Shown here: positions 1 to 54,056 of the stretch, one piece after another | How positions within the stretch are numbered: the first letter of the stretch is position 1 | Layout: each line of letters begins with the position of its first letter | NCBI GenBank assembly: GCA_002863065.1 | Contig: PKDL01000412.1 | Span: 1 to 54,056 of the forward strand | DNA length: 54,056 bases | Source: Pseudomonadota bacterium | Lineage (GTDB): Bacteria; Myxococcota_A; UBA9042; GCA-2863065 | Direction: 5' to 3' | Program-made: the position numbers and the translations under genes | The notes under the pieces: generated by a model | Told to the model about the DNA's origin: nothing | Databases searched by the model: none | What the model saw: the letters and a program-made list of their open reading frames with translations, nothing else

Positions 1-618
1 GCACCATCGTCTACTGCCCAATCTTTATTGGGTGGCGAGACGGTAAAGCGGGGTGAGCATGCAGTTAGTGTGCAGCTAGGGTATCCAGAGCTTCGGGCCG
101 GGTATCACATCCCGGTTATTGACCAGCTCGAGATTGCTCCCCGTTTCACTTTTTTCTATGCAGGTCTTGGCAATCGGATTTCCGATACGCTCGATCCACC
201 CCAGGTCGGCTTGGCTTTTGCTGCGGACTTCAAGTGGAACTTTTACTCCAGTGCTCGGTTTCATGTTGCCGCTATTTGGCGAGTGGGAGTGAACCTTGAA
301 TTTATAGATGGTGTCGATGCCGCTATTCAAATCGGATTGCCTGGCGGTATTGCGATGAATTACGAAATGCTTGAAAAAGTCGATCTGCTGTTCGGCTTTG
401 ATTCCAGCAGTGCAGTTGTCGTGACCGGTGAACCTGCAATCTATGCTATCCCGTTTGTCTTTCACCTGGGTGCAGCGATTGACTTATCGCGTCACATGGC
501 ACTCACGTTGGTATTCGAAGGCGGACCGTCTATCGCTCCCGATCGCGCGGACGGACAATCGGGTTCCACCGTAGGCGGTTGGGTGGGTGGCTTCGCGGGA
601 TTAGAGTTTTATTTGTAG
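1..618 (+). CDS. Outer-membrane beta-barrel-type protein, 5' truncated by the window
   Basis: Frame 1 is open from base 1 (APSSTAQSLL-GGETVKRG...). Alternating hydrophobic beta-strands and an aromatic C-terminus (..GLEFYL) fit a barrel protein. Family assignment is inference. Confidence 0.6.
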   Translation, partial: APSSTAQSLLGGETVKRGEHAVSVQLGYPELRAGYHIPVIDQLEIAPRFTFFYAGLGNRISDTLDPPQVGLAFAADFKWNFYSSARFHVAAIWRVGVNLEFIDGVDAAIQIGLPGGIAMNYEMLEKVDLLFGFDSSSAVVVTGEPAIYAIPFVFHLGAAIDLSRHMALTLVFEGGPSIAPDRADGQSGSTVGGWVGGFAGLEFYL

Positions 619-732
619 TGTACGCGTCCTTACTGACCGCGCAGTTTTCTGATGTGACTCAGTAATATATGTTCCGGTTACAACTGTCCCCACCTCCGAT
701 CGGATCCTGCGGAAAGATCAAGTATTAGACAA

Positions 733-751
733 TCATAACAACTAGTTATGA
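733..751. promoter_or_regulatory. AT-rich inverted repeat upstream of the sigma54 promoter (possible activator/regulator site)
   Basis: TCATAAC-AACTA-GTTATGA is a perfect 7-bp inverted repeat ending 15 bp upstream of the -24/-12 element. Confidence 0.35.
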
Positions 752-766
752 GGCATGATTAAAGAG

Positions 767-782
767 TGGCATATCGTTTGCT
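767..782 (+). promoter_or_regulatory. sigma54 (RpoN) -24/-12 promoter
   Basis: TGGCATATCGTTTGCT matches TGGCA-N6-TTGCW with exact GG-N10-GC spacing, about 50 bp upstream of the ATG at 832. Confidence 0.6.
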
Positions 783-831
783 AACTACATGGCTTGGTCA
801 GGTCTGTTGACCTGGGAAAGAAGGATTTACC

Positions 832-1677
832 ATGCAAAGAATAGCCTCATTTTTCACCCTAGTGTGTCTTCTCGCGGTTGGAAGTACCGCATGCGAAGAG
901 GGGACCCCAGAGTCCATCTTGGCGGCGGATATGCGTCCAGTGGGCTATGCAGGTAAGGCGGATTGCCCGAATTGCGACCCTAATGGACCAAATGCATTTG
1001 CCCAGGCTGACATCAGTTCGCGATGGTACACGCCAGGAGACGGATGGCAGGTTGCATTTCAATTTCGAAATCGTGGCGTTATGAGCAAGACAGACTTCCT
1101 TCGTCCTACGAAGGGTGATGAGTGGACTAAAAGCGGGGTTTTTCTTTTCGGCTACCGCGTGACACGTAGCTTGGATGCCGATGAATACACTTACGGCCGG
1201 AAGGCGGTGGAAATTGAGGTTGACCAGCTAGATCCCGCGCAAGTCGCTATTGGGAGCACGTACCTAGATACTCTGGGCTATTTCGAAACAGAGCGCTTGG
1301 ACACTCATGAGTTCAAGTTAGCCTTCCGCATGAATGACCTGACAGACGCAATTGACGTCACGTACTACAATCGCAATTACCCCAACGGGCGCACATTACC
1401 CGCATCCAATAAGTACTCACTGTCGCTGCCTAGCAGCATTTTCCCGGTTAATGTACCGCGCCTTTTGGTCAATGAACCTTGGGTTACGGCACCGAAACTT
1501 CCTCAAGACCTCGAAGTGCTTGCCAATGCAATTGATGCGGGTTGGGCAAACCGTGCGTACAAAAAGTTCGAATTTAAAAACGGCGATCGAGTGTTTTGGG
1601 CAGCGGGAGACCCCTGGCCTTTCTACATTGAAAACAGCCAAGGCCGCGGACTACTTCTGCGCGGCTCCGTGCAGTAA
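832..1677 (+). CDS. Hypothetical lipoprotein with GKAD motif
   Basis: Signal peptide ending LAVGSTA|C (lipobox-like), followed by GKADCPNCD. GKAD follows the lipid anchor in many myxobacterial lipoproteins. SD-like GAAGGA upstream. Confidence 0.7.
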   Translation: MQRIASFFTLVCLLAVGSTACEEGTPESILAADMRPVGYAGKADCPNCDPNGPNAFAQADISSRWYTPGDGWQVAFQFRNRGVMSKTDFLRPTKGDEWTKSGVFLFGYRVTRSLDADEYTYGRKAVEIEVDQLDPAQVAIGSTYLDTLGYFETERLDTHEFKLAFRMNDLTDAIDVTYYNRNYPNGRTLPASNKYSLSLPSSIFPVNVPRLLVNEPWVTAPKLPQDLEVLANAIDAGWANRAYKKFEFKNGDRVFWAAGDPWPFYIENSQGRGLLLRGSVQ

Positions 1678-1688
1678 GGGAGGATACG

Positions 1689-3515
1689 ATGTCACGCTTG
1701 AATGGAACCGTACTTACTCTCGCGCTGCTTCTCGCCAGCACATCGTCTGCTAATTACAACAGCAAGTACGGGGAAGTACGCCTCAGTTCACTACCAGCGA
1801 AAGGTATGGTCAGTAAGAATATCTGGGTAGGCTCGTGGTGGAGCTACAAGATGAACGGTATTGCGTACCGCCAGAACGCAACGGGCGACATGCAGGTCGT
1901 CGACGATTCACTATCTGTCGTGAAGCAACTGCCCGAAGGCTGGCGTACTTCCGAGGACGTAACGCAGCTTTCTCCCGCCGAAAAATACGATAAATTACTC
2001 GGCCGGGACGACAGGATTGAGCGCGATAAAATCGCTGACTATCTTGCCCGAATTGGCGAAACAGAGGGTGAGATTACGGGAAAGATCGAGAGACGCCGCG
2101 AACTGATTCGCCTCCTCAACAAAGTCATCAAAGAGAATGAAGGGACTGAAGATTTTGATTGGAAAGAGACGGATATTGGTAAGGAATACACCGAGATAAA
2201 TGACAAAATCGAAGAGGCCGAAGATGCCCTCGCTGACCTACGGCCGGAGATCGACAGCGCGACCGAGTATGAGATTTGGAAGCACGGGGCAGCGCAATAT
2301 GGGGTGCAAAGTTGGTGGGGACATTGCAATGCCTGGGCCGCGGCTGCCGTGATGGAGCCCGAACCGCGTCAGTCCACGACCGTTGACGGAATCGAGTTCA
2401 CTGCTGGTGATGTGAAAGCATTACTGACCGAAGCATGGATGGAGCTTCAATCAAGTTTTTACGGCTCACGTAACGATTACCATGAAGATGAAGAGTCTCG
2501 GGATGCGATTGATTACAAAGATGTGACTCCCGCTGCCTTTCATATCTTTTTCGCGGACCAAGTCGGGAATCACGACAAAAGCTTTGTGATCGACCGATAC
2601 ACTGGTGATCAAGTGTGGAATCAACCCGTGAAAGCATACCGCTCGACTTTTGAGGCTCTCAATGATGGCCAACCCGTTACAAAGATGCTGGTGAGCACTC
2701 AGTATCCTCATTGGGGTGAGCCAGTTGTACGAGAACTACGGGAACAAGAGGTGTACGAGGTAGCGGTAACCACAACAATACACTGGGTGACAGATGGCGT
2801 GCCACATGAAGCGCTCACGGTAGAGAACTATTCAGACACGATAACCGACGAGCAGTTCGCAAGCTGGTCTTTCATTCGAGACGAATACCATGAGCAAATT
2901 GAAATTCGCACCCTCAGTTACACCCTATGGCTGACAGCGCCAATGGACGAACCTGATGCGGAGATCATTGGTGATGGTGAATGGAACCACGGGGAGTCAA
3001 CCGGGTACGAAGCGCTACATCCTGACTTCATGTGGCAGCCGACTGCGAACGTGAATGGTTCACGAGATTATGAAAACGACTTCATCGACTACGACACGAT
3101 CGTGGACAGATTACTTCCCGGTACGCTGAAGCCAGCGGACAATCCCATTGTAGAGCCCATCTCTGGCTATGTTTTTCAAGACCGGCATGACATTCCAGAT
3201 GCCGAGAAAGATGGCACTGTGCTGGACTTCAATGTGACTGGGACTGGTGTAGCCGCGGTGTCGAAAATGACCGTGACACTTCGGATCACTCACACCTACA
3301 TCGGCGACTTGCAGCTCATATTGGTTGGCCCGAATGGAAAAGAAGTCACTTTGAAGCGAAAAGGGATTGGTGGGAGCCGGGATGACCTGAACGACACCTT
3401 TGACGTCAGAGGGTTCAAGGGCATCCCAGCGGATGGAAACTGGCAGCTTCGGCTCATCGACCATGCCGAGGCTGATACCGGGTACATCACGTACGCCGAA
3501 CTAGGCTTCAAATAG
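1689..3515 (+). CDS. Secreted transglutaminase-elicitor (GP42-like) family protein with C-terminal proprotein-convertase P-domain
   Basis: Sec signal peptide; SWWGHCNAWAAAAVMEPEP, FTAGDVKALL and QVWNQPV are typical of the TGase_elicitor family; the C-terminal ITHTYIGDLQLILVGPNG...GNWQLRLID is a P_proprotein signature. SD GGAGG, 11 bp after the upstream stop. Confidence 0.8.
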   Translation: MSRLNGTVLTLALLLASTSSANYNSKYGEVRLSSLPAKGMVSKNIWVGSWWSYKMNGIAYRQNATGDMQVVDDSLSVVKQLPEGWRTSEDVTQLSPAEKYDKLLGRDDRIERDKIADYLARIGETEGEITGKIERRRELIRLLNKVIKENEGTEDFDWKETDIGKEYTEINDKIEEAEDALADLRPEIDSATEYEIWKHGAAQYGVQSWWGHCNAWAAAAVMEPEPRQSTTVDGIEFTAGDVKALLTEAWMELQSSFYGSRNDYHEDEESRDAIDYKDVTPAAFHIFFADQVGNHDKSFVIDRYTGDQVWNQPVKAYRSTFEALNDGQPVTKMLVSTQYPHWGEPVVRELREQEVYEVAVTTTIHWVTDGVPHEALTVENYSDTITDEQFASWSFIRDEYHEQIEIRTLSYTLWLTAPMDEPDAEIIGDGEWNHGESTGYEALHPDFMWQPTANVNGSRDYENDFIDYDTIVDRLLPGTLKPADNPIVEPISGYVFQDRHDIPDAEKDGTVLDFNVTGTGVAAVSKMTVTLRITHTYIGDLQLILVGPNGKEVTLKRKGIGGSRDDLNDTFDVRGFKGIPADGNWQLRLIDHAEADTGYITYAELGFK

Positions 3516-3773
3516 CTGGGTGTGGCTTGGTCAGCCATCCGGCGCCCTCCCCGGAGAGGCTGGGGAAGGCACCGAATCGGCGGCGCCAAGACCCACTTTT
3601 GAACACGAGAAATGGCACACCCGCGAGTCAAGACACCCTGGTATGGTCAGACTTTGACGTCTCGCGCGCTGGAGAATACGTCCCGGTATTGACGCACCAC
3701 ATGGTGACGCCCGTCACTCTGGGAGCAACTCCGCGCCGTTAAGATGAGGTGAAGTAGCTCTGTCAATCGGTGT

Positions 3774-4337
3774 TTATCGCCCGCGCAGGCCGCGCACCAG
3801 GGCACTTGCCCTGCCGACCCATTCGCCGATATCCAGGCGACTGGGAACGCGGATAGTAATCAGCATGCGGACCATCGACTGTGCAACGTCTGTCATATTG
3901 AGCAGTGTCCGTAGTCGGGCCAGATCGTATGGTTGACTCGCGCCCTCGATGAGTTCGGCTTCTTCCAGGGCCAGTTCGAAGGCATTGCGGGCTTGCTCTA
4001 AAATAGGCCACTCCCGTTGCTTGAGAACGCCGGCAATGGTTGGCCAGACATCGAGCTGTGCCTCGTACGGAGAATTCCGGTGCTCGGTCACCGGTCGTAC
4101 CAAGCCGCGCTCGATTAATTCCGCAATCACGCTACTCACGAGTGAACGGCTTATACCCAGGCGCTCAGCGATGGCGACCTGGGTGAGGGGTTCTTTATGT
4201 AAAACTAGGAGCGCCCAGACGCGGCCTAACACATTCTTGAATCCCCAATATTCTATAAACCCACCGACGGCGTCGCAGGCTTCAAGAATTGCAGTGTCTA
4301 ATCGCTCGGTATGTTCACGTGTTTCAGGACTACTCAT
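3774..4337 (-). CDS. GbsR/MarR-family transcriptional regulator
   Basis: FIEYWGFKNVLGRVWALLVL..EPLTQVAIAERLGISRSLVSSVIAELIERGLV is the GbsR-type wHTH pattern. Start trimmed to ATG 4337 (MSSPETREH). Confidence 0.8.
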   Translation of the reverse strand: MSSPETREHTERLDTAILEACDAVGGFIEYWGFKNVLGRVWALLVLHKEPLTQVAIAERLGISRSLVSSVIAELIERGLVRPVTEHRNSPYEAQLDVWPTIAGVLKQREWPILEQARNAFELALEEAELIEGASQPYDLARLRTLLNMTDVAQSMVRMLITIRVPSRLDIGEWVGRASALVRGLRGR

Positions 4338-4417
4338 ATTCGTTCCACGTAGCGACCGGCAAGGCCAGAACATCATTGGCAAACAGGCGGTTAGGCCTTG
4401 CTTAACCTGCTACCGAG

Positions 4418-4459
4418 TGCTAGAAATCTAGCAGTTGTTCATGGTTTTGTGAACAACTG
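4418..4459. promoter_or_regulatory. Palindromic operator candidates in the divergent regulator/men intergenic region
   Basis: CAGTTGTTCA-N8-TGAACAACTG (4432-4441/4450-4459) is a perfect 10-bp inverted repeat. TGCTAGA-AA-TCTAGCA (4418-4433) overlaps it. Confidence 0.55.
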
Positions 4460-4552
4460 TTTTGCTGCTTAGGGGTGTGTATTAGAGCTACACAGTAGCA
4501 CTGGGAGTAAGTAACGAGTCAGACCTCCCCAGCGCCACTCGTTTCGAACGAG

Positions 4553-5950
4553 ATGGTGGTAGGGGTTCCGTTCTGGGACGCCACTACGACTGTGGCGGTG
4601 CAACAGGCGTGTGCGGCAGCGCGCGCTGGAGCAACCGCATACGTGCGAGTGCGTCTATCCTACCCGGGTATCGACCCATTCCAGGTACTCGGGCATTCCA
4701 CTGACCACACATTTGCTTGGTCCGACGGCACTCGTCGACTGACTCTGGTTGCCGGTCCAGCTGCCGCTATCATCGAACCGAGGAATGACGCCAATCTAGA
4801 GCAGCTTTGCCATGACCTTCGCGCATCGGTTCATGGTGACTTGTCTGGTCCGTTATTTTTCGGTGGTTGTGCTTTTTCGAGCAGTTCGAATTGGCCTGAT
4901 TGGCCACTTGCGCGATTCGTACTTCCCCAATGGCTGTTGATACGTGACGCCGACGGAGCAACAAATTGCTATCTCACCGTGCGAGTCCATGCCGGTGATA
5001 CGCAAGTCGACGTTCTGACCAAACTTCGCTCCGTGCTCCCTCCGCAGTCAGCGGAGCCGGACGGTCGCTCTGATGAGGGTTGCATACACGTCACCCCGGT
5101 AGAGTCTAAAGCGTCTTGGATGGAGAGAGTGGATGCGGCCGCAACCACGGTGGCTGAAGGGGCATTAGCGAAAGTCGTATTGGCTCGGGAAGTGCTTCTC
5201 ACTCCGCCAGAGGGATACCAGTTTGACGCTGGTTCTACACTCCGGCGTCTTAGGAAATTGCATTCAGGAAGCATCACATTTTCGATGCACATAGACGGTC
5301 ATGGCACTTTCCTCGGTGCGACACCAGAGACGTTGGTCGAAGTGCATGATACCGAGGTTCAGACGCATGCCCTGGCGGGTACCATTCGTCGCGGTTCGAC
5401 GGAAGAAGAGGATCAGCGGCTAGCTCAAGCCCTGTTTGAGAGTGCGAAAGATCGAGTAGAGCACCGGGTGGTGGTGGATGCGATGGTTGATACGCTCCGG
5501 CCATTGTGCTCAGAACTCGCGGTCTCCGAAGTTCCACACCCCATTCGTCTATCGCAGGTTCAGCATCTCGCAACCCCGATCGTCGGTCGTTTGAAAGCAC
5601 GGCAGAACGCGCTGACTCTGGCGCGATGTCTCCATCCTACGCCGGCAGTTGGTGGGTGGCCTCGCAGTTCGGCAGCGCAATATCTGGATGAACAAGAACC
5701 GACCCGGCGTGGTTGGTATGCCGCACCCATTGGATGGATGGACTCCGAGTTCCAGGGGGTTTTCGGCGTGGCGATTCGGTCTGCTTTGATCAGTCCAGAG
5801 TCAGCACGAGCCTGGGTCGGGGCTGGGATCGTGGGTGCATCCGACCCAGATGCAGAGTGGCGCGAGACCGCACTTAAGCTACGAACCATTGTCTCTGGTC
5901 TTGCCGTACGAAAACAGGATGACTCCACATTAGCGGGTGGCGACCAGTGA
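4553..5950 (+). CDS. menF: Isochorismate synthase
   Basis: Chorismate-binding C-terminal motifs KVVLAR, GATPETL, HALAGT, KDRVEH, QHLATPI, LHPTPAVGG, RGWYAAPIGW, VAIRSA, GAGIV; first gene of the men operon. Confidence 0.9.
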   Translation: MVVGVPFWDATTTVAVQQACAAARAGATAYVRVRLSYPGIDPFQVLGHSTDHTFAWSDGTRRLTLVAGPAAAIIEPRNDANLEQLCHDLRASVHGDLSGPLFFGGCAFSSSSNWPDWPLARFVLPQWLLIRDADGATNCYLTVRVHAGDTQVDVLTKLRSVLPPQSAEPDGRSDEGCIHVTPVESKASWMERVDAAATTVAEGALAKVVLAREVLLTPPEGYQFDAGSTLRRLRKLHSGSITFSMHIDGHGTFLGATPETLVEVHDTEVQTHALAGTIRRGSTEEEDQRLAQALFESAKDRVEHRVVVDAMVDTLRPLCSELAVSEVPHPIRLSQVQHLATPIVGRLKARQNALTLARCLHPTPAVGGWPRSSAAQYLDEQEPTRRGWYAAPIGWMDSEFQGVFGVAIRSALISPESARAWVGAGIVGASDPDAEWRETALKLRTIVSGLAVRKQDDSTLAGGDQ

Positions 5951-7608
5951 GCGGCAGCACGGCTACAGCGGACTGGAATGCAGGAGCGGCGAACCTCTTG
6001 CTGGAAACTCTGCGTGTCAACGGCGTTATGGATGCCGTGATATCGCCAGGCTCACGCAGCACTCCATTGGTGCTCGCAGCATCTCAATGTCTCTCTACGA
6101 CTGTCATCTTAGATGAGCGGGTGGCTGGCTTCTATGCCTTGGGTAAAGCGCGGCAGCGGGGTGCCTGCGCACTGATTTGTACCTCCGGGACAGCTGGTGC
6201 TCACTACTATCCTGCGGTTATTGAGGCCTCTCAAACTCGCACTCCGTTAGTGGTTCTCACGGCTGACCGTCCTCCTGAATTACAGGACTGCGGCGCACCG
6301 CAGACGATAAGACAGGATGGACTGTTCGGGTCCCATGTGCGGTACGCCCGGACAATACCCACGCCCGAATCAGCATCCAGCCTTCAGTCAGCATCCAACA
6401 TCGCTCTACGCGCGTTGTCGCATGCGTTTGGGTCGCCACCCGGTCCAGTCCATCTCAATGTGCCCTACCGGAAACCGCTGTGGAGCCCAGGTGCTACATC
6501 ACCCATCACGATCGAAGCAGGTCGTATTCATCGAAGGACGCCTGAAGGCGCGCCGAGCGGGTTACATCCTGTAGCTGCTGCATTAGCGCAGTCGGAACGT
6601 CCCGTCGTATACGTTGGACCTCATAGCCCGTCAGGAGCTGGTAGCGCAGCCCTAGAGCTGGGGCGTACCTTGTCGATACCGGTACTAACGGAGCTGGCCC
6701 CTCTGACCCACGATGTAGGTCATTTGGAGCTCTTGTTGCGTTCCCCAGCTGTGCGGGAGCACCTATCACCCGACCTCCTACTGCATGTGGGTCATGCTCC
6801 TATTGGGCGCCAAGTCCTACACTGGATGCAAGATTTGACCGCCACCCGGATCGGGCTCGACCCGGATGGGTGGACGCATTCACCGTCTGGACCGTTTGAG
6901 CTTCTATGGACCGGGGACGTTACAGGTGCATTGAGGCATCTCGCAGCTAACAGTCGGCCAAAAAGTCAGGCATGGGTCGGGTATTGGAAGCATGCAACAT
7001 CGATAGTATCCGCCGCGCTCGAAGGTACTCCTGAGGTGTTGGACGAGCGTTTTGTGGCTGCGACAATCTCATCGGTTCGCTCCGAGTTGCATATTGCGAG
7101 CTCCATGCCGATTCGGGACGTCGCAGCATTCGGGAGACCGAAAAGACCGACGTACTCACGAGGTGCGAACGGGATCGATGGGACGATATCGACGGCTTTA
7201 GGGTTGGGCGTAACCTCAGTACTCCTAGGTGACCTTGCGTTACGACATGATATCGGTGGCTTGGCGGCTGCGGTTGAGTTGGGTGCGGAGATGGATATCT
7301 TCTGCGTCGATAACTCTGGTGGGGGCATTTTTCACATGCTCCCCATTACGAAGCATGCGGACGTGTTTGAACGGTTTTTCGCGACACCTCAGTCGGTAGA
7401 CTTGTCACGGCTCGCTATGGGGGCTGGAGCGGAGACCATCATCGTAGATTCTCCCTCGGCACTTCGGGAAGTCGTACATTCGAAACCGAGTGGAGTCCGA
7501 GTGGTTATCATACGGGTAGACCGGACCGGCAGTGTTGCATCTCGCAGTGAAACGTCCTTGCGAGTCGTGCAAGCCCTCGAAGAGGAGGGAGCCGCATGGC
7601 GCAGGTAA
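5947..7608 (+). CDS. menD: SEPHCHC synthase (ThDP-dependent)
   Basis: ISPGSRSTPL, DERVAGFYALG, CTSGTAGAHYYPAVIEA, LTADRPPEL, RGANGIDGTIS, GDLALRHD, DNSGGGIF. GTGA overlap with the menF stop. Confidence 0.95.
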   Translation: MSGSTATADWNAGAANLLLETLRVNGVMDAVISPGSRSTPLVLAASQCLSTTVILDERVAGFYALGKARQRGACALICTSGTAGAHYYPAVIEASQTRTPLVVLTADRPPELQDCGAPQTIRQDGLFGSHVRYARTIPTPESASSLQSASNIALRALSHAFGSPPGPVHLNVPYRKPLWSPGATSPITIEAGRIHRRTPEGAPSGLHPVAAALAQSERPVVYVGPHSPSGAGSAALELGRTLSIPVLTELAPLTHDVGHLELLLRSPAVREHLSPDLLLHVGHAPIGRQVLHWMQDLTATRIGLDPDGWTHSPSGPFELLWTGDVTGALRHLAANSRPKSQAWVGYWKHATSIVSAALEGTPEVLDERFVAATISSVRSELHIASSMPIRDVAAFGRPKRPTYSRGANGIDGTISTALGLGVTSVLLGDLALRHDIGGLAAAVELGAEMDIFCVDNSGGGIFHMLPITKHADVFERFFATPQSVDLSRLAMGAGAETIIVDSPSALREVVHSKPSGVRVVIIRVDRTGSVASRSETSLRVVQALEEEGAAWRR

Positions 7609-8507
7609 CGACTGCACAACCCTCGGGTCTGGTGGGTATTTGGTGGGCTGCCCTACGGCCGAACACTTTATGGGCAGGCTTTACTCCGGTTCTCGTCGGA
7701 AGTGCTCTTGCATTCGCCGATGGCGGGTTATCCATCCTTCCAGCATTGGCTGCATTGGTTGGCGCGATACTTATCCAAATCGGTACGAACTTATTTAACG
7801 ACTACTCCGACTTTAAGAAGGGTGCGGATACGGAACAGCGGATCGGTCCAGCGCGCGCGACTCAGCGTGGTTGGTTGCAGCCTGAAGACGTTTTATTAGG
7901 CGTGAAAGTCAGCCTTGGAATGGCATTCCTCGTTGGGATATTCCTGGTGTACGTTGGAGGTTGGCCGATTGTGTTTTTGGGACTCGCAAGCCTAGCTTGT
8001 GCGATCGCGTACACCGGCGGACCATTTCCCTTGGCCTATGTTGGCCTCGGTGACGTGTTTGTTATGGCCTTCTTCGGCGTTGGTGCAGTTTGTGGAACGT
8101 ATTATGTCCAAACCTTGACGGTTAGCGCTGATGCCCTAGTTGCGTCCGTAGCAGTGGGAGCGTTGGCGACGGCGATTTTAGCCGTCAATAATTTACGCGA
8201 CCGTCACACCGATGCAGTAGCGGGAAAGAGAACGCTTGCGGTCCGACTTGGCTCACGCTTTACGCGAGTCCAGTACGTCCTCCTTGTCGTCATGGCCTTC
8301 GTCTTGCCCGTCGCATGGGGCATTGGTCAGCATCGAATTACTTGGGTAGCAGTGGCTGGTGCCGCTCCCATGGCGGTGTTTGAGATTCGTGGGCTGGTTG
8401 TCCGAGATGGACAAGCATTGAATCCGCACCTAGGCGGAACCGCTCGCTTAGGATTGGTTCACGGCGTATTGCTGTCTGTGGGTATGGTGGCGGAGGCGTG
8501 GTTATGA
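7596..8507 (+). CDS. menA: 1,4-dihydroxy-2-naphthoate prenyltransferase
   Basis: ALRPNTL, QIGTNLFNDYSDFKKGAD, YTGGPFPLAYVGLGD, VNNLRDRHTDAVAGKRTLAVRLG; multi-TM UbiA family. Confidence 0.95.
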   Translation: MAQVTTAQPSGLVGIWWAALRPNTLWAGFTPVLVGSALAFADGGLSILPALAALVGAILIQIGTNLFNDYSDFKKGADTEQRIGPARATQRGWLQPEDVLLGVKVSLGMAFLVGIFLVYVGGWPIVFLGLASLACAIAYTGGPFPLAYVGLGDVFVMAFFGVGAVCGTYYVQTLTVSADALVASVAVGALATAILAVNNLRDRHTDAVAGKRTLAVRLGSRFTRVQYVLLVVMAFVLPVAWGIGQHRITWVAVAGAAPMAVFEIRGLVVRDGQALNPHLGGTARLGLVHGVLLSVGMVAEAWL

Positions 8508-10825
8508 GACTTCGCATCGCTGCTGCCCGCATCCAGCCGTATAGACTTCGGCTGAGCCAACCCATTTCGGGTCGTACGGAGCGATCCGGCTGGTGGGTCC
8601 GTCTCATTGACGATGCGGGGCGAGTGGGCGTGGGTGAGGCTGCATGCTGGCCAGGTTTTGGATCATCTGAAGATCAAGTTGCTGCTGCTTTGTCTGAGGT
8701 CCTTGCACATGTAGCGAGAATTCGTACACCAGGCTGTATCGCACAGTGGACATCCGGAGTTCCTGAGGCGCGCTACGCCTTCGAGTTGGCTGTTTCAGAC
8801 TTGATGGCGCAGAGTAATCAAATACCACTGGCGCGGTATCTCGCGGCCGACGCTACTTCGAGCGTACCGCTCAGCGCACTAGTACAATCGCCGGCCGACG
8901 CGCGAAAGGCGGTTGCCAGGGGCATCCAGACGCTCAAGATAAAACTCTCTGACGGAGATACCTCTCGGGTCGAGGCCATTCGCGATGCGGTCGGACCGGA
9001 TATATCGATACGAGTGGATGCCAATCGGTGCTGGCCTGCTGATACGTGGCAAGATATCGCTCACGAGTTATCGAAGGTCCCAGTCACAGTGGTGGAGGAG
9101 CCTGTTGCTGACTGGGCAGTGCTCGACAAACTACCGGAACTGCAGTGGGCTGCTGATGAAACCGTCAGAGACCAAAGCAGCCTCCAGCGGATATTAGAGT
9201 GCGGCATCGCCGATGTGATTGTTATCAAGCCCATGTTTCACGGAGTGCTCCAAGCGGTAGAGCTTGGGCGGCAAGCGATACGAGCAGGCAAGCGCGTCAT
9301 CGTCACACATGCGCTCGACTCCGCAGTGGGTTGTGCTGGAGCTGCACATATTGCAGCCGCCTTAGGCGTTACCGCAGGGTGCGGTCTGGCACCTGCACTT
9401 ATGGACGACCCCATCGAGGGTCTTCCTCAACAGGATGGCAGGTTACTGCTCAACGAGCGTCCTGGTTTGGGAGTTCGCATTCCAGGGACAGCAGCTGGCA
9501 ATGACAAAGAAATGCTTCCCGAATATTCGCTTCCCCATCCGGTGGAGACCAACGCGCAGGCCAGGCCATCACATGCCGCGCTGAAAGTGGATGAACACGA
9601 AGTGGATTGGCGAACCTTATGCGACCGAACGCGCCGAGCCGCTACTGCTGTTATGGGGTTGGGTATTGGACCGGGTGATATGGTGGGCCTTGTACCGGCA
9701 CCGCGTGAAGGCTTGGTTCGAGATATACATGCTATCAGCTGGACGGGGGCCGCACTCGCTGTTCCCGCGCTTGCTGAGACTCAGGTGGCCATCACAGATG
9801 CTGCCATGGCTATGGAACCTGCGCCCGAGAGATTCTGGCCTCTGGACGAAGTGCGATTACGCGTCTCTACTTCGGGTACGACCGGGGAGCCCAAGGTGGT
9901 CGACCTGACCACCGGTCAACTCGCATTTAGTGCCTTTGGCTCGGCCATTCGGCTTGGCCATCTTCGAGAAGACCGTTGGCTGTGTTGTTTGCCATTCAGT
10001 CATGTCGGTGGCTTGTCCGTCGTTTATCGTACTGCATTCTATGCAACGACGATGGTGCTGCACGACGGGTTTGACAGGGACGCCGTTAATAGTGCTCTAG
10101 ACTCAGGCAGTGTTACGCAAGTCTCGCTGGTTCCTACCATGCTGCATCGCCTGCTCGAAGTACGGGGCAACCGGCCATTCCACCAGAACTTGCGGGTGGT
10201 CTTACTCGGTGGGGCGCCTGCTAGTGATGACCTGCTGAAAGCGGCCCATGCAGCCGCGGTGCCGGTAGCCACTACATATGGGATGACCGAAACTGCAAGT
10301 CAGGTCGCTACATCCGCTCCAGGCGTTATACGACCTGCTGGCGAGATTGGGCCCCCGCTTCCATTTGTGCGTGTTTCAACTCGAGGCCCTTGTTTGACCG
10401 TGCACGGACCCGTCGCTCGTGGGACCGTGGTGAGTAATGATCGTGGATATGCAAATAGAGGCATTGTCCGGGTAGAAGGGCGTGCAGATGATGTCATCCT
10501 GTCCGGTGGTGAACTCGTTGACCCATTACGCGTCGAGTCTGTGCTGGTGGCACATGATGGCGTGCTGGAAGCGGCAGTGATTGGCGTACCGGACCTTGAT
10601 TGGGGTCAGCGCGTGGAAGCTGTCGTGGTGACAACTACCGAACAAACTGAGGAACTACGAGAGTGGTGTAGAGAACGGCTCGACCGCTTCGAAGTTCCGA
10701 AGAGAATTCATCTGGTGGATGGCATTCCCCGGGGACCGCTGGGGAAAGTGTCTAGAGCCCGTGTCCGAGCGACACTGGCGCAAAATGAGGAGCGAGAAAA
10801 TGGGAGAGCACGTGCAGACGCGTAA
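8504..10825 (+). CDS. menC-menE: Fused o-succinylbenzoate synthase (MenC) / OSB-CoA ligase (MenE)
   Basis: N-half has enolase-superfamily residues (LKIKL, RVDAN, VEEP, ADE, VIKP). C-half has adenylate-forming motifs (STSGTTGEPK, TYGMTETASQ, GRADDVILSGGE, PLGKV). Single uninterrupted ORF; start set at ATG 8504 (ATGA overlap with the menA stop, SD GGAGG). Confidence 0.9.
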   Translation: MRLRIAAARIQPYRLRLSQPISGRTERSGWWVRLIDDAGRVGVGEAACWPGFGSSEDQVAAALSEVLAHVARIRTPGCIAQWTSGVPEARYAFELAVSDLMAQSNQIPLARYLAADATSSVPLSALVQSPADARKAVARGIQTLKIKLSDGDTSRVEAIRDAVGPDISIRVDANRCWPADTWQDIAHELSKVPVTVVEEPVADWAVLDKLPELQWAADETVRDQSSLQRILECGIADVIVIKPMFHGVLQAVELGRQAIRAGKRVIVTHALDSAVGCAGAAHIAAALGVTAGCGLAPALMDDPIEGLPQQDGRLLLNERPGLGVRIPGTAAGNDKEMLPEYSLPHPVETNAQARPSHAALKVDEHEVDWRTLCDRTRRAATAVMGLGIGPGDMVGLVPAPREGLVRDIHAISWTGAALAVPALAETQVAITDAAMAMEPAPERFWPLDEVRLRVSTSGTTGEPKVVDLTTGQLAFSAFGSAIRLGHLREDRWLCCLPFSHVGGLSVVYRTAFYATTMVLHDGFDRDAVNSALDSGSVTQVSLVPTMLHRLLEVRGNRPFHQNLRVVLLGGAPASDDLLKAAHAAAVPVATTYGMTETASQVATSAPGVIRPAGEIGPPLPFVRVSTRGPCLTVHGPVARGTVVSNDRGYANRGIVRVEGRADDVILSGGELVDPLRVESVLVAHDGVLEAAVIGVPDLDWGQRVEAVVVTTTEQTEELREWCRERLDRFEVPKRIHLVDGIPRGPLGKVSRARVRATLAQNEERENGRARADA

Positions 10826-11906
10826 CCCTGAAGGCCGACCCGCAGATACGGTGCTGAAACCGTTGGTCGCCGTCACTGAGCGTGTGGGTTTAGCCCCATT
10901 ATCTAGTCGGTTGGCGTCCATCCGGGCCTGGTTGTCAGATGACCTGGCACATTTAGAACGAGCTATTCGAGACGGGGCGGATGCCGCCGAGCTCGGAGAG
11001 TTTGAGGTTGAAGAGCATTTGGCTGTCCAGACAGCGCGTTACCTCCTGGGACGTCCTGGAAAACGCATTCGTCCACTTTGCGTCATGCTAGGCGCGCGAA
11101 TGGGCGGCCGCGAAATGGATCGTGAGGTGAAGGACCTGGCAGTAGCTTGCGAGCTTATTCATGCGGCGACTCTCCTCCATGACGATGTTATCGACGAGGG
11201 GACCGAGCGCCGAGGTGTACCGGCAGCTCGGGTCGTCTACGGTAATTCAGCTAGTGTATTAGCGGGTGACCACCTCTTGCTCTACGCACTAAAGCTCGTG
11301 GAAAGCGTTGGGTACCGGCGCCTACTCTCCAATGTGCTCGACACCATTGCAGATATGGTTACTGCAGAAGCAATCCAACTAGAACAACGCGGGCGTTTTG
11401 AACCCAACAGAAGTACGTATCTGCAAGTTATCCAGGGAAAAACGGCTGGCCTCTTCCGCTTTGCTCTCGCGGCTGGAGGTACTCTTGGCGGACTTCCAAG
11501 CGATCAGGTCGCCGAACTTGGTCAGGTTGGAAATGCGTTGGGACTTGCGTTTCAGCTGATGGACGACGTGCTTGACGTAGAAGGTAACACGAGCAGCTTG
11601 GGGAAAGACTTACTGGTTGACTTGAGGGAAGGGAAGCTAACCTGGCCGTTCATTCTGGCATGCGAGCGCGACCCGAATTTTATTACGTTGTTGCAGCAAT
11701 ATGTTCAGGACTCCGAAACGGACGAGAACCTATCTGCAGCTGTAATTATTGATCGTTTGAAATCGACCGGAGCGATCGCTGACACTCGTAAATTTGCGGA
11801 AGCCCAGGGGACCGAAGCGAGGCAGCTGCTCGCCGGACTTCCGGTTGGCGCAACCCGAACTGCAATAGAGGCGGTCATCGATTCGGCGATACGTCGAAAA
11901 AAGTAG
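10812..11906 (+). CDS. Long-chain trans-polyprenyl diphosphate synthase (IspB/HepT-like)
   Basis: GKRIRP, LIHAATLLHDDVIDEGTERRG (FARM), GKTAGLF, FQLMDDVLD (SARM), DLREGKLTWP. Start set at GTG 10812 behind GGGAGA. Confidence 0.9.
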   Translation: MQTRNPEGRPADTVLKPLVAVTERVGLAPLSSRLASIRAWLSDDLAHLERAIRDGADAAELGEFEVEEHLAVQTARYLLGRPGKRIRPLCVMLGARMGGREMDREVKDLAVACELIHAATLLHDDVIDEGTERRGVPAARVVYGNSASVLAGDHLLLYALKLVESVGYRRLLSNVLDTIADMVTAEAIQLEQRGRFEPNRSTYLQVIQGKTAGLFRFALAAGGTLGGLPSDQVAELGQVGNALGLAFQLMDDVLDVEGNTSSLGKDLLVDLREGKLTWPFILACERDPNFITLLQQYVQDSETDENLSAAVIIDRLKSTGAIADTRKFAEAQGTEARQLLAGLPVGATRTAIEAVIDSAIRRKK

Positions 11907-11937
11907 CACCCGTCGCGCGAACTCCGGAGGGTCGCCC

Positions 11938-11991
11938 ATGACGCCACAAGGCACGACAGATCCCATGCCGCCACAAGGCACGACCGATATC
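11938..11991 (+). repeat. 27-bp imperfect in-frame tandem duplication at the menG start
   Basis: ATGACGCCACAAGGCACGACAGATCCC / ATGCCGCCACAAGGCACGACCGATATC (23/27 identical), encoding MTPQGTTDP-MPPQGTTDI. Confidence 0.9.
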
Positions 11992-12684
11992 GTACGACGA
12001 GCAGACGGCAGTGGGCAGATGTTCGATCAAATTGCTCGTCGTTACGACCTACTTAATCGGATTATGAGTTTTGGTTTAGACCGAAATTGGAGGCGTGCCC
12101 TCGTGCGGTCGATGCGCCCGACAGAAGGTGGACGACTATTGGATGTTGCGACCGGCACCGCAGACGTCGCTCTCGCGCTTGCTAAAGCATATCCAAGTAC
12201 GACTGTGACCGGATTAGATCCAAGTGTCGGTATGCTGGATGTAGGTCGGAAAAAAGTCATCGCTCGAAATAACAGCGACCGCGTGACACTCATCGAAGGC
12301 GACGCTCAGGCCATGCCCTTCGAGGATTCGCATTTTGATTCGGCATGTATTGCCTTTGGAATTCGCAACGTGCCGGACCGAACTGCAGGGTTACGGGAAA
12401 TGGTCCGGGTGACGCGACCCGGGGGTACCGTTGTGGTTCTTGAGTTGGGTGAACCCGCTGGATTCATGGCACCCTTCGCTCGTTTTCATGTGCATCACGT
12501 GGTCCCGCGTCTCGGCGCTTTACTGAGTGGGAATGCCGAATACGATTATCTGCAGCGGTCTATTGCAGCGTTCCCGGCCGTCGATGTGTTCGCAGGAATG
12601 ATGCGCGACGCTGGGCTCGCGGATGTAACCATCCGGCGATTCGCCTTTGGAGCCTCTAACCTTTATGTCGGCGTGGTGCAATAA
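11938..12684 (+). CDS. menG: Demethylmenaquinone methyltransferase (MenG/UbiE)
   Basis: MFDQIARRYDLLNRIMSFGLD, LLDVATGTADVA, IAFGIRNVPD, EMVRVTRPGG, YDYLQRSI; SD GGAGG. Confidence 0.93.
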   Translation: MTPQGTTDPMPPQGTTDIVRRADGSGQMFDQIARRYDLLNRIMSFGLDRNWRRALVRSMRPTEGGRLLDVATGTADVALALAKAYPSTTVTGLDPSVGMLDVGRKKVIARNNSDRVTLIEGDAQAMPFEDSHFDSACIAFGIRNVPDRTAGLREMVRVTRPGGTVVVLELGEPAGFMAPFARFHVHHVVPRLGALLSGNAEYDYLQRSIAAFPAVDVFAGMMRDAGLADVTIRRFAFGASNLYVGVVQ

Positions 12685-12719
12685 CTGACGATAGTGATGA
12701 CATCGCGGTACGCAGACGT

Positions 12720-13380
12720 GAATCTCGTGCCGCATTACCTTGGCCGGCCGCACCATATGAAGCTGAAATCAAATTCTTCGTCCAAACCGTAGCCTCGGTA
12801 TACATGTCCCTTGGGGAGGTGTCCCGAGACTATTCAGAGGTAATCGCGTGCGATGCCGTATACGAACCGGGAGACAAGCAAAGTGTTCCCGCAGACCGGC
12901 GGCCATGACGCGGGAACGGTTTCATCGGGTACGCCGTAGCGGTGTACCATCTATGGCCTTCGGCTTTCGCGGGCGTCACCCATTTTGCTTGCCACACGAT
13001 TGAAATACCTGGGACCAAGCCAGTCTTGTGCGCGGTATTTATTGTATTTTGTAAGGGAGGTTGGTTCGGCTCCCGGCCGGCACATGACCTGCTTAAACTT
13101 ACGCCAGGGATGCGGTACGGGGATGGAGGCCCCCACATCATAAGCTACGTATGAGCATCCACGGATCTCGATTATTCATGAACCAATCAAGCGTGAGGTC
13201 GTCACTCATTGGTAGAGGCAGCCGAGTCTCTGTCGGTCTAAGCCATATAGTAGGCTCAACTGACCCGCACGGTTTCTATCCAGTGCAGCAGCCACAGAGA
13301 CTCACTCGTTCGATACTTAGTTGAGCATGCCGCATGCTTTAGTACCATGTGGTGAAGAGATCAGGCTGATCCAGCCCGTA
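12720..13380. ncRNA. Candidate large structured non-coding RNA (unassigned)
   Basis: About 690 bp with no convincing ORF. Many 7-10 bp helices, including two crossing (pseudoknot) arrangements at 12875-12991 and 13224-13326. G-U wobbles slightly favour the + strand. Confidence 0.4.
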
Positions 13381-13430
13381 GTATGGCGATTCTTTTTAGT
13401 CCATATGGGTCTGTATTGCATCCCCCCAGC

Positions 13431-14084
13431 ATGAGACTAACTATCCTATCGATGTGGTTCCTTAGTTTATTGGCACTGTGCGTTGCGGTCGGTTGTAGTC
13501 CGACGAAAGCGGCCCCTCCAGCGCTGGCATCACCACCCGTCGAGACGGACAAGGCACCCATACAAGGCGAGTCTAATCGGCGCATCGACGAGTCAGTGGT
13601 TGTTCCAGTCACTAACGCAGGCGGTGGTAGCGCGGCAACACAAGACGGCGGGTCATGTCTTGGTCTACCCCCGCTGAAGACGGATCCATCAAACGCACGT
13701 TCGGCCGTACCGCCGGAGCGCCGGAACATTGAAGGTAATACCTTGCAGACATGTTCCCTATCGCCGCTTACTGGTTGGTTTAGGGATGGGCTCTGCCGCA
13801 CTGATGACCGAGATCGCGGAATTCATGTGGTCTGCGCATCCGTCAATGAAGCGTTTTTGACGTTTACCAAGGAGCGAGGCAATGATCTTTCCACCCCCAA
13901 ACCGAAATACGGCTTTCCCGGACTGAAGCCAGGTGACCGCTGGTGCCTTTGTGCGGCCAGGTGGTACGAAGCACAACGCGCTGGCAAGGCACCCTCGGTG
14001 GTGTTAGACGCAACGCATGAGAAAGCACTCACTGTCGTGCCTTTGGATATCCTTCGGAAGAATCGAAGCGTGAACAAAAAGTAA
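13431..14084 (+). CDS. DUF2237-family protein with N-terminal lipoprotein signal and Pro/Ser-rich linker
   Basis: C-terminal GNTLQTCSLSPLTGWFRDGLC..HVVCA..GNDLSTP..FPGLKPGDRWCLCAARW..ATHEKAL is the DUF2237 signature. N-terminus MRLTILSMWFLSLLALCVAVG|C. Start trimmed to ATG 13431. Confidence 0.8.
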   Translation: MRLTILSMWFLSLLALCVAVGCSPTKAAPPALASPPVETDKAPIQGESNRRIDESVVVPVTNAGGGSAATQDGGSCLGLPPLKTDPSNARSAVPPERRNIEGNTLQTCSLSPLTGWFRDGLCRTDDRDRGIHVVCASVNEAFLTFTKERGNDLSTPKPKYGFPGLKPGDRWCLCAARWYEAQRAGKAPSVVLDATHEKALTVVPLDILRKNRSVNKK

Positions 14085-14094
14085 GGTATTAAAT

Positions 14095-14413
14095 AAGGAT
14101 CCCCGAGAGTTGCGAGTTGCAAGAGCCTCACGGCTGGAGCATCGCGCCGCGTCGGTGAATAGCGCGGCCTCTCGGGGTCGGTGGTCACTGGGTACTCCAG
14201 AAGTAATCCACCCGTGTCTATCTAACGACTAGACGTTCTAAAGTGTGACCACCTCACCTGTCACCGATATAAATAGATACACTGGATCACCTCCTTTTCT
14301 GCGCGCGTTTGTTTTGATGGCGGGACCCACCTCCCACCCTGGCGAACCACCCGCGGTCAGCGGCCGGCCAGGTCGCCCTTGATCGATTGGGCTTGGTTAG
14401 AGCCCGTGGCAAC
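14095..14413 (-). ncRNA. Candidate structured small RNA / small-peptide mRNA
   Basis: Has its own sigma70-like promoter, nested helices (CCCCGAGAG/CTCTCGGGG, GGTGGTCAC/GTGACCACC, SD-sequestering stem) and an internal 14-codon ORF. Confidence 0.5.
14238..14282 (-). CDS. Putative 14-aa peptide MYLFISVTGEVVTL
   Basis: Minus strand reads AGAAAAGGAGGTGATCCA GTG TAT CTA TTT ATA TCG GTG ACA GGT GAG GTG GTC ACA CTT TAG. GGAGG lies 7 nt before the GTG. Below the ORF-track length cutoff. Confidence 0.45.
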   Translation of the reverse strand: MYLFISVTGEVVTL

Positions 14414-14419
14414 TATTTC

Positions 14420-14447
14420 AGTGTAACCTTGAATGAGCGGGTTGCAA
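14420..14447 (-). promoter_or_regulatory. sigma70-type promoter
   Basis: Minus strand TTGCAA-N16-TACACT; predicted TSS near 14413. Confidence 0.5.
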
Positions 14448-14500
14448 CCAAATCGAGCAAATGTTCGGTTCAAATTCGCAATAACTAGTTCAGTACGCGT

Positions 14501-16096
14501 TTAGCCGTGGAGTGTTAGCCACCAGGTGATCGGGGGAATTATTACAGCGAGCGTGTAAATAAACAGAAATATCATTGTCTGCACTATCGGGAGCGGTAAT
14601 AGATTCCGCCGCCATTCCGTCGCCTCTACCACAGCCAATGCCGTTGGAAACTGTAGGCTGTGGCCGTGCCGGTGCAGCATATGTGATGCATATGTTCGGA
14701 AGCGTGATTCTGATCGTGCTGGTGGCTTACGCCTGATGTCATCTGCCAGTTGTGCCACCTTATGCTGTCCTGCTGCTACTAGGAGGCCTGCAATAAACGC
14801 GATCCACACGATCGGCTGTTCAAACCACAGGCCGATAAGCAGCAGGGATGTAAACGACAACAAACGAAATGCGCTTTCTAGCCCGGGGTACCTCGAAAAG
14901 AGGAGCAAATTCAGCACGTGCCCCCCATCAAGTGGTAGCACCGGGGCTAGGTTCAGCCAATTTATCGCTACTAAAAGCGTCCAACCCAAGCTGATTACTT
15001 GGTAATCGAGTAATGTGCCATCCAAGATCCACGGGAGAGTTATTCCGGCCACCATGAGGCCCGGCAACGGCCCCATTAGGGCAACAAACACCCGCTCTGC
15101 GCTACTGCTGTCTTTTTTCTGGCCGATGGCGGCCGCCCCAAAGAAGGGAAGAAAGAAGACGGATGCCTCGGAGTGCCCCGTGATGCGCATGGCTATCACG
15201 TGTCCGAGCTCATGGAGCAGTAGAACGCTCAAGAAAAGAACGACCTGCCACAGTGGGAACCAGAAGGAAAAAGAGAGACCGGCGAGGCACATGCTGGTTG
15301 TCGCTAACACAATAGATGACGAGCGTTTCCGTCGTGGGCGTACGCGATGGCAGTAGCGTTCGAGCGCATCGCCGTACGCATCCTCGATGGCGGACAAGGA
15401 GTAGTCTTGCACTTTCTTTGGCAAGTTAGGTGTAGCCTGCTGCGTGCTCGTGCGCTCGGCTCGAAGCATTGCCCACGCACCTCTCCATGTGGGGCGCAAA
15501 GTTGACTTGGGCTCCGATAGTGACTCGATAGCTCCGCTTTCCTCTGCTAACCGCAGTGCGTTTTTTGCACTGGAGTCGATACGGCTCAGGACCACCTGAA
15601 TGTCTCGCGGTGCATTGAGTGGTCCACGTTCTCGGTGAAGGTCAACCTGTTGTCTAACCGACCAGTGATTCAGTATGAGTAGTTCCGAGTCTGGTTGCGG
15701 TGGCCAGCGTGCATGCGCACGGACACTCTGTGTCTCTAACAAATAACCATTAGATTCCCAGGACAAGAGTGAGACGGATACAGGTCGGTGGACTCCGGGA
15801 AGAGGTGCGAGCTGAATATGGGCCCAGATTCCATCTGGGTGGTAGGCGAAGAGACTCAGTTCTTCATGTGACGTTTCCGACACGAGTGAGTAAGGAGAAG
15901 ATACCCATGTGGGCGCCGCAAATCCGAGTGTTGCAAGCTCTCGGTAAACCGGTGCGAAGAGGATTGCTTCTGCCTGTGATTCGGCGGGAGATTCACGTAT
16001 CTGATGAACGGTCGGCCGAATAATGTATGTACGTACTGACCGGAGTTGGAATACAAGAAGCGCTACGGGGACGAGAACGATTGCAGCCCATATCAT
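14501..16096 (-). CDS. Site-2 protease (M50 family) with large N-terminal domain
   Basis: LLLHELGH zinc motif, FLPFFGAA, GPLPG and NLAPVLPLDGG in a multi-TM C-half; about 270 aa of unassigned N-terminal region. Confidence 0.85.
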   Translation of the reverse strand: MIWAAIVLVPVALLVFQLRSVRTYIIRPTVHQIRESPAESQAEAILFAPVYRELATLGFAAPTWVSSPYSLVSETSHEELSLFAYHPDGIWAHIQLAPLPGVHRPVSVSLLSWESNGYLLETQSVRAHARWPPQPDSELLILNHWSVRQQVDLHRERGPLNAPRDIQVVLSRIDSSAKNALRLAEESGAIESLSEPKSTLRPTWRGAWAMLRAERTSTQQATPNLPKKVQDYSLSAIEDAYGDALERYCHRVRPRRKRSSSIVLATTSMCLAGLSFSFWFPLWQVVLFLSVLLLHELGHVIAMRITGHSEASVFFLPFFGAAAIGQKKDSSSAERVFVALMGPLPGLMVAGITLPWILDGTLLDYQVISLGWTLLVAINWLNLAPVLPLDGGHVLNLLLFSRYPGLESAFRLLSFTSLLLIGLWFEQPIVWIAFIAGLLVAAGQHKVAQLADDIRRKPPARSESRFRTYASHMLHRHGHSLQFPTALAVVEATEWRRNLLPLPIVQTMIFLFIYTLAVIIPPITWWLTLHG

Positions 16097-16133
16097 GGTA
16101 GCGATACCCCCGTGTTGTTGCCATTGCGGGAGG

Positions 16134-17051
16134 CTAGTCGTTTCGTGGAAGCGGAGGGATAGGCACGTTTACCCCTGTGTTCTCCAGCTTGGCGTCTACG
16201 GTTACAACAGCATCTCGTAGCACTTCTACATATCGTATCCAGCGATCCCATCCATCTTTCTCGATGCGCACGAGATACTTCTTGGTGTCCAAACCTTTTC
16301 GCGTAATCGGTGCTTGACCTACCAAATCGTCGTTGATCCACACGCGAGCGCCCTTCGGTTGACTTTTCACGGTGAGAGACCCTTTGTAGACCACCTTCGT
16401 CATCCGGATATTGTGACGTGTCTCCAGACTAGGTTGTATGATGATTTCTGATGAATACTTTTGATAGTCTATACGTTCCACAGACACCTGGTAGCTTCCT
16501 GGTCCGAGCTGGATCTCACCAAGTGGGGTGCGGCCTAATATGACGTTATTTAGGCGCACTTCGACTGATTCAGGCTGAGAATTTAGCGTGAGCATACCCG
16601 CCCGAATTGTGCGCAAGCACCGCTTTAGACGCTTTCTAACTTCCGGTGTACCTTTATCGTTTGGGGCGGCATATAGGTATCCTTGGTAATATAAAACCGC
16701 TTTATTGCAGTCCTTTATTCCATCCATGGAAAGCGTACCCAAGTTATACAGAAGGGTCTCATCTGGTAAGTCTAGAAGCGGGAGGATCTCCTCCATTGTA
16801 CTGATGGCCGCGGCGTACTTTCCATTCCGTGCCAGGAATGCCCCGCGGGTTCGTAGTACTTCGATTTTTTGTATTGTTTCGGCACTACGGCGTATGTCTT
16901 CTTCCTCGGATTGTGCATGGGCACATACGGGTAGGCATAAGGTGACTACGAGTAACGCAGTGCACACTGCCACCGGGCTGCAGCGTAGCCTCATTCTGTT
17001 TGCGACTTCCTTGACGTGACTTGTTCCTAGATGCGACTCGGGTGCGGTCAT
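16134..17051 (-). CDS. TPR + tandem PEGA domain exported protein
   Basis: Signal peptide (..ALLVVTLCLPVCAHA), TPR-like helices, and two PEGA repeats (LNSQPESVEVRLNN..GRTPL; VKSQPKGARVWIND..GQAPI). Start uncertain (17051 or 16994). Confidence 0.8.
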   Translation of the reverse strand: MTAPESHLGTSHVKEVANRMRLRCSPVAVCTALLVVTLCLPVCAHAQSEEEDIRRSAETIQKIEVLRTRGAFLARNGKYAAAISTMEEILPLLDLPDETLLYNLGTLSMDGIKDCNKAVLYYQGYLYAAPNDKGTPEVRKRLKRCLRTIRAGMLTLNSQPESVEVRLNNVILGRTPLGEIQLGPGSYQVSVERIDYQKYSSEIIIQPSLETRHNIRMTKVVYKGSLTVKSQPKGARVWINDDLVGQAPITRKGLDTKKYLVRIEKDGWDRWIRYVEVLRDAVVTVDAKLENTGVNVPIPPLPRND

Positions 17052-17140
17052 CGTTTGGACCCCGTTATCAATATTGCGATGCGATACATGGTAGTCGCTC
17101 GCTGGGTTAGTACGCCATAACGGCATAAGTGATGCGTAGC

Positions 17141-20100
17141 TCAAGGGCTTCGTTGAACCGTCAGTCGTGATTTATAGATTAAGTCCCGACCGGCTCTCGC
17201 ATAAATAGATAGTACGTTCCTACCCGGCTTTAGTTCGATGTCTGATGTGAAATCAACAACAGTCGAGTCGATACTTTCCGCTCGTTGAAAGTATACCTTG
17301 TCATTGTCTCTGAAGATGTACACGTCAGGGTGCTCGTTTTCGACTGGTGAGAACGATGCCTTACCTGCAATGCGAATGGTTGGATTGTTGGTCTCTAGGG
17401 GCGGCATTTCTGTTAGTTGGATATCTGGTTGAGTGATAGCAATTTTCGTATCCGATTTCGCGAGCTGGGGGATATTTACCCCTGGCGGAGCTTCCAGCAG
17501 GTTTGCACGCTTGACCCACACGTAATCCCAATTTTGCACAGGAATTCTGAGCCAGTCTCCAATCCGAGCATCGCTAAACAACGGTGTACCTTTTGCGTAT
17601 GTTCCAAGAGTAATCCCCATTGTATGGGCCGAATCTTGATAACTGGTATCTTGTTGCACGACCCATTGGCTGGGGCGGAGTATCACGGGTGCTCCAGCTG
17701 AATCAGCGGTCGGTAGATCAAGAGTATGAGTCATTCGTTGCCGGAGTACTGAGTCAGTGACCTGTAAGTCTACTTCTAATACCTCCGGAGAGATCGGTCC
17801 CTGTACCTTTATTTTGAAATCAACAAAGTGGGACTTTCCAGGTGCAATGCTTTCAATCCATTCCCTGCCCTTAGTAATGAAAACTTCTTGGCCACCCCTA
17901 TTGCGTAACGTCGCTAAGGTTCGGTGAGATGCACCGCTACCAATATTATGTATTTGCACTCGAATGGTTACGGTTTCATTTTCATTGATTAGGCCATCGC
18001 CATTACCGCTTTCGTGGTCGAGCACGCGTACGGAGTATCCATAACGCGGTCTTTGAAGAGCCTGGATATCAACGTCCGCATGTATTTCTCGTGAGTTGTG
18101 TAGCTTGGTCTTCGCTGAATCGGCGTATAGCGAGACGCCCACTTTGACGCGTTCCGTTTGCATTGAGCGAGCCAGTTTAAGCGTTTGAACATACGTACGA
18201 GTTTTACCCGGCGGTATGAGTCCTATCGGAAAGTCGAGGTCGTCGAAGGCGGATGCCGACGAAACTGACCGACCCCGGACCCTGTACGCAGGGTCTTTCC
18301 CAGTATTCTTGACCTGTAATTCAAGCCGAACATTATCTCCCGCCGTCAGTGGTCCTTGCGGTACGTTCAATTGCGCGACTAGCCGAGGGTTACGCGTATT
18401 ACTGCCCTCCATCCAATCGATACCGACGGTTTTCAATGCTTGAACAATGCGCGTTGCCTCTCGCTGGCGAATGCCGTCTAGAGTTGGCTGCACTTGCTCT
18501 AGTACCGATTTTGTAGACGGGTTTCCTGAGGACAGCAGCACATTTTTTGCGAGTTCGACGGCGAAATCCTCATCGTCTGAAGCGCTTTGCAGATAACTCA
18601 GGCGGGCCGCAGGGATGTGTGCCGTAGTCGTCGCATTTTTCAGATGGTTCTCTAGCTCTCTTTCCCCGCGGTGGTCCTCTGAATTGAGCCGAATGTCCCC
18701 CTCTGTAACGACGACAGGTAGCAGCTCGAGGTGAGGCGTAATTCCTATATTTTGGATGGACTCGTCGCCAGGGGTGAGATACTGCGCCACTGTCAGCTTG
18801 AGTGCGGCGCTATCAATGTCATAAATGACTTGAACTGACCCCTTCCCGAATGTCTGCCTACCGATTATAACCGCGCGGTCATGATTTCTAAGGGCGCCCG
18901 CCACTATCTCAGAAGCCGATGCGCTACCTTTGTTAACGAGCACGGCCAAAGGTATGGAAGACCAGGTGTCACGGACCGACGCAATCTTTTCCTCCCGAAC
19001 CTTATTGCCTGAGCCTACCGTCGTTACGATGGTTCCATCGCGTAGGAACAGGTCGCTGACGTTGATGGCTTGGTCCAATAATCCGCCGGGATTGTCTCGC
19101 ACATCGAGGATGAGACCAGAGAGGGGAAGATTGGACAGTCTTTGACGCTCGGAAGTCATCCGTTCGATAGCTGCCTTTAGGTCGTCTGCAGTACTTTGTT
19201 GGAAATTCTTAATTTTGGCGTAACCGAGCCCCCCCTCTAGGAGCTGTGTGGTGACACTCGCCAGGGTAATGTTGGCTCTGACGACCCGAAATTTTACTGG
19301 CTCTGTGAATGCCTTACGATTGATCCAAAGATCGACCGCCGTTCCGGCCGGTCCGCGTAACCGATTTACTGCATCATTCAGCGACATATTGATGGTGGAC
19401 TCTGCCCCTATTTGGGTGATGATGTCACCGCTTTTCAACCCAGCAGTGCGTGCTGGAGTACGTTCCATTACAGATTGAATAATCAGCTTTCCGTCGCGTT
19501 GGGATATGACAATTCCGAGGCCACCAAACTTGCCCGTCGTCCCCAGCTTCATTTCCCGATAAACGCTTGGAGTGAGCAGGGTGGAGTGAGGGTCGAGCGT
19601 TCGGAGCATGCCACTAATCGCCGCATATTCGATATCTCTTCCCGAGATAGTTGAGCCCAGATGTGGGCTTATGTACTTAAAGATATCAATGAGTTTCCAG
19701 CTCATCGTGTATAGGTCATTTACACGAGCTAACGAAAAGTCTTGTGTGTGCTTTCCGATGCGTACGCTTACCGACTCTATGACTCCGTTCTCGTTTTTCG
19801 CATCCACCATGAATTCAGGGACTTTTCGCTCAACGTCTGCCAAAGCTGAAAACAACATGGCGCGTGCATCCGCACGTTCTGGATCGACATAATTGGCGCG
19901 AATATAACCGACGCAGCGGGTCAGAATACGAAGCCGGCTGAGCTCGTGCTTAGAGGCATTCAAAGCGCCTGGTATCACGTTGGCGGCATACCGGTCAGAT
20001 TGAAAATGTGGGCCTCTGTCATTTAGATCCATCACCAAGAGCAGGGCAAGAGCCATGGCGAAGCTGCTACCCGCAATGATCAAGCGAGTATGGCGCATCC

Positions 20101-20143
20101 GTCTTGATTCGACCTCGTCGTGGTTTTCGGCTGGCGTTGACAA
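17141..20143 (-). CDS. MXAN_5808-like carboxy-terminal protease (S41) with PDZ and C-terminal Ig-like domains
   Basis: N-terminal TM; LDPHSTLL, GKFGGLGIVI (PDZ), LDVRDNPGGLLDQA, GSASASEIVAGA (catalytic Ser), GRQTFGKGSVQ (catalytic Lys), then DGNGDG-type and CARDB-like domains; 1000 aa. Confidence 0.88.
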   Translation of the reverse strand: MSTPAENHDEVESRRMRHTRLIIAGSSFAMALALLLVMDLNDRGPHFQSDRYAANVIPGALNASKHELSRLRILTRCVGYIRANYVDPERADARAMLFSALADVERKVPEFMVDAKNENGVIESVSVRIGKHTQDFSLARVNDLYTMSWKLIDIFKYISPHLGSTISGRDIEYAAISGMLRTLDPHSTLLTPSVYREMKLGTTGKFGGLGIVISQRDGKLIIQSVMERTPARTAGLKSGDIITQIGAESTINMSLNDAVNRLRGPAGTAVDLWINRKAFTEPVKFRVVRANITLASVTTQLLEGGLGYAKIKNFQQSTADDLKAAIERMTSERQRLSNLPLSGLILDVRDNPGGLLDQAINVSDLFLRDGTIVTTVGSGNKVREEKIASVRDTWSSIPLAVLVNKGSASASEIVAGALRNHDRAVIIGRQTFGKGSVQVIYDIDSAALKLTVAQYLTPGDESIQNIGITPHLELLPVVVTEGDIRLNSEDHRGERELENHLKNATTTAHIPAARLSYLQSASDDEDFAVELAKNVLLSSGNPSTKSVLEQVQPTLDGIRQREATRIVQALKTVGIDWMEGSNTRNPRLVAQLNVPQGPLTAGDNVRLELQVKNTGKDPAYRVRGRSVSSASAFDDLDFPIGLIPPGKTRTYVQTLKLARSMQTERVKVGVSLYADSAKTKLHNSREIHADVDIQALQRPRYGYSVRVLDHESGNGDGLINENETVTIRVQIHNIGSGASHRTLATLRNRGGQEVFITKGREWIESIAPGKSHFVDFKIKVQGPISPEVLEVDLQVTDSVLRQRMTHTLDLPTADSAGAPVILRPSQWVVQQDTSYQDSAHTMGITLGTYAKGTPLFSDARIGDWLRIPVQNWDYVWVKRANLLEAPPGVNIPQLAKSDTKIAITQPDIQLTEMPPLETNNPTIRIAGKASFSPVENEHPDVYIFRDNDKVYFQRAESIDSTVVDFTSDIELKPGRNVLSIYARAGRDLIYKSRLTVQRSP

Positions 20144-20364
20144 CGGTGGCGGGCCTCCTGAGCGAAACGCATTCTTTCTCTTCGTCTACGGATCTTAGTG
20201 GTCAAACGAGGGTGATGCCAATCATGTGGCCAATGTCGTGCATGAAAATGATGTATTTCTGTGGTCGGGCACAGTCGATTGGTTTTCGGACTGGGTAACG
20301 CACCAACTCTGCATGCGTTTTGAGCTCGCATTATACTCTTCGGGTCGTGTCTGGGATACTTGTG

Positions 20365-22557
20365 ATGAATATTGGGAAGGTTACCGGAGGTGATGTGGAG
20401 CCATATGCGGACCATCTAGCGTTATTGGAGGACCACCTCGCTAGGATTGAGCTATTGATTCGCGCTGCTCTTATTCGGCAGCGTCGCGACCAGGTCGCGC
20501 TCGGAAGCCTGGGGCCGTTACCCAGTTTCGCTGAGGGGCTTACGGATGACCCAGAGGTCCTTGAGTCGGCGGCCCGCGTCGCGGAAGGTGATATTCGGGA
20601 ACGGGCGGAAAAGTCATCCTTTGAGCTACCTATCGCCACCTTACAAGAACAGTTTTCACTCGATGACGTTGAACGGGACATCATTCTCCTCGCTCTTGCG
20701 CCGTCTCTTGACCCTCGGTTTTCCGCGTACTTCGATGCGCTCGGTGGAAGTACACGTGGACTGGATGTGGGTATAGCGCTCGTCATTCTCGCGCCTTTCT
20801 CTGCTGAAACCGTCACGCCATTACGGTTGCGCCACTACTTTGCCGCTGATGGTCGACTGCTTTCGAATCATCTGATTAGTCTGGACCGTCGCGCTCTGGA
20901 TATTGGCGCTTCCTATCTCACACTAACCCTAAGGCTCCCAATGCGAGTCACGACGTGGTTGATGGGCGAGGAAGACCTCGATGCCTCATTGCATGGATTT
21001 TCCCGTCTTGAAGATCCCAAGGCCTCGTTAGAGCAGGTTATTCTTCCGTCTGGTGTGATGGACTCATTGTTGATGTTGGTGTCAGGCCATGACTCGTATC
21101 TTGGGGCCTTAGATGCATGGGGCATCTCTGAGCGCGTGACGTATGGACGTGGCATTGCGCTGTTATTCGTTGGAAGTCCAGGCACGGGTAAAACGCTTAC
21201 TGCAAAGGCGCTGGCGCAGGCACTTGGAAAACGCTTATTACTTGTTGATCCACGACAGATTGCGGATCTGAAGCGGCCGATTGAAGATAATTTGTCCGAT
21301 ATTTTTCGAGAAGCACGACTCCAAAATGCCGTGGTATTTTTTGATGAGTGCGAAAGTCTATTTAGTCACCGCGGCGCCGGAAATCATGTCGTTTCAGTTA
21401 TCTTGTCCTCACTAGAGCACTACGATGGTGTGGTGATACTGAGCACCAATACACCGGAGATGTTGGATCCAGCTCTCGACCGGCGCGTGCTGTTTCGACT
21501 GAAATTTGAACCACCAACCCCATCCTTACGAAAGCGCATATGGGAAGTGCACCTTCCGCCGAAAGTGCCCCTAGCCCAAGATGTGGACCTCGGACTTCTT
21601 GCGCGGCAATATGAGTTTACTGGGGGCTACATAAAGAACGCCGTATTGGTTGCTGTGAATCGCGCAGTGTCGCGAGGGCCTAGCGATGTGTTGATTACGC
21701 AAGATGATCTCGATATCGCGGCGCGGACTCAGTTACGGGCGAGGCTTTCTGAATACGCCGATATAACTCCTACGACTCTTCGACTCACCGACCTCATTTT
21801 ACCTGAAGAGACACGAGCTCAAGTACAGGAAATTTTGGAGGCCGCTCGAAGCCGAACCACGGTATTTCAGGAGTGGGGGTTCGCAAAAAAGCTGACGAAA
21901 GGACGGGGTTTATCTGCGCTATTCGATGGTGAGCCGGGTACTGGAAAGACCTTATGTGCAGAGATACTGGCATCCGAGCTGGGATTGACGCTTTACCGGA
22001 TCAACGTAGCTAACGTCGTAAGCAAGTACATTGGAGAGACCGAAAAAAATCTCACTCGGATTTTCAGAGAGGCGGATGACAGTCATTGCCTCTTACTCTT
22101 CGACGAGGCAGACGCACTCTTCTCCCAACGGACAGATGTGAAATCCGTACATGACAAGTATGCGAATATGGAAATCAACGTGCTTCTCCAGCTGATGGAG
22201 AACTATGAGGGATTGGTTCTACTCACAACCAACCTGAAAAAGAGCATCGATAAAGCGTTCGAACGGCGGTTGAGCTTTAAGGTTGGCTTCCCCTTCCCGG
22301 AGCCTGAGCTGAGAGAGCAGATTTGGAAGAGTCTGATCCCATCCGCTGCACCCGTCGAAAACGACATCGAGCACTGGATCTTGGCACGGTCTTTTGAGCT
22401 TTCTGGCGGCTCAATCAAAAATGCAATCATTAGAGCTGCATATCGCGCGGCTGCTCAGCAACGTGCTATCGCCATGAGTGACTTGGTAGATGCAGCGAAG
22501 TATGAATGTGCAGCCGCGGGGAAACTGTATCGGATGTATTCCCCCGATGAATTCTGA
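20365..22557 (+). CDS. Double AAA+ ATPase with N-terminal helical/winged-helix region (Afp15/Pvc15-like C-terminal AAA)
   Basis: Two intact Walker A/B sets (GSPGTGKT/FFDECE; GEPGTGKT/LFDEAD) and VVSKYIGETEKNL..DKYANMEINVLLQ..TTNL..FERR. Start uncertain (ATG 20365 or GTG 20395). Confidence 0.85.
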   Translation: MNIGKVTGGDVEPYADHLALLEDHLARIELLIRAALIRQRRDQVALGSLGPLPSFAEGLTDDPEVLESAARVAEGDIRERAEKSSFELPIATLQEQFSLDDVERDIILLALAPSLDPRFSAYFDALGGSTRGLDVGIALVILAPFSAETVTPLRLRHYFAADGRLLSNHLISLDRRALDIGASYLTLTLRLPMRVTTWLMGEEDLDASLHGFSRLEDPKASLEQVILPSGVMDSLLMLVSGHDSYLGALDAWGISERVTYGRGIALLFVGSPGTGKTLTAKALAQALGKRLLLVDPRQIADLKRPIEDNLSDIFREARLQNAVVFFDECESLFSHRGAGNHVVSVILSSLEHYDGVVILSTNTPEMLDPALDRRVLFRLKFEPPTPSLRKRIWEVHLPPKVPLAQDVDLGLLARQYEFTGGYIKNAVLVAVNRAVSRGPSDVLITQDDLDIAARTQLRARLSEYADITPTTLRLTDLILPEETRAQVQEILEAARSRTTVFQEWGFAKKLTKGRGLSALFDGEPGTGKTLCAEILASELGLTLYRINVANVVSKYIGETEKNLTRIFREADDSHCLLLFDEADALFSQRTDVKSVHDKYANMEINVLLQLMENYEGLVLLTTNLKKSIDKAFERRLSFKVGFPFPEPELREQIWKSLIPSAAPVENDIEHWILARSFELSGGSIKNAIIRAAYRAAAQQRAIAMSDLVDAAKYECAAAGKLYRMYSPDEF

Positions 22558-22668
22558 GGTCTCGAGACGATTTCCAAGCCTTTATTCGATCCTGTTCGGT
22601 TTGACGGCATTGGTCTTACGTAGGCCAGTTTGCCGATCATTTCGTTGGAAACGATAGGATTCAACGGG

Positions 22669-22697
22669 TTGACTCCCGACGGGCCTCGACGTAGCCT
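22669..22697 (+). promoter_or_regulatory. sigma70-type promoter for the tRNA
   Basis: TTGACT-N17-TAGCCT followed by a GC-rich discriminator, about 55 bp upstream of the tRNA. Confidence 0.5.
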
Positions 22698-22752
22698 CCG
22701 AAGCCGCGATCGATATTCTCGTGCGATATTCGTGCGCGTTATTGGTCTGCAC

Positions 22753-22829
22753 GGGTCCATAGCTCAGTAGGTTAGAGCAGGCGGCTCATAACCGCTCGGT
22801 CCCAGGTTCGAGTCCTGGTGGGCCTACCA
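22753..22829 (+). tRNA. tRNA with CAT anticodon, most likely tRNA-Ile2 (lysidine-modified)
   Basis: GGGTCCA..TAGCTCAGTAGGTTAGAGC..GGCGG CTCATAA CCGCT..CCAGGTTCGAGTCCTGG TGGGCCT A CCA: full cloverleaf with encoded CCA. The anticodon arm resembles E. coli Ile2 rather than elongator or initiator Met. Confidence 0.93.
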
Positions 22830-22992
22830 GGGGATGCCTCAGTAATCTGAGGCAGCCGTCGTTCCAGGCGACCAATATAGAGATTGGCCGATGGAAGTAA
22901 CAGCAGATACGCCGCTATGATGGCGTGCAAATACCAAGGATGCAGGTGTGTGGTGTAAGGCCAGCACCTGCGACCCGGTTTGGGAGTAGGGT

Positions 22993-23724
22993 TTGCGGGA
23001 AACAGTATCCAAACTGGTTGCGCTTCAGGCGATCGACGACGAAGGTCGAGGATTCCATGAAGAGCGAGACAGTCTCCAAGCGAAAATCGTTCGGCTGAAA
23101 GAGCTCCTCGACCTTATGGAGGAAGGGCTCGCAGAAAAGAGACTCAAATTAGAAGAAGCTTCACGCTGGTATCGCGAGAAAGACGGTGAACTCAAGGTTG
23201 ACCAAGAAAAGGTCAATCGCGCCAAGACCCGGCTGCAAGCGGTTACGAAAAATAAAGAATACATGGCGATGCAGAAGGAGATTGAATCCCTTCGAAAGGC
23301 AAACCTCGCGCGCGAGGAAGAAATCCTGAAGCTTGTCGAGGCAATGGATGAATTCAAAGCCTCTATCGCCAGCGAAGAGAAGAAAATAGCGGAGTTGAAG
23401 GCTGAGGTGAGCGCGGAAGAAAAGTCGAACGCGAAACGCCTTGAAGAACTCGCGACGTTCATCGATGGCATCAACTCCCGTAAGCGCGTTGTTGAGAAGG
23501 AGCTCAAGCCTGCTCTTGTCTCGCGGTATCGCCGAATCTTCAAAGCTCGGGACGGAAGAGCTGTTGTCCCCGTTACCGCAAACTCCTGCCCCGGCTGCAA
23601 CTATGCGTGCCCGCCGCAACAGGTGGTGCGGTTACGGAAAGCGCTCACCCTGGAGACGTGTCGACACTGCAGCCGTATCTTGTACTGGGTTGACCCGCCC
23701 GAGGTAGAAGAGGACGCTGCGTAG
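22993..23724 (+). CDS. Coiled-coil + C4-type zinc-ribbon protein (DUF164/CT398-like)
   Basis: Long coiled coil with KEYMAMQKEIESL, then C-terminal CPGC..CRHCSRILY; TTG start with SD GGGAG. Typical neighbour of tRNA(CAT) and rnpB. Confidence 0.9.
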   Translation: MRETVSKLVALQAIDDEGRGFHEERDSLQAKIVRLKELLDLMEEGLAEKRLKLEEASRWYREKDGELKVDQEKVNRAKTRLQAVTKNKEYMAMQKEIESLRKANLAREEEILKLVEAMDEFKASIASEEKKIAELKAEVSAEEKSNAKRLEELATFIDGINSRKRVVEKELKPALVSRYRRIFKARDGRAVVPVTANSCPGCNYACPPQQVVRLRKALTLETCRHCSRILYWVDPPEVEEDAA

Positions 23725-23783
23725 CCTATCGCGTCTACGGTCAACCAGCTTAGGTGCAACTTATACACACGAACGACAGCAGG

Positions 23784-24156
23784 TTCAGTGCGACAAATGG
23801 TCGCTGGACTCAAGGGTCTGGAGGAAAGTCCGGGCTTCGCAGGGCAGGGTGCTGGATAACGTCCAGCGAGGGTGACCTCAGAGATAGTGCCACAGAAAGT
23901 ATACCGCGCTCCGCCCGAGAGGGCCTGGGCGTAAGGTCGAACGCGTGGGGTAAGAGCCCACGGGCTGATACGGTGACGTGTTGGTCGGTAAACCTCACTC
24001 GAAGCAAGGTCGAGCAGGAAGCGCTTGAGGGTTGCCCGCCCAAGCTTCCGGGTGACTGCAAGAGGCGTCCAGCAATGGACGTCCCAGATGAATGGCCATT
24101 ACCTCACTGTCAGGTGACTGTGGTGGGGAACAGAACCCGGCTTATGGTGCACTGAA
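23784..24156 (+). ncRNA. rnpB: RNase P RNA (type A)
   Basis: GAGGAAAGTCCGGGC, AGTGCCACAGAAA, GGGTAAGAGCCC, GGTAAACC..C..GAAGCAAG, CCAGATGAATG and ACAGAACCCGGCTTAT in the correct order; P1 TTCAGTGC/GCACTGAA. Confidence 0.97.
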
Positions 24157-24168
24157 TGCTGGTCGGAC

Positions 24169-24213
24169 GGGGCGCTGGCGGCCTACGGGCTGACAGCGCC
24201 TCGGTTTCTTTTT
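24169..24213 (+). terminator. Intrinsic terminator after rnpB
   Basis: GGGGCGCTG..GGCC TACG GGCT..CAGCGCCTC hairpin followed by GGTTTCTTTTT. Confidence 0.75.
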
Positions 24214-24278
24214 GAAATCTTATGTTGCGGCGAGTCGGAGCTTTTGGGGTGTCATTTGAATGGGTTCAGGGAGGTCAC

Positions 24279-24572
24279 GTGGCTCGAATAGACGGCTGGG
24301 ACGAGTTCTTTATGCGGCTCTCCGATGCATACTGGGTAAAGCTTGATGAAGAATCGAGGTCGCATCTCGACGGAGAGCCCATTCCCGAAGACATTCGGCG
24401 TGCTGCCTGCATGATCCACCCATACCCAGTGGGATGGTTCGATAATCCTATCCCTAATTTGGATGGTAAGTCCGCGCGTCAAGTGTTAGAGCGTCGCGGC
24501 GGTGCCGATAAAATCCGTGCAATTCTGATGGAAATTGCACCCCACTTTTTGCCTGACTCCGGACTTACTTAG
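24279..24572 (+). CDS. Small protein with Xre/MbcA/ParS antitoxin C-terminal (DUF2384)-like domain
   Basis: GTG start behind GGAGGT; C-terminal WFDNPIPNLDGKSARQVL...GADKIRAIL fits the W..P...LgG.sP..ll...G...V...L pattern. Confidence 0.6.
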   Translation: MARIDGWDEFFMRLSDAYWVKLDEESRSHLDGEPIPEDIRRAACMIHPYPVGWFDNPIPNLDGKSARQVLERRGGADKIRAILMEIAPHFLPDSGLT

Positions 24573-24577
24573 CGAGG

Positions 24578-27241
24578 ATGACCATGTCGAACACAGAGTC
24601 TACGACACCTGAATTGGAGATGGCTAAGGCCTACGAACCACAAGATGTGGAGTCGAAATGGTATCAGTGGTGGCGCGAACAGGGTTTCTTTCGAGCGGAG
24701 GATGAAAGCGACAAGCCAGCGTATAGCATTGCGATGCCGCCTCCGAATGTGACCGGTTCTTTACACATTGGGCATGCGTTGACTGCGACACTCCAGGATA
24801 TCCTGATCCGGTGGCATCGGATGCGGGGGTACAACACTTTGTGGATGCCTGGAACCGATCACGCTGGCATTGCTACTCAGATGGTCGTTGAAAGAGAGTT
24901 GGCTAAAGAAAATGTGACCCGCTTTGACCTGGGGCGAGAGGCTTTCATCGAAAAAGTTTGGGAATGGAAGCATAAGTACCATGCGCGCATCACCATGCAG
25001 CATGAGCGGTTGGGAATTTCCTGCGATTGGGACCGCGAGCGTTTCACGATGGATGAAGGCCTTTCCAAAGCCGTTCGAGAAGTGTTCGTTCGTTTGCATG
25101 AAGATGGACTGATCTATCGCTCTGAGCGCTTGGTCAATTGGTCTCCAAAGATGCAGACGGTCCTCTCTGACTTGGAGGTGGAGGCAGTAGAGCAGGATGG
25201 TCATCTCTGGCACATGGCGTATCCAGTAAAGGATTCGGATGAGGTACTCGTTGTGGCAACAACTCGTCCTGAAACGATGCTTGGCGATACCGGTGTTGCC
25301 GTACACCCAGCGGATGAACGCTACACGCACCTCATCGGGCAGACCGTGATTTTGCCGCTGGTCGGTCGTGAAATTCCTATCGTGGGCGATGACATTCTGG
25401 TCGACATGGAGTTTGGAACCGGGTGTGTAAAAGTGACTCCCGCCCATGACTTCAATGACTTTGAAACGGGTCAGCGGCACAGCTTAGCTACGATAGCGAT
25501 CCTGGATAAGGATGCGCGAGTCAATGATGCCGCTCCGGAAAAGTACCGAGGCTTAGACCGTTATGAAGCTCGGGCGGCCGTAATTTCAGACCTCGAAGCC
25601 GCTGGTGCACTGGTCAAAATCGAAGACCATAAAATGAACGTTGGAGTGTCACAGCGGTCCGGTGAAGTCGTCGAACCCATGCTTTCCAAGCAGTGGTTCG
25701 TTCGGGCTGATGTACTTGCGAAGGAAGCGATTCGCGTCGTCGAGGATGGCGAAATCGAGATCATTCCCAAGAATTGGGAGAAGACATATTTTCACTGGAT
25801 GTATAATATTCGGGACTGGTGTATTTCTCGTCAGCTCTGGTGGGGGCACCGCATTCCCGCCTGGTATTGTAGTGATTGTGATGGCGTCACCGTATCTCGT
25901 CTAGATGCAACCGAATGTAGTCACTGTGGCAGTACTAAAATCGAGCAAGATGTCGACGTATTGGACACGTGGTTTAGTTCTGGCCTGTGGCCATTTTCAA
26001 CGCTTGGATGGCCCGATAAAACTCCCGCGCTAAAGACGTTCTACCCCAACTCTGTGATGGAGACTGGGCACGATATTCTCTTTTTCTGGGTCGCGCGGAT
26101 GATTATGTTGGGCTGTCGTTTCATGGACGAGATCCCATTCAAGCATATTTATCTGCATGCCATGGTCAGGGATGGTCAGGGCCAGAAGATGTCAAAAACT
26201 AAGGGCAACGTGGTGGACCCACTGTCCGTGGTCGATAAGCATGGTGCTGACGCCCTTCGGTTTACGCTTGCGGCGCTTACGGTCGCTGGTCGTAGCATCA
26301 AGTTGTCAGACCAAAGACTGGCAGGATATCGGAATTTTGCGACCAAGGTATGGAATGCATCGCGTTTCGTACTTATGAATTTTGATGACTTTGATGCGGA
26401 GGCCGCGGGCTACACAACATCGCCCGCGGATCGGTGGATTCTAACAAAGTTGGAGCGAGCAAGTCAGTTGATTGACACTCAGCTCAAAGGCTTTGATTTT
26501 GGGTCTGCGGCTAGCACGGTATACCAATTTATCTGGCATGAGCTCTGTGACTGGTACATTGAGTTTGCGAAGATAGGTTTGCAGGGAGATGGACGAGTTG
26601 CGACCCAGCATACTCTGCGGCGAGTCCTAGACGGGGCACTCCGTATGTTGCATCCATTCATGCCTCATCTCACTGAAGAAATTTGGCAGAAGCTGCCGCG
26701 AATGGCAGGGGATGCTCCAGCGTTGATCGTAAGCTCTTACGCATTCTCTAACGGGGAGGAGTTCCCAGAAGAAACGAAACAGGTCGATGCAGTGTGCGAT
26801 ATTGTCAGTGCACTCCGTACCATTCGGGGAGAAAATCAGATCTCTCCGAGCGCCACCATTGGTGTAATTGTCAATGCGGATGCCAACGCGTCTACCGATA
26901 TCGTAGAAGCTAGTCGGGCGTACGTGGAGCGGCTGGGTCGTGCGGATCTCCGTATTGCACAGGGGCTCCAAGCCCCCAAAGGCAGCGCTGTATTACGCGC
27001 AGGTCAGTACGAGGTCATCGTTCCATTAGAGGGTCTTGTAGACTTTGACGAAGAACGAAAGCGGCTTGAAAAAGTGATTAAGAAGCTTGAGGTAGACATT
27101 ACGAAGACGCAGAAAAAGCTTGGGAACGCACGATTTTTAGACCGTGCCCCAGTAGAAGTTGTGGAGAAAGAACGAGGCAAGTTAGCTGACTTCCAGGCTT
27201 CCAAGTATTCCGCAGAACAAGCCTTGGAGCGTTTACGCTAA
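24578..27241 (+). CDS. valS: Valine--tRNA ligase
   Basis: PPPNVTGSLHIGHA (HIGH), DHAGIATQMVVE, DWCISRQLWWGHRIP, KMSKTKGN (KMSKS) and a C-terminal coiled coil. ATG 24584 may be the true start. Confidence 0.98.
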   Translation: MTMSNTESTTPELEMAKAYEPQDVESKWYQWWREQGFFRAEDESDKPAYSIAMPPPNVTGSLHIGHALTATLQDILIRWHRMRGYNTLWMPGTDHAGIATQMVVERELAKENVTRFDLGREAFIEKVWEWKHKYHARITMQHERLGISCDWDRERFTMDEGLSKAVREVFVRLHEDGLIYRSERLVNWSPKMQTVLSDLEVEAVEQDGHLWHMAYPVKDSDEVLVVATTRPETMLGDTGVAVHPADERYTHLIGQTVILPLVGREIPIVGDDILVDMEFGTGCVKVTPAHDFNDFETGQRHSLATIAILDKDARVNDAAPEKYRGLDRYEARAAVISDLEAAGALVKIEDHKMNVGVSQRSGEVVEPMLSKQWFVRADVLAKEAIRVVEDGEIEIIPKNWEKTYFHWMYNIRDWCISRQLWWGHRIPAWYCSDCDGVTVSRLDATECSHCGSTKIEQDVDVLDTWFSSGLWPFSTLGWPDKTPALKTFYPNSVMETGHDILFFWVARMIMLGCRFMDEIPFKHIYLHAMVRDGQGQKMSKTKGNVVDPLSVVDKHGADALRFTLAALTVAGRSIKLSDQRLAGYRNFATKVWNASRFVLMNFDDFDAEAAGYTTSPADRWILTKLERASQLIDTQLKGFDFGSAASTVYQFIWHELCDWYIEFAKIGLQGDGRVATQHTLRRVLDGALRMLHPFMPHLTEEIWQKLPRMAGDAPALIVSSYAFSNGEEFPEETKQVDAVCDIVSALRTIRGENQISPSATIGVIVNADANASTDIVEASRAYVERLGRADLRIAQGLQAPKGSAVLRAGQYEVIVPLEGLVDFDEERKRLEKVIKKLEVDITKTQKKLGNARFLDRAPVEVVEKERGKLADFQASKYSAEQALERLR

Positions 27242-27275
27242 GCGCAAGGATAGGACGGCTGCTGATCGCGGCGTT

Positions 27276-28499
27276 CTAATATCTCCCAAATATCTGGGAG
27301 AAGGTGAAAATCGGTCGGGATTCACCGATCGTTCGGCGGTAGGCACCAATACCAATGTGGGTGACCGAAGGATCCAAGATATTTCGCAGGTGTGATGGAC
27401 TCCGTAGCAAGTCCGCATGGACTGTGTCTGGGCTTAGTCCAATCGCAATATTCTCCAACGCGAGCGACATGCGTATATTTGCGCGTCTAAGTCGTTCAGC
27501 AAGCCCACCTCGCGACGGCGACTCATGACCAAAGTACCCCTCTGTTGCCATATCTTCGGCGTGTGACGTCGCTGCATCGGTCAGAGCATTGGACAAGCGG
27601 AGCGGGGGTAAGTGATGTACTTTCCGCGAGCGATTGACGAGCCGCACAGCTCGTGATGCAGCCACTTCTGGGGTTGCTGGTAGGCTTTCAGGTGGTCGAA
27701 GTCTTACAATCGGAACTTGTCGGGGAGCACCTGGCTTGCTGGCATACACTTCCATGAGGTTTAACACCTGTGTGCCGAACCGATCGTTGGCTTGCACCTC
27801 GATGATATACCGCCCTGGACCGCTGTTGAATGAAATATGAGTCCAGAATACACCATGAGCGGTGCGGGGCTGTAATTCCATGACTCCAGCGTTTGGCGTT
27901 GCCACCAGAAGGCGCGGATTAATGAGTCCCTCGGTTAGTCGACCGTCAACTACATAGCGCTGGCCGAGTTCGAAGTGGGTGGGGAGCCGACCTAGCCATG
28001 CACCTCGGCGCACGAAGAGCAATGCGATGTGGATGGCATCATTCTCGGCGCGCACCGCTACGCCGAAGTGGCTGACATGAGCGTTACGAACCTCCGTCTT
28101 TAGGACATGCATTACGGGGCTGATGGTCGGCTCCTGCCGTACTCGGTACCTAATCGGAAGCGCAAAGGCGTCGCTCGCTCCGCTCGCGCGCATTGCGTCT
28201 CTCGCCGTCAGGTTCCGATTTCTCGTCAGTCGCTCAGCAGCTTCTGTCAAGGTACGGTCAAGCACAGCATTTTTACCAATGACTTTTTTGATTTGAATCG
28301 CGAGTTGCGCAGATGGACCACTCGGAGGGCGAAGTGCCTCCCTGGGATGGTACTCATATCTCTCTGGCAGCTGACGTGCAGAGGCTGCATGTGCCGTCAG
28401 GGCGAGGGAGGTGATGGCGATCAATAAAACTGTGTGCCGGGAGATTGTATTTCTACTCCGGGATCTTCTCTGTCTTTTGTCCACAGTCATACTCGTCAC
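27276..28499 (-). CDS. Exported CAP (SCP-like) domain protein
   Basis: Signal peptide/TM; C-terminal LVNRSR..L..L..AATSHAEDM..GYFGHES..ENIA..SPSHLRNILDP..THIGIG. Start uncertain. Confidence 0.8.
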   Translation of the reverse strand: MTSMTVDKRQRRSRSRNTISRHTVLLIAITSLALTAHAASARQLPERYEYHPREALRPPSGPSAQLAIQIKKVIGKNAVLDRTLTEAAERLTRNRNLTARDAMRASGASDAFALPIRYRVRQEPTISPVMHVLKTEVRNAHVSHFGVAVRAENDAIHIALLFVRRGAWLGRLPTHFELGQRYVVDGRLTEGLINPRLLVATPNAGVMELQPRTAHGVFWTHISFNSGPGRYIIEVQANDRFGTQVLNLMEVYASKPGAPRQVPIVRLRPPESLPATPEVAASRAVRLVNRSRKVHHLPPLRLSNALTDAATSHAEDMATEGYFGHESPSRGGLAERLRRANIRMSLALENIAIGLSPDTVHADLLRSPSHLRNILDPSVTHIGIGAYRRTIGESRPIFTFSQIFGRY

Positions 28500-28646
28500 C
28501 CGGGGAAAGTATCTCCGCTCGTATCACTGCGCCAGAACAACGGTCAGTTTCGGGGTCACTTGGGTTCTTTGAGTCCTTTCGTTCTGTTGGTGCATACGGT
28601 ATTTCGAAGTTTCTGACGGTGTGTTTTCCACCTCTGGAGGATAGAA

Positions 28647-29900
28647 ATGACAGCGATCAGTAGCGACGTAGCTACACTCTGCAGACAGGCAAAGACGGCT
28701 CAAACCGCATTGTCGATTGCATCGACAGGTCTAAAAAATAAGGTGCTCAAGCAGGTATCCATAAGACTTGTAGAGTCTATTGAGACGATTCTTGCTGCAA
28801 ATCAGCGCGATTTGGATGCAGCGGAAGCCAATCAGCTGAGTACAGCAATGATCGATCGTCTCCGTCTGACGCCGACACGCATTGAAAGTCTCGCAGCCGG
28901 TGTGGATTCTGTTGCGGCACTACCGGATCCGGTTGGTGCAATAGTGCAACAAACACGACGTCCTAATGGCCTTCTTGTTGGCCGTATGCGGATTCCTCTG
29001 GGTGTGGTTGCGATGATATTCGAGTCACGACCTAACATCGTGATCGATGCCGCAGTGTTGTGCTTAAAATCGGGGAATGCGTGCGTTCTGAAGGGTGGTA
29101 GTGAGGCCCGATATACGAATCAGGTACTTGTATCGGTGCTCCACGAGGCGTTGAACGATTGTGGTTTACCAGTAGATGCGGTGGTGAGTCTCACAGAGCG
29201 ATCTCAAGTCGCGACGCTGTTGGAGCAGTCGGATACGGTGGATTTAGTTATTCCACGGGGTGGAGAAGGTCTCATTCGCTACGTTACGTCGAATAGTCGC
29301 ATACCGGTCGTCCAGCATTATAAGGGAGTGTGCCACGTGTTCATCGACGCAGGTGCCGACCCGGACATGGCCGAGTCGATTGTAGTCAATTCGAAGGCTC
29401 AACGACCAGGCGTTTGTAATGCGGCTGAGACGTTGTTGGTGCATCGCAGTGAAGCAAAAGAGCAATTACCGCGTTTGCTCGGCGCGCTTGCCGCTGCGGG
29501 TGTGTCATTAGTAGGGACAGAAGAAGTTCGAGCCTTGTGTCCTAATGTGGAACCCGCCCGGGCGGAAGATTGGGACGAAGAGTATCTGAGTTTGAAAATG
29601 AGCGTCGCGCTTGTTGCTGATATCCATGATGCAATCGATCACATCAGAAGGCATGGTTCTGACCACACTGAGGTAATCGTCACTGAGAGTTACTCTCGAG
29701 CTCAGCATTTTGTAGCCGCCGTGCCATCGAGTTGTGTGCTGGTTAATGCAGCGACACGGTTCAATGATGGTGGTCAGCTTGGCCTGGGAGCGGAGATCGG
29801 AATAAGCACATCGCGACTGCATGCATACGGGCCTATGGGGCTCAATGAGCTAACAACGATGAAGTTTGTGGTGTATGGCACCGGGCAAGTACGCGCGTGA
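28647..29900 (+). CDS. proA: Gamma-glutamyl phosphate reductase
   Basis: PLGVVAMIFESRPN, KSGNACVLKGGSEA, IPRGGEGLI, GVCHVF, CNAAETLLVH, RFNDGGQLGLGAEIGISTSRLHAYGPMGL. Confidence 0.97.
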   Translation: MTAISSDVATLCRQAKTAQTALSIASTGLKNKVLKQVSIRLVESIETILAANQRDLDAAEANQLSTAMIDRLRLTPTRIESLAAGVDSVAALPDPVGAIVQQTRRPNGLLVGRMRIPLGVVAMIFESRPNIVIDAAVLCLKSGNACVLKGGSEARYTNQVLVSVLHEALNDCGLPVDAVVSLTERSQVATLLEQSDTVDLVIPRGGEGLIRYVTSNSRIPVVQHYKGVCHVFIDAGADPDMAESIVVNSKAQRPGVCNAAETLLVHRSEAKEQLPRLLGALAAAGVSLVGTEEVRALCPNVEPARAEDWDEEYLSLKMSVALVADIHDAIDHIRRHGSDHTEVIVTESYSRAQHFVAAVPSSCVLVNAATRFNDGGQLGLGAEIGISTSRLHAYGPMGLNELTTMKFVVYGTGQVRA

Positions 29901-30030
29901 GTGAACACACCGTTCGTGGGGAAAACCCACACTCCGGTGAGCAATGCGTTCGATGTTCGTGTACGCTATAGACTCAGTGCAGGTGCACTGGGTACAAAAT
30001 TGAGCTGCCACTAGAGGAGACGAGCCGCTC

Positions 30031-30456
30031 TTGAGCACATCTACAATGGAATCTGCGCGCGAGCTTGCCTTGCGCCTCGCCGAGATCGCATTTGAAAAAA
30101 AAGCCTTCCAACTACGGGTTTACGAAGTTAGAGACTCGGTTGGATATACAGATTGTATGTTGATCTGTAGTGGTAGAAGCGATCGTCAGGTCAAAGCGAT
30201 CTCGGATCACATCGCTCTTACCACAAAAAAGCAGGATGGAATTCGCGTGCATGGCGTAGAAGGGGCCGATGCTGGTCAATGGGTCCTCATGGATTATGCG
30301 GATGTCATTGTTCACATTTTCAACGCCCCAGTACGTGAGTACTACGACCTTGATTCGATGTTCCAAACCGCAACACGGGTGCCGGTTGACGAACCGCCGT
30401 GGGAAGAGGAAATGCGCGAGAGCATCTTCGAACAGGGACTGTTGTCGGGTCCGTAA
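30031..30456 (+). CDS. rsfS: Ribosome silencing factor
   Basis: EKKA, DCMLICSGRSDRQVKAI, VEG...WVLMDYADVIVHIF...REYYDLD; TTG start. Confidence 0.93.
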   Translation: MSTSTMESARELALRLAEIAFEKKAFQLRVYEVRDSVGYTDCMLICSGRSDRQVKAISDHIALTTKKQDGIRVHGVEGADAGQWVLMDYADVIVHIFNAPVREYYDLDSMFQTATRVPVDEPPWEEEMRESIFEQGLLSGP

Positions 30457-30491
30457 ATGTTTGTAGGTGCCGGTAATTAGGTGATTAGTCC

Positions 30492-30914
30492 ATGAAACTA
30501 CGTATCGTATCACGGGCGCGCCTACGTGAACCGTCCCTCCGAGAGAGATTCACCTACTACCAAAAGCTGCTTCGGAGTCGCATGCCTATCGAGTTGCAGC
30601 ATGCAAGGAAGAGTGGCATTCGGGCATTGCTTCCGAAAAGGCACAAAGTGATCGCACTCGATGAAGCGGGACACGAGCTGTCATCGGTGGAAATGGCTCA
30701 ACGGATTGCGCAATTTCAGAAAGAAGCATGGCTTGGAGTCACGTTTATTATTGGTGAGGCTGATGGCCTGTCCGCCGAAGAGCGGAGCTGTGCTGATGAG
30801 TTCTGGAGCCTGTCCCGCCTAACGTTACCCCATCAAATGTGCATAGTACTGTTGGCAGAGCAGTTGTATCGCTCATCCGCAATCCTTCGGGGCGAGCCGT
30901 ACCATCGTGCTTAG
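30492..30914 (+). CDS. rlmH: 23S rRNA (pseudouridine-1915-N3)-methyltransferase
   Basis: IALDEAG..LSS, FIIGEADGL, WSLSRLTLPHQMCIVLLAEQLYRSSAILRGEPYHR; follows rsfS. Confidence 0.92.
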   Translation: MKLRIVSRARLREPSLRERFTYYQKLLRSRMPIELQHARKSGIRALLPKRHKVIALDEAGHELSSVEMAQRIAQFQKEAWLGVTFIIGEADGLSAEERSCADEFWSLSRLTLPHQMCIVLLAEQLYRSSAILRGEPYHRA

Positions 30915-30970
30915 TGTATTCCCCTACTAAACATACTTGCATAGTTTGTAATGACCGTTACAACCTCATC

Positions 30971-31648
30971 GTGACAGCCTTGATTCATGACCTTCTTTCT
31001 CTTCTTCATCTGGACCGCTGCATAGGCTGTTCGCGGCACTCTGAAACACCATTTTGCACGTATTGCGAGGTATCCGTAATGCGCATGCGAAAGATCTGTC
31101 CAGGCTGTGGGAATACGAGAAGTAATACGTATCTCTGTGGTCGTTGTGCGGTGCATGGTGCCACATTTGATGGCGTCACATGGTCTTACGAGTATGGCGG
31201 CGCCGTTGCAGACGCAATCTCAGCTTTGAAGTTTCGCCATGCCATAGAACATGCCCGCGGATTGACGGCGGACTGTGTGCTTCCGGCAGGCTCATGGGAT
31301 TATCTGATTCCAGTGCCGTTACACCGGACTCGTTTACGAAGCCGAGGGTTCAATCAGTCTGCACTCCTCGCACGGTGTATCTCGAAACATCATGGAATCG
31401 CGGTTGCGCACCAGCTTCTCTATCGAACACGAAATACCTGTCCGCAGCGCAGCCTACCCGAATCCTTGAGACGCCGTAATATGAAGAGAGCTTTTATCGC
31501 GTCATCTCCAGAAGCGATCATTGGTCGAAATATCGTATTGATCGATGATGTAATGACCACGGGGACGACCTTGCTTGAGTGTTCGAAGGTGCTACGGGCC
31601 CACGGGGCACGACGGGTCGGGGCATGGACAGTCGCTCGGCGTACCTGA
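30971..31648 (+). CDS. comF: ComF-family phosphoribosyltransferase with double zinc ribbon
   Basis: CIGC..C..C..CPGC..CGRC, IPVPLH..RLRSRGFNQS, LIDDVMTTGTTL. Start trimmed to GTG 30971. Confidence 0.88.
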   Translation: MTALIHDLLSLLHLDRCIGCSRHSETPFCTYCEVSVMRMRKICPGCGNTRSNTYLCGRCAVHGATFDGVTWSYEYGGAVADAISALKFRHAIEHARGLTADCVLPAGSWDYLIPVPLHRTRLRSRGFNQSALLARCISKHHGIAVAHQLLYRTRNTCPQRSLPESLRRRNMKRAFIASSPEAIIGRNIVLIDDVMTTGTTLLECSKVLRAHGARRVGAWTVARRT

Positions 31649-32570
31649 GAGGGTTCCTGGACATTGTTGGTCACGCATACATTACTCCAGCAGGTTCGTT
31701 ACTTTAGTTCATCACTGCGTGGATCGGGTGATTCAACTCGCTTCTTGTACTCTGTGTGGTCACGACGTCCACACACTGAAGAAATTCCGGCGATGTACTA
31801 GGCAACAAAAAGGCGGTATGGCGCCGCAATGCCTTCCCGCAGTTATTCCAACTATCCGACGAGAGCGCCGAGTCAGCATGCATGAACTTGGTCATGGGTT
31901 CGGTACGCAGCTGGAGTAGTGTGGCCTCCCAACGCGGGTTTATCCCGTCCTCATAATCCAGTTCCCTGGATAGCATCCGCAGCTGGATACGCTTCAGGGC
32001 GTATCAGGTTATGCGTCATCATCCAGCGTCTGCTGGGGATGTTTTGATACTGAATGGCTAGTATGTTTCCCGTGAGTCTCACTGTTGCACACAGGATATA
32101 CGCCCACATACGATGCAACACGTGAGCACTGGGCTACGGACCCCGTCGACTCTAGCGGCTTCAAAGCGGCAAGTAGTCGTCCCCTTAGTTCCTTAGTCAG
32201 CCATCTGAGTCGTGAGTCTGAGTAGGAAACTGACCGTCAGTAGTACGGGACTGCATATGATTAGGAACGAACGCTCGATACAGTAGTTGTACGGCGACTC
32301 AGTGCCAGTCATACGCTGGCGGTTAATCGGTTGTGAGAGAGTGCATGCACTCGCCGCCTTAAAGGTAACCTTGCGTATTGAGCACACCGTAGTCTTTATA
32401 CCTCGCCTTGCGCTTTTGTAGGCCGTGACGATGGCAGCCAGTACAAAGGTGACGTCCAAGACCAGAAGGGCGCGAGCCAACAGGCACTGAAAACCGCAGT
32501 GCACTGCACTTTGTGGTTTCGAGATACCAGTATGAGCTCAATCTACTCGGACATCACTCTTATCTGCGAT

Positions 32571-33314
32571 TTAGAAATAGAACTGGAGGGTGGCCTCAGT
32601 CGTGATGCTATCGATAAATGCGGCTTCCCTCTGAAGGTAGACGTAGTAATTATCCGCCGTATTGTCCACGTAGAAGCCGCGATATAAGACTTTGAGTCCG
32701 AGGCCTATGGAGTCAGTGAAGCGGATATCTACGCCGCCTCCAATGTCAAAACCGAATCCAGAGAGTTCATATGCAAAACTTTCTGACAGCATGTATGCGC
32801 CAATGCCGAGCTGTACGTACGGTTCAATTCGTTGCGACCACGGAAGAAAAAATACCTTCGCATCCAGATTGAGCGAGTGGATGGCGTTGACTGGCATACT
32901 TCCCAGGGTGGTTTGTACGGCGGTTGATTGGAAGGATGCCATCCAGTTGGCTTCAAGAGCCAGCATTGGTAGTAATCTGAAGCCAATGCCGACAATGAAA
33001 CCACCTCCACCCTGATATGCATTGTCTAATGTGGTGCTTGCATCGTCGATCACGAAGTGACCAAGGCCACCGAACGTAAGGTAGGGACCAAAATTAGAGG
33101 GTAGAGTGGGTTCTGGTTGTGCGCGATTTACCTTCACTCGTCGAAGACGAGAACGCCGCGGTCTGTAGTGCGGTGGTTGTACAAGTCGGCTGTCAAGCGT
33201 GAGACCGGAAGCGAAATCTTGGTCTGAGTCCGTCGCGACGGTGTCATTCGGAGTATCGGCTAACGCAGGAGCTGCCAACAACGAGCAGAACAAACAAACA
33301 ATGAGTCGATTCAT
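32571..33314 (-). CDS. Small outer-membrane beta-barrel (OmpA-like/porin-family) protein
   Basis: Signal peptide (..LLAAPALA), eight-strand pattern (IEPYVQLGIG, FDIGGGVDIRF) and C-terminal FYF. Confidence 0.8.
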   Translation of the reverse strand: MNRLIVCLFCSLLAAPALADTPNDTVATDSDQDFASGLTLDSRLVQPPHYRPRRSRLRRVKVNRAQPEPTLPSNFGPYLTFGGLGHFVIDDASTTLDNAYQGGGGFIVGIGFRLLPMLALEANWMASFQSTAVQTTLGSMPVNAIHSLNLDAKVFFLPWSQRIEPYVQLGIGAYMLSESFAYELSGFGFDIGGGVDIRFTDSIGLGLKVLYRGFYVDNTADNYYVYLQREAAFIDSITTEATLQFYF

Positions 33315-33438
33315 AATCTAAGGCTCCAATGTGTGGCCAGGTCACGTCTCAAGTTGACCAGACGCGAGGGACAGTTGTTAGACGGAGCACGCGTGTGGTT
33401 ATTCGTAACTGTTCCTCGAAGCCATCCGCATGAGGTCA

Positions 33439-34119
33439 TTAGACAGTTACCATGCTGATGTCCGGCAGGTTAGCAAAGCGCTCTACACTCGAGAAAGGCA
33501 GCTCGTTGAGTAGTGCATCTGTCAATGTGTTCCGCACGTTCTGCATCGATAGCTCAGTCTCAAGTACATGCTGCATCGAGGTAACGCCACGTGTATGGAG
33601 TCCACACGGTACAATCATCTCGTATGCAGAGAGATCAGGAGAGACATTCAGTGAGATACCGTGACGAGTCACGCGGCGGGCGATGCGTAGACCAATCGCC
33701 GCGATTTTATCTTGGTCCACCCAGACGCCAGGTGTTTCATCTTCCCAGTGGGCGGTAATTCCATATTCAGCAAGTGTAGCTCGCAGTGCATTAGACAGTA
33801 GGCAAATGAGTGCCCTAACTGTAAGACTCGAACGATCTAATGGCAGGATTGGATATGCGACAAGTTGCCCTGGCCCGTGCCAGGTAATATCGCCTCCTCG
33901 GTCCACTCGATGTATGGCCCATCCTCTTTGTTCCAAGGCATGTGAATCGATGATGTGGCTTGGATCCGCATGACGGCCCAAGGTGACGGTATTCGGGTGA
34001 GTGAGAATCATAAGCGCAGCATCAATTACATTTAATCGCACCTGTTCATGAAGGTAATACTGTGCCTCCAATGCGTGCTTGTAAGCCGTTTGCGGAAGGT
34101 CGAAGAGGTGCACTTTCAT
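33439..34119 (-). CDS. lipB: Lipoyl(octanoyl) transferase
   Basis: LTHPNTVTLGR, DRGGDITWHGPGQLVAYPI, GVWV..KIAAIGLRI...TRHGISLN, IVPCGL. True start is ATG 34119 (MKVHLFDL). Confidence 0.93.
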   Translation of the reverse strand: MKVHLFDLPQTAYKHALEAQYYLHEQVRLNVIDAALMILTHPNTVTLGRHADPSHIIDSHALEQRGWAIHRVDRGGDITWHGPGQLVAYPILPLDRSSLTVRALICLLSNALRATLAEYGITAHWEDETPGVWVDQDKIAAIGLRIARRVTRHGISLNVSPDLSAYEMIVPCGLHTRGVTSMQHVLETELSMQNVRNTLTDALLNELPFSSVERFANLPDISMVTV

Positions 34120-34194
34120 GTAAACAGGATGTGGTGCGATGTGCCCGGTAGCAAGTTCTTCCCCATCCGAGGATCGCACCACCGAATGAATCAC

Positions 34195-34223
34195 TTGACA
34201 GTCAGAACTGTAGAGCTTACGTT
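34195..34223 (+). promoter_or_regulatory. sigma70 promoter of rho, followed by a ~200-nt structured leader
   Basis: TTGACA-N17-TACGTT; the leader contains several hairpins (e.g. ACCGCGA/TCGCGGT). Confidence 0.6.
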
Positions 34224-34431
34224 GCGCCCGATTTCGGGCATAGCGCGAAAGGACCGGCCATTCGACTGGTCTCGATTCAGCACACCGTTGAATCAGCGAG
34301 CCCACTTGACCTACCGCGAGGTTACACATTCGCGGTTCCACTACATCAGAGGCAGCCAATACGACAGTGCTGAACTCTGACACTCCTACCATGCCCCGCG
34401 CCCGGGGCGAGATCACCAGGAACGAATCTCG

Positions 34432-35679
34432 ATGAATCTCAAGGACCTCAAAGACGAGAAGATCAGCGAACTTGTTCGCATGGCAGGCGACCTCGGAGTC
34501 GAGGGAGCTCGAAACCTACGCAAGCACGAGCTCATTTTTGCAATTTTGCAAGCTCAGACCGAAAAAAATGGCTATGTGATCGGTGAAGGTGTTCTACAAA
34601 CACTTCCCGACGGCTTCGGCTTTCTTCGTGCGCCTGATTACAACTATTTTCCAGGATCGGACGATATTTACGTGTCTCCGTCGCAGATCCGCCGCTTCAA
34701 CCTACGCACAGGTGACACGGTTTACGGCCAGATTCGACCGCCGAAAGAGGGCGAGCGTTACTTTGCGTTGCTGAAAGTTGAGAAAGTAAACTTCGAAGAG
34801 CCCGAGCGGTCTCGAGAGAAGGTGCTATTCGACAACCTAACACCCCTTTACCCGCAAGAGCGACTCAACCTTGAGTTCGATTCGAAAAACTACTCGACGC
34901 GGATTATCGATTTGCTCTGCCCCCTTGGAAAAGGTCAGCGAGCACTCATCGTATCCCCACCTCGTGCAGGTAAGACCGTTCTCATGCAGGATATTGCGAA
35001 CGGCATAGCTCGAAACCATAAAGAGGTGTACCTCATCGTACTGCTCATCGACGAGCGACCTGAGGAAGTCACCGACATGGAGCGTAGTGTTAACGCTGAG
35101 GTGATCAGCTCGACATTTGACGAGCCTGCACAACGCCACGTTCAGGTGGCTGAGATGGTCATTGAAAAAGCAAAGCGTCTTGTAGAGCACAAGCGCGATG
35201 TTGTGATCCTTTTGGATTCGATCACCCGCCTCGCACGGGCTTACAACACGGTGGTACCGCCGAGTGGTAAAATTCTATCCGGTGGTGTGGATTCGAATGC
35301 TCTTCATAAGCCGAAGCGTTTCTTTGGCGCAGCACGGAACATTGAAGAGGGCGGTAGCCTAACGATTATTGGTACGGCTCTGATCGATACTGGTAGCCGG
35401 ATGGACGAGGTGATCTTTGAGGAGTTCAAAGGTACGGGTAATGCGGAGATTCATCTCGATCGAAAGTTGATGGAGAAACGAATTTTCCCATGCCTGGACA
35501 TCAACAAGTCCGGAACGCGAAAAGAAGAACTGTTGATGGGGCAAGAGCGACTTCACCGTATTTGGATTCTTCGCCAGTTGCTTCACCCGCTCAATGTCAT
35601 TGACTCTATGGAGTTCCTACTCGACAAGATCGGCAAAACTAAGTCGAATGCAGAATTCGTCGAGTCGATGAGCGGCTAG
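34432..35679 (+). CDS. rho: Transcription termination factor Rho
   Basis: [66 protein letters not shown]. Confidence 0.99.
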
Positions 35680-35708
35680 TTAGTTGGTCGCCGCTGACGG
35701 TGCTATTG

Positions 35709-35738
35709 GCGGATTGCAGTGTGCACACTGTAATCCGT
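35709..35738 (+). terminator. Strong 13-bp hairpin after rho (no U-tract)
   Basis: GCGGATTGCAGTG-TGCA-CACTGTAATCCGT; function (terminator, processing or stability) is inferred. Confidence 0.45.
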
Positions 35739-35823
35739 GCTTGCCAACACCTCGGCTCCATGCTAGTTCACCGCTCCCTTATGCACTTATCCACGGTGCA
35801 AAGATAAACTGAGGAGTTACCCA

Positions 35824-36081
35824 ATGCGAGAGGGAATCCACCCGGAATATCAGTTCGTTGTCTTCCAAGACGCGTCCGCAGATTTCGCTTTTCTAACCCG
35901 CTCCACGATGAAGTCTGAGAAGACCATCAAGTGGGAAGACGGAAACGAGTATCCGTTGATTTCACTCGATATTTCGAGTGCATCGCATCCGTTTTATACG
36001 GGTAAGCAAAAGATTGTGGATACAGCTGGTCGAGTGGATCGCTTCCGCCGCCGCTATTCGCAATTTCAGGCGAAGTCCTAG
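35824..36081 (+). CDS. rpmE2: 50S ribosomal protein L31 type B (zinc-free)
   Basis: [48 protein letters not shown]; no CxxC pairs; 85 aa. Confidence 0.95.
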
Positions 36082-36090
36082 TCTGCATCG

Positions 36091-37158
36091 ATGCGAGAGA
36101 AGCTCGCATCATTCGCGGAGCGATTTGACGAGATCCTAAGCTTGATGGGCGACCCCCAAGTGGTGTCCGACCAGAAGCTCTACAGGGAACTTGCGTCTGA
36201 GCACCGCCACCTTGAACCGTTGGTACATGCGTGGCGCCAACTCACTGGGTTGGAATCGGAGCTAGCGGACTCCCGAAGTCTGTTGAAAGACTCCGACCCA
36301 GACATGCGTGAGATGGCGCGTGAAGAAGTTTCTCGCCTGGGACCGGCTATTGAAGAAATAGAGCAGTCGCTCAGAATACTCCTTCTCCCTCGTGATCCTA
36401 ACGACGATAAAAACGTCATCCTAGAAATCCGTGCTGGCACTGGCGGTGATGAAGCCGCGTTATTTGCAGCGGATGTCTACCGCATGTATCAGCGGTACGC
36501 TGAGGCGAATTCATGGCGTATTGAAGTACTCGATGTGAGCGAAAACGATATTGGTGGGTTCAAGGAAGTTGTTTGTTCCATCACTGGTGCATCGGTCTTC
36601 TCCCGGCTGAAGTTTGAATCTGGTGTGCACCGCGTCCAGCGAGTGCCATCCACCGAAACACAAGGTCGGATTCATACGAGTGCTTGTACGGTAGCGATTC
36701 TTCCCGAAGCGGATGATGTAGAGGTAGAAGTCAATGATTCTGAGCTGAGAATCGATACCTACCGCGCTAGCGGCGCGGGTGGCCAGCACGTCAATAAGAC
36801 TGAATCGGCGATACGGATTACCCACTTGCCGTCTGGACTGGTTGTGACCTGTCAAGATGAGAAGTCGCAACACAAAAATAAAGCGAAGGCGATGAAGATT
36901 TTACGGGCGCGGCTTTTTGAGCAAATGGAGGCTGAAGCCCATGCAGAGCGCGCTGCAGACCGCAAATCGCAGGTAGGCTCTGGCGATCGCTCAGAACGTA
37001 TTCGGACTTACAATTACCCACAAAACCGACTGACAGACCACCGGATCAACTTGACGCTCTACAAACTTGACCAAATTGTACAGGGTGCAATGGACATGGT
37101 GATTGAACCACTAATCCAGCAGCATCAAGCCGATCTTATGATGCAAGAGTCTGCATAA
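36091..37158 (+). CDS. prfA: Peptide chain release factor 1
   Basis: [30 protein letters not shown] (PxT), [19 protein letters not shown]. Confidence 0.98.
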
Positions 37159-37336
37159 CTGCGGTTACCTTTCCGTAGTACGGATTCGAACGCCTCCACA
37201 GTGCCGACTGCGTACGATGCAGCATACATGTCAAAATTGTATTGCACTTCCGGCGCGGACCAGAGCGATAAGGTATTCATGAATTTCTCGCGTGCGTCGA
37301 TATCTGTCGTGATAGTGCGGTCGGGAGGAGTGTGAG

Positions 37337-38068
37337 ATGCGTTACGGAATTTTTAGCGACGTCCATGGAAATGTAGAAGCCTTGACGGCTTGTATTAAAG
37401 CACTCCGTGATGCCGGTTGTGAACGATTCGCATGTCTCGGCGATATCGTGGGCTACGGCTCTGACCCCGATATATGTGTGGATATCGTTCGGGATGTGGC
37501 AGATATTGTGGTGATTGGAAATCACGACGCGGCGGTCGTAGGCCGTCATGATGCGTCCCACGCGCATATCGCGGCACAGCAAGCATTTGCGTATTCCAAG
37601 AAAGCTTTAAAAGATAACAATATAGATTGGCTACAGTCACTGAGCTACGTGCATACGGATGGGGATATCTGCTTCTGTCATGGTTCGCCGATTGATGCGG
37701 AGAACTTCGACTATGTATTTAGCCTGGACAAGGCCGCGTCTTTGAATGAAAGGTTCGACACCCTTTCGAAGCTGACCTTCGTGGGCCACTCGCATCTCAC
37801 AACATCTTTCTTGGTCACGCCAAGACTTGCACTGCAGGTGTCATCGCCGCGTTTTCAAATCCGACAGGGCTCGAAATATGTGTTCAATGTGGGAAGTGTG
37901 GGACAACCTCGTGACCGTGATCGGCGTGCATGCTGTGTTGTGTACGATTCTGATGCGAGTTCTGTAACCTTCTTACGAGTGGAATACGATATCGATTCAG
38001 CAGCACAAAAAATTGTGGACGCAGAGCTGCCTCCATCCTTCGCAGAGCGTCTTTTCCATGGCGTGTGA
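37337..38068 (+). CDS. Metallophosphoesterase (calcineurin-like superfamily)
   Basis: SDVHGN, LGDIVGYG, GNHD, CHGSP, GHSH, NVGSVGQPRD. Confidence 0.9.
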   Translation: MRYGIFSDVHGNVEALTACIKALRDAGCERFACLGDIVGYGSDPDICVDIVRDVADIVVIGNHDAAVVGRHDASHAHIAAQQAFAYSKKALKDNNIDWLQSLSYVHTDGDICFCHGSPIDAENFDYVFSLDKAASLNERFDTLSKLTFVGHSHLTTSFLVTPRLALQVSSPRFQIRQGSKYVFNVGSVGQPRDRDRRACCVVYDSDASSVTFLRVEYDIDSAAQKIVDAELPPSFAERLFHGV

Positions 38069-38092
38069 TCCTGGCCGAAGTATTGGCGTCAC

Positions 38093-40156
38093 CTACCATT
38101 TGCTGGGTAGTGACTGTACTGACATCAGGTGGCCACTCTGATGTAGGAGCAACAGCGATACAAGCATGGCCCTCCTTTCGTCCGGCGCACGAACGCTGGC
38201 CGCCTTCAGGTGGTCTTTAACGGGGATCGCAGGTCCGGTCAGGTGACGAATCTGACGGAACTCGGTGGCGGTAAGCTCAAGTGATTCAATAGGGAACGGA
38301 TTATTTCGTGAGCGGTGGATCCGGGGATTACCCAGCCTCGAAAAATAGCCACGTATCGCGTCATCGCTAAAGTTGTCCCGTATCGCTCTGCCGATCAGTG
38401 GGAGTACGTCTAGGTCGAAAGGCACCGCGTCAACCGGGGGTGGCTCAATAAAAAAAACGGATTGCCCTGCACGCCACGTGAAGACATCGCAGACTGCCTC
38501 GATGATTCGCTGTTTCAAATGCTGGTATAGAGATTGTGGGTCGATAAAGCCCAAACGAACGAGCTCTGGGCCAATCCGTTCATCGTAGCTGTGGGCATTA
38601 CTGAAGGCCTCAGCTAGCTGCTCGTCACTGATTAGTCCATTATCTACAAGCCAGTACCCTACCTGTTCTCTGCGTCGGTCTGAGTGTGTACTCAGAACGC
38701 GGCCTTTCACGAAAATTATTTCCCGTACGAGTCCTTCACGCACGAGCCGGAGCCGTCCCGTCAGCCGCTCCGCCGCAATTTTGGAGTACAGCCCGATGGC
38801 GGCGAAGCGATCAAAAAACGTGGTCGAAAGGCCTTCATGGCCTGAACCGATGAATTCTGACACGGCTTCAGCCATGGTCGTGATTTCGCGTAGAGGGCGC
38901 CATTCAGCTCCGTTAACACTGACGAGCTGGTTTGGTTTTACTGCCTTGTCTATCACCAATTGCAAGACCTCAGAGTAGAGCATAGGGGTGTCTTTACGTC
39001 CTGGAACCTGGTCTTTGAACACGAATTGGGCGGAGCGTATTTTTAGGTGCTCAGTGCGTGTCCGCGTCGCCTCACTCATTCTTAGCGAACCAATAAGGTT
39101 CGATTTTGTTCCGAGTCCAAGTCGCCATGACTCAGACAGAGTTCTCGACTGCAATGGCGCGTTACTCGACCCCTGTATAGCTTCCTTCTGCATCAGATCC
39201 TGGATGAAACGTCCAACTGCACTGGCTGATGTATACCGACCATGGTCAAATATTGCGGCCGTCAAATCGTCCGCTAATTCACCAGCCGAATGATATCGGC
39301 TCGATGTATCTGGGGTGATTGAACGCCGTAAAACGTTGGCAATCGCTTCGGGGATTTCCGGGTGCCGGTTTAACCGTGATTGGATGTTGGCGGCACGGAT
39401 ATTCGCCATGGTTTTGATTGGTGATCGTGATTTGAATAGCCGCTTGAGCGTGAGCATTTCATATAAAATAACGCCTAAAGCGAAGATGTCGCTGCGGCGG
39501 TCAATTGTCTGCCCTGCCACTTGCTCCGGAGACATATACGCCAGCTTACCCCGTTGTGATCCTGAGAACGCATTAACACCCTTCTCGAAGTTAGCTCGGG
39601 CAACCCCAAAGTCCGTAAGTTTAACATTACCGTCTTTACTCAATAGAACATTCGACGGCGAGACATCTAAATGTACAATGCCGAGTGGCTTTCCCATCGC
39701 ATCAGTCGCTGTATGCGCATGTTCTAAACCTCTCGCAAGTTCAATGCAGATGTGCAGCACAATTTCGACAGGAAGCGGTGTGACCGAAGTCGAGGCTTGA
39801 AAGAGCACTCGAAGTAAATCCCAACCTGGGACATATTCCATCGCAATGAAGTGCTCACCGTTGACTTGCCCTAATTCAAATATCTGCACGATATTGTTGT
39901 GTTGGAGCTGGCTACAAACCTTTGCTTCCTGAATGAGCATTTGGATAAAGGCGCTGCGTTGGCTGTGCTCCGGCAGGATGCGTTTTAGCACTAATGGTTT
40001 TCTAAAGCCTTGAACGCCTTGCAGCGCAGCGAGCCAGATGTTGGCCATACCTCCGCGACCAATATGCCTCAGCAATGTGTATTTACCGAGACGGCCTAGT
40101 GACTCTTCCGCGGTTTCAAGTGTGTCGTTCACTGGAAACCTTCGACCGTGCAGCAT
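38093..40156 (-). CDS. Cytoplasmic Hanks-type Ser/Thr kinase with C-terminal GYF-like and DUF4388-like domains
   Basis: IGRGGMA, VLKRI, HLDVSPSNVLL, DFGVA, GKLAYMSPEQ, SDIFALG; later VSVNGAEWRPL and TGRLRL..REIIFVKGRV..VFTWRAGQSVF; no TM segment. Confidence 0.88.
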   Translation of the reverse strand: MLHGRRFPVNDTLETAEESLGRLGKYTLLRHIGRGGMANIWLAALQGVQGFRKPLVLKRILPEHSQRSAFIQMLIQEAKVCSQLQHNNIVQIFELGQVNGEHFIAMEYVPGWDLLRVLFQASTSVTPLPVEIVLHICIELARGLEHAHTATDAMGKPLGIVHLDVSPSNVLLSKDGNVKLTDFGVARANFEKGVNAFSGSQRGKLAYMSPEQVAGQTIDRRSDIFALGVILYEMLTLKRLFKSRSPIKTMANIRAANIQSRLNRHPEIPEAIANVLRRSITPDTSSRYHSAGELADDLTAAIFDHGRYTSASAVGRFIQDLMQKEAIQGSSNAPLQSRTLSESWRLGLGTKSNLIGSLRMSEATRTRTEHLKIRSAQFVFKDQVPGRKDTPMLYSEVLQLVIDKAVKPNQLVSVNGAEWRPLREITTMAEAVSEFIGSGHEGLSTTFFDRFAAIGLYSKIAAERLTGRLRLVREGLVREIIFVKGRVLSTHSDRRREQVGYWLVDNGLISDEQLAEAFSNAHSYDERIGPELVRLGFIDPQSLYQHLKQRIIEAVCDVFTWRAGQSVFFIEPPPVDAVPFDLDVLPLIGRAIRDNFSDDAIRGYFSRLGNPRIHRSRNNPFPIESLELTATEFRQIRHLTGPAIPVKDHLKAASVRAPDERRAMLVSLLLLHQSGHLMSVQSLPSKW

Positions 40157-40366
40157 TCCGAACTCTTATCCCCATGGGCAAATCATATCGGAGGTATGGC
40201 CGTCTGAGAACATTGTGCGACGAACAGTTGCGCTTATTCAGTTGACGTGAATGGAGGTAATGCACACATTTTGTTGATCTGCCCTGTGGAACCGAGTGGT
40301 CGCGTACGCATCTAAGGGTCGTACGGATACATAGTGGGCTCATATGCGTACATTGAGAGGCAACCC

Positions 40367-41281
40367 ATGCGAATTGTAAGTTTATTACCGAGTGCCACCG
40401 AAATTGTGTCTGCGCTTGGCTTAGGTGACTCCATTGTGGGTGTGAGTCACGAATGTGATTACCCGGAGAGTGTGTCTGATCGCCCTCGTTTGACGCATTC
40501 TATCTTGCAGCACGGCTTGGATCCGAAGGCTGTAGACGCAGCAGTCGCGGATGCGTCGTTGAACGGCGTCCCGATTTATGCTGTCGACCCCGAGATTATG
40601 AAGAACCTTGCTCCCGACCTCATCGTGACTCAGGGGGTTTGCGATGTGTGCGCTGTCTCCGAACCAACGGTGTTTGATAGCCTCAAACTACTCCCTGCCG
40701 CAGGATCAGAGGTTCAAGTACTAAGTCTTACGGGTATGACCGTAGAGGGCATCATACGCGATATCACTCGAGTTGGGGAGGTGACAGGCCGCCCAGAGGC
40801 TGCGAGGAATTTGGTTCAAAGCATGCGTGCACGTTGGAGTGCAGTCGAGGCACTACCTCCTCTGCCGACGCCGCCTCGAGTCTTGATGTTGGAATGGCCC
40901 GACCCGGCTTGGACCGCAGGACACTGGGTACCGGAAGTTGTAACGGTAGCCGGTGGGACGGATGTATTCGGTGTTGCTGGAGGTCTATCGGAGCGTAAAT
41001 CCTGGGAAGATGTCGCTGCTTCAGATCCGGATGTGATTGTGAGTGTGGCGTGTGGACACGGCCTAGAAAAGAACCTCGAGTTTGCCCGCTCGTTACGCAC
41101 ACATCGGTTGATGCGGAATGTAACTGCGGTACAAGAAGGGCGCGTATATGCCGCGGATGCGAATAGCTACTTCAGTCGTCCGGCACCTCGAGTTGTTCGA
41201 GGCGCAGAATTGATGGCATATGTGCTGGGGCGTAAAAATGCAGGCATACCCGGCGATCATGAGCTTGTACGTGCCTGGTGA
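40367..41281 (+). CDS. BtuF-like (cobalamin/siderophore) substrate-binding family protein lacking a signal peptide
   Basis: MRIVSLLPSATEIVSALGL..VGVSHECDYP, PDLIVTQGVCDVCAV, LEWPDP..AGHWVPE, FSRPAPR. Confidence 0.8.
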   Translation: MRIVSLLPSATEIVSALGLGDSIVGVSHECDYPESVSDRPRLTHSILQHGLDPKAVDAAVADASLNGVPIYAVDPEIMKNLAPDLIVTQGVCDVCAVSEPTVFDSLKLLPAAGSEVQVLSLTGMTVEGIIRDITRVGEVTGRPEAARNLVQSMRARWSAVEALPPLPTPPRVLMLEWPDPAWTAGHWVPEVVTVAGGTDVFGVAGGLSERKSWEDVAASDPDVIVSVACGHGLEKNLEFARSLRTHRLMRNVTAVQEGRVYAADANSYFSRPAPRVVRGAELMAYVLGRKNAGIPGDHELVRAW

Positions 41282-42419
41282 GTTGCATATTGAAGTCGTT
41301 CCCGGACTAGACCACGTCGACGCATTGCAGTGGGACCGGCTTGTCGAGCCGGACAACCCATTTATGGAACACCGGTTTCTGTACGCTTTGGAGTCTTCTG
41401 GCAGTGTCGGTAAAGCTGCAGGATGGGCTCCTTGTCATATCCTCGTGACGCGCGACGGCGAACTCGTCGGGGCTGCGCCGCTCTACCTCAAAAGCCATAG
41501 CTACGGGGAGTATATATTTGACTGGGGTTGGGCAAATGCTGCTGACCGTGCAGGGCTAGACTACTACCCCAAATTGGTTTGCGCCGTTCCATTCACACCT
41601 GCATCGGGTCGTAGGCTGCTGCTGGTGGACGGTTTCGATAACGGACCGATCTTGGGAGCATTGATTGCTGGGATGCGAGAGATGGCAACTCGTACTCAAA
41701 GCAGTAGCATACACATACTTTTTTGCACTGAGCATGAGCGCGCTGCACTCGAAGCACATGAGTTCCTGCCACGCCTAACCTATCAATTTCACTGGACTAA
41801 CTCTGGTCCTTGGGGTTCATTCGACGAGTATTTGAAGTCATTTCGAGCGAGTGCACGCAGGAAGGTCAATAAGGAGCGCCGCGAAGCGACAGCATCTGGA
41901 CTCGACATCCGGCTTATCACTGGTTCATCGATGTCGGATGCAGAAGTGGACGCGATGTATTCGTTCTATGTAGCGACAGCAACGCGTAAATGGGGTAACC
42001 CCTACCTAACACATGCATTCTTTCGAGAGCTGAATCGTTCGCTAGAGGAGCGGGCATTGGTATCAATGGCGTACGAAAACGGAAGACCTGTGGCCGGCGC
42101 TTTAGGATTCCAGCGTGGCTCACACGTGTATGGGCGGCACTGGGGGTGCCTCGACCAATACGATAAGTTGCACTTTGAGCTGTGTTACTATCAATTCATT
42201 CAGGCGTGTACAGAGCGAGGATGGACTCGCTTTGAAGCGGGCGCTCAAGGCGAGCATAAAGTAAAGCGGGGGCTGCTTCCGTCTCCCACATACAGTTCGC
42301 ACTGGATTTCGCACCCAGGGTTATCTCGCGCGGTAGCAGAGTTTTTACCGCAAGAAGCAGAAAGCAACCTTGCAGAGATGCGTTACTTCGATGAGCGGAG
42401 TCCGTTTCGTCGTGACTGA
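41259..42419 (+). CDS. FemAB-like GNAT-superfamily protein (DUF482)
   Basis: NPFMEHRFLYALE, PLYLKSHSYGEYIFDWGWA, YPKLV..VPFTP, YGRHWG, LHFELCYYQ, FEAGAQGEHK..RG. Confidence 0.85.
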   Translation: MSLYVPGELHIEVVPGLDHVDALQWDRLVEPDNPFMEHRFLYALESSGSVGKAAGWAPCHILVTRDGELVGAAPLYLKSHSYGEYIFDWGWANAADRAGLDYYPKLVCAVPFTPASGRRLLLVDGFDNGPILGALIAGMREMATRTQSSSIHILFCTEHERAALEAHEFLPRLTYQFHWTNSGPWGSFDEYLKSFRASARRKVNKERREATASGLDIRLITGSSMSDAEVDAMYSFYVATATRKWGNPYLTHAFFRELNRSLEERALVSMAYENGRPVAGALGFQRGSHVYGRHWGCLDQYDKLHFELCYYQFIQACTERGWTRFEAGAQGEHKVKRGLLPSPTYSSHWISHPGLSRAVAEFLPQEAESNLAEMRYFDERSPFRRD

Positions 42420-42443
42420 TGGGTCCTACGTCCGGCGGTAGAA

Positions 42444-43259
42444 CTATTCTGGCGTCATGCTTAAACCAAGGGTTAGTTGAGGCGTGAGCAGTTCGCGCAC
42501 TGCTGCAAAACTCGTGCGGTGGATAGGGCTCGGGCCTAGCCTTTTCAACGCAGCTTTATGCGCGGCCACTGGATATCCTTTATGTTGTGCAAATCCATAG
42601 CCCGGGTAGGTCTCATCCATTTCGATCATTAGGGCATCTCGAGTCGTTTTAGCGATGATGGAGGCAGCTGCAATGGATAGGCTACGCGCGTCGCCCTTGA
42701 TAAGTGATTCCTGGGGGAGCGTCATATTCGGTACGTGTCGCGCGTCAACCAATAACGCTGCAGGTGGTACGCTCAGTCCCTTCACGGCTCTCTCCATGGC
42801 GAGCAAGCTAGCATGGTAGACGTTTATGCTATCGATTTCTTTTGGGGCAACTGAGCCAACGGCCCATGCGATCGCCCGCGTCTTGATCTTTTCGGCTAAT
42901 TGAGCTCGGCGCTCTGCGGTAAGCTTCTTTGAATCATCAACGCCACGCCATCGTGCAGTCGTAGGGAGGATGACTGCGGCGGCTACCACGGGTCCAGCAA
43001 GAGGTGATACACCTGCTTCATCAACCCCTGCGACATGGGTCGTACCTTGGTCCCACCAGGCCTTCTCGTGCTGAAGCATTTTTCGAAGGCGTTGTCCCTC
43101 TTTGCGGTTCAAGCGTCTCCGTCGTTCAACCATGCGTAAAATCGTAGCGGCCCCTTTACGCGGGTCATTTCGCAGGCGAATCTCCCACTCTTTGGTGAGT
43201 GTTTCCTGCGAATCCACAAAGCGTCGTCGCAGCTGTGTAAGTGATTCCTGATCGGTCAT
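42444..43259 (-). CDS. rnhB: Ribonuclease HII
   Basis: AGVDEAGVSPLAGPVVAAAV, DDSKKL, LLVDA, IAAASIIAK, YGFAQHKGY, PIHRTSF; Bacillus-type N-terminal extension. Confidence 0.95.
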   Translation of the reverse strand: MTDQESLTQLRRRFVDSQETLTKEWEIRLRNDPRKGAATILRMVERRRRLNRKEGQRLRKMLQHEKAWWDQGTTHVAGVDEAGVSPLAGPVVAAAVILPTTARWRGVDDSKKLTAERRAQLAEKIKTRAIAWAVGSVAPKEIDSINVYHASLLAMERAVKGLSVPPAALLVDARHVPNMTLPQESLIKGDARSLSIAAASIIAKTTRDALMIEMDETYPGYGFAQHKGYPVAAHKAALKRLGPSPIHRTSFAAVRELLTPQLTLGLSMTPE

Positions 43260-43285
43260 GTCGTGCCTCCCTTGGGAGCGGTGGC

Positions 43286-43981
43286 CTACCAGTTTTCGGT
43301 ATATGGTCGAATGTCGAGTTCAAACGTCCAACAGGACTTATCTTGATGAGCCAGTTGGTACACTACGTCAGCAATTGCTTTTGGATTAATGAAGTCGTCA
43401 TCTGTCTTGGCAGGTATCATTCGCCGGGTGCGCTCCGAATCGATAATGCCATCTATTATCAGATACGCGACATGGACACCTTGCGGTCCCAGGCTCCTGG
43501 CCATGGACTGGCAGAGAGAGCGTTGTGCTGCCTTTGCCGGAGCGAATCCAGCGAAATTCGCTCCGCCCCTCAGTGACGCGGTTGCGCCGGTGACAATGAC
43601 TGCCCCCGAACCTTTCGCCAGCATATCGGAGACTGATTCTTGTCCGCAGTAAAGTAGACCGAATACGTTCGTTTCGAGCGCGCTATTGAGTTGTTCGGGC
43701 GATGTGTCGACGAAGGAGCTAAAGGTTCCAGTACCGGCATTATGTACGAGGACATCAACCGGTCCGAGTTGTTTTCGAATCGCAGCAAAGGTCTCGGTAA
43801 TTTGCTCAGCCGAGGTGATATCGGTTGGAAATGCGTGCGCGTTTGGTTCTGCATCTGCCCACGCTTGGAGGCGTTCTGTATTACGAGCCAGCATCGCGAC
43901 TTGATATCCTTGCCTCGCAAATCGGTTCACGATTGCTATGCCGTTACCGGGTCCTACCCCCGTTACTACACATACGCCCAT
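43286..43981 (-). CDS. Short-chain dehydrogenase/reductase
   Basis: VTGVGPGNG, VHNAG, TGATASLRG..FAPAKAAQRSL..GVHVAYLIIDG..ELDIRP. Start ATG 43981 behind GGAAGG. Confidence 0.9.
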   Translation of the reverse strand: MGVCVVTGVGPGNGIAIVNRFARQGYQVAMLARNTERLQAWADAEPNAHAFPTDITSAEQITETFAAIRKQLGPVDVLVHNAGTGTFSSFVDTSPEQLNSALETNVFGLLYCGQESVSDMLAKGSGAVIVTGATASLRGGANFAGFAPAKAAQRSLCQSMARSLGPQGVHVAYLIIDGIIDSERTRRMIPAKTDDDFINPKAIADVVYQLAHQDKSCWTFELDIRPYTENW

Positions 43982-44147
43982 CGCACCTTCCCCCTGTCGT
44001 CTGCCTTCTATGTGGTCTTTTAATAGTGCCGAGTCTAACCGATAGTCCTGCATGGAGGCGAACAACAATCGAGCGGTAGACAGGATGCATTTTTATTCGG
44101 CCGTACATTCTTGCGAACCTATCCGGTCTGGGCGCGGTAACAACTGT

Positions 44148-45611
44148 GTGAGAATTCTCTTCATCCAAGATAATGCCCTTGATGAATCCCAAGCTCTTGT
44201 GGAGCTTGCAGCATTTCTCGGCGGGCAAGGACATGACTGCAATCTACTCCTTGATCGCGTCGAGCGGGACATCACCGCTTCGGCTCGTTCCTACGACCCA
44301 GCCCTGATAATAGTTGCTTGTTCTATGCTCAATCATTGGTGGGGACGGGATGTCTCGGCACGGTTGCATCATGCTCTCAAGCAAACGCCGATCATCATCG
44401 GTGGAACCGCACCCACCGTATTCCCTGAGCTGCTTTCTGAGGCTCCAGTGGATGGGCTCATACGCGGAGAAGCTGAGGTCGTAGTCAAGGCGGTTGTGGA
44501 TCATCTTGCGGACGGAAATAGTTTTGCTTCGCTCACAGACGTGCCAGGTCTCTTTCGCTGGGTCGATGGGGAATTGGTGGGTAGTCCTGCCGTTCCCGGG
44601 ATGGACATGCATGCGATTCCATTAGCTAATAAGGACATTTACTACACGCGTTATCCCTTTATGCGTCAGTTTCCCTTCAAGCGCTTTCTCACCTCCCGCG
44701 GATGTCACCACCGCTGCCAATATTGCTACATTTCGACGTTGAACAAAGTGCAGCCTCGTCAGAAGGGTCGGAAATGGACGCGGAGGAAATCACCTGAGGT
44801 TGCGGTTGCTGAGGTGGCGCGCGAAAAGCACCTTGGACCGCTTACACACGTGCACTTTTCTGATGACCTCTTTACCAACGATAAGGAATGGTTGTTCGAG
44901 TTTGCTCCGCTCTACCGCCGTGAGGTCGGTATACCGTTTACTTGTAATACCTCGGCAGAACTAATCGATGATGACGTGGCCGAAGCACTTCGAGAGGCGG
45001 GCTGTTACTCGATTGGCTTTGCAGTTGAGACCGCTAACGCTCACATCCGGAACAAAGTTCTCAGAAAAGGGGTGAAGACCGACCATCTGCGTCGGGCAGC
45101 AGAGGCATTGCATCGTCATCAGGTGAAACTCGCGACCTTCAACATGCTGGCACTGCCGGGAGAAAGTCCAGATGAAGCGTTGGAAACAGCGCGTTTGAAT
45201 GCTCAGCTACGGACCGATTTTGTACGTCTCAACTTTGCTTTTCCAATGCCGGGTACAGGAATGAGTGACTACGCCATGGAACATGGTTTCATCTCCCAGA
45301 ATTGGCCTGACCGCTTCAAATCAGCAGAATTTCGGTACACACCGGGTCCTCAATTTCGGACTCCCTATCGGAAGGAGTTCGAAAACCTGTTCGTCTTGTT
45401 TCGAGTGGCGTCTACGAACGAACGACTGATACCTGGGGTGCGCAGAGCCTTACGACTGAATACACCGCGCAGTGTGCAAAATGTGCTGACATTACAAGGC
45501 GCGTGGAACGATAAGCGGAACTTCCGCATCCCTGTACTTGAAGGCATTAAGTTTTTTGCCAAGGTTGGTCGTCCCGAACTACGGGCTACGAACTTTCCTG
45601 CATTAATTTAG
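44148..45611 (+). CDS. Cobalamin-binding radical SAM protein (1)
   Basis: B12-binding N-domain (GGTAPT..P..LIRGEAE), TSRGCHHRCQYC (CxxxCxxC), FSDDLF, GFAVET, MLALPGES. Start set at GTG 44148. Confidence 0.9.
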   Translation: MRILFIQDNALDESQALVELAAFLGGQGHDCNLLLDRVERDITASARSYDPALIIVACSMLNHWWGRDVSARLHHALKQTPIIIGGTAPTVFPELLSEAPVDGLIRGEAEVVVKAVVDHLADGNSFASLTDVPGLFRWVDGELVGSPAVPGMDMHAIPLANKDIYYTRYPFMRQFPFKRFLTSRGCHHRCQYCYISTLNKVQPRQKGRKWTRRKSPEVAVAEVAREKHLGPLTHVHFSDDLFTNDKEWLFEFAPLYRREVGIPFTCNTSAELIDDDVAEALREAGCYSIGFAVETANAHIRNKVLRKGVKTDHLRRAAEALHRHQVKLATFNMLALPGESPDEALETARLNAQLRTDFVRLNFAFPMPGTGMSDYAMEHGFISQNWPDRFKSAEFRYTPGPQFRTPYRKEFENLFVLFRVASTNERLIPGVRRALRLNTPRSVQNVLTLQGAWNDKRNFRIPVLEGIKFFAKVGRPELRATNFPALI

Positions 45612-45804
45612 ACCGTGACCTGCACCGAGTAACTCGCGGTTTTGGTCAGAATAGACTCTGAGATGGGTCAAGGGACCTCAACTCGATACACTGCGTGCTT
45701 GACTTCATACTATCGACGCTTGGATCCTTATCAGTGGAAAGTAAGCGGACATCTCAGAAAAACGGCTACCACGTCGCCGTCGTGGAGCCAAAGGGGACAG
45801 CCCG

Positions 45805-47229
45805 ATGAAAGCACTCATCGTCAACCCATACACGGAAACTGATCGTACCGCGGGAAAGTTCAAAGGCTTTCTCGAAGCTATGCCACCCATCAGCGTGGCG
45901 TATGTGGCTGCGGCTCTGGAACAAGCTGGTGTGCCGGTTGCTTGCTATGACGATTTTCTGGAGGGCGGTAGCCTGACGCGGTTTGAAGAGACCATCCGTC
46001 GCGAAAAACCAGATGTCATAGGGTTTTCGACATTCACTCCCACTGCTCCTGGCGTAAGCCGCATTGCACAGTTTTGTCGGTCACGTTTTCCCGATATCAA
46101 ATTGATGCAGGGTGGTGTGCATGCAACTGTTTATGGCGAACGCCTGCTACAGAGCGGTGAGACGGATTTCATCGTCCACAATGAGGGGGAAGTTACAACC
46201 GTCGAGCTGATGAAGTGCTTGGCGAATGGTGGCAACCTAGGCGACGTACAAGGTATCTCGTGGCTGTCCGACGGTGAAGTCGTACACAACCCGGCGCGTC
46301 CGATGATCAAGGACCTCGATACCATCCCATTTCCAGCATGGCATCTGCTTCCATGGGAACGATACCGGCTCTTCAACTTCGCACGGGTGACCGACCCCGC
46401 TACTTTGGTTCTTGGGAGCAGAGGCTGCCCCTACCGTTGTAACTTTTGCTCGCTCACCGTGATGGGGCATCAGCGGCGGAAACGCTCGATAAAGAACCTG
46501 GTAGATGAATGTGAGTACATGTGGGACCGGTACGGCTTCAAACAGATGGCGTATGTGGACCCAATTTTTCCGATTTCACGGAAAGAAGCGATCGCCTTCC
46601 GTGACGAGGTGTGTAAGCGCGGGCTACAGAGACACCAAGTGTGGACTACTGAGACGCGGGTAGATCTCATGGACCGAGAGACGGTCGAGGCAATGTATGA
46701 GAGTGGCTGTCGCCGCGTGATGTTTGGATTCGAAACCGGCGACCAAGAAACACTCGATGCCATCCGGAAAGACTTCAAAATCGCGCAGGCCTACGAGGCA
46801 GTACGTTTGTGTCATAAGGTCGGCATGGGAGTCATTGGCTTCTTTATTATCGGTTCACCGGGTGAGAGTGAGCGGTCCATCAATATGACGATAGATTTTG
46901 CCTGCGACTTGGGTATTGATTTTGCGAAGTTTACGAGCTTCGTACCGTATCCCGGAACCCCCATTTATTACGAGTTTCTGAAGGATGGGACAATTACCGA
47001 CCCTGAAATGTATGACTTCGCGCGATACACCTCGTACCCAACGGATGACAATCCGACGATTTATGTGACGCCTTCGCTCACCCAAGACGATTTGAAGCGA
47101 TTGCAAAAGAAAGCCTTCCGAAAGTTCTACCTCCGCCCGGAGATGGTTTACCGGCACCTCTTCAAGATAAAGGCCCTAAATGTGAATGACATGGTGAACG
47201 GCCTGCGTCTCGTGTTTGCAAAGGATTAG
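45805..47229 (+). CDS. Cobalamin-binding radical SAM protein (2)
   Basis: PPISVAYVAA, GGVHAT, VHNEGE, GSRGCPYRCNFC, GFETG, FIIGSPGE, PYPGTPIY. Confidence 0.92.
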   Translation: MKALIVNPYTETDRTAGKFKGFLEAMPPISVAYVAAALEQAGVPVACYDDFLEGGSLTRFEETIRREKPDVIGFSTFTPTAPGVSRIAQFCRSRFPDIKLMQGGVHATVYGERLLQSGETDFIVHNEGEVTTVELMKCLANGGNLGDVQGISWLSDGEVVHNPARPMIKDLDTIPFPAWHLLPWERYRLFNFARVTDPATLVLGSRGCPYRCNFCSLTVMGHQRRKRSIKNLVDECEYMWDRYGFKQMAYVDPIFPISRKEAIAFRDEVCKRGLQRHQVWTTETRVDLMDRETVEAMYESGCRRVMFGFETGDQETLDAIRKDFKIAQAYEAVRLCHKVGMGVIGFFIIGSPGESERSINMTIDFACDLGIDFAKFTSFVPYPGTPIYYEFLKDGTITDPEMYDFARYTSYPTDDNPTIYVTPSLTQDDLKRLQKKAFRKFYLRPEMVYRHLFKIKALNVNDMVNGLRLVFAKD

Positions 47230-47264
47230 GATCTGCATCTTACTTAGCATCGGCTCCAAATACC

Positions 47265-47798
47265 GTGATATCCGCACCCATCGCCCTGCTCTTCCTCATC
47301 GCTCCACCCTCGTGCAGCTTGTTCGAGGGTACTGAGCATCTGCGTGGCCAGCCGCCGCTGACACTGGCCGGACTTATTGCGACGGCTCAGGACCCAAGCG
47401 CATATCGGCTCAGGAGCGCCGACTTAGACGTTAGCGCGCAGTCCTTTGGCCGCCCACTACTCATGTCGCTTACTTGGCAGCGTCCAGGAAAGCCAGCACC
47501 CGCAACAATGACCTGTACACAAAAGCGCGGTGGAACAAGCCAACTATCCCAATCTGCACCAGCCATTCTTTGCACTACTCGTGAGCAGCAGCATGTTGTA
47601 GGGACTGGACATGTACGATTCCATGACAGGAAGACGGCAACCGATTGGACAGTCCAAGCCACACAGACAGAGTTGCGTATGGCGGTCACGGGCCCCGAGG
47701 TGGGCTTCATTGCGGCTTGGAGAGAGAGACCGCCTGCACACTTTGTCCCATTATGGCTTGAATTCGGCACCCATGCGGTCCTCTGCTTGGTACTCTAG
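47265..47798 (+). CDS. Hypothetical protein (possible signal peptide/lipoprotein)
   Basis: Co-oriented ORF filling the gap; its stop overlaps the next start (TAGTG); hydrophobic N-terminus with Cys17. Confidence 0.55.
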   Translation: MISAPIALLFLIAPPSCSLFEGTEHLRGQPPLTLAGLIATAQDPSAYRLRSADLDVSAQSFGRPLLMSLTWQRPGKPAPATMTCTQKRGGTSQLSQSAPAILCTTREQQHVVGTGHVRFHDRKTATDWTVQATQTELRMAVTGPEVGFIAAWRERPPAHFVPLWLEFGTHAVLCLVL

Positions 47799-49510
47799 TG
47801 ACTGTGGGAATTGTACTGACCGGCTGCCTTTCGGTGGGATTTCTGTATTTGTGGATGGAGCAAATACGGGACGCCATTCCGGCTGCCTTACCTCGCAGAG
47901 AGTGGGTAGGGCTGGCCGTAATCACGACCTTGGCATGTGTTGCACGCGTTTTCTGGATTGGCCAATCCAGCCTCGAGCATTTGGAAGTGACGTATCTATT
48001 CGAGGCGGTGAAGCCCAGTACGCTACTGGACGTTGTTACTTCACGGCAGGCAGCGGAACAAATGCATCAGCCTCTCTACGCGCTGTTCCTGAGGGGATGG
48101 GCTCAGATCCGTATCGACGAAACATGGCTGCGAATACCTTCTGCAGTATTTTCTGCATGCTGCATTCCGTTGGCCTTTGGCTTAGTTCGACGTGAGTTGG
48201 GCGCGGTTTCAGCCTTACTTTTGGCTGTTTTGACCGCTACCGCACCGCTTTTAGTTTGGTATGGACGAGACGCCTCCCCGTATGCCCTATTGGCAGTATT
48301 ATCACTTTCTGCTGTGGTTTCCGCACGGCGGCTACTCGATGAACCTCACGGATGGTGGCGTGCAGTCCGGACCAGTATTTGGCTCGCACTGGCATTTTAC
48401 ACTCACTTCCTCGGTGCATGGGTTGCCGTTACGGTGGGCGTATGGCTTCTGCTCGCTCGTCGTGGTTTTAGCCGCGAGTTGTGGCGTGTAACTGGTGCTA
48501 CTGCACTGTGTTGTCTCCCTTGGCTTCCTGCCATGCTGATGAAGTTAGACACCTCTGTGAAAGGACTTGCTGAAGACCGCCCGATCATGGGCTACAGCCA
48601 TGAGATTGGAGAAGCGGTATCGGAAGCTCTACGCATGTTGTTTGGAGGAGTCACTCCGCTCTGGCTCGTCGTATTGGGTCTAGTGTTCTTAGGCACATGG
48701 ACTCTGTGGCGCCGGGGAAGTCCCCTGTCATCATTGGCGATAGCTGCGATGGCGATTGGGCTCCTGGCCGAAGCGCATATCACCTGGCAGATTCAGCAGT
48801 CCAAAGGGATTTTGTACGTAGACATACGCCATTATATCTACCTCGTCCCGGTCCTGCTTATGCCCATTGCTGCTATTCCTCGCTATTGGGCCACTGGCCT
48901 AGTCCTAGCGATACAACTATGGGCATCTACCCCGATTGTGATGGAGGAGCTTGAAAAGCCAGATGTACGTACAGCCGTCGAATATATACATAAGTACGCC
49001 GCACAGAGAACAGACTCTGACCGGCATGCTATCGCCTATTTACCTGCCCCATGGTACGAACCGCTTCTTGAATATTACCTCCTTGGAATTTGCGATGACT
49101 TAGGCCATGCACGTCGTCACGAGGGGTGGTGGAATGTAAAAACCTGCGACTTCCACGAGGGTCCGCAACCAGGCACCATCTACGGTTTCTCGCCTACACC
49201 GGAACGCGCATGGGCCTCGCGGCGGCGCCTTCAGCTCAATTATTTATGGGTGGTGAATATTCGTGATCATCGTTTTGGGCTGCCAGTACCCCCGACTGAT
49301 CCTCAGGAGCGCTACCTGTGTTGGACTGCTCGTGAAGACGGTTTGTTGGACAGACGTGCATTTGGTTCCTGGGTCACGGTTTCTCTGTACGATATGGCAA
49401 CACTACGTCAGCTGAAAACACCGCCATCGAACCCCCCGGACTCCTTGGTTCCGCGGGTGGTACGGGCTCATGATGCTTGGCCTCCGCAGTGCCAGGTCTA
49501 CAGTAATTAG
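47798..49510 (+). CDS. GT-C fold (PMT/ArnT, GT39/GT83-like) membrane glycosyltransferase
   Basis: Multi-TM protein with LEVTYL..QMHQPLYALFL..W..ETWLRIPSA and APLLVWYGRDASPYAL..FYTHF, plus a periplasmic C-terminal domain. Confidence 0.8.
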   Translation: MTVGIVLTGCLSVGFLYLWMEQIRDAIPAALPRREWVGLAVITTLACVARVFWIGQSSLEHLEVTYLFEAVKPSTLLDVVTSRQAAEQMHQPLYALFLRGWAQIRIDETWLRIPSAVFSACCIPLAFGLVRRELGAVSALLLAVLTATAPLLVWYGRDASPYALLAVLSLSAVVSARRLLDEPHGWWRAVRTSIWLALAFYTHFLGAWVAVTVGVWLLLARRGFSRELWRVTGATALCCLPWLPAMLMKLDTSVKGLAEDRPIMGYSHEIGEAVSEALRMLFGGVTPLWLVVLGLVFLGTWTLWRRGSPLSSLAIAAMAIGLLAEAHITWQIQQSKGILYVDIRHYIYLVPVLLMPIAAIPRYWATGLVLAIQLWASTPIVMEELEKPDVRTAVEYIHKYAAQRTDSDRHAIAYLPAPWYEPLLEYYLLGICDDLGHARRHEGWWNVKTCDFHEGPQPGTIYGFSPTPERAWASRRRLQLNYLWVVNIRDHRFGLPVPPTDPQERYLCWTAREDGLLDRRAFGSWVTVSLYDMATLRQLKTPPSNPPDSLVPRVVRAHDAWPPQCQVYSN

Positions 49511-49552
49511 TCGTCGACTCTCGCTACAGACCGTTCTGGTTTGGATGCCAGG

Positions 49553-49798
49553 TTACCTCTTTGATTTTGATCCCAGAATCGCATGAGCTAAGCGCAGAGA
49601 CGTGAGGGACCCGAGACCTAGGCCTATCCATTTGGGAGCCCATCCAAGAAGAGGGACAACGCCCAACAGTGAGCCTGCGATAACGAGAGCGATCGGAACA
49701 GCAGCTAGCAATCGTTGGGCTCCTGTACCTTGTCTGAGCGCAAGAATGGGACCCACCAATACGCTCAACCATAATAACGCATGTATTGTGTTCCACAT
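49553..49798 (-). CDS. Small (81 aa) membrane protein
   Basis: ATG behind GGGAGG; three hydrophobic segments and a basic C-terminus. Confidence 0.65.
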   Translation of the reverse strand: MWNTIHALLWLSVLVGPILALRQGTGAQRLLAAVPIALVIAGSLLGVVPLLGWAPKWIGLGLGSLTSLRLAHAILGSKSKR

Positions 49799-49917
49799 GT
49801 GTCCTCCCAATGTTGCGGCGAGTTTCGGTTGGATATTCGTTTTTTGGCTACCCTAACAAGGAATTATTAGAACCATACGTTCCGACAATAGAGAGTGCGA
49901 ATGCAGCGGCCGACACC

Positions 49918-52068
49918 CTAAAATTCGGCAGTCACACTAAGCTGTACATTGAGACCGGGTGCGTCAAAGCCCGAGCCATGTCTCCGATAGAGGCTATCGA
50001 ATACATTGGTGACTGCCAGATCTGTTCGAACGCTGGTTGAAAATCGATAGCCACCGCGTAGATCTGCGACGAGAAATCTCTTTGTACCATCGCATGGTGT
50101 TTGGAGCGTTCCCGAGTGTCGCGATTCTTCACAAATGCGAGCGTCTTTTTGATCTCCCGGAGACAGGGTTGTTTGTGGATTCGCGAATCGAGTACCGAAC
50201 TCAAAATACCACTTGCTTTCAGGCGCAGTGTATCGAACTCGCGCATTTCCAGAGAGTGGGGGGACGCGTCGTCCATTGACCGTAGTGCCATTGGAACCGG
50301 TATACGTATTTGTTATCCATGCGACCCCTCCAGCGACAAGCCATCGCCCAAAGCGGAGAGCCATGTCCCACTCCACTCCATGCGACTCTCCTCGTTCATT
50401 ATTCACGCGATGTGCCACACGCTTATTATCGATGGTGTCTTGACCCTGCCAGCTTGTGGCTTCTGACCCGATTGCATCTGACAGCATGGTGTAAAAATAT
50501 GCCGCTCGCATTTGCAATGGGCCAAGCTCGAGCTTGAACCCTGCTTCGATGGTATCGGTCCGCTCTGGTTCAAGCTCCGGGTTAGGGACCTCGAAGGTGG
50601 AACCAGTGTCACCTAGTACAGTGGTTTCCTGTAGGTTGGGTGCGCGAAATCCTTGTACGTATGTTGCATACATCGTCAGTGTATCTGGCAGTAATAACTC
50701 AAGACCAGCGCTTCCGACGATGCCGTTGAAATCGTATGCTACATCGCCGAGACCTGCTACGTCCGGGGCGAATGCGCTAAAGTAGGAGTACCTGATCCCT
50801 CCGAGGAGACGGAGCTGCACATCTTTCGAGGTGATATCCATCACCAATGCTTCGGCATGGGCATAGATCCCCAACGTAATGTACGTTGAGCCGTCAGAAA
50901 AATTTCCCCGTGTATTGGTTGTCCAGTCGAAGTTCGGTGCGCGGGCGTCCTGTCTATTGGATTGCACCATGTCATAGTAAGTATCGAGTCCAGTGCGGAG
51001 TGATACTCGTTTTTCCCAGACGCTGAGGCCTACCTCCAAGTCCGCACCTACCGTATCGGTGATGTCTTCATTGGCTCTTTTTTTGGTCACGGTGTTGAGA
51101 GATCGTGCTGCACAAGCCGCCCGATCACGAACAGTAGTCCCATTGAGGGTACAATTGAATCGGGAGACGTCTTCAACAAGACGCTGATAGCTCGCCGTGA
51201 TGCGGATGTGGTCAACAATGCCGTTACCCCATTCGAAGCGGGTATAAAGTAAGTGGTCATCATTGTCGTAAAGGCGTGTCTCGCCCATACCCAATCCGTC
51301 TGTTCTGCCGGCATTACGCATCAACATGCCAAAGTAGCCGAGTGAAACTGACCAGCGGTCTGGTGCGTAAAGAAGCTTTGCGCGCCAGTATCCTGCATCA
51401 TAGTCTGAGAGTGGCCAGGAACTTCCGTCGCCTACTCTCAGAGTGCCGAAATGATCAAAGGTACCGCCGAGCAGGAAACCAAAGTCATCGTAGGCACCTG
51501 TAAACATGAGAGTCGACCCGGCCGAGAGGTCGGCGGAAGCAAATCGCCCCCGCACCCGGCCTTGGTACTCGAAATTATCGTCAGCCTCGATAGGGACATC
51601 CGTGAGCATATTGATTACGCCACCGATAGCCCCGTTGCCGTAGAGTACGGACGATGCCCCACGGACTATTTCAATTCGGGATAGTGCATTGGGGTCTATT
51701 AGAGCCAGGTATTGATTGGGTCCCGTGCGATGCGTCGAGCTAGTGAGTCGAACGCCATCGACCAGTAGGAGATTTTGTGGGCCTACAAATCCGCGGATGA
51801 TAGGGGCGCCTGCACCGCGATTGGTTTGCTGCACATGAATACCTGTCTCATAGTCGAGTGCTTCAGGTACCGTTCTCGCTTGGAGTTCTTGTAGCCGTGT
51901 TGCCGATATGATGTTTAGAGAGCGCCCGGTTTCTAATGGGGTCCTCGCCAATCGGTTTGGCGTTACTATTACTGGGGTAAGCGTGTCGGGGTCGTCAGTC
52001 GGCGGAACAGCCCAGCATATGCTGGGACAGCACATCAGCATTATGAAGATTTGCTGTGAACATCGCAC
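49918..52068 (-). CDS. TonB-dependent receptor
   Basis: Signal peptide, TonB box (DTLTPVIVT), plug (IIRG..NLLLVDGVR..RIEIVRGASSVLYGNGAIGGVIN), barrel (QGFRAP, LEPE, NVFD..Y) and C-terminal F. Confidence 0.95.
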   Translation of the reverse strand: MRCSQQIFIMLMCCPSICWAVPPTDDPDTLTPVIVTPNRLARTPLETGRSLNIISATRLQELQARTVPEALDYETGIHVQQTNRGAGAPIIRGFVGPQNLLLVDGVRLTSSTHRTGPNQYLALIDPNALSRIEIVRGASSVLYGNGAIGGVINMLTDVPIEADDNFEYQGRVRGRFASADLSAGSTLMFTGAYDDFGFLLGGTFDHFGTLRVGDGSSWPLSDYDAGYWRAKLLYAPDRWSVSLGYFGMLMRNAGRTDGLGMGETRLYDNDDHLLYTRFEWGNGIVDHIRITASYQRLVEDVSRFNCTLNGTTVRDRAACAARSLNTVTKKRANEDITDTVGADLEVGLSVWEKRVSLRTGLDTYYDMVQSNRQDARAPNFDWTTNTRGNFSDGSTYITLGIYAHAEALVMDITSKDVQLRLLGGIRYSYFSAFAPDVAGLGDVAYDFNGIVGSAGLELLLPDTLTMYATYVQGFRAPNLQETTVLGDTGSTFEVPNPELEPERTDTIEAGFKLELGPLQMRAAYFYTMLSDAIGSEATSWQGQDTIDNKRVAHRVNNERGESHGVEWDMALRFGRWLVAGGVAWITNTYTGSNGTTVNGRRVPPLSGNARVRYTAPESKWYFEFGTRFANPQTTLSPGDQKDARICEESRHSGTLQTPCDGTKRFLVADLRGGYRFSTSVRTDLAVTNVFDSLYRRHGSGFDAPGLNVQLSVTAEF

Positions 52069-52099
52069 TGAACATGACCTCGCTAACTATTCGGGGCAG

Positions 52100-53440
52100 T
52101 TATCGTAGTCGATGCCGCCTTATGTCCCCGCTGCCAGGTGATTTTTGAAGTCGGATGCGCAGACTTTCTGGAGTTGATAGTCCAGGATCGTTACGTTGTG
52201 CTGCGAGTACAAGTGGGAGTGGTACGCCACCGATGGTAGTGTCGACGTCATTCGGCATTGGCTCGACGACGATACGATATTCGCCGTGATCAAACGGTAA
52301 ACCGGGTGCGACGCTGACTTGTTCTACCCGCTCACGCAGACCTTGTTTTTCGAATTCCATCGCACGATGAATGCAATAGGGATTGTTTCCTGGTCGCCCG
52401 AGCAGGCTACTAGAAGTCCAAGTACATCCTCCACGACAAATGTCCGCGTAGTAACAAGTCTGGCAGAAACCCCAGAGGTCGTTCCGAGTACGCTGGCGGA
52501 TGTGATTTATTTCAGGAGCGTGCTCAACCATATCTATGATAGGCCGGTCTAACACGTTGCCGCCCGAGTAGGTTTTGGTGGCTAAAGACGGACAGCCCTT
52601 CAGGGTCCCGTCGGCTTCAATGCCGAGACCCATGGAGCCCGCTGGACACCCGCGCCAATGTGCACCGGTATCACCATGATAACGAAGACGCTCTTCATAA
52701 GGAGAGAAGAACCCAACATTGTTTCCTGGGAACAGGCGGATTCCGTTCGGTTCGAGCTTGTGCTCCTTTATCCAGACCAACAATGGGAAAAGTTCGAGCA
52801 ACTCATACGGCTGCAGGAGCATGTCTGGCCTGTCAGCTGCTCTGCCCATAGCTACCGTGATCTGGACCTGCCAGGCTTTCGAGCCGATCTCTACCATCGT
52901 GTCCGCAACTGCGGGTAGTTCGGGTAATGACAGTCGGTTGACTTGAGTGTTTGTTGCTAGCCGTATCGGGCTTTTAGCGACGCGCTTTGCTGCCTCTACT
53001 GCACTCCGCCACGAACCTTTCACGCCGCGTTGAGCATCGTGCGTCTCCTCTAATCCATCGAGAGAAATGGAGATGGACCGCAGCCCAGCTTTGACAGCTA
53101 AGTCGAGCCTTTCCTGAGTCAGTCCGCGTGCGCCGGTTGTCATGCTGCACGCCATGCCACGGTCTGTAATTCGCTTAGCGATTAGCGGCCAATCATCTCG
53201 TAGGTACGCTTCACCACCAATGATTGTTACTTCGCGGGTACCAGCCTCAGCCAACTGGTCAATGACTCCGTAACACTCCTCGAGTGTCAGTTCTTGTGCC
53301 CTCGGTTTGCCTGCCCGGGATCCACAGGTTTTGCATCCCAGGTCACACTTTAAAGTAAGCTCCCAAACCACATATACGGGAGTCGGTCTCTTAAAGTCCT
53401 GGTCAGTAGGCGTGCGAACGAGATCACGAGTGCCCGCCAT
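52100..53440 (-). CDS. PlpX-like radical SAM/SPASM maturase (splicease family; TIGR04103/TIGR03913-like)
   Basis: VVWELTLKCDLGCKTCGSRAGK..EL, IIGGEAYLRDDW, WQVQITVAMGRAAD, GNNVGFF, and SPASM WRGCPAG..LGIEADGTLKGCPSL..LWGFCQTCYYADICRGGCTWT..GNNPYCIHRA, all characteristic of PlpX-type enzymes. Confidence 0.85.
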   Translation of the reverse strand: MAGTRDLVRTPTDQDFKRPTPVYVVWELTLKCDLGCKTCGSRAGKPRAQELTLEECYGVIDQLAEAGTREVTIIGGEAYLRDDWPLIAKRITDRGMACSMTTGARGLTQERLDLAVKAGLRSISISLDGLEETHDAQRGVKGSWRSAVEAAKRVAKSPIRLATNTQVNRLSLPELPAVADTMVEIGSKAWQVQITVAMGRAADRPDMLLQPYELLELFPLLVWIKEHKLEPNGIRLFPGNNVGFFSPYEERLRYHGDTGAHWRGCPAGSMGLGIEADGTLKGCPSLATKTYSGGNVLDRPIIDMVEHAPEINHIRQRTRNDLWGFCQTCYYADICRGGCTWTSSSLLGRPGNNPYCIHRAMEFEKQGLRERVEQVSVAPGLPFDHGEYRIVVEPMPNDVDTTIGGVPLPLVLAAQRNDPGLSTPESLRIRLQKSPGSGDIRRHRLR

Positions 53441-53445
53441 GTCAG

Positions 53446-54056
53446 TTAGCTCTCCATCGAATCGGTCGCATCGGACGTATCAACCCCAGGTGCGCCATAC
53501 AGAGGTTGGGGTGGAGGCTCGGTGCCATCCGTTGTGTCTATCGAATCCGTCGCGTCTGCGCCGGTATCCGTCGCGTCTGCGCCGGTATCCGTCGCGTCTG
53601 CGCCGGTATCCGTCGCGTCTGTACCGGTATCCGTCGCGTCTGCGCCGGTATCCGTCGCGTCTGTACCGGTATCCTTGCCGTCAGATTCAGTCGCAGCTCC
53701 ATCGCTGCCGTCAGATTCGTCACCTTCATCGATGCCGGGTCCACCGTAATCCATCTCGCTCGCGGATTCGGTGCCTTCTGTGAAGTCTATTCCTTCAGCA
53801 AAGCTTAGTGAGATTTCTTCGTTTGAAACATCACTAATCGTAGCTAATGAAAGCTCACGATTACGCATTGAAAAACGTTGCTGATTCGAAGTTGACCTAC
53901 TTCGTGAAGTTTGCGACGAATTTGTTTCCGAACGTGCGCGACTTCGTGCCGCGTAACGTTCCGGATGCATCGATAAGATACTTCTTGGACTTTGTCCGGA
54001 ATTAGTACTAGAGTATATATTGTTTTGAACGGAAAAATCAATATCTTCAGTTTCAT
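53446..54056 (-). CDS. Acidic repeat protein with DYG and LYG motifs; probable splicease substrate (5' end uncertain or beyond the window)
   Basis: Its stop lies 5 nt before the rSAM start. Encodes SEMDYGGPG..(DTG[A/T]DAT)6..PPPQPLYGAPG. The frame has no stop up to base 54056; internal ATGs at 53970 and 53868. Confidence 0.75.
   Translation of the reverse strand, partial: ETEDIDFSVQNNIYSSTNSGQSPRSILSMHPERYAARSRARSETNSSQTSRSRSTSNQQRFSMRNRELSLATISDVSNEEISLSFAEGIDFTEGTESASEMDYGGPGIDEGDESDGSDGAATESDGKDTGTDATDTGADATDTGTDATDTGADATDTGADATDTGADATDSIDTTDGTEPPPQPLYGAPGVDTSDATDSMES
53545..53674. repeat. 6.2 copies of a 21-bp in-frame tandem repeat
   Basis: ATCCGTCGCGTCTG(CG/TA)CCGGT x6 plus ATCC; encodes DTG(A/T)DAT on the minus strand. 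Confidence 0.97.

Follow-up and report, generated by a model that had tools for sequence, protein, structure and literature searches.

A structured mini-mRNA with an extended Shine–Dalgarno sequence in a marine bacterium is probably a divergent relative of the actinobacterial RNA Ms_IGR-5

RNAs carrying a complement of the full-length 16S rRNA 3′ tail form a described class whose function is unexplained; they bind 30S subunits tightly and are barely translated. As reported, rreB of Bradyrhizobiaceae and rreR of Rhodobacterales are small mRNAs (Hahn et al., RNA Biol 2017, PMC5711450), and RNAs of this type bind 30S subunits and are translated poorly. Overexpression of rreB produced no growth phenotype, and the RreB and RreR peptides are unstructured, conserved inside their own clades and without phenotype upon overproduction (PMC5711450). 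The start codon of rreB also influences how stable this RNA is. In Rfam, Ms_IGR-5 (RF02471) is classed as an sRNA of Actinobacteria, and a Ribo-seq study (PMC4974804) reported footprints on MS_IGR-5 in both M. abscessus and M. smegmatis. In this study, we analyzed a locus in a 54,056-nt stretch of marine bacterial DNA (the window). We consider it probable, at roughly 70%, that this locus is a stand-alone minus-strand gene running from ~14406 to ~14089, whose product is a small, abundant and highly structured mini-mRNA of ~320 nt that is of the rre type and has a divergent Ms_IGR-5 homologue as its core.

The minus strand carries an extended Shine–Dalgarno sequence (SD), AAAGGAGGUGAUCCAG (14282–14297), complementary to the 16S rRNA 3′ tail. 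Read from 14297 to 14282, it is AAAGGAGGTGATCCAG, and its last G opens a GTG codon. A preliminary description of this DNA had pointed to 15 nt complementary to the 16S rRNA 3′ end, and AAGGAGGTGATCCAG was indeed found at 14296–14282 of the minus strand. These 15 nt are complementary to the universal CUGGAUCACCUCCUU, and the extra A at 14297 gives 16 nt if the 16S rRNA ends in ...CCUCCUUU; the 3′ end expected for this lineage is ...CUGGAUCACCUCCUUU. AAGGAGGTGATCCAG occurs as a single exact copy within the 54-kb window, and by simple arithmetic an exact 15-mer is expected by chance ~1e-4 times in 2 × 54 kb. Ordinary genes of the window show at most 6 nt of such complementarity, so the SD is far longer than normal, as the preliminary description held. 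The extended SD is unchanged in a distant syntenic relative (L150). It is mostly paired in the fold predicted for the isolated RNA, and its accessibility is therefore uncertain. The plus strand was also considered as a decayed 16S rRNA 3′ fragment, which was ruled out because the likeness spans only 15 nt and the minus-strand family homology accounts for the box; the Rfam scan of the window found no SSU similarity.

The SD leads directly into a mini-ORF of 14 codons (14238–14282, minus strand) that encodes MYLFISVTGEVVTL. As described earlier, the ORF opens at GTG (14282–14280), and it closes at TAG (14240–14238). G14282 is both the final base of the complement and the first base of GTG, the arrangement of the rre RNAs, and the same holds in L150, whose peptide is MYLFISVTGEVDTL with Val12 replaced by Asp. 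An in-frame mini-ORF is retained in 140 of 142 members of the Ms_IGR-5 family, with TTG (102), ATG (24) or GTG (14) as the start codon and TAG (123), TGA (16) or TAA (1) as the stop codon. The actinobacterial peptides are 12 aa long and contain charged residues, e.g., MIASWTCEVAAR; the window peptide, encoded by 14 codons, has TGEV in agreement with their T-x-E-V core. Between the window and L150, codons 1–11 are the same at all wobble positions, although the neighboring protease is only 56% identical, which points to RNA-level rather than peptide-level selection. The literature search found no mention of the peptide strings. Among other ORFs at the locus, a 41-aa ORF (14412–14287) ending inside the SD and two plus-strand ORFs were rejected, being not conserved in L150.

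Covariance models indicate that the core RNA (14093–14304, minus strand) is homologous to RF02471. The match to the Rfam model covers 14304–14095 and the full model (1–184) with 29.1 bits (E 3.6e-5 to 1.2e-4), which does not reach the gathering score of 45 bits. Model R1, built without the window, gave 44.3 bits (E 8e-10), and model R2, from which the SD was removed, gave 28.7 bits (E 9.5e-6); in both cases, this was the sole match in 54 kb, and the E-values are rough owing to shortened calibration. The relatives behind R1 and R2 were gathered by patterns fixing the GACANGUGAGGUGG block, so the apparent invariance of this block is inflated. Nine metagenome relatives reach the Rfam gathering score. 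Of the metagenome relatives, the one nearest in layout is L136, and its Pfam content is uninformative on phylum. Among the matches listed, the genome contig scan returned Mycobacteriales only and no non-actinobacterial relative, and the metagenome scan returned high-G+C relatives only. In the BLAST search of the RBS against plasmids, the matches lay mostly inside dnaE2 genes of Rhizobiaceae plasmids (22/23 nt) and were dismissed as coincidence within coding sequence; a Novosphingobium match (L149) was checked and is not an rre RNA. The preliminary description had expected its reading to fail if a known Rfam family matched. The RF02471 match, though below threshold, means that the element is not new in kind, and homologues retaining both the structure and the extended SD exist.

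Based on the Rfam alignment, RNAalifold and the model alignment, the ORF contains a near-invariant block, GACAGGUGAGGUGG (14249–14262); helix H1 is formed by the 5′ part of this block and the 3′ half of the SD. GAGGUGG forms a second SD-like word, and the stop codon follows it after exactly 8 nt in 142/142 members and in the window. Helix H2, GGUGGUCAC/GUGACCACC (14180–14253), appears in the minimum-energy fold of the core and in the family covariation and spans the stop codon and the variable central domain. In the family, H1 joins the SD 3′ half to GGACAYGU and H2 joins GGUGG.. to ..CCACC; 99.2% of H2 cells are paired, and four of its nine pairs show compensatory changes. Helix H3, CCCCGAGAG/CUCUCGGGG (14101–14177), is a terminator-like branched hairpin followed by the U-rich tail AUCCUUAUUUAAU, with compensatory changes in 10/11 family pairs. 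The window has complete H2 and H3 helices and 6/8 pairs of H1, in agreement with Ms_IGR-5. H2 and H3 covary across 55 relatives; the evidence for H1 is conservation, since it never covaries. For the whole family structure, 98.6% of cells are paired and 15 pairs are double-changed, a result equaled by 0/500 shuffles, while slid controls were 34–49% paired. The fold energy of the window RNA gave z = −3.97 against shuffles for the core and −3.24 at full length.

The pairings proposed in the preliminary description are all present in the sequence. These are the long SD-burying stem GGAGGUGAUCC (14294–14284)/GGAUUACUUCU (14209–14199), with 11 pairs including 3 G-U; its GUGU/ACAC and AUCUA/UAGAU pairings; the loop/downstream pairing GGUGGUCAC (14253–14245)/GUGACCACC (14188–14180); and the 9-bp closing hairpin CCCCGAGAG (14177–14169)/CUCUCGGGG (14109–14101). 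In fold predictions, GGAUUACUUCU (14199–14209) is thus an alternative SD partner able to bury the whole SD. In L150, an A-to-G change in the GGAUUACUUCU stem retains the pair as U-G, and the AUCUA/UAGAU extension is broken. The full-length minimum-energy fold contains the SD-burying stem, whereas the family-wide covarying fold has GGUGGUCAC:GUGACCACC instead. A conformational switch, one of the readings offered earlier, is plausible on these predicted folds.

The expected transcript exists, as contigs assembled from marine metatranscriptomes. The core RNA is present in at least 20 runs, and in at least 10 metatranscriptomes short RNA contigs are confined to 14045–14406 and none covers the adjacent M50 protease gene. 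In these unstranded assembled contigs, the 5′ end lies at 14406 in X25 and X28, 14 nt 3′ of the −10 hexamer, and in X25 it is fused to the Illumina read-1 adapter; the 3′ ends lie at 14089–14097 in X25 and X26, while X13, X15 and X27 continue to 14061/14045, i.e., 24–40 nt into the 3′ end of the DUF2237 gene. Contig depths were 52.6 and 15.6; in these runs, RNase P RNA reached 360.6 and 96.4. The assignment to the minus strand rests on homology, promoter and terminator logic and one adapter orientation. As with the rre RNAs, the transcript is small and independent and has a promoter and a terminator to itself, as judged from the contig ends and the covarying terminator helix.

A putative sigma-70-type promoter (14420–14447, minus strand) precedes the 5′ end, with −35 TTGCAA (14447–14442), a 16-nt spacer and −10 TACACT (14425–14420). 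The hexamers and spacing named in the preliminary description are thus there, but their consensus score is just 8/12, under the scan cut-off. In the X10 and X12 strains, both hexamers are unaltered and the spacer and discriminator are altered; in L150, TACACT is identical and the −35 element is TTGCGT. Based on the RNA contig ends and the L150 comparison, the transcript begins with a lineage-specific structured 5′ leader (14305–14406). It contains the hairpin GGGCU-CUAACCA-AGCCC (14405–14389), in which L150 differs by two compensatory pairs (GAACU..AGUUC). Another element of the leader is a second SD-like box, CAGGGUGGGAGGUGGGUCCCGCC (14341–14319), whose 23 nt are identical in L150. The leader differs among strains in which the core stays constant. 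The actinobacterial relatives are without such a leader, and their alignments start ~10 nt before GGAGG.

To place this conservation in context, the locus was compared with its surroundings. Among strains with 8–9% divergence in the flanking genes, a single difference was found in 14082–14379, and strain X14 shows zero differences across 14091–14299. In L150, the core has 91% nucleotide identity, compared with 61% and 70% for the neighboring genes. Collectively, these results show that purifying selection on the RNA is far above that on the flanking genes. The element lies 95 nt 3′ of the stop codon of the M50 protease gene, on the same strand. The next gene, DUF2237 (13728–14084), is convergent and no same-strand gene follows; similarly, of the 7 actinobacterial loci with a callable downstream gene, 6 have this gene in convergent orientation.

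By analogy with the described RNAs, the important product is more likely an RNA–ribosome interaction than the peptide. A gene that serves its peptide, of 14 aa here and 12 aa in Actinobacteria, through a target of its own, with the RNA features tuning expression, would account for the retention of ORF, start and stop in 140/142 members despite differing start and stop codons, for the T-x-E-V core common to Actinobacteria and the window, and for the conservation of the RreB and RreR peptides within their clades (PMC5711450). In contrast, residues 2–5 are freely variable and Val12 becomes Asp in L150, the conserved codons are invariant at wobble positions too and coincide with H1 and H2, and covariation links the last three codons to the partner strand of H2; the RreB and RreR peptides are also unstructured and lack an overproduction phenotype (PMC5711450). 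We therefore regard a peptide function as unlikely. The three SD-like boxes within a single RNA, its abundance and stable-looking character, and the placing of the family among sRNAs in Rfam would also suit a trans-acting sRNA or sponge, in which the purine-rich boxes (AAGGAGG, GAGGUGG and GGGAGGUGGG) base-pair not with 16S rRNA but with other, pyrimidine-rich targets and the mini-ORF is incidental. However, the complement covers exactly the 16S tail, including GAUCCAG, which other targets would not need, the start codon identity alternates at a fixed position, and ribosome footprints are reported on MS_IGR-5 (PMC4974804); such a role is distinctly unlikely.

The preliminary description had also proposed a type I toxin-like mRNA with a sequestered RBS, a reading that is not supported. 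Type I toxins are membrane-active hydrophobic peptides, typically about 20–60 aa, and to our knowledge none is as short as 14 aa, a length insufficient for a membrane span. Similar to the mRNAs of hok, tisB and fst, the window RNA is structured and combines a masked RBS (an over-long SD and a buried start) with a very short ORF; its short peptide is hydrophobic in the window lineage only, with Val12 replaced by Asp in L150 and charged residues in the homologous peptides. In contrast to hok, tisB and fst, the peptide is far shorter and its hydrophobicity is not conserved, the locus is chromosomal and conserved at a single syntenic site of housekeeping type, and its conservation follows an RNA-level pattern. 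Moreover, the antisense ORFs are not conserved in L150, and no Rfam toxin/antitoxin RNA matched in the window. A toxin mRNA is extremely improbable on this evidence. Finally, the same-strand position 95 nt past the stop codon of M50, the 24–40 nt by which some RNA contigs enter the DUF2237 3′ end, and the synteny retained in L150 might suggest a cis element, namely, the M50 3′ UTR, a leader-peptide attenuator or a regulator that acts antisense to the convergent DUF2237 gene. The RNA contigs, however, halt at 14406 and leave the M50 gene uncovered, and the actinobacterial homologues lie behind unrelated genes (aminotransferase IV, ABC transporter); a leader-peptide transcription attenuator was rejected because a same-strand downstream gene is absent. 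Overall, a cis element is very unlikely.

Among the readings offered earlier, an RNA that holds 30S subunits fits best: rreB shares this RBS layout, and experiments have demonstrated such holding for it (PMC5711450). By analogy with rreB, the free 16S 3′ tail of a 30S subunit would grab the over-long SD by its accessible 5′ portion and next zip through the part masked by intramolecular pairing. The masking partner would be H1 in the family fold; in the window lineage, the GGAUUACUUCU stem and the leader would jointly take this place. Zipping would dock the 30S subunit very tightly onto the RNA, and the great length of the duplex, along with the GTG start, would make clearance and translation of the mini-ORF inefficient. 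A ribosome translating the 14 codons would have to unwind H1 and H2, and ribosome engagement would thereby set the conformation of the RNA and probably its lifetime too.

A bolder and unlikely proposal is that Ms_IGR-5, rreB/rreR, CC2171 and the window element are branches of a single class of mini-mRNAs, ancient and nearly pan-bacterial, which are tethered to ribosomes and report or buffer the free 30S pool, with a two-site tether in the Ms_IGR-5 branch. In such a tether, the 30S subunit would dock on the giant SD, ~12 codons would be translated, and the internal GAGGUGG would recapture the terminating subunit, which would be retained on the RNA and could re-initiate. If so, the RNA would be a ribosome "treadmill" or parking site whose occupancy governs its own decay. 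Expression in many ocean metatranscriptomes together with conservation that ranks among the highest in the genome neighborhood argues for an important role. M. smegmatis and Streptomyces, including S. coelicolor, carry tractable relatives, which makes the function testable.

The window RNA shares several properties with the rre RNAs. They are likewise stand-alone, with their own promoter and terminator, and the last base of their 16S 3′ complement is likewise the G of GTG; this perfect complement spans 16–17 nt in the rre RNAs and 15 nt in the window, or 16 nt if the 16S rRNA ends in ...CCUCCUUU. The SD 3′ part lies within a hairpin in both. The mini-ORF has 14 codons in rreB, 18 in rreR and 14 in the window. 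Over its first 19 nt (AAAGGAGGUGAUCCAGUGU), the RBS agrees at every position with the CC2171 consensus GAAAGGAGGUGAUCCAGUGUCU (Rfam RF01867). However, the match to CC2171 is limited to the RBS and, at 13.2 bits, stays below the gathering score (75), there is no sequence or structure likeness to rre RNAs or CC2171 downstream of the start codon, and R1 found no match in a true CC2171 (Methylobacterium, L148). The resemblance to rreB, rreR and CC2171 is thus one of architecture and not of sequence family. Furthermore, the window RNA is ~2-fold longer than rreB (165 nt) and has a structured leader of ~100 nt with a second SD-like box, and its host lies outside the alpha-proteobacteria, with 30S binding proposed by analogy.

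The features shared with Ms_IGR-5 are the SD box, the GACAnGUGAGGUGG block, H1, H2 and H3, a mini-ORF whose stop comes 8 nt past GAGGUGG, and a stand-alone site ahead of a convergent gene. In contrast, the GTG of the window abuts the complement, whereas most members have TTG or ATG 11–12 nt after GGAGG, and the complement is exact over 16 nt of the expected 16S tail, whereas in most Mycobacteriales it is exact over 9 nt (17 with G-U). The window RNA additionally has a long 5′ leader and 14 codons rather than 12 and scores under the gathering threshold. Its host is a marine bacterium of Gram-negative type with 53% G+C, taken as diderm because a TonB-dependent receptor is encoded in the window. 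With a true sequence and structure homologue in such a bacterium, the family would either reach back much further or be more mobile than the name Ms_IGR-5 suggests. The RBS of this homologue is arranged exactly as in the rre RNAs of alpha-proteobacteria, and the homologue thus joins two literatures that are unconnected in the papers searchable. Collectively, we conclude that the element is a new, non-actinobacterial member of an already known kind of RNA.

An RNA of approximately 320 nt is encoded on the minus strand (approximately 14406 to 14089; core 14304..14093, leader 14406..14305) between two convergent genes, an M50-type protease gene (14501..16096, minus strand) and a DUF2237 gene (13728..14084, plus strand). 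On the minus strand, positions 14296..14282 read AAGGAGGTGATCCAG, and the addition of A14297 yields a 16-nt complement of the common bacterial 16S rRNA tail (CUGGAUCACCUCCUUU). The final G of this complement is also the first base of a GTG start codon (14282..14280), which opens a 14-codon frame ending at TAG (14240..14238) and encoding MYLFISVTGEVVTL. The 15-mer occurs once in the window, against an arithmetic chance expectation of about 1e-4 per 2 x 54 kb, and the 16S complementarity ahead of the starts of the window's 29 long ORFs reaches at most 6 nt. All sequence features listed in the preliminary description (the 15-nt complement, the GTG, the 14-aa ORF, and the stems) are present on this strand; the named pairings (SD with GGAUUACUUCU, GUGU/ACAC, AUCUA/UAGAU, and GGUGGUCAC/GUGACCACC) were verified, and the 9-bp closing hairpin CCCCGAGAG/CUCUCGGGG was found. 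A 22/23-nt match to AGGAGGTGATCCAGTGTATCTAT lies within the coding sequence of dnaE2 (error-prone polymerase) on an Agrobacterium Ti plasmid and a Cereibacter plasmid, and this strong internal SD-like word is repeated among the Agrobacterium and Rhizobium plasmid matches listed; it is probably coincidental and unrelated to the element.

The source of the window is marine, the G+C content near the locus is 50-58%, and a TonB-dependent outer-membrane receptor is encoded in the window, together with a class A RNase P RNA (23785..24159, 279.8 bits) and a tRNA gene (22753..22826). The host lies outside the actinobacteria. No convincing ORF is found in a gap of approximately 650 nt (12720..13380) located between the ubiE-like gene and DUF2237; at this place, the distant syntenic relative L150 has a called gene of 205 aa without a Pfam match.

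A transcript exists: a dozen marine metatranscriptome studies contributed at least 20 runs that contain the core of the RNA. In ten runs with contigs on the element, these contigs are short (151-362 nt) and confined to 13986..14406, and the M50 gene is covered by no RNA contig in the same runs. Contigs end at 14406 in two samples, in one of which the end is joined to the Illumina read-1 adapter; this junction marks a physical RNA end, and it places the RNA on the minus strand if the library was dUTP-stranded. As for the proposed promoter, the RNA end does lie 14 nt downstream of TACACT, which would fit initiation from this promoter provided that a few 5' bases were lost during library preparation. 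By contig depth, a crude measure, the element reaches 52.6 in run X13 and 15.6 in run X15; the RNase P RNA contigs of these runs reach 360.6 and 96.4. The RNase P RNA contig in X13 is 97% identical to the RNase P RNA of the window, so an organism closely related to that of the window is transcriptionally active in this sample. Beyond 14061, the contigs from X13 and X15 carry 10 non-matching bases (GGGCGAAAAA, plus strand); these reflect an assembly artefact or strain variation at the 3' end of DUF2237.

A permissive Rfam scan matched the element over its full length (14304..14095, minus strand) to a known family, the actinobacterial sRNA Ms_IGR-5 (RF02471), at 29.1 bits (E 3.6e-5 to 1.2e-4), below the gathering score of 45. 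The SD box, the block GACAnGUGAGGUGG, CACC..CCCCGAG, and the terminator are common to both. A second, weak match to CC2171 (RF01867; 13.2 bits) aligned the RBS alone, and the consensus of that model starts with GAAAGGAGGUGAUCCAGUGUCU, the same box plus GTG. With the non-SD blocks as the search pattern, at least 120 genome loci were matched, all from Mycobacteriales or other Actinomycetota among the matches listed; a second pattern gave 23 high-G+C metagenome loci, nine representatives of which scored 66-104 bits, all above the gathering score. The element was the sole match of R1, a covariance model built without the window (44.3 bits, E 8e-10). It was also recovered by R2 (28.7 bits, E 9.5e-6), for which everything through the SD, the SD included, had been removed; the likeness is thus more than that of two RNAs both complementing 16S rRNA. 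The bodies of the element and Ms_IGR-5 are homologous. Since the search patterns fix the GACANGUGAGGUGG block, its invariance is overstated; even so, the independent Rfam consensus gives this block mostly in capitals. In the loci examined, Ms_IGR-5 directly follows an aminotransferase class IV gene in mycobacteria and an ABC transporter gene in Rhodococcus; in the loci checked from Nocardia and Rhodococcus, a THAP4/nitrobindin-like haem-binding gene is convergent with it. These varying neighbours mark it as a stand-alone gene.

Sequence comparisons show how strongly the core is conserved. In the flanking genes, the divergence of strain sequences X10 and X12 from the window is 8-9%, against a single difference in 14082..14379; in the X14/X36 lineage, leader positions 14300..14342 carry 7 substitutions and 2 indels, and 14091..14299 none. 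In L150, whose M50 protein is just 56% identical, the corresponding gap contains the RNA (R1 34.1 bits, E 1.5e-7). Nucleotide identity between the window and L150 is 91% in the core, 76% in the leader, 47% downstream of the RNA, 61% in the M50 gene, and 70% in the DUF2237 gene, with an unbroken run of 60 identical bases that extends from AAAAGGAGG to GGUGG. In L150, Val12 of the peptide is replaced by Asp, the antisense ORFs and a 41-aa upstream ORF are broken, and the leader hairpin has two compensatory pairs (GGGCU/AGCCC to GAACU/AGUUC). A 23-nt leader box, CAGGGUGGGAGGUGGGUCCCGCC (window 14319..14341, minus strand; L150 7528..7550), is identical in both; it includes the SD-like word GGGAGGUGGGUCC and resembles a second, degenerate version of the SD box found in actinobacteria, GGGAGGUGGUCC. 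Both structure and extended SD are retained in homologues.

In 140/142 members, the conserved block is traversed by an in-frame ORF. Its start codon occupies a single aligned position and varies (TTG 102, ATG 24, GTG 14), the stop codon varies as well (TAG 123, TGA 16, TAA 1), and the ORF spans 12 codons in 137 members and 14 in the window. The peptide consensus is M-x-x-x-[W/R]-T-[C/R/S/G]-E-V-[A/V]-x-x, of which the window retains TGEV. The distance from GAGGUGG to the stop codon is exactly 8 nt in 142/142 members (14249..14238 in the window); with the stop codon in the A site, GAGGUGG has normal-SD spacing to the P site. Residues 2-5 are freely variable, and the final codons show covariation with the partner strand of H2; selection therefore seems to favour the RNA structure and a fixed-length frame that can be translated, more than the peptide itself.

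Three helices were obtained by RNAalifold on an alignment of 33 diverse members, with the window left out. H1 is formed by the 3' half of the SD (GGUGRUCC) and GGACAYGU, leaving the 5' half of the SD single-stranded and the start codon in the loop; H2 pairs GGUGGCUGC with GCAGYCACC; and H3 is the terminator. Across 57 model-aligned sequences (55 full-length), 98.6% of the cells in the family helices are paired, compared with just 34-49% in slid controls, and compensatory double changes occur in 15 pairs, a number reached by 0/500 shuffles. Covarying pairs number 4 in H2 and 10 in H3; H1 is without variation and is therefore supported by conservation alone. Folding energies are -86.5 kcal/mol for the core (z = -3.97) and -131.4 kcal/mol for the full-length RNA (z = -3.24). 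In the core alone, H2 and H3 are predicted to form, and part of the SD is paired. Adding the leader changes the predicted minimum-energy fold: the leader box now pairs with the 3' strand of H2, and the SD is buried in the stem with GGAUUACUUCU named in the preliminary description. A change in this partner in L150 retains the pair as U-G, and the AUCUA/UAGAU extension is lost there. Given these folds and changes, two mutually exclusive conformers are plausible, as a prediction, in the window lineage; the suggested conformational switch is plausible in silico.

These observations bear on what the element may be. The preliminary description had offered three readings, a type I toxin-like mRNA, a conformational switch, and an RNA that traps 30S subunits; the first fails because the peptide has just 14 aa, because of how the peptide is conserved, and because no match to a toxin family was obtained. 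An attenuator or a 3'-UTR is contradicted by gene order and transcript ends. The best-supported reading is that of a stand-alone mini-mRNA that would dock ribosomes and, with it, a new, non-actinobacterial, leader-bearing addition to an already known kind of RNA.

In its layout, the element agrees with the rre small mRNAs (Hahn et al., PMC5711450). In Bradyrhizobiaceae, rreB is a 165-nt stand-alone mRNA with a 14-codon ORF; it binds 30S subunits and is translated poorly, its stability depends on the start codon, and its SD is predicted to be unpaired just at the 5'-most bases. Other alpha-proteobacteria have rreR (18 codons) and analogues. Published information on Ms_IGR-5 is sparse: two Streptomyces species express it (PMC8079986, PMC8780764), Ribo-seq shows it protected by ribosomes in M. 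abscessus and M. smegmatis (PMC4974804), and we found no publication tying it to rre or mentioning its ORF. A true CC2171 from Methylobacterium (L148, 84 bits) has the same RBS as the window, whereas its body is unrelated, its ORF has 24 codons, and an R1 search gave no match in it. Loci L136 and L139 and the window, in turn, carry an rre-style GAUCCAGUG junction on an Ms_IGR-5 body. The homology of the element to Ms_IGR-5 (R1, R2, and the pair counts) is a partial test of a possible kinship between Ms_IGR-5 and rre. The comparison with L148 indicates that the element is of the rre kind by architecture and a homologue of Ms_IGR-5 by sequence.

Follow-up and report, generated by a model that had tools for sequence, protein, structure and literature searches.

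To our knowledge, no route to ribosomally produced alpha-keto-beta-amino acids other than spliceases is known. Among the closest described systems, the type I spliceotide systems (PlpX/PlpY/PlpA and PcpXYA; family model TIGR04103) are cyanobacterial and combine the X enzyme with a precursor that has a Nif11/NHLP-type leader and with a separate Y (RRE-like) protein; in the Nostoc comparator locus a 71-aa ORF follows the X gene in the Y position. Binary, Y-less splicease systems, in which the Y protein is dispensable, are already established according to PMC11414181, which cites Scott et al. 2022, and examples include the type II pairs RhaX/RhaA and RasX/RasA or RcsX/RcsA of Rheinheimera (PMC11414181, PMC11626197). 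In these systems the activating role that belongs to Y proteins elsewhere is proposed to fall to an element of the leader, and modification works on whole proteins (PMC11414181, PMC11626197). A third group, the TIGR03913 GDL-motif systems such as that on plasmid AZO_p3 of Azospirillum lipoferum 4B, has DUF1843 partners of about 60 aa with an N-terminal x-Y-G site (MLYGG, KPYGV) and a GDL motif. Reviews put the totals for published spliceases at 189 genera with 27 confirmed pairs (PMC10849128), and neither the native products of spliceotides nor their roles in nature are yet known (PMC9811515, PMC8868522).

Here we describe a two-gene cassette, comprising an rSAM/SPASM gene and a partner gene that probably encodes its substrate, which closes the window (the whole 54,056-nt stretch analysed) on the minus strand (Table 1). 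This type of cassette is common in Myxococcota, and the copy in the window can credibly be counted among systems of a known kind. The first-pass annotation had reported the rSAM/SPASM gene, which is confirmed by its open reading frame and two Pfam matches, along with LYG and DYG motifs in the gene upstream, whose coordinates proved exact. It had also described the tight junction correctly: the partner stop codon lies 5 nt from the rSAM ATG, and an SD-like GGAGAG within the last codons of the partner gene lies 9 nt ahead of that ATG. A metatranscriptome contig (run X10) covering 53300–53586 crosses this junction. Contaminating DNA is a possible source of that RNA contig. As the annotation had stated, no PlpY/RRE gene lies between the two genes, where we found no PlpY-like ORF, and the flanks hold no small conserved ORF; the arrangement is nevertheless not new, since binary spliceases are already described in PMC11414181. 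Promoter and terminator scans gave signals at shuffle level, and a search of the window end against Rfam gave only a match at chance level.

Table 1. Features of the cassette and of the contig end, in window coordinates.
Feature	Position	Strand	Details
rSAM/SPASM maturase gene	52100–53440	-	446 aa, ATG start; Pfam PF04055 and PF13186
Enzyme C-terminal extension, residues about 397–446	52103–52252	-	From tail-length comparison, conserved pattern and AF2 model
SPASM region, seven conserved Cys	52373–52648	-	C265, C283, C326-x2-C329-x5-C335-x3-C339, C356; invariant in 21 homologues
CX3CX2C radical-SAM cluster motif (CDLGCKTC)	53324–53347	-	C32, C36, C39, from translation; Cys invariant in 21 homologues
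Gene junction	53441–53455	-	Spacer 53441–53445, partner-gene stop TAA 53446–53448, GGAGAG 53450–53455
Genuine 3' part of partner gene	53446–53778	-	110 codons and stop; 97% identity to L001, environmental DNA contigs agree to 53778
L-Y-G predicted splice site	53494–53502	-	In P-P-P-Q-P-L-Y-G-A-P-G, 15 residues from C-terminus
21-nt tandem repeat, 6.2 copies (TRF)	53545–53674	-	Encodes the acidic-spacer heptad (T/A)DATDTG
D-Y-G predicted splice site	53743–53751	-	In S-E-M-D-Y-G-G-P-G, within 81-nt unit (53720–53796 plus 4 nt)
21-nt stretch common to genuine gene and foreign tail	53779–53799	.	Likely join point (k = 21 overlap)
Foreign low-GC contig end	53800–54056	.	40% GC; source of ATG 53970 and of the ORF's first 57–64 codons

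By sequence, the enzyme falls in with the splicease-like families rather than with any other SPASM family. Its best NCBIfam models are TIGR04103 (PlpX-type; 477.9 bits, E 2e-143, a match spanning 374 residues) and TIGR03913 (463.3 bits), with the third-best family reaching only 160 bits. Both scores lie under the curated cutoffs of 725 and 591.75 bits, respectively, and for this reason the earlier assignment to the PlpX family is valid at the superfamily level only and does not extend to equivalog membership. All clade members tested likewise fall below both cutoffs, with ten relatives scoring 435–527 bits against TIGR04103. Identity to the Nostoc sp. C057 enzyme, annotated as 'nif11-class peptide radical SAM maturase 3', is 50.5% locally and 46% globally, and similarity to the TIGR03913 enzymes is comparable at about 45–50% identity. 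In a rough neighbour-joining tree the clade of the enzyme is set apart from the PlpX-type comparator, which suggests a separate, unnamed clade of the splicease-like superfamily outside the curated PlpX equivalog (TIGR04103). Since the scores are below cutoff and the clade is separate in this tree, the same chemistry as in PlpX-type enzymes is not guaranteed.

The AF2 model of the enzyme (pLDDT 85.7, pTM 0.88) finds its closest solved folds by Foldseek (E 9e-17 to 1e-10) in SkfB (6EFN), PqqE (6C8V), SuiB (5V1S) and anSME (4K36), which share with it a partial TIM barrel, a SPASM/twitch domain and peptide substrates, but are only 16–22% identical to it and carry out thioether, C–C cross-link and formylglycine chemistries; no solved splicease structure was found in the PDB copy searched. 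The Pfam SPASM match covers residues 265–330, and the seven Cys of the SPASM region are predicted to bind two auxiliary Fe–S clusters. The enzyme tail beyond GNNPYC measures 79–90 aa in the clade of the window, compared with about 45–55 aa in other clades, and about 35 aa of the resulting C-terminal extension are specific to the clade with an upstream partner gene. The extension carries the conserved pattern I-x-G-x-x-L...W...RL, and residues 371–430 are modelled with a pLDDT of 82–92.

The substrate gene had been read as a 174-aa ORF starting at ATG 53970, a model of which the 3' part (53446–53778) is genuine and the 5' end is chimeric. The window is 97% identical to a related locus, L001, across 52094–53799, where the alignment stops, while contigs that carry the tail side begin at 53779. 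The 21-mer shared by the two sides corresponds to the last seven of the ORF's first 64 codons, and to the right of 53778/53799 the GC content is 40%, compared with 61% in the gene. The foreign tail (53800–54056) is unmatched in L001 and in all other loci, and the junction between gene and tail occurs in this window only. From the gene side, contigs from DNA runs X2, X3 and X4 extend as in L001 and show the joint of an 81-nt tandem duplication (53796->53720). From the tail side, RNA runs X11, X12 and X14 and DNA run X18 lead into unrelated sequence, in which the left neighbour of the tail is TGGGCCGGT(T/C)CCACAATTATGCAA(T/C)CCGAG and not the partner gene; run X1 has no contig bridging 53617–53838. 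Bases 53779–54056 are thus most likely a chimeric assembly join, and for that reason ATG 53970 and the first 57–64 codons fall outside the true partner gene. The N-terminus that they encode (MHPERYAARS...) was rejected as foreign because it has no relatives, low GC and another left neighbour in four runs. With its substrate gene chimeric at the contig end, the window ORF is unfit for cloning or interpretation as written.

The full form of the partner is taken from L001, where it has 289 aa. Its N-terminus carries the zinc-ribbon pattern CPxCxxH...CPFC and then a basic stretch, followed by a hydrophobic segment that closes in a lipobox-like x-A/G-C and by an acidic, intrinsically disordered tail in which DYGGPG occurs three times and is joined by a single PLYGAPG site at the C-terminal side. 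The genuine part in the window is this acidic disordered tail, where a single DYGGPG unit is followed by six heptad repeats and then by the PLYGAPG site; the hydrophobic/lipobox segment is missing from it because of the truncation, and the zinc ribbon and two further DYG units of L001 are likewise absent from the window reading. Across the partner family, C15, C18, H21, C33, C36 and the lipobox Cys are all invariant, the latter in two independent alignments and with A, G or S at -1 in most sequences. The invariant CxxCxxH...CxxC makes the N-terminus a candidate zinc ribbon, although all of its zinc-ribbon matches in Pfam and NCBIfam are below threshold. In an AF2 model of a partner protein, only the ribbon folded (short strands, pLDDT 73–87) and the tail was disordered; the model was confident in the ribbon only and gave no helix for the hydrophobic segment. 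A zinc-ribbon module of 40–70 aa, which includes the basic stretch, takes the place of the short, positively charged lipoprotein n-region. A zinc ribbon of that length ahead of a lipoprotein signal is atypical. Neither Pfam nor NCBIfam holds a curated family for the partner, and five full-length partner proteins gave no match to a Nif11/NHLP-type leader.

Conservation of the YG motifs in homologous loci had been set beforehand as a test of the splicing proposal. The tails of 48 homologous partner proteins contain 113 Tyr, of which 106 stand directly before Gly, versus 12.5 expected (binomial P about 6e-92), and 99 of these 106 YG sites carry a Pro at one of the positions +2 to +4. The family consensus is P-x-Y-G-[IALGV]-P-P, usually P-x-Y-G-x-P-P, and the median distance between the last site and the C-terminus is 8 residues. 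Both Tyr in the genuine window part sit in Y-G-x-P-G; the LYG site fits both the family consensus and the core ALYGLPP at the end of the PlpX-type Nif11 precursor of Nostoc. The 81-nt DYG unit is present once in the window versus three times in L001, where DYG accounts for three of the four YG sites, and DYGGPG is also found in a further relative (L005). In binary systems LYG and MYG sites have been spliced experimentally, and the characterised splicease RcsX left a DYG site unmodified (PMC11626197). The core of the first-pass proposal, a splicease-family rSAM enzyme acting on an adjacent, non-Nif11, acidic YG protein, withstood this test as well as that of family clustering.

The pairing of the two genes is itself conserved. 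An ORF with zinc ribbon, lipobox and YG sites adjoins the enzyme gene in 65 of 81 related loci (48 upstream, 17 downstream), in some of them as two or three copies in tandem, and neighbour clustering identifies it as the sole conserved neighbour of the enzyme. Partner proteins recovered in a reciprocal search with the N-terminal profile alone likewise bear YG sites, and three of three adjoin an rSAM gene. The two components are also found fused: in Tropicibacter oceani and in locus L050 the zinc ribbon is joined to the rSAM N-terminus, and in locus L066 the rSAM is joined to the hydrophobic/lipobox segment and three LYGPAP sites. The L066 fusion is known from one MAG contig only and could have arisen artificially, through misassembly or a frameshift. 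When other accessory genes (protease, transporter, RRE) were considered, only a Ser/Thr-kinase/TPR cluster recurred, in 13 loci, which we regard as Myxococcota paralogue noise, and a B12-rSAM gene beside L001 was set aside as not conserved. The enzyme matched at least 532 species-level genomes, and 688 partner proteins are every one labelled 'hypothetical', the enzyme/partner family having no curated model.

Set against the described systems, the cassette shares with type I an enzyme of the same superfamily, an adjacent precursor gene and an x-Y-G target followed by Pro-Pro, but it is found in Myxococcota, its enzyme scores below the HMM cutoff, and it has neither a Nif11/NHLP leader nor a separate Y protein; its partners are proteins of 100–400 aa that combine a candidate zinc ribbon and a hydrophobic/lipobox segment with as many as five sites. 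It resembles the binary systems in having two components and LYG, MYG and DYG sites in the core, while a candidate zinc ribbon and a signal-like hydrophobic segment stand where those systems have a helical peptide leader, the sites are repeated in a disordered acidic tail, and the enzyme has its clade-specific C-terminal extension. The x-Y-G sites are likewise shared with the DUF1843 peptides of TIGR03913 systems, which in contrast lack zinc ribbon, lipobox and acidic repeats; DUF1843/GDL-motif peptides are absent from the window and L001 and present in the Azospirillum comparator.

On balance, we think it fairly probable that the pair forms a spliceotide-type cassette of two genes without a Y protein, one of a large family in Myxococcota, and operates by the mechanism set out below. 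A different outcome would be that the enzyme does act on the x-Y-G-x-P sites but by other radical chemistry, such as a Tyr-centred cross-link, epimerisation, hydroxylation or side-chain cleavage, its clade having diverged from the characterised spliceases. The sub-cutoff scores throughout the clade, its separate position in the tree, its own C-terminal extension and the many different reactions catalysed by similarly folded SPASM enzymes all fit such a divergence. We nevertheless consider it unlikely, as an identity of 46–50% with a curated PlpX-type enzyme is a high value among rSAM maturases, the x-Y-G motif with its following Pro-Pro agrees with the Nostoc Nif11 precursor core, and the characterised superfamily members in the literature searched all excise tyramine at XYG (PMC11414181, PMC11626197, PMC9811515).

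It is very improbable that the acidic YG protein is an envelope or regulatory neighbour, with the real substrate, a peptide of small size or a metabolite, encoded at another place. Such a role could be imagined for a large, low-complexity protein that is unlike classical RiPP precursors and has no match to any curated precursor family, but pairing in both gene orders with an agreeing reciprocal search, two kinds of domain fusion, tail Tyr almost exclusively in YG and the lack of any other conserved neighbour all argue for a substrate. The first-pass annotation had further mentioned a receptor alongside substrate and enzyme, and the downstream TonB-dependent receptor could be imagined to form one system with the cassette, in which a modified, metal-binding acidic peptide is exported and taken up again. 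We find this scarcely credible and have rejected the receptor as a component: tblastn matched it in none of the 81 related loci, neighbour clustering finds no conserved downstream gene, and RNA contigs span the partner/rSAM junction and leave the receptor uncovered, even though its gene (49918–52068) lies on the same strand 31 nt past the rSAM gene with no terminator-like site between, and the partner tail is very acidic.

In the spliceotide-type mechanism that we favour, the cytoplasmic rSAM/SPASM enzyme would bind the precursor, probably through its zinc-ribbon/leader part and possibly aided by the clade-specific C-terminal extension. At each x-Y-G site, hydrogen abstraction would be followed by excision of a tyramine equivalent (C8H9NO, -135.06 Da). 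The modified partner would then leave the cytoplasm by Sec and be lipidated at the conserved Cys, with signal peptidase II freeing it from the zinc-ribbon/signal 'leader'. The end product may be an envelope-anchored polyanionic protein with several electrophilic ketoamide warheads, whose role would most plausibly be protease inhibition. Counting against this order of events, a cytoplasmic enzyme would be unable to reach the tail if the partner were inserted co-translationally. A further reading, possible if doubtful, is that the splicease leader is a zinc ribbon placed before a lipoprotein signal peptide, so that ordinary signal peptidase II doubles as the RiPP leader protease, and that the enzyme's C-terminal extension replaces the Y protein. 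In the literature on spliceases and spliceotides we found nothing relevant linking them to zinc, lipoproteins or myxobacteria.

The architecture of the substrate points to the cell envelope as its destination and to a whole protein being spliced at several sites, and the idea is directly testable because the family has cultured members (Lujinxingia vulgaris and L. litoralis). If the leader and signal peptidase II reading is true, both the precursor class and its maturation logic would be undescribed in the literature searched, and spliceotides would gain a definite place in the cell, one that Lujinxingia cultures make accessible to testing.

The window's 446-aa radical SAM (rSAM) enzyme has the two splicease-like NCBIfam models as its best matches: TIGR04103, 'nif11-class peptide radical SAM maturase 3' (the PlpX type; 477.9 bits, E 2e-143), and TIGR03913, the 'GDL motif peptide-associated' maturase (463.3 bits). 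The third-best family reaches only 160 bits, and the enzyme does not group with non-splicease SPASM families. Since neither score reaches its curated cutoff (725 and 591.75 bits, respectively), the first-pass label 'PlpX-type' holds at the superfamily level and does not extend to the curated equivalog. The CX3CX2C cysteines (C32, C36 and C39) and all seven SPASM-pattern cysteines (C265, C283, C326, C329, C335, C339 and C356) are invariant across 21 homologues. An AlphaFold2 model of the enzyme is confident (pLDDT 85.7, pTM 0.88), and among solved structures it is nearest in fold to SkfB, PqqE, SuiB and anSME, all peptide maturases; the PDB copy searched contained no splicease structure. Enzymes of the window's clade additionally carry a conserved, confidently modelled C-terminal stretch of ∼35 aa.

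As first annotated, the rSAM ATG follows 5 nt after the stop codon of the partner ORF (53446-53448, minus strand), with its Shine–Dalgarno-like sequence inside that ORF, and the two YG sites lie exactly where they had been placed. A metatranscriptome contig from sequencing run X10 covers this junction (53300-53586), consistent with a single transcript for both genes, DNA carry-over being the other possible source.

Features of the enzyme gene and the substrate tail in the window
Feature	Position	Strand	Detail
rSAM/SPASM gene, 446 aa	52100-53440	minus	Radical_SAM and SPASM domains
SD-like GGAGAG	53450-53455	minus	inside last codons of upstream partner ORF
LYG site	53494-53502	minus	partner ORF translation
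21-nt tandem repeat, 6.2 copies	53545-53674	minus	encodes heptad (T/A)DATDTG
DYG site	53743-53751	minus	partner ORF translation

Relatives of the enzyme occur at at least 532 loci (one genome per species scanned), of which the best 80 were examined along with L001, a locus that carries the full partner gene. Among the 53 loci nearest to the window, from Myxococcota and Bradymonadia and with enzyme identities of 55-65%, 48 have a partner ORF of the L001 type directly upstream of the rSAM gene; 17 of the remaining 28 have a partner of the same kind downstream, at times in two or three tandem copies. Across the 81 loci this protein is the only conserved neighbour. It begins with a zinc ribbon, CPxCxxH(I/V)(R/K)...CPFC, next come a basic stretch and a hydrophobic segment closed by a lipobox-like Cys, and the tail, acidic and rich in Pro, bears between one and five x-Y-G sites. 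The YG motifs are conserved: 106 of 113 tail tyrosines in the 48 partners precede a glycine, against 12.5 expected (P about 6e-92), with a proline at +2 to +4 in 99 of the 106 sites, a consensus of P-x-Y-G-(I/A/L/G/V)-P-P, and a median of 8 residues between the last site and the C-terminus.

An independent profile was built from the N-terminal module alone, from zinc ribbon to lipobox (alignment A2, with C15, C18, H21, C33, C36 and the lipobox Cys invariant), leaving out the tails. It retrieved 688 proteins, all unnamed or 'hypothetical' and none with a Pfam domain, including representatives from the cultured Lujinxingia litoralis and L. vulgaris. Nearly all of the 44 sequences fetched carry x-Y-G-(A/G/I/V)-P in their tails, and an rSAM/SPASM gene directly adjoins each of the three partner genes checked. 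AlphaFold2 gives the partner a confident fold for the ribbon only (pLDDT 73-87) and predicts the remainder to be disordered, as expected of a peptide-like substrate.

The first-pass model of the substrate gene stands in its 3′ part, while its 5′ end is wrong because the contig end is most likely chimeric. L001, which is 6.7 kb long and comes from a different Myxococcota MAG (GCA_036127235.1), matches the window at 97% identity over 52094-53799, beyond which the two differ completely. Its upstream gene encodes 289 aa, with an N-terminal CPAC...CPFC ribbon, a hydrophobic segment ending FASC, and a tail of three 81-nt units each with DYGGPG, then six heptads and a terminal PLYGAPG. On the gene side, contigs from DNA runs X2, X3 and X4 join 53796 to 53720 as a tandem copy of the 81-nt unit, and those from X2 and X4 run on past 53778, encoding ...DQFDEIDVV as in L001. 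On the tail side, contigs from RNA runs X11, X12 and X14 and DNA run X18 begin to match at 53779 and have an unrelated leftward neighbour. No contig of run X1, the best holder of window sequence, spans 53617-53838, and the window tail has no match in any other sequence fetched. GC content is 40% in the tail versus 61% in the gene, and the two sides have exactly 21 nt in common (53779-53799), the leftover expected of a short-k-mer assembly join. From these comparisons we conclude that the 174-aa ORF begins with 57-64 codons, ATG 53970 included, that are not part of the partner gene (57 fully within foreign sequence, seven more within the shared 21-mer); the remainder of the system would not be recovered by extending the contig past 54056, as had been proposed.

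The low-GC stretch itself (53779-54056), which also occurs in one DNA run and in metatranscriptomes from three seawater samples, reads in frame as ...SLSFAEGIDF-LGLHNCGTGP and may thus be a piece of an expressed gene from a different organism. The window holds one DYGGPG-bearing unit (53720-53796) and L001 three (4700-4960); collapse during assembly may have reduced the window to its one copy. P0133, a 126-aa protein on an ENA contig, is 85% identical to the L001 N-terminus with an unrelated tail and replaced first-knuckle Cys residues (ACPACG to AWPAFG); it probably represents this gene as read, with a frameshift or many errors, in a separate assembly.

The central first-pass inference withstands the two refuting conditions set for it, on the grouping of the enzyme and on conservation of the YG motifs. 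The best-supported reading is that the cassette is of the binary spliceotide type, with the adjacent disordered tail as substrate at its x-Y-G sites. By tblastn against annotated plasmids, the Nostoc sp. C057 enzyme, an annotated PlpX-type equivalog, shares 50.5% local and 46% global identity with the window enzyme, and its Nif11 precursor, ending ...SIALYGLPPELF, shares the x-Y-G-x-P-P core of the window family. GDL-motif-type enzymes from Azospirillum, Burkholderia and related bacteria show ∼49-50% local identity (45% global for one aligned). The main rival is a different radical chemistry at the same YG sites, favoured by the position of the window clade outside the curated equivalogs, as all ten clade representatives scanned fall below both cutoffs. 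In a rough neighbour-joining tree, this clade of upstream-precursor loci, Tropicibacter included, stands apart from the branch holding the Nostoc enzyme and a downstream-precursor Myxococcota clade. The Nostoc locus also has a 71-aa ORF at the PlpY position. Cyanobacterial type I enzymes need the Y protein, and the lack of a PlpY gene noted in the window is already known for binary systems (PMC11414181); that article, citing Scott et al. (Chem 2022), describes hundreds of later pathways from diverse bacteria that lack Y and are typed by enzyme phylogeny and precursor class. In Azospirillum lipoferum 4B (plasmid AZO_p3, locus L087, 3070-3770), a curated TIGR03913 enzyme is accompanied by three DUF1843 'GDL motif' peptides, two of which have x-Y-G close to the N-terminus (MLYGG, KPYGV); this suggests that YG sites are targets of that family too.

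That the partner is not the enzyme's substrate is poorly supported, given the pairing described here, and two kinds of fusion, each known from one or two records, bear on the same question. In a Polyangiaceae MAG (L066, JBKQKP010000282.1, 5854-7437) the rSAM ORF stays open through a hydrophobic/lipobox segment and, still in frame, three LYGPAP sites, a fusion of enzyme and substrate that looks like loss of the stop codon and zinc ribbon, an assembly error being possible in this single record. In the alphaproteobacterial records of the Tropicibacter oceani plasmid NZ_CP124618.1 (L088, 3728-5350) and L050 (4585-7350), the ribbon is fused to the rSAM N-terminus. Jointly, the fusions tie both parts of the partner to the enzyme, the tail as its substrate and the ribbon as a docking module. 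Also poorly supported is a reading in which the TonB-dependent receptor downstream belongs to the system; the receptor proved unrelated, as tblastn matched it at none of the 81 loci. This generic receptor (49918-52068; best TonB-hemin subfamily, below cutoff) lies 31 nt 3′ of the rSAM gene, and neither it nor the PMT_2/GT39-like membrane glycosyltransferase on the opposite strand (47798-49510) shows conserved adjacency to the cassette. In L001 a B12-binding rSAM gene (2748-4292) lies upstream of, and divergent from, the substrate gene, with rpoD and dnaG after it; it was not seen adjoining the cassette in other loci.

Other neighbours were also observed. The Tropicibacter cluster contains a second rSAM, an FYGLPPG-containing phosphotransferase and two peptidases, one trypsin-like and one of the M23 type, and showed no obvious YG-repeat substrate. 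Six Myxococcota loci (L057, L060, L072, L073, L075 and L078) encode ∼290-390-aa proteins without Pfam hits directly upstream of the rSAM gene (e.g. L078, 3995-5167), at least four of them with a zinc-ribbon precursor downstream as well. Among four C-termini read, those of L060 and L078 end ...(S/R)YGFVPEAR..GYRF, with variants in L057 (...RYGVVP...GWHID) and L073 (...TYGIVP...GWRIE); the GYRF ending resembles the C-terminus of an outer-membrane beta-barrel, and a Y-G-x-V-P motif of its own goes with it. In the alphaproteobacterial relatives from Brevundimonas and Mesorhizobium (L054, L056, L058 and L059), the upstream gene encodes ∼190-230 aa with a single (I/V)-I-Y-G-V within a hydrophobic stretch, a class distinct from the Myxococcota partner, and a second rSAM gene comes after the first.

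Given its design, which according to PMC10849128 sought YG-rich ORFs adjoining rSAM-SPASM genes (189 genera, 27 pairs confirmed), the Scott et al. survey likely at least catalogued this clade from Myxococcota together with the zinc-ribbon precursors; it is possible, if less likely than not, that neither the zinc-ribbon/lipobox class nor the logic of its maturation has been described before. The data show the gene pairing, the conserved sites and the family relationship; we infer the chemistry, export route and role as follows. The enzyme would turn the x-Y-G sites of the tail into ketoamide residues, with the zinc ribbon most likely serving as the leader that docks it; in Rheinheimera, LYG and MYG sites are spliced almost quantitatively, whereas a DYG site is not (PMC11626197). 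The invariant lipobox-like Cys points to a protein that is exported through Sec and lipidated and that loses its ribbon/signal part to signal peptidase II. The native products and natural roles of spliceotides are still unknown (PMC9811515, PMC8868522), and protease inhibition in Rheinheimera depended on the ketoamide (PMC11626197). The product here would be a polyanionic protein anchored in the envelope and bearing several electrophilic warheads; as these lineages are largely predatory, it could plausibly act as a protease inhibitor.

Follow-up and report, generated by a model that had tools for sequence, protein, structure and literature searches.

A probable spliceotide-type lipoprotein precursor encoded beside a PlpX-type radical SAM/SPASM enzyme in a marine metagenome-assembled genome

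We find that the end of a marine metagenomic contig carries the 3' two-fifths (positions 53446-53796) of the gene for a substrate protein that is probably a spliceotide-type precursor of the adjacent PlpX-type radical SAM/SPASM enzyme, and that this precursor is probably exported and lipid-anchored. Foreign DNA, which does not belong to the precursor gene, makes up the final 260 bases of the contig (53797-54056). Directly visible in the sequence are the pairing and close coupling of the two genes, the native architecture of the precursor, and the conserved Tyr-Gly (YG), zinc-ribbon and lipobox residues. The locus also has two elements of a spliceotide system, namely a PlpX-homologous radical SAM/SPASM enzyme and an adjacent precursor with conserved x-Tyr-Gly sites. 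Spliceases install beta-amino-acid ketoamides in ribosomal products and are under development as protein-engineering tools; to our knowledge, their native products and biological roles are largely unknown. It has been previously reported that these enzymes act at XYG motifs and that alpha-keto-beta-amino acids result (PMC11414181, PMC10849128).

An initial annotation, made from the contig sequence alone, had described two YG sites bracketing an acidic heptad spacer. This description holds for 53446-53796 but fails for 53797-54056. The interpretation built on it is partly supported. It identified the correct kind of protein, a splicease substrate in which YG-x-P motifs are fixed and the acidic, disordered spacer is prone to slippage. 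The zinc ribbon and the lipobox, from which most can be learned about the architecture, lie outside the sequence that was available to it.

Results

Gene order and coupling of the precursor to the enzyme

The window, by which we mean the whole stretch of DNA analyzed, is the entire 54,056-bp contig C3 of a marine metagenome-assembled genome (MAG; 578 contigs, 53.9% GC), whose same-family GTDB relatives were identified by genome search as Myxococcales/Myxococcota MAGs. Three consecutive genes lie on its minus strand: the open reading frame (ORF) of the precursor, a radical SAM/SPASM gene and a gene for a TonB-dependent receptor (Table 1). The precursor stop codon (53446-53448) is separated by 5 nt from the radical SAM ATG at 53440, and a metatranscriptome contig (X10) covers 53300-53586, that is, the 3' end of the precursor and the 5' end of the enzyme. 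This suggests that the two genes are co-transcribed in situ, with DNA carry-over in the RNA contig being a possible alternative source.

Table 1. Positions of features in the window.
Feature	Position	Strand	Basis or remark
TonB-dependent receptor	49918..52068	-	31 nt downstream of the enzyme; context only
Radical SAM/SPASM enzyme, PlpX (tyramine splicease) superfamily	52100..53440	-	TIGR04103, TIGR03913, Pfam Radical_SAM and SPASM, tree
Precursor ORF as it stands in the window	53446..>54056	-	open to the contig end; stop at 53446-53448
Authentic 3' part of the precursor (last 116 codons and stop)	53446..53796	-	97-99% identity to L022 3887-4352 outside the scaffold gap
LYGAP, predicted splice site, X = Leu	53488..53502	-	fits the family consensus P-x-Y-G-x-P
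Six 21-bp units, (DTG[T/A]DAT)6, order T-A-T-A-A-A	53545..53674	-	TRF
DYGGP, predicted splice site, X = Asp	53737..53751	-	second copy of a 78-nt tandem duplication; the first is missing from the window
18-nt overlap gaaggaatagacttcaca, encoding EGIDFT	53779..53796	-	common to the native gene and the foreign sequence; junction inside
Foreign tail joined by misassembly	53797..54056	.	GC, run distribution, absence from L022

In this species, both assemblies have the TonB-dependent receptor gene 3' of the enzyme (49918-52068 in the window and 5763-7427 on the TARA scaffold L022 described below), and it is not conserved beside the cassette in other genera. No conserved third gene (protease, exporter or RRE) accompanies the pair among 62 flanking ORFs of 30-32 related loci, and the absence of a conserved dedicated protease or exporter fits the use of the general lipoprotein pathway. 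A PlpY-like small partner gene was found neither between nor beside the two genes, and a genome scan of the MAG for further genes combining zinc ribbon, lipobox and YG sites returned none.

The enzyme is a predicted member of the splicease superfamily

The enzyme matched two splicease-related models over their full length: TIGR04103, the nif11-class peptide radical SAM maturase 3 of PlpX type (E-value 2.1e-143; 478 bits; enzyme residues 23-396 aligned to profile positions 6-382 of 412), and TIGR03913, the GDL-motif peptide maturase (E-value 6.7e-139; 463 bits). The next family reached just 160 bits. Both scores fall below the curated cutoffs, which are 725 bits for TIGR04103 and 592 bits for TIGR03913, and the enzyme may therefore not be isofunctional with either model; assignment to the GDL system in particular is contradicted by the score (463 against 591.75 bits) and by the precursor having no GDL motif. 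Relatives of the enzyme are encoded in at least 597 species genomes, and a maximum-likelihood tree placed it within a clade of 35 enzymes (support 99/89). Judged from these profile matches and this tree, the enzyme appears to be a splicease-superfamily member from a distinct clade for which there is no curated model. A search of the PDB returned no splicease structure; the best matches, SkfB and PqqE, covered the radical SAM core only.

In an Arenibaculum sp. MAG (L051:3330-4847), the enzyme carries at its N-terminus, as an in-frame fusion, the zinc ribbon of the precursor family (CPGC..CPFC) with a remnant of the hydrophobic segment. This protein has neither the lipobox Cys nor the YG tail, and it is possibly a natural leader-enzyme fusion.

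Tyr-Gly sites are the fixed element of a precursor family

Precursors with a zinc ribbon and YG sites are encoded directly upstream of the enzyme in 31 of the 35 loci of the enzyme clade; among the best 80 loci overall, zinc-ribbon precursors occupy this position in 33. In the tails of 45 related Myxococcota precursors, Gly comes next after 106 of 116 tyrosines, yet it makes up only ~10% of the tail residues. The sites follow the consensus P-[LAEPVD]-Y-G-[ILAVGM]-P-P-[DPSE], there are 1-5 of them per protein, and the final one usually lies 6-11 residues from the C-terminus. The spacers between them are hypervariable, share no common sequence and often consist of lineage-specific tandem oligopeptide repeats (DAGTT, DTGTS, PDAAPT, DDTGAI), and close relatives gain or lose whole YG-bearing units, as seen when L001 is compared with L005. 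The initial annotation had proposed that homologues might vary in repeat length while YGxP stays fixed, and the family bears this out: YG-x-P is fixed, and the spacers are free in both length and sequence. In L001 (3774-5986) and L005, a tandem array of three or four precursor paralogues precedes a single enzyme gene. Cultured hosts of the gene pair include Lujinxingia vulgaris TMQ2 (locus L034), whose precursor has one YG site.

More distant enzyme clades adjoin other xYG proteins, including GDL-motif peptides with P-x-Y-G, hydrophobic IYG/MYG proteins and YGAPPD-rich proteins. In a sister enzyme clade from Polyangia and Planctomycetia, YG-rich xYG[AG]PP[D] proteins are encoded downstream of the enzyme rather than upstream (L069:4755-5988, L058:3547-4248, L082:4607-5176 and L101:1455-1859). 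Four Acidobacteriota loci (L073, L081, L097 and L100) encode GDL-motif peptides ~100-400 nt upstream of TIGR03913 enzymes, all with P-x-Y-G just before the GDL helix, which fits their also being splicease substrates.

These data bear on whether the enzyme splices at all. It could instead alter the Tyr-Gly sites in another way, such as Tyr crosslinking, epimerisation or C-H functionalisation, and give a product without a ketoamide. SPASM enzymes are chemically diverse, and both the shortfall from the trusted cutoffs and the separate clade of this enzyme leave room for such chemistry. On the other hand, its full-length match to the splicease models is ~3 times stronger than that to any other family, and the strict conservation of Gly after Tyr is a hallmark of splicease substrates. 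Furthermore, 27 confirmed splicease-substrate pairs have been described among the YG-rich neighbors of PlpX-like enzymes in 189 genera (Scott et al., as relayed by the review PMC10849128). We therefore consider non-splicing chemistry unlikely and favor tyramine excision as the predicted activity.

The native precursor combines a zinc ribbon, a lipobox and an acidic tail

The enzyme sequence of the window itself matched no contig in the records consulted, from which this genome or near ones may be left out. The 90% protein cluster of the enzyme, however, contains a 99%-identical ENA member, and this led to the native locus on TARA scaffold L022. The enzyme encoded there is identical to that of the window at 445 of 446 residues, and the whole locus is contained on this scaffold. 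L022 joins MAG contig C233 to the window contig across ~908 nt that are missing from the MAG, and the true upstream sequence of the precursor was found nowhere in the MAG. Contig C233 (1-2978), which adjoins the window end, includes a gene for a B12-binding radical SAM protein whose transcription is divergent.

On L022, the precursor gene is preceded by the ribosome-binding site GGAGGAG and encodes a protein of at least ~262 residues, which reads MVKKIYVSRHGFTACPACGNHMKLSAIKEETVCPFCNTHIMTSLEAEGEGLVKKAARALMVGKSGILAASLLGATAFAS/CSSDDD..(TDQTDG)n..FDEIDVVEGTESASEMDYGGPGIDDGEAEGIDFTEGTESASEMDYGGPGIDEGDES..KDTGTDAMDTGADATDTGADATDTGA[100 N]TDTGADATDTGADATDTGADATDSIDTTDGTEPPPQPLYGAPGVDTSDATDSMES (the slash precedes the lipobox Cys). 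Five parts can be distinguished: an N-terminal Cys4 zinc ribbon (CPAC..CPFC) with an invariant His; a basic helix and a hydrophobic segment that ends in the lipobox AFAS/C80; a polyanionic disordered tail beginning with TDQTDG repeats; two tandem EGTESASEMDYGGPGID units (DYGGPG) followed by the DTGxDAT heptad array; and the C-terminal site PQPLYGAPG. The native protein has three Tyr-Gly sites, two DYG and one LYG, where one or two had been proposed from the contig. The duplication of the DYG unit is 78 nt long and in tandem, and it was recovered in frame in runs X2, X3, X4, X5 and X9 (..TDQFDEIDVV-EGTESASEMDYGGPGIDEG-EA-EGIDFTEGTESASEMDYGGPG..). Related sites occur elsewhere in the family, as DYGGPGF in L017 and DYG in L021. 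The terminal LYGAP is preceded by PPPQP and lies 17 residues from the C-terminus. No exact match to the DYG unit was found when JGI metagenome contigs were scanned for its pattern. The window ORF likewise had no match among 5.8 billion proteins in a word-indexed search, in which low-complexity words swamped the candidates.

AlphaFold2, run on the family alignment, predicted a confident zinc ribbon for residues 1-40 (pLDDT 81-91), a helical region of moderate confidence for residues 40-74 and no secondary structure in the tail (pLDDT 45-57). The tail is >180 residues long and contains 31% D+E and 1% K+R, and the earlier description of a polyanionic, probably disordered spacer agrees with both its composition and the model. 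Searches of the native N-terminus against Pfam and NCBIfam gave sub-threshold, generic zinc-ribbon matches only and no precursor family; a Nif11 or NHLP leader was likewise not matched in NCBIfam or Pfam.

The initial annotation had suggested looking for a signal peptide in the upstream sequence, and L022 supplies a hydrophobic segment with the lipobox Cys80 behind the zinc ribbon. The sequence ..ILAASLLGATAFAS/C follows an uncharged hydrophobic stretch, as in a lipoprotein signal. In such signals, the Cys usually lies within residues 15-35; here, it is found at residue 80, behind the ribbon, and not at the extreme N-terminus. Across the family its position ranges from 46 to 108. The PROSITE lipobox pattern is matched at this Cys in 38 of 47 family sequences, and C80 is invariant in 28 aligned precursors together with the ribbon residues C15, C18, H21, C33 and C36.

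A lipobox so far outside the usual 15-35 window, with a folded ribbon ahead of the signal peptide, is unusual, and the segment could instead be an uncleaved signal anchor. The precursor would then be a permanent bitopic membrane protein with a cytoplasmic ribbon and a YG-x-PP tail that is periplasmic or never exported. The distance of the Cys from the N-terminus (46-108 residues), the 9 of 47 sequences that miss the strict lipobox pattern and a paralogue without the Cys (L001_c) speak for such a topology. Yet the Cys is invariant in the 28 aligned sequences and has small residues at -1 and -2, canonical lipoproteins of this genome carry post-lipobox linkers whose composition is that of the tail, and in some family members the first YG comes right after the Cys (C-AYG-xPP). 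A bitopic protein is thus improbable in our judgment, and we retain lipid anchoring as the predicted fate of the precursor.

The heptad array resembles a generic lipoprotein linker

Tandem Repeats Finder (TRF) reported a 21-bp unit in 6.2 copies at 53545-53674 (94% matches; score 232), and reading the units on the minus strand gave the order T-A-T-A-A-A between DYGGP and LYGAP, exactly as first described. What had been taken for a decayed copy after LYG, DTSDATDS, is a weak resemblance within a generally D/T-rich tail. The corresponding array on L022 has a different unit order (T-A-A-A...A-A-A) and contains a 100-N gap that the scaffolder left unclosed.

We estimated copy number from unitigs at k = 31, where identical 21-bp units collapse to a 51-nt cycle unitig whose depth relative to the unique flank gives the number of cycle traversals. 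The window structure predicts a cycle/flank depth ratio of 2.71, in agreement with the 2.6 obtained for X1. Ratios elsewhere were 1.0 (X7), 1.3 (X4), 1.5 (X9), ~2.2 (X3), 4.0 (X6), 6.8 (X5) and up to ~10 (X2). Together with the scaffold gap in L022, these noisy unitig depths, taken at 2-8x coverage, suggest that heptad copy number varies between samples. The proposal that the repeat is slippage-prone is borne out to this extent, with the low coverage keeping the depth ratios from being decisive.

A tblastn search with the ORF found acidic repeats on >60 contigs of the MAG. In 10 of 12 MAG ORFs that were opened, the repeats come immediately after an N-terminal lipobox Cys, and in an eleventh they form the C-terminal end of a lipoprotein. 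Predicted lipoproteins with long (D-[AT]-T-D-x)n repeats are encoded on contigs C13, C20, C338, C449, C332, C5, C59, C145 and C1. Placed mostly right after the lipobox Cys, such repeats look like a genome-wide tether style. Since many ordinary lipoproteins of the genome have such D/T-rich repeats behind their lipobox, the heptad array is best read as the generic lipoprotein tether of this organism, not specific to this substrate. The suggestion of tunable warhead spacing accordingly gives way to that of a drifting linker. A Ca2+-binding function, which had also been considered, was rejected: no Pfam or NCBIfam profile matched the precursor, those of RTX, EF-hand and TSP3 repeats included, and the heptad resembles the generic linkers.

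The 5' end of the window ORF is an assembly chimera

Contigs of public sequencing runs interrupt the window at 53778-53796. L022 agrees with the window up to position 53796, and the contigs of the foreign sequence agree with it from 53779 upward. The sources of the tail and of the precursor have just these 18 nt (53779-53796) in common, and the tail is foreign. Its GC content is 39-47%, against 54% for the genome, and it is missing from L022. In DNA runs X2, X3, X4, X5 and X9, position 53796 is linked to 53720 via 4 letters, and upstream of 53778 four of these (X2, X4, X5 and X9) continue in a manner unlike the window. Conversely, RNA runs X11, X12 and X14 and DNA run X18 contain 53779-53946 with a different continuation below 53779. 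The precursor/enzyme part occurs alone in eight runs (X2-X9) and the tail alone in five (X11, X12, X14, X15 and X18); only X1, the likely source sample, contains both, with depths of 2 for the tail (53839-53997) and 2.6 for the precursor. No unitig crosses the junction in any of the 16 runs compared with the window, X1 included. The AT-rich tail was seen without the precursor in seawater metatranscriptomes X11, X12, X14 and X25 and in DNA runs X15 and X18, where it continues as ..AEGIDFT/LGLHNCGTGP.

The foreign tail holds ATG 53868, ATG 53970 and the MRNRELSL..SNEEI segment, all of which therefore lie outside the precursor gene. The frame is indeed open to the window edge, as had been noted; the alternative of a protein of >200 aa was an artefact of the join, the proposed start of a 140-aa protein at ATG 53868 falls in chimeric sequence, and the ELSxEEL-like leader is inside foreign DNA. 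It is highly improbable that the window is correct as assembled and that the source strain has a precursor with a zinc-ribbon-less N-terminus and such a leader: although X1 holds both parts and the frame is open across the junction, no unitig in the 16 runs spans it, the holders of tail and precursor are otherwise disjoint, GC falls by ~10 points in the tail, contig C233 abuts the missing native segment just as in L022, and all 34 relatives in the enzyme clade with available sequence have the zinc-ribbon type. The first 87 codons of the window ORF are thus an assembly chimera, and annotation or gene synthesis from the MAG sequence would be wrong.

Discussion

The initial annotation had read the ORF as encoding a substrate, and this reading is supported, the partner being the tightly coupled gene of the PlpX-like radical SAM enzyme. 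By homology, YG statistics and the literature, the enzyme would act in the cytoplasm, excising a tyramine equivalent at each x-Tyr-Gly site to leave alpha-keto-beta-amino acid (ketoamide) residues. Binary splicease systems have been reported to need a leader helix (PMC11414181). Because of the parallel with this helix, we propose that the zinc ribbon and helix serve as a docking or activating leader, and the L051 fusion hints in the same direction. The hydrophobic segment and lipobox would then route the modified protein via Sec, Lgt and LspA; as the motif suggests, this processing would remove the ribbon and leave a lipid-anchored acidic tether with three electrophilic warheads. RiPP-lipoprotein hybrids are known to exist (PMC13056109). 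Within the precursor, the heptad array would be a species-typical lipoprotein linker with a copy number drifting by slippage; the DYG unit, too, is duplicated.

It has been shown that the Rheinheimera splicease RcsX left a DYG site unmodified (PMC11626197). By analogy, this result counts against splicing of two of the three native sites, both of which are DYG. Spliceotides have also been found to inhibit proteases (PMC11626197), and a speculative role for the present product, by analogy with those characterized, would be the trapping of Ser/Cys proteases at the envelope.

A broader interpretation, which we put forward tentatively, is that the family constitutes a widespread class of lipid-anchored spliceotides in Myxococcota. 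The ribbon would be a detachable splicease docking and activation module that is cut off by LspA, and the product would be a polyanionic brush, borne by the envelope or by vesicles, whose 1-5 ketoamide warheads trap proteases, the number of warheads and the length of the tether evolving by tandem duplication and slippage. The myxococcotal hosts of the cassette are predatory bacteria. If true, this interpretation would bring backbone splicing together with RiPP-lipoprotein hybrids, both of them recent ideas, in a two-gene cassette that occurs in many uncultured Myxococcota and in a few cultured ones, and it would suggest the membrane or the surface as the location of the product. The family would also represent a natural multi-site, leader-detachable substrate format. 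This type of precursor may already be among the splicease types of Scott et al. 2022 (Chem 8:2659).

Comparison with known systems

The closest likeness by enzyme is to the type I spliceotides of Pleurocapsa (PlpA/PcpA with PlpX/PcpX and PlpY/PcpY), described by Morinaka et al. 2018, as summarized in PMC11414181. The enzymes belong to the same superfamily (TIGR04103, 2e-143), the precursor gene lies directly upstream of the enzyme gene and at least one x-Tyr-Gly site is present; PcpA likewise has two sites. Unlike these systems, the present locus has no PlpY-like gene and no Nif11/NHLP leader, and it is set apart by the zinc ribbon and lipobox signal, the long acidic low-complexity core and an enzyme below the equivalog cutoff.

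By gene content, the locus resembles the binary (type II) systems RhaA/RhaX and RcsA/RasA of Rheinheimera (PMC11414181, PMC11626197), which consist of two genes without a Y protein, contain LYG and DYG motifs and have a precursor whose N-terminal part is thought to activate the enzyme. Their products are protease inhibitors, from which the role of the present precursor is proposed by analogy. In contrast to the present locus, the Rheinheimera systems make short secreted peptides with disulfide cores, are accompanied by exporter and peptidase genes, and do not process the DYG of RcsA; here, the tail exceeds 180 residues, the signal is of lipoprotein type and there is no dedicated exporter.

In its predicted route of maturation, the precursor is similar to the DAG-RiPPs (DybA/DybH, PMC13056109), with cytoplasmic modification, a lipobox signal as leader, the general lipoprotein pathway and no dedicated protease, features that are known for DybA/DybH and proposed here. 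The DAG-RiPPs differ in that they use MNIO enzymes and carry the signal peptide at the very N-terminus without a zinc ribbon, and lipidation, predicted here, has been demonstrated there. Finally, the GDL-motif peptides share with the present system a sister enzyme family (TIGR03913 maturase; 463 bits) and a P-x-Y-G site (PPYGEAIRG..GDA, IPLYGVAI..SGDL), whereas they are short and helical, have no zinc ribbon, lipobox or acidic tail, and go with a separate Acidobacteriota enzyme clade.
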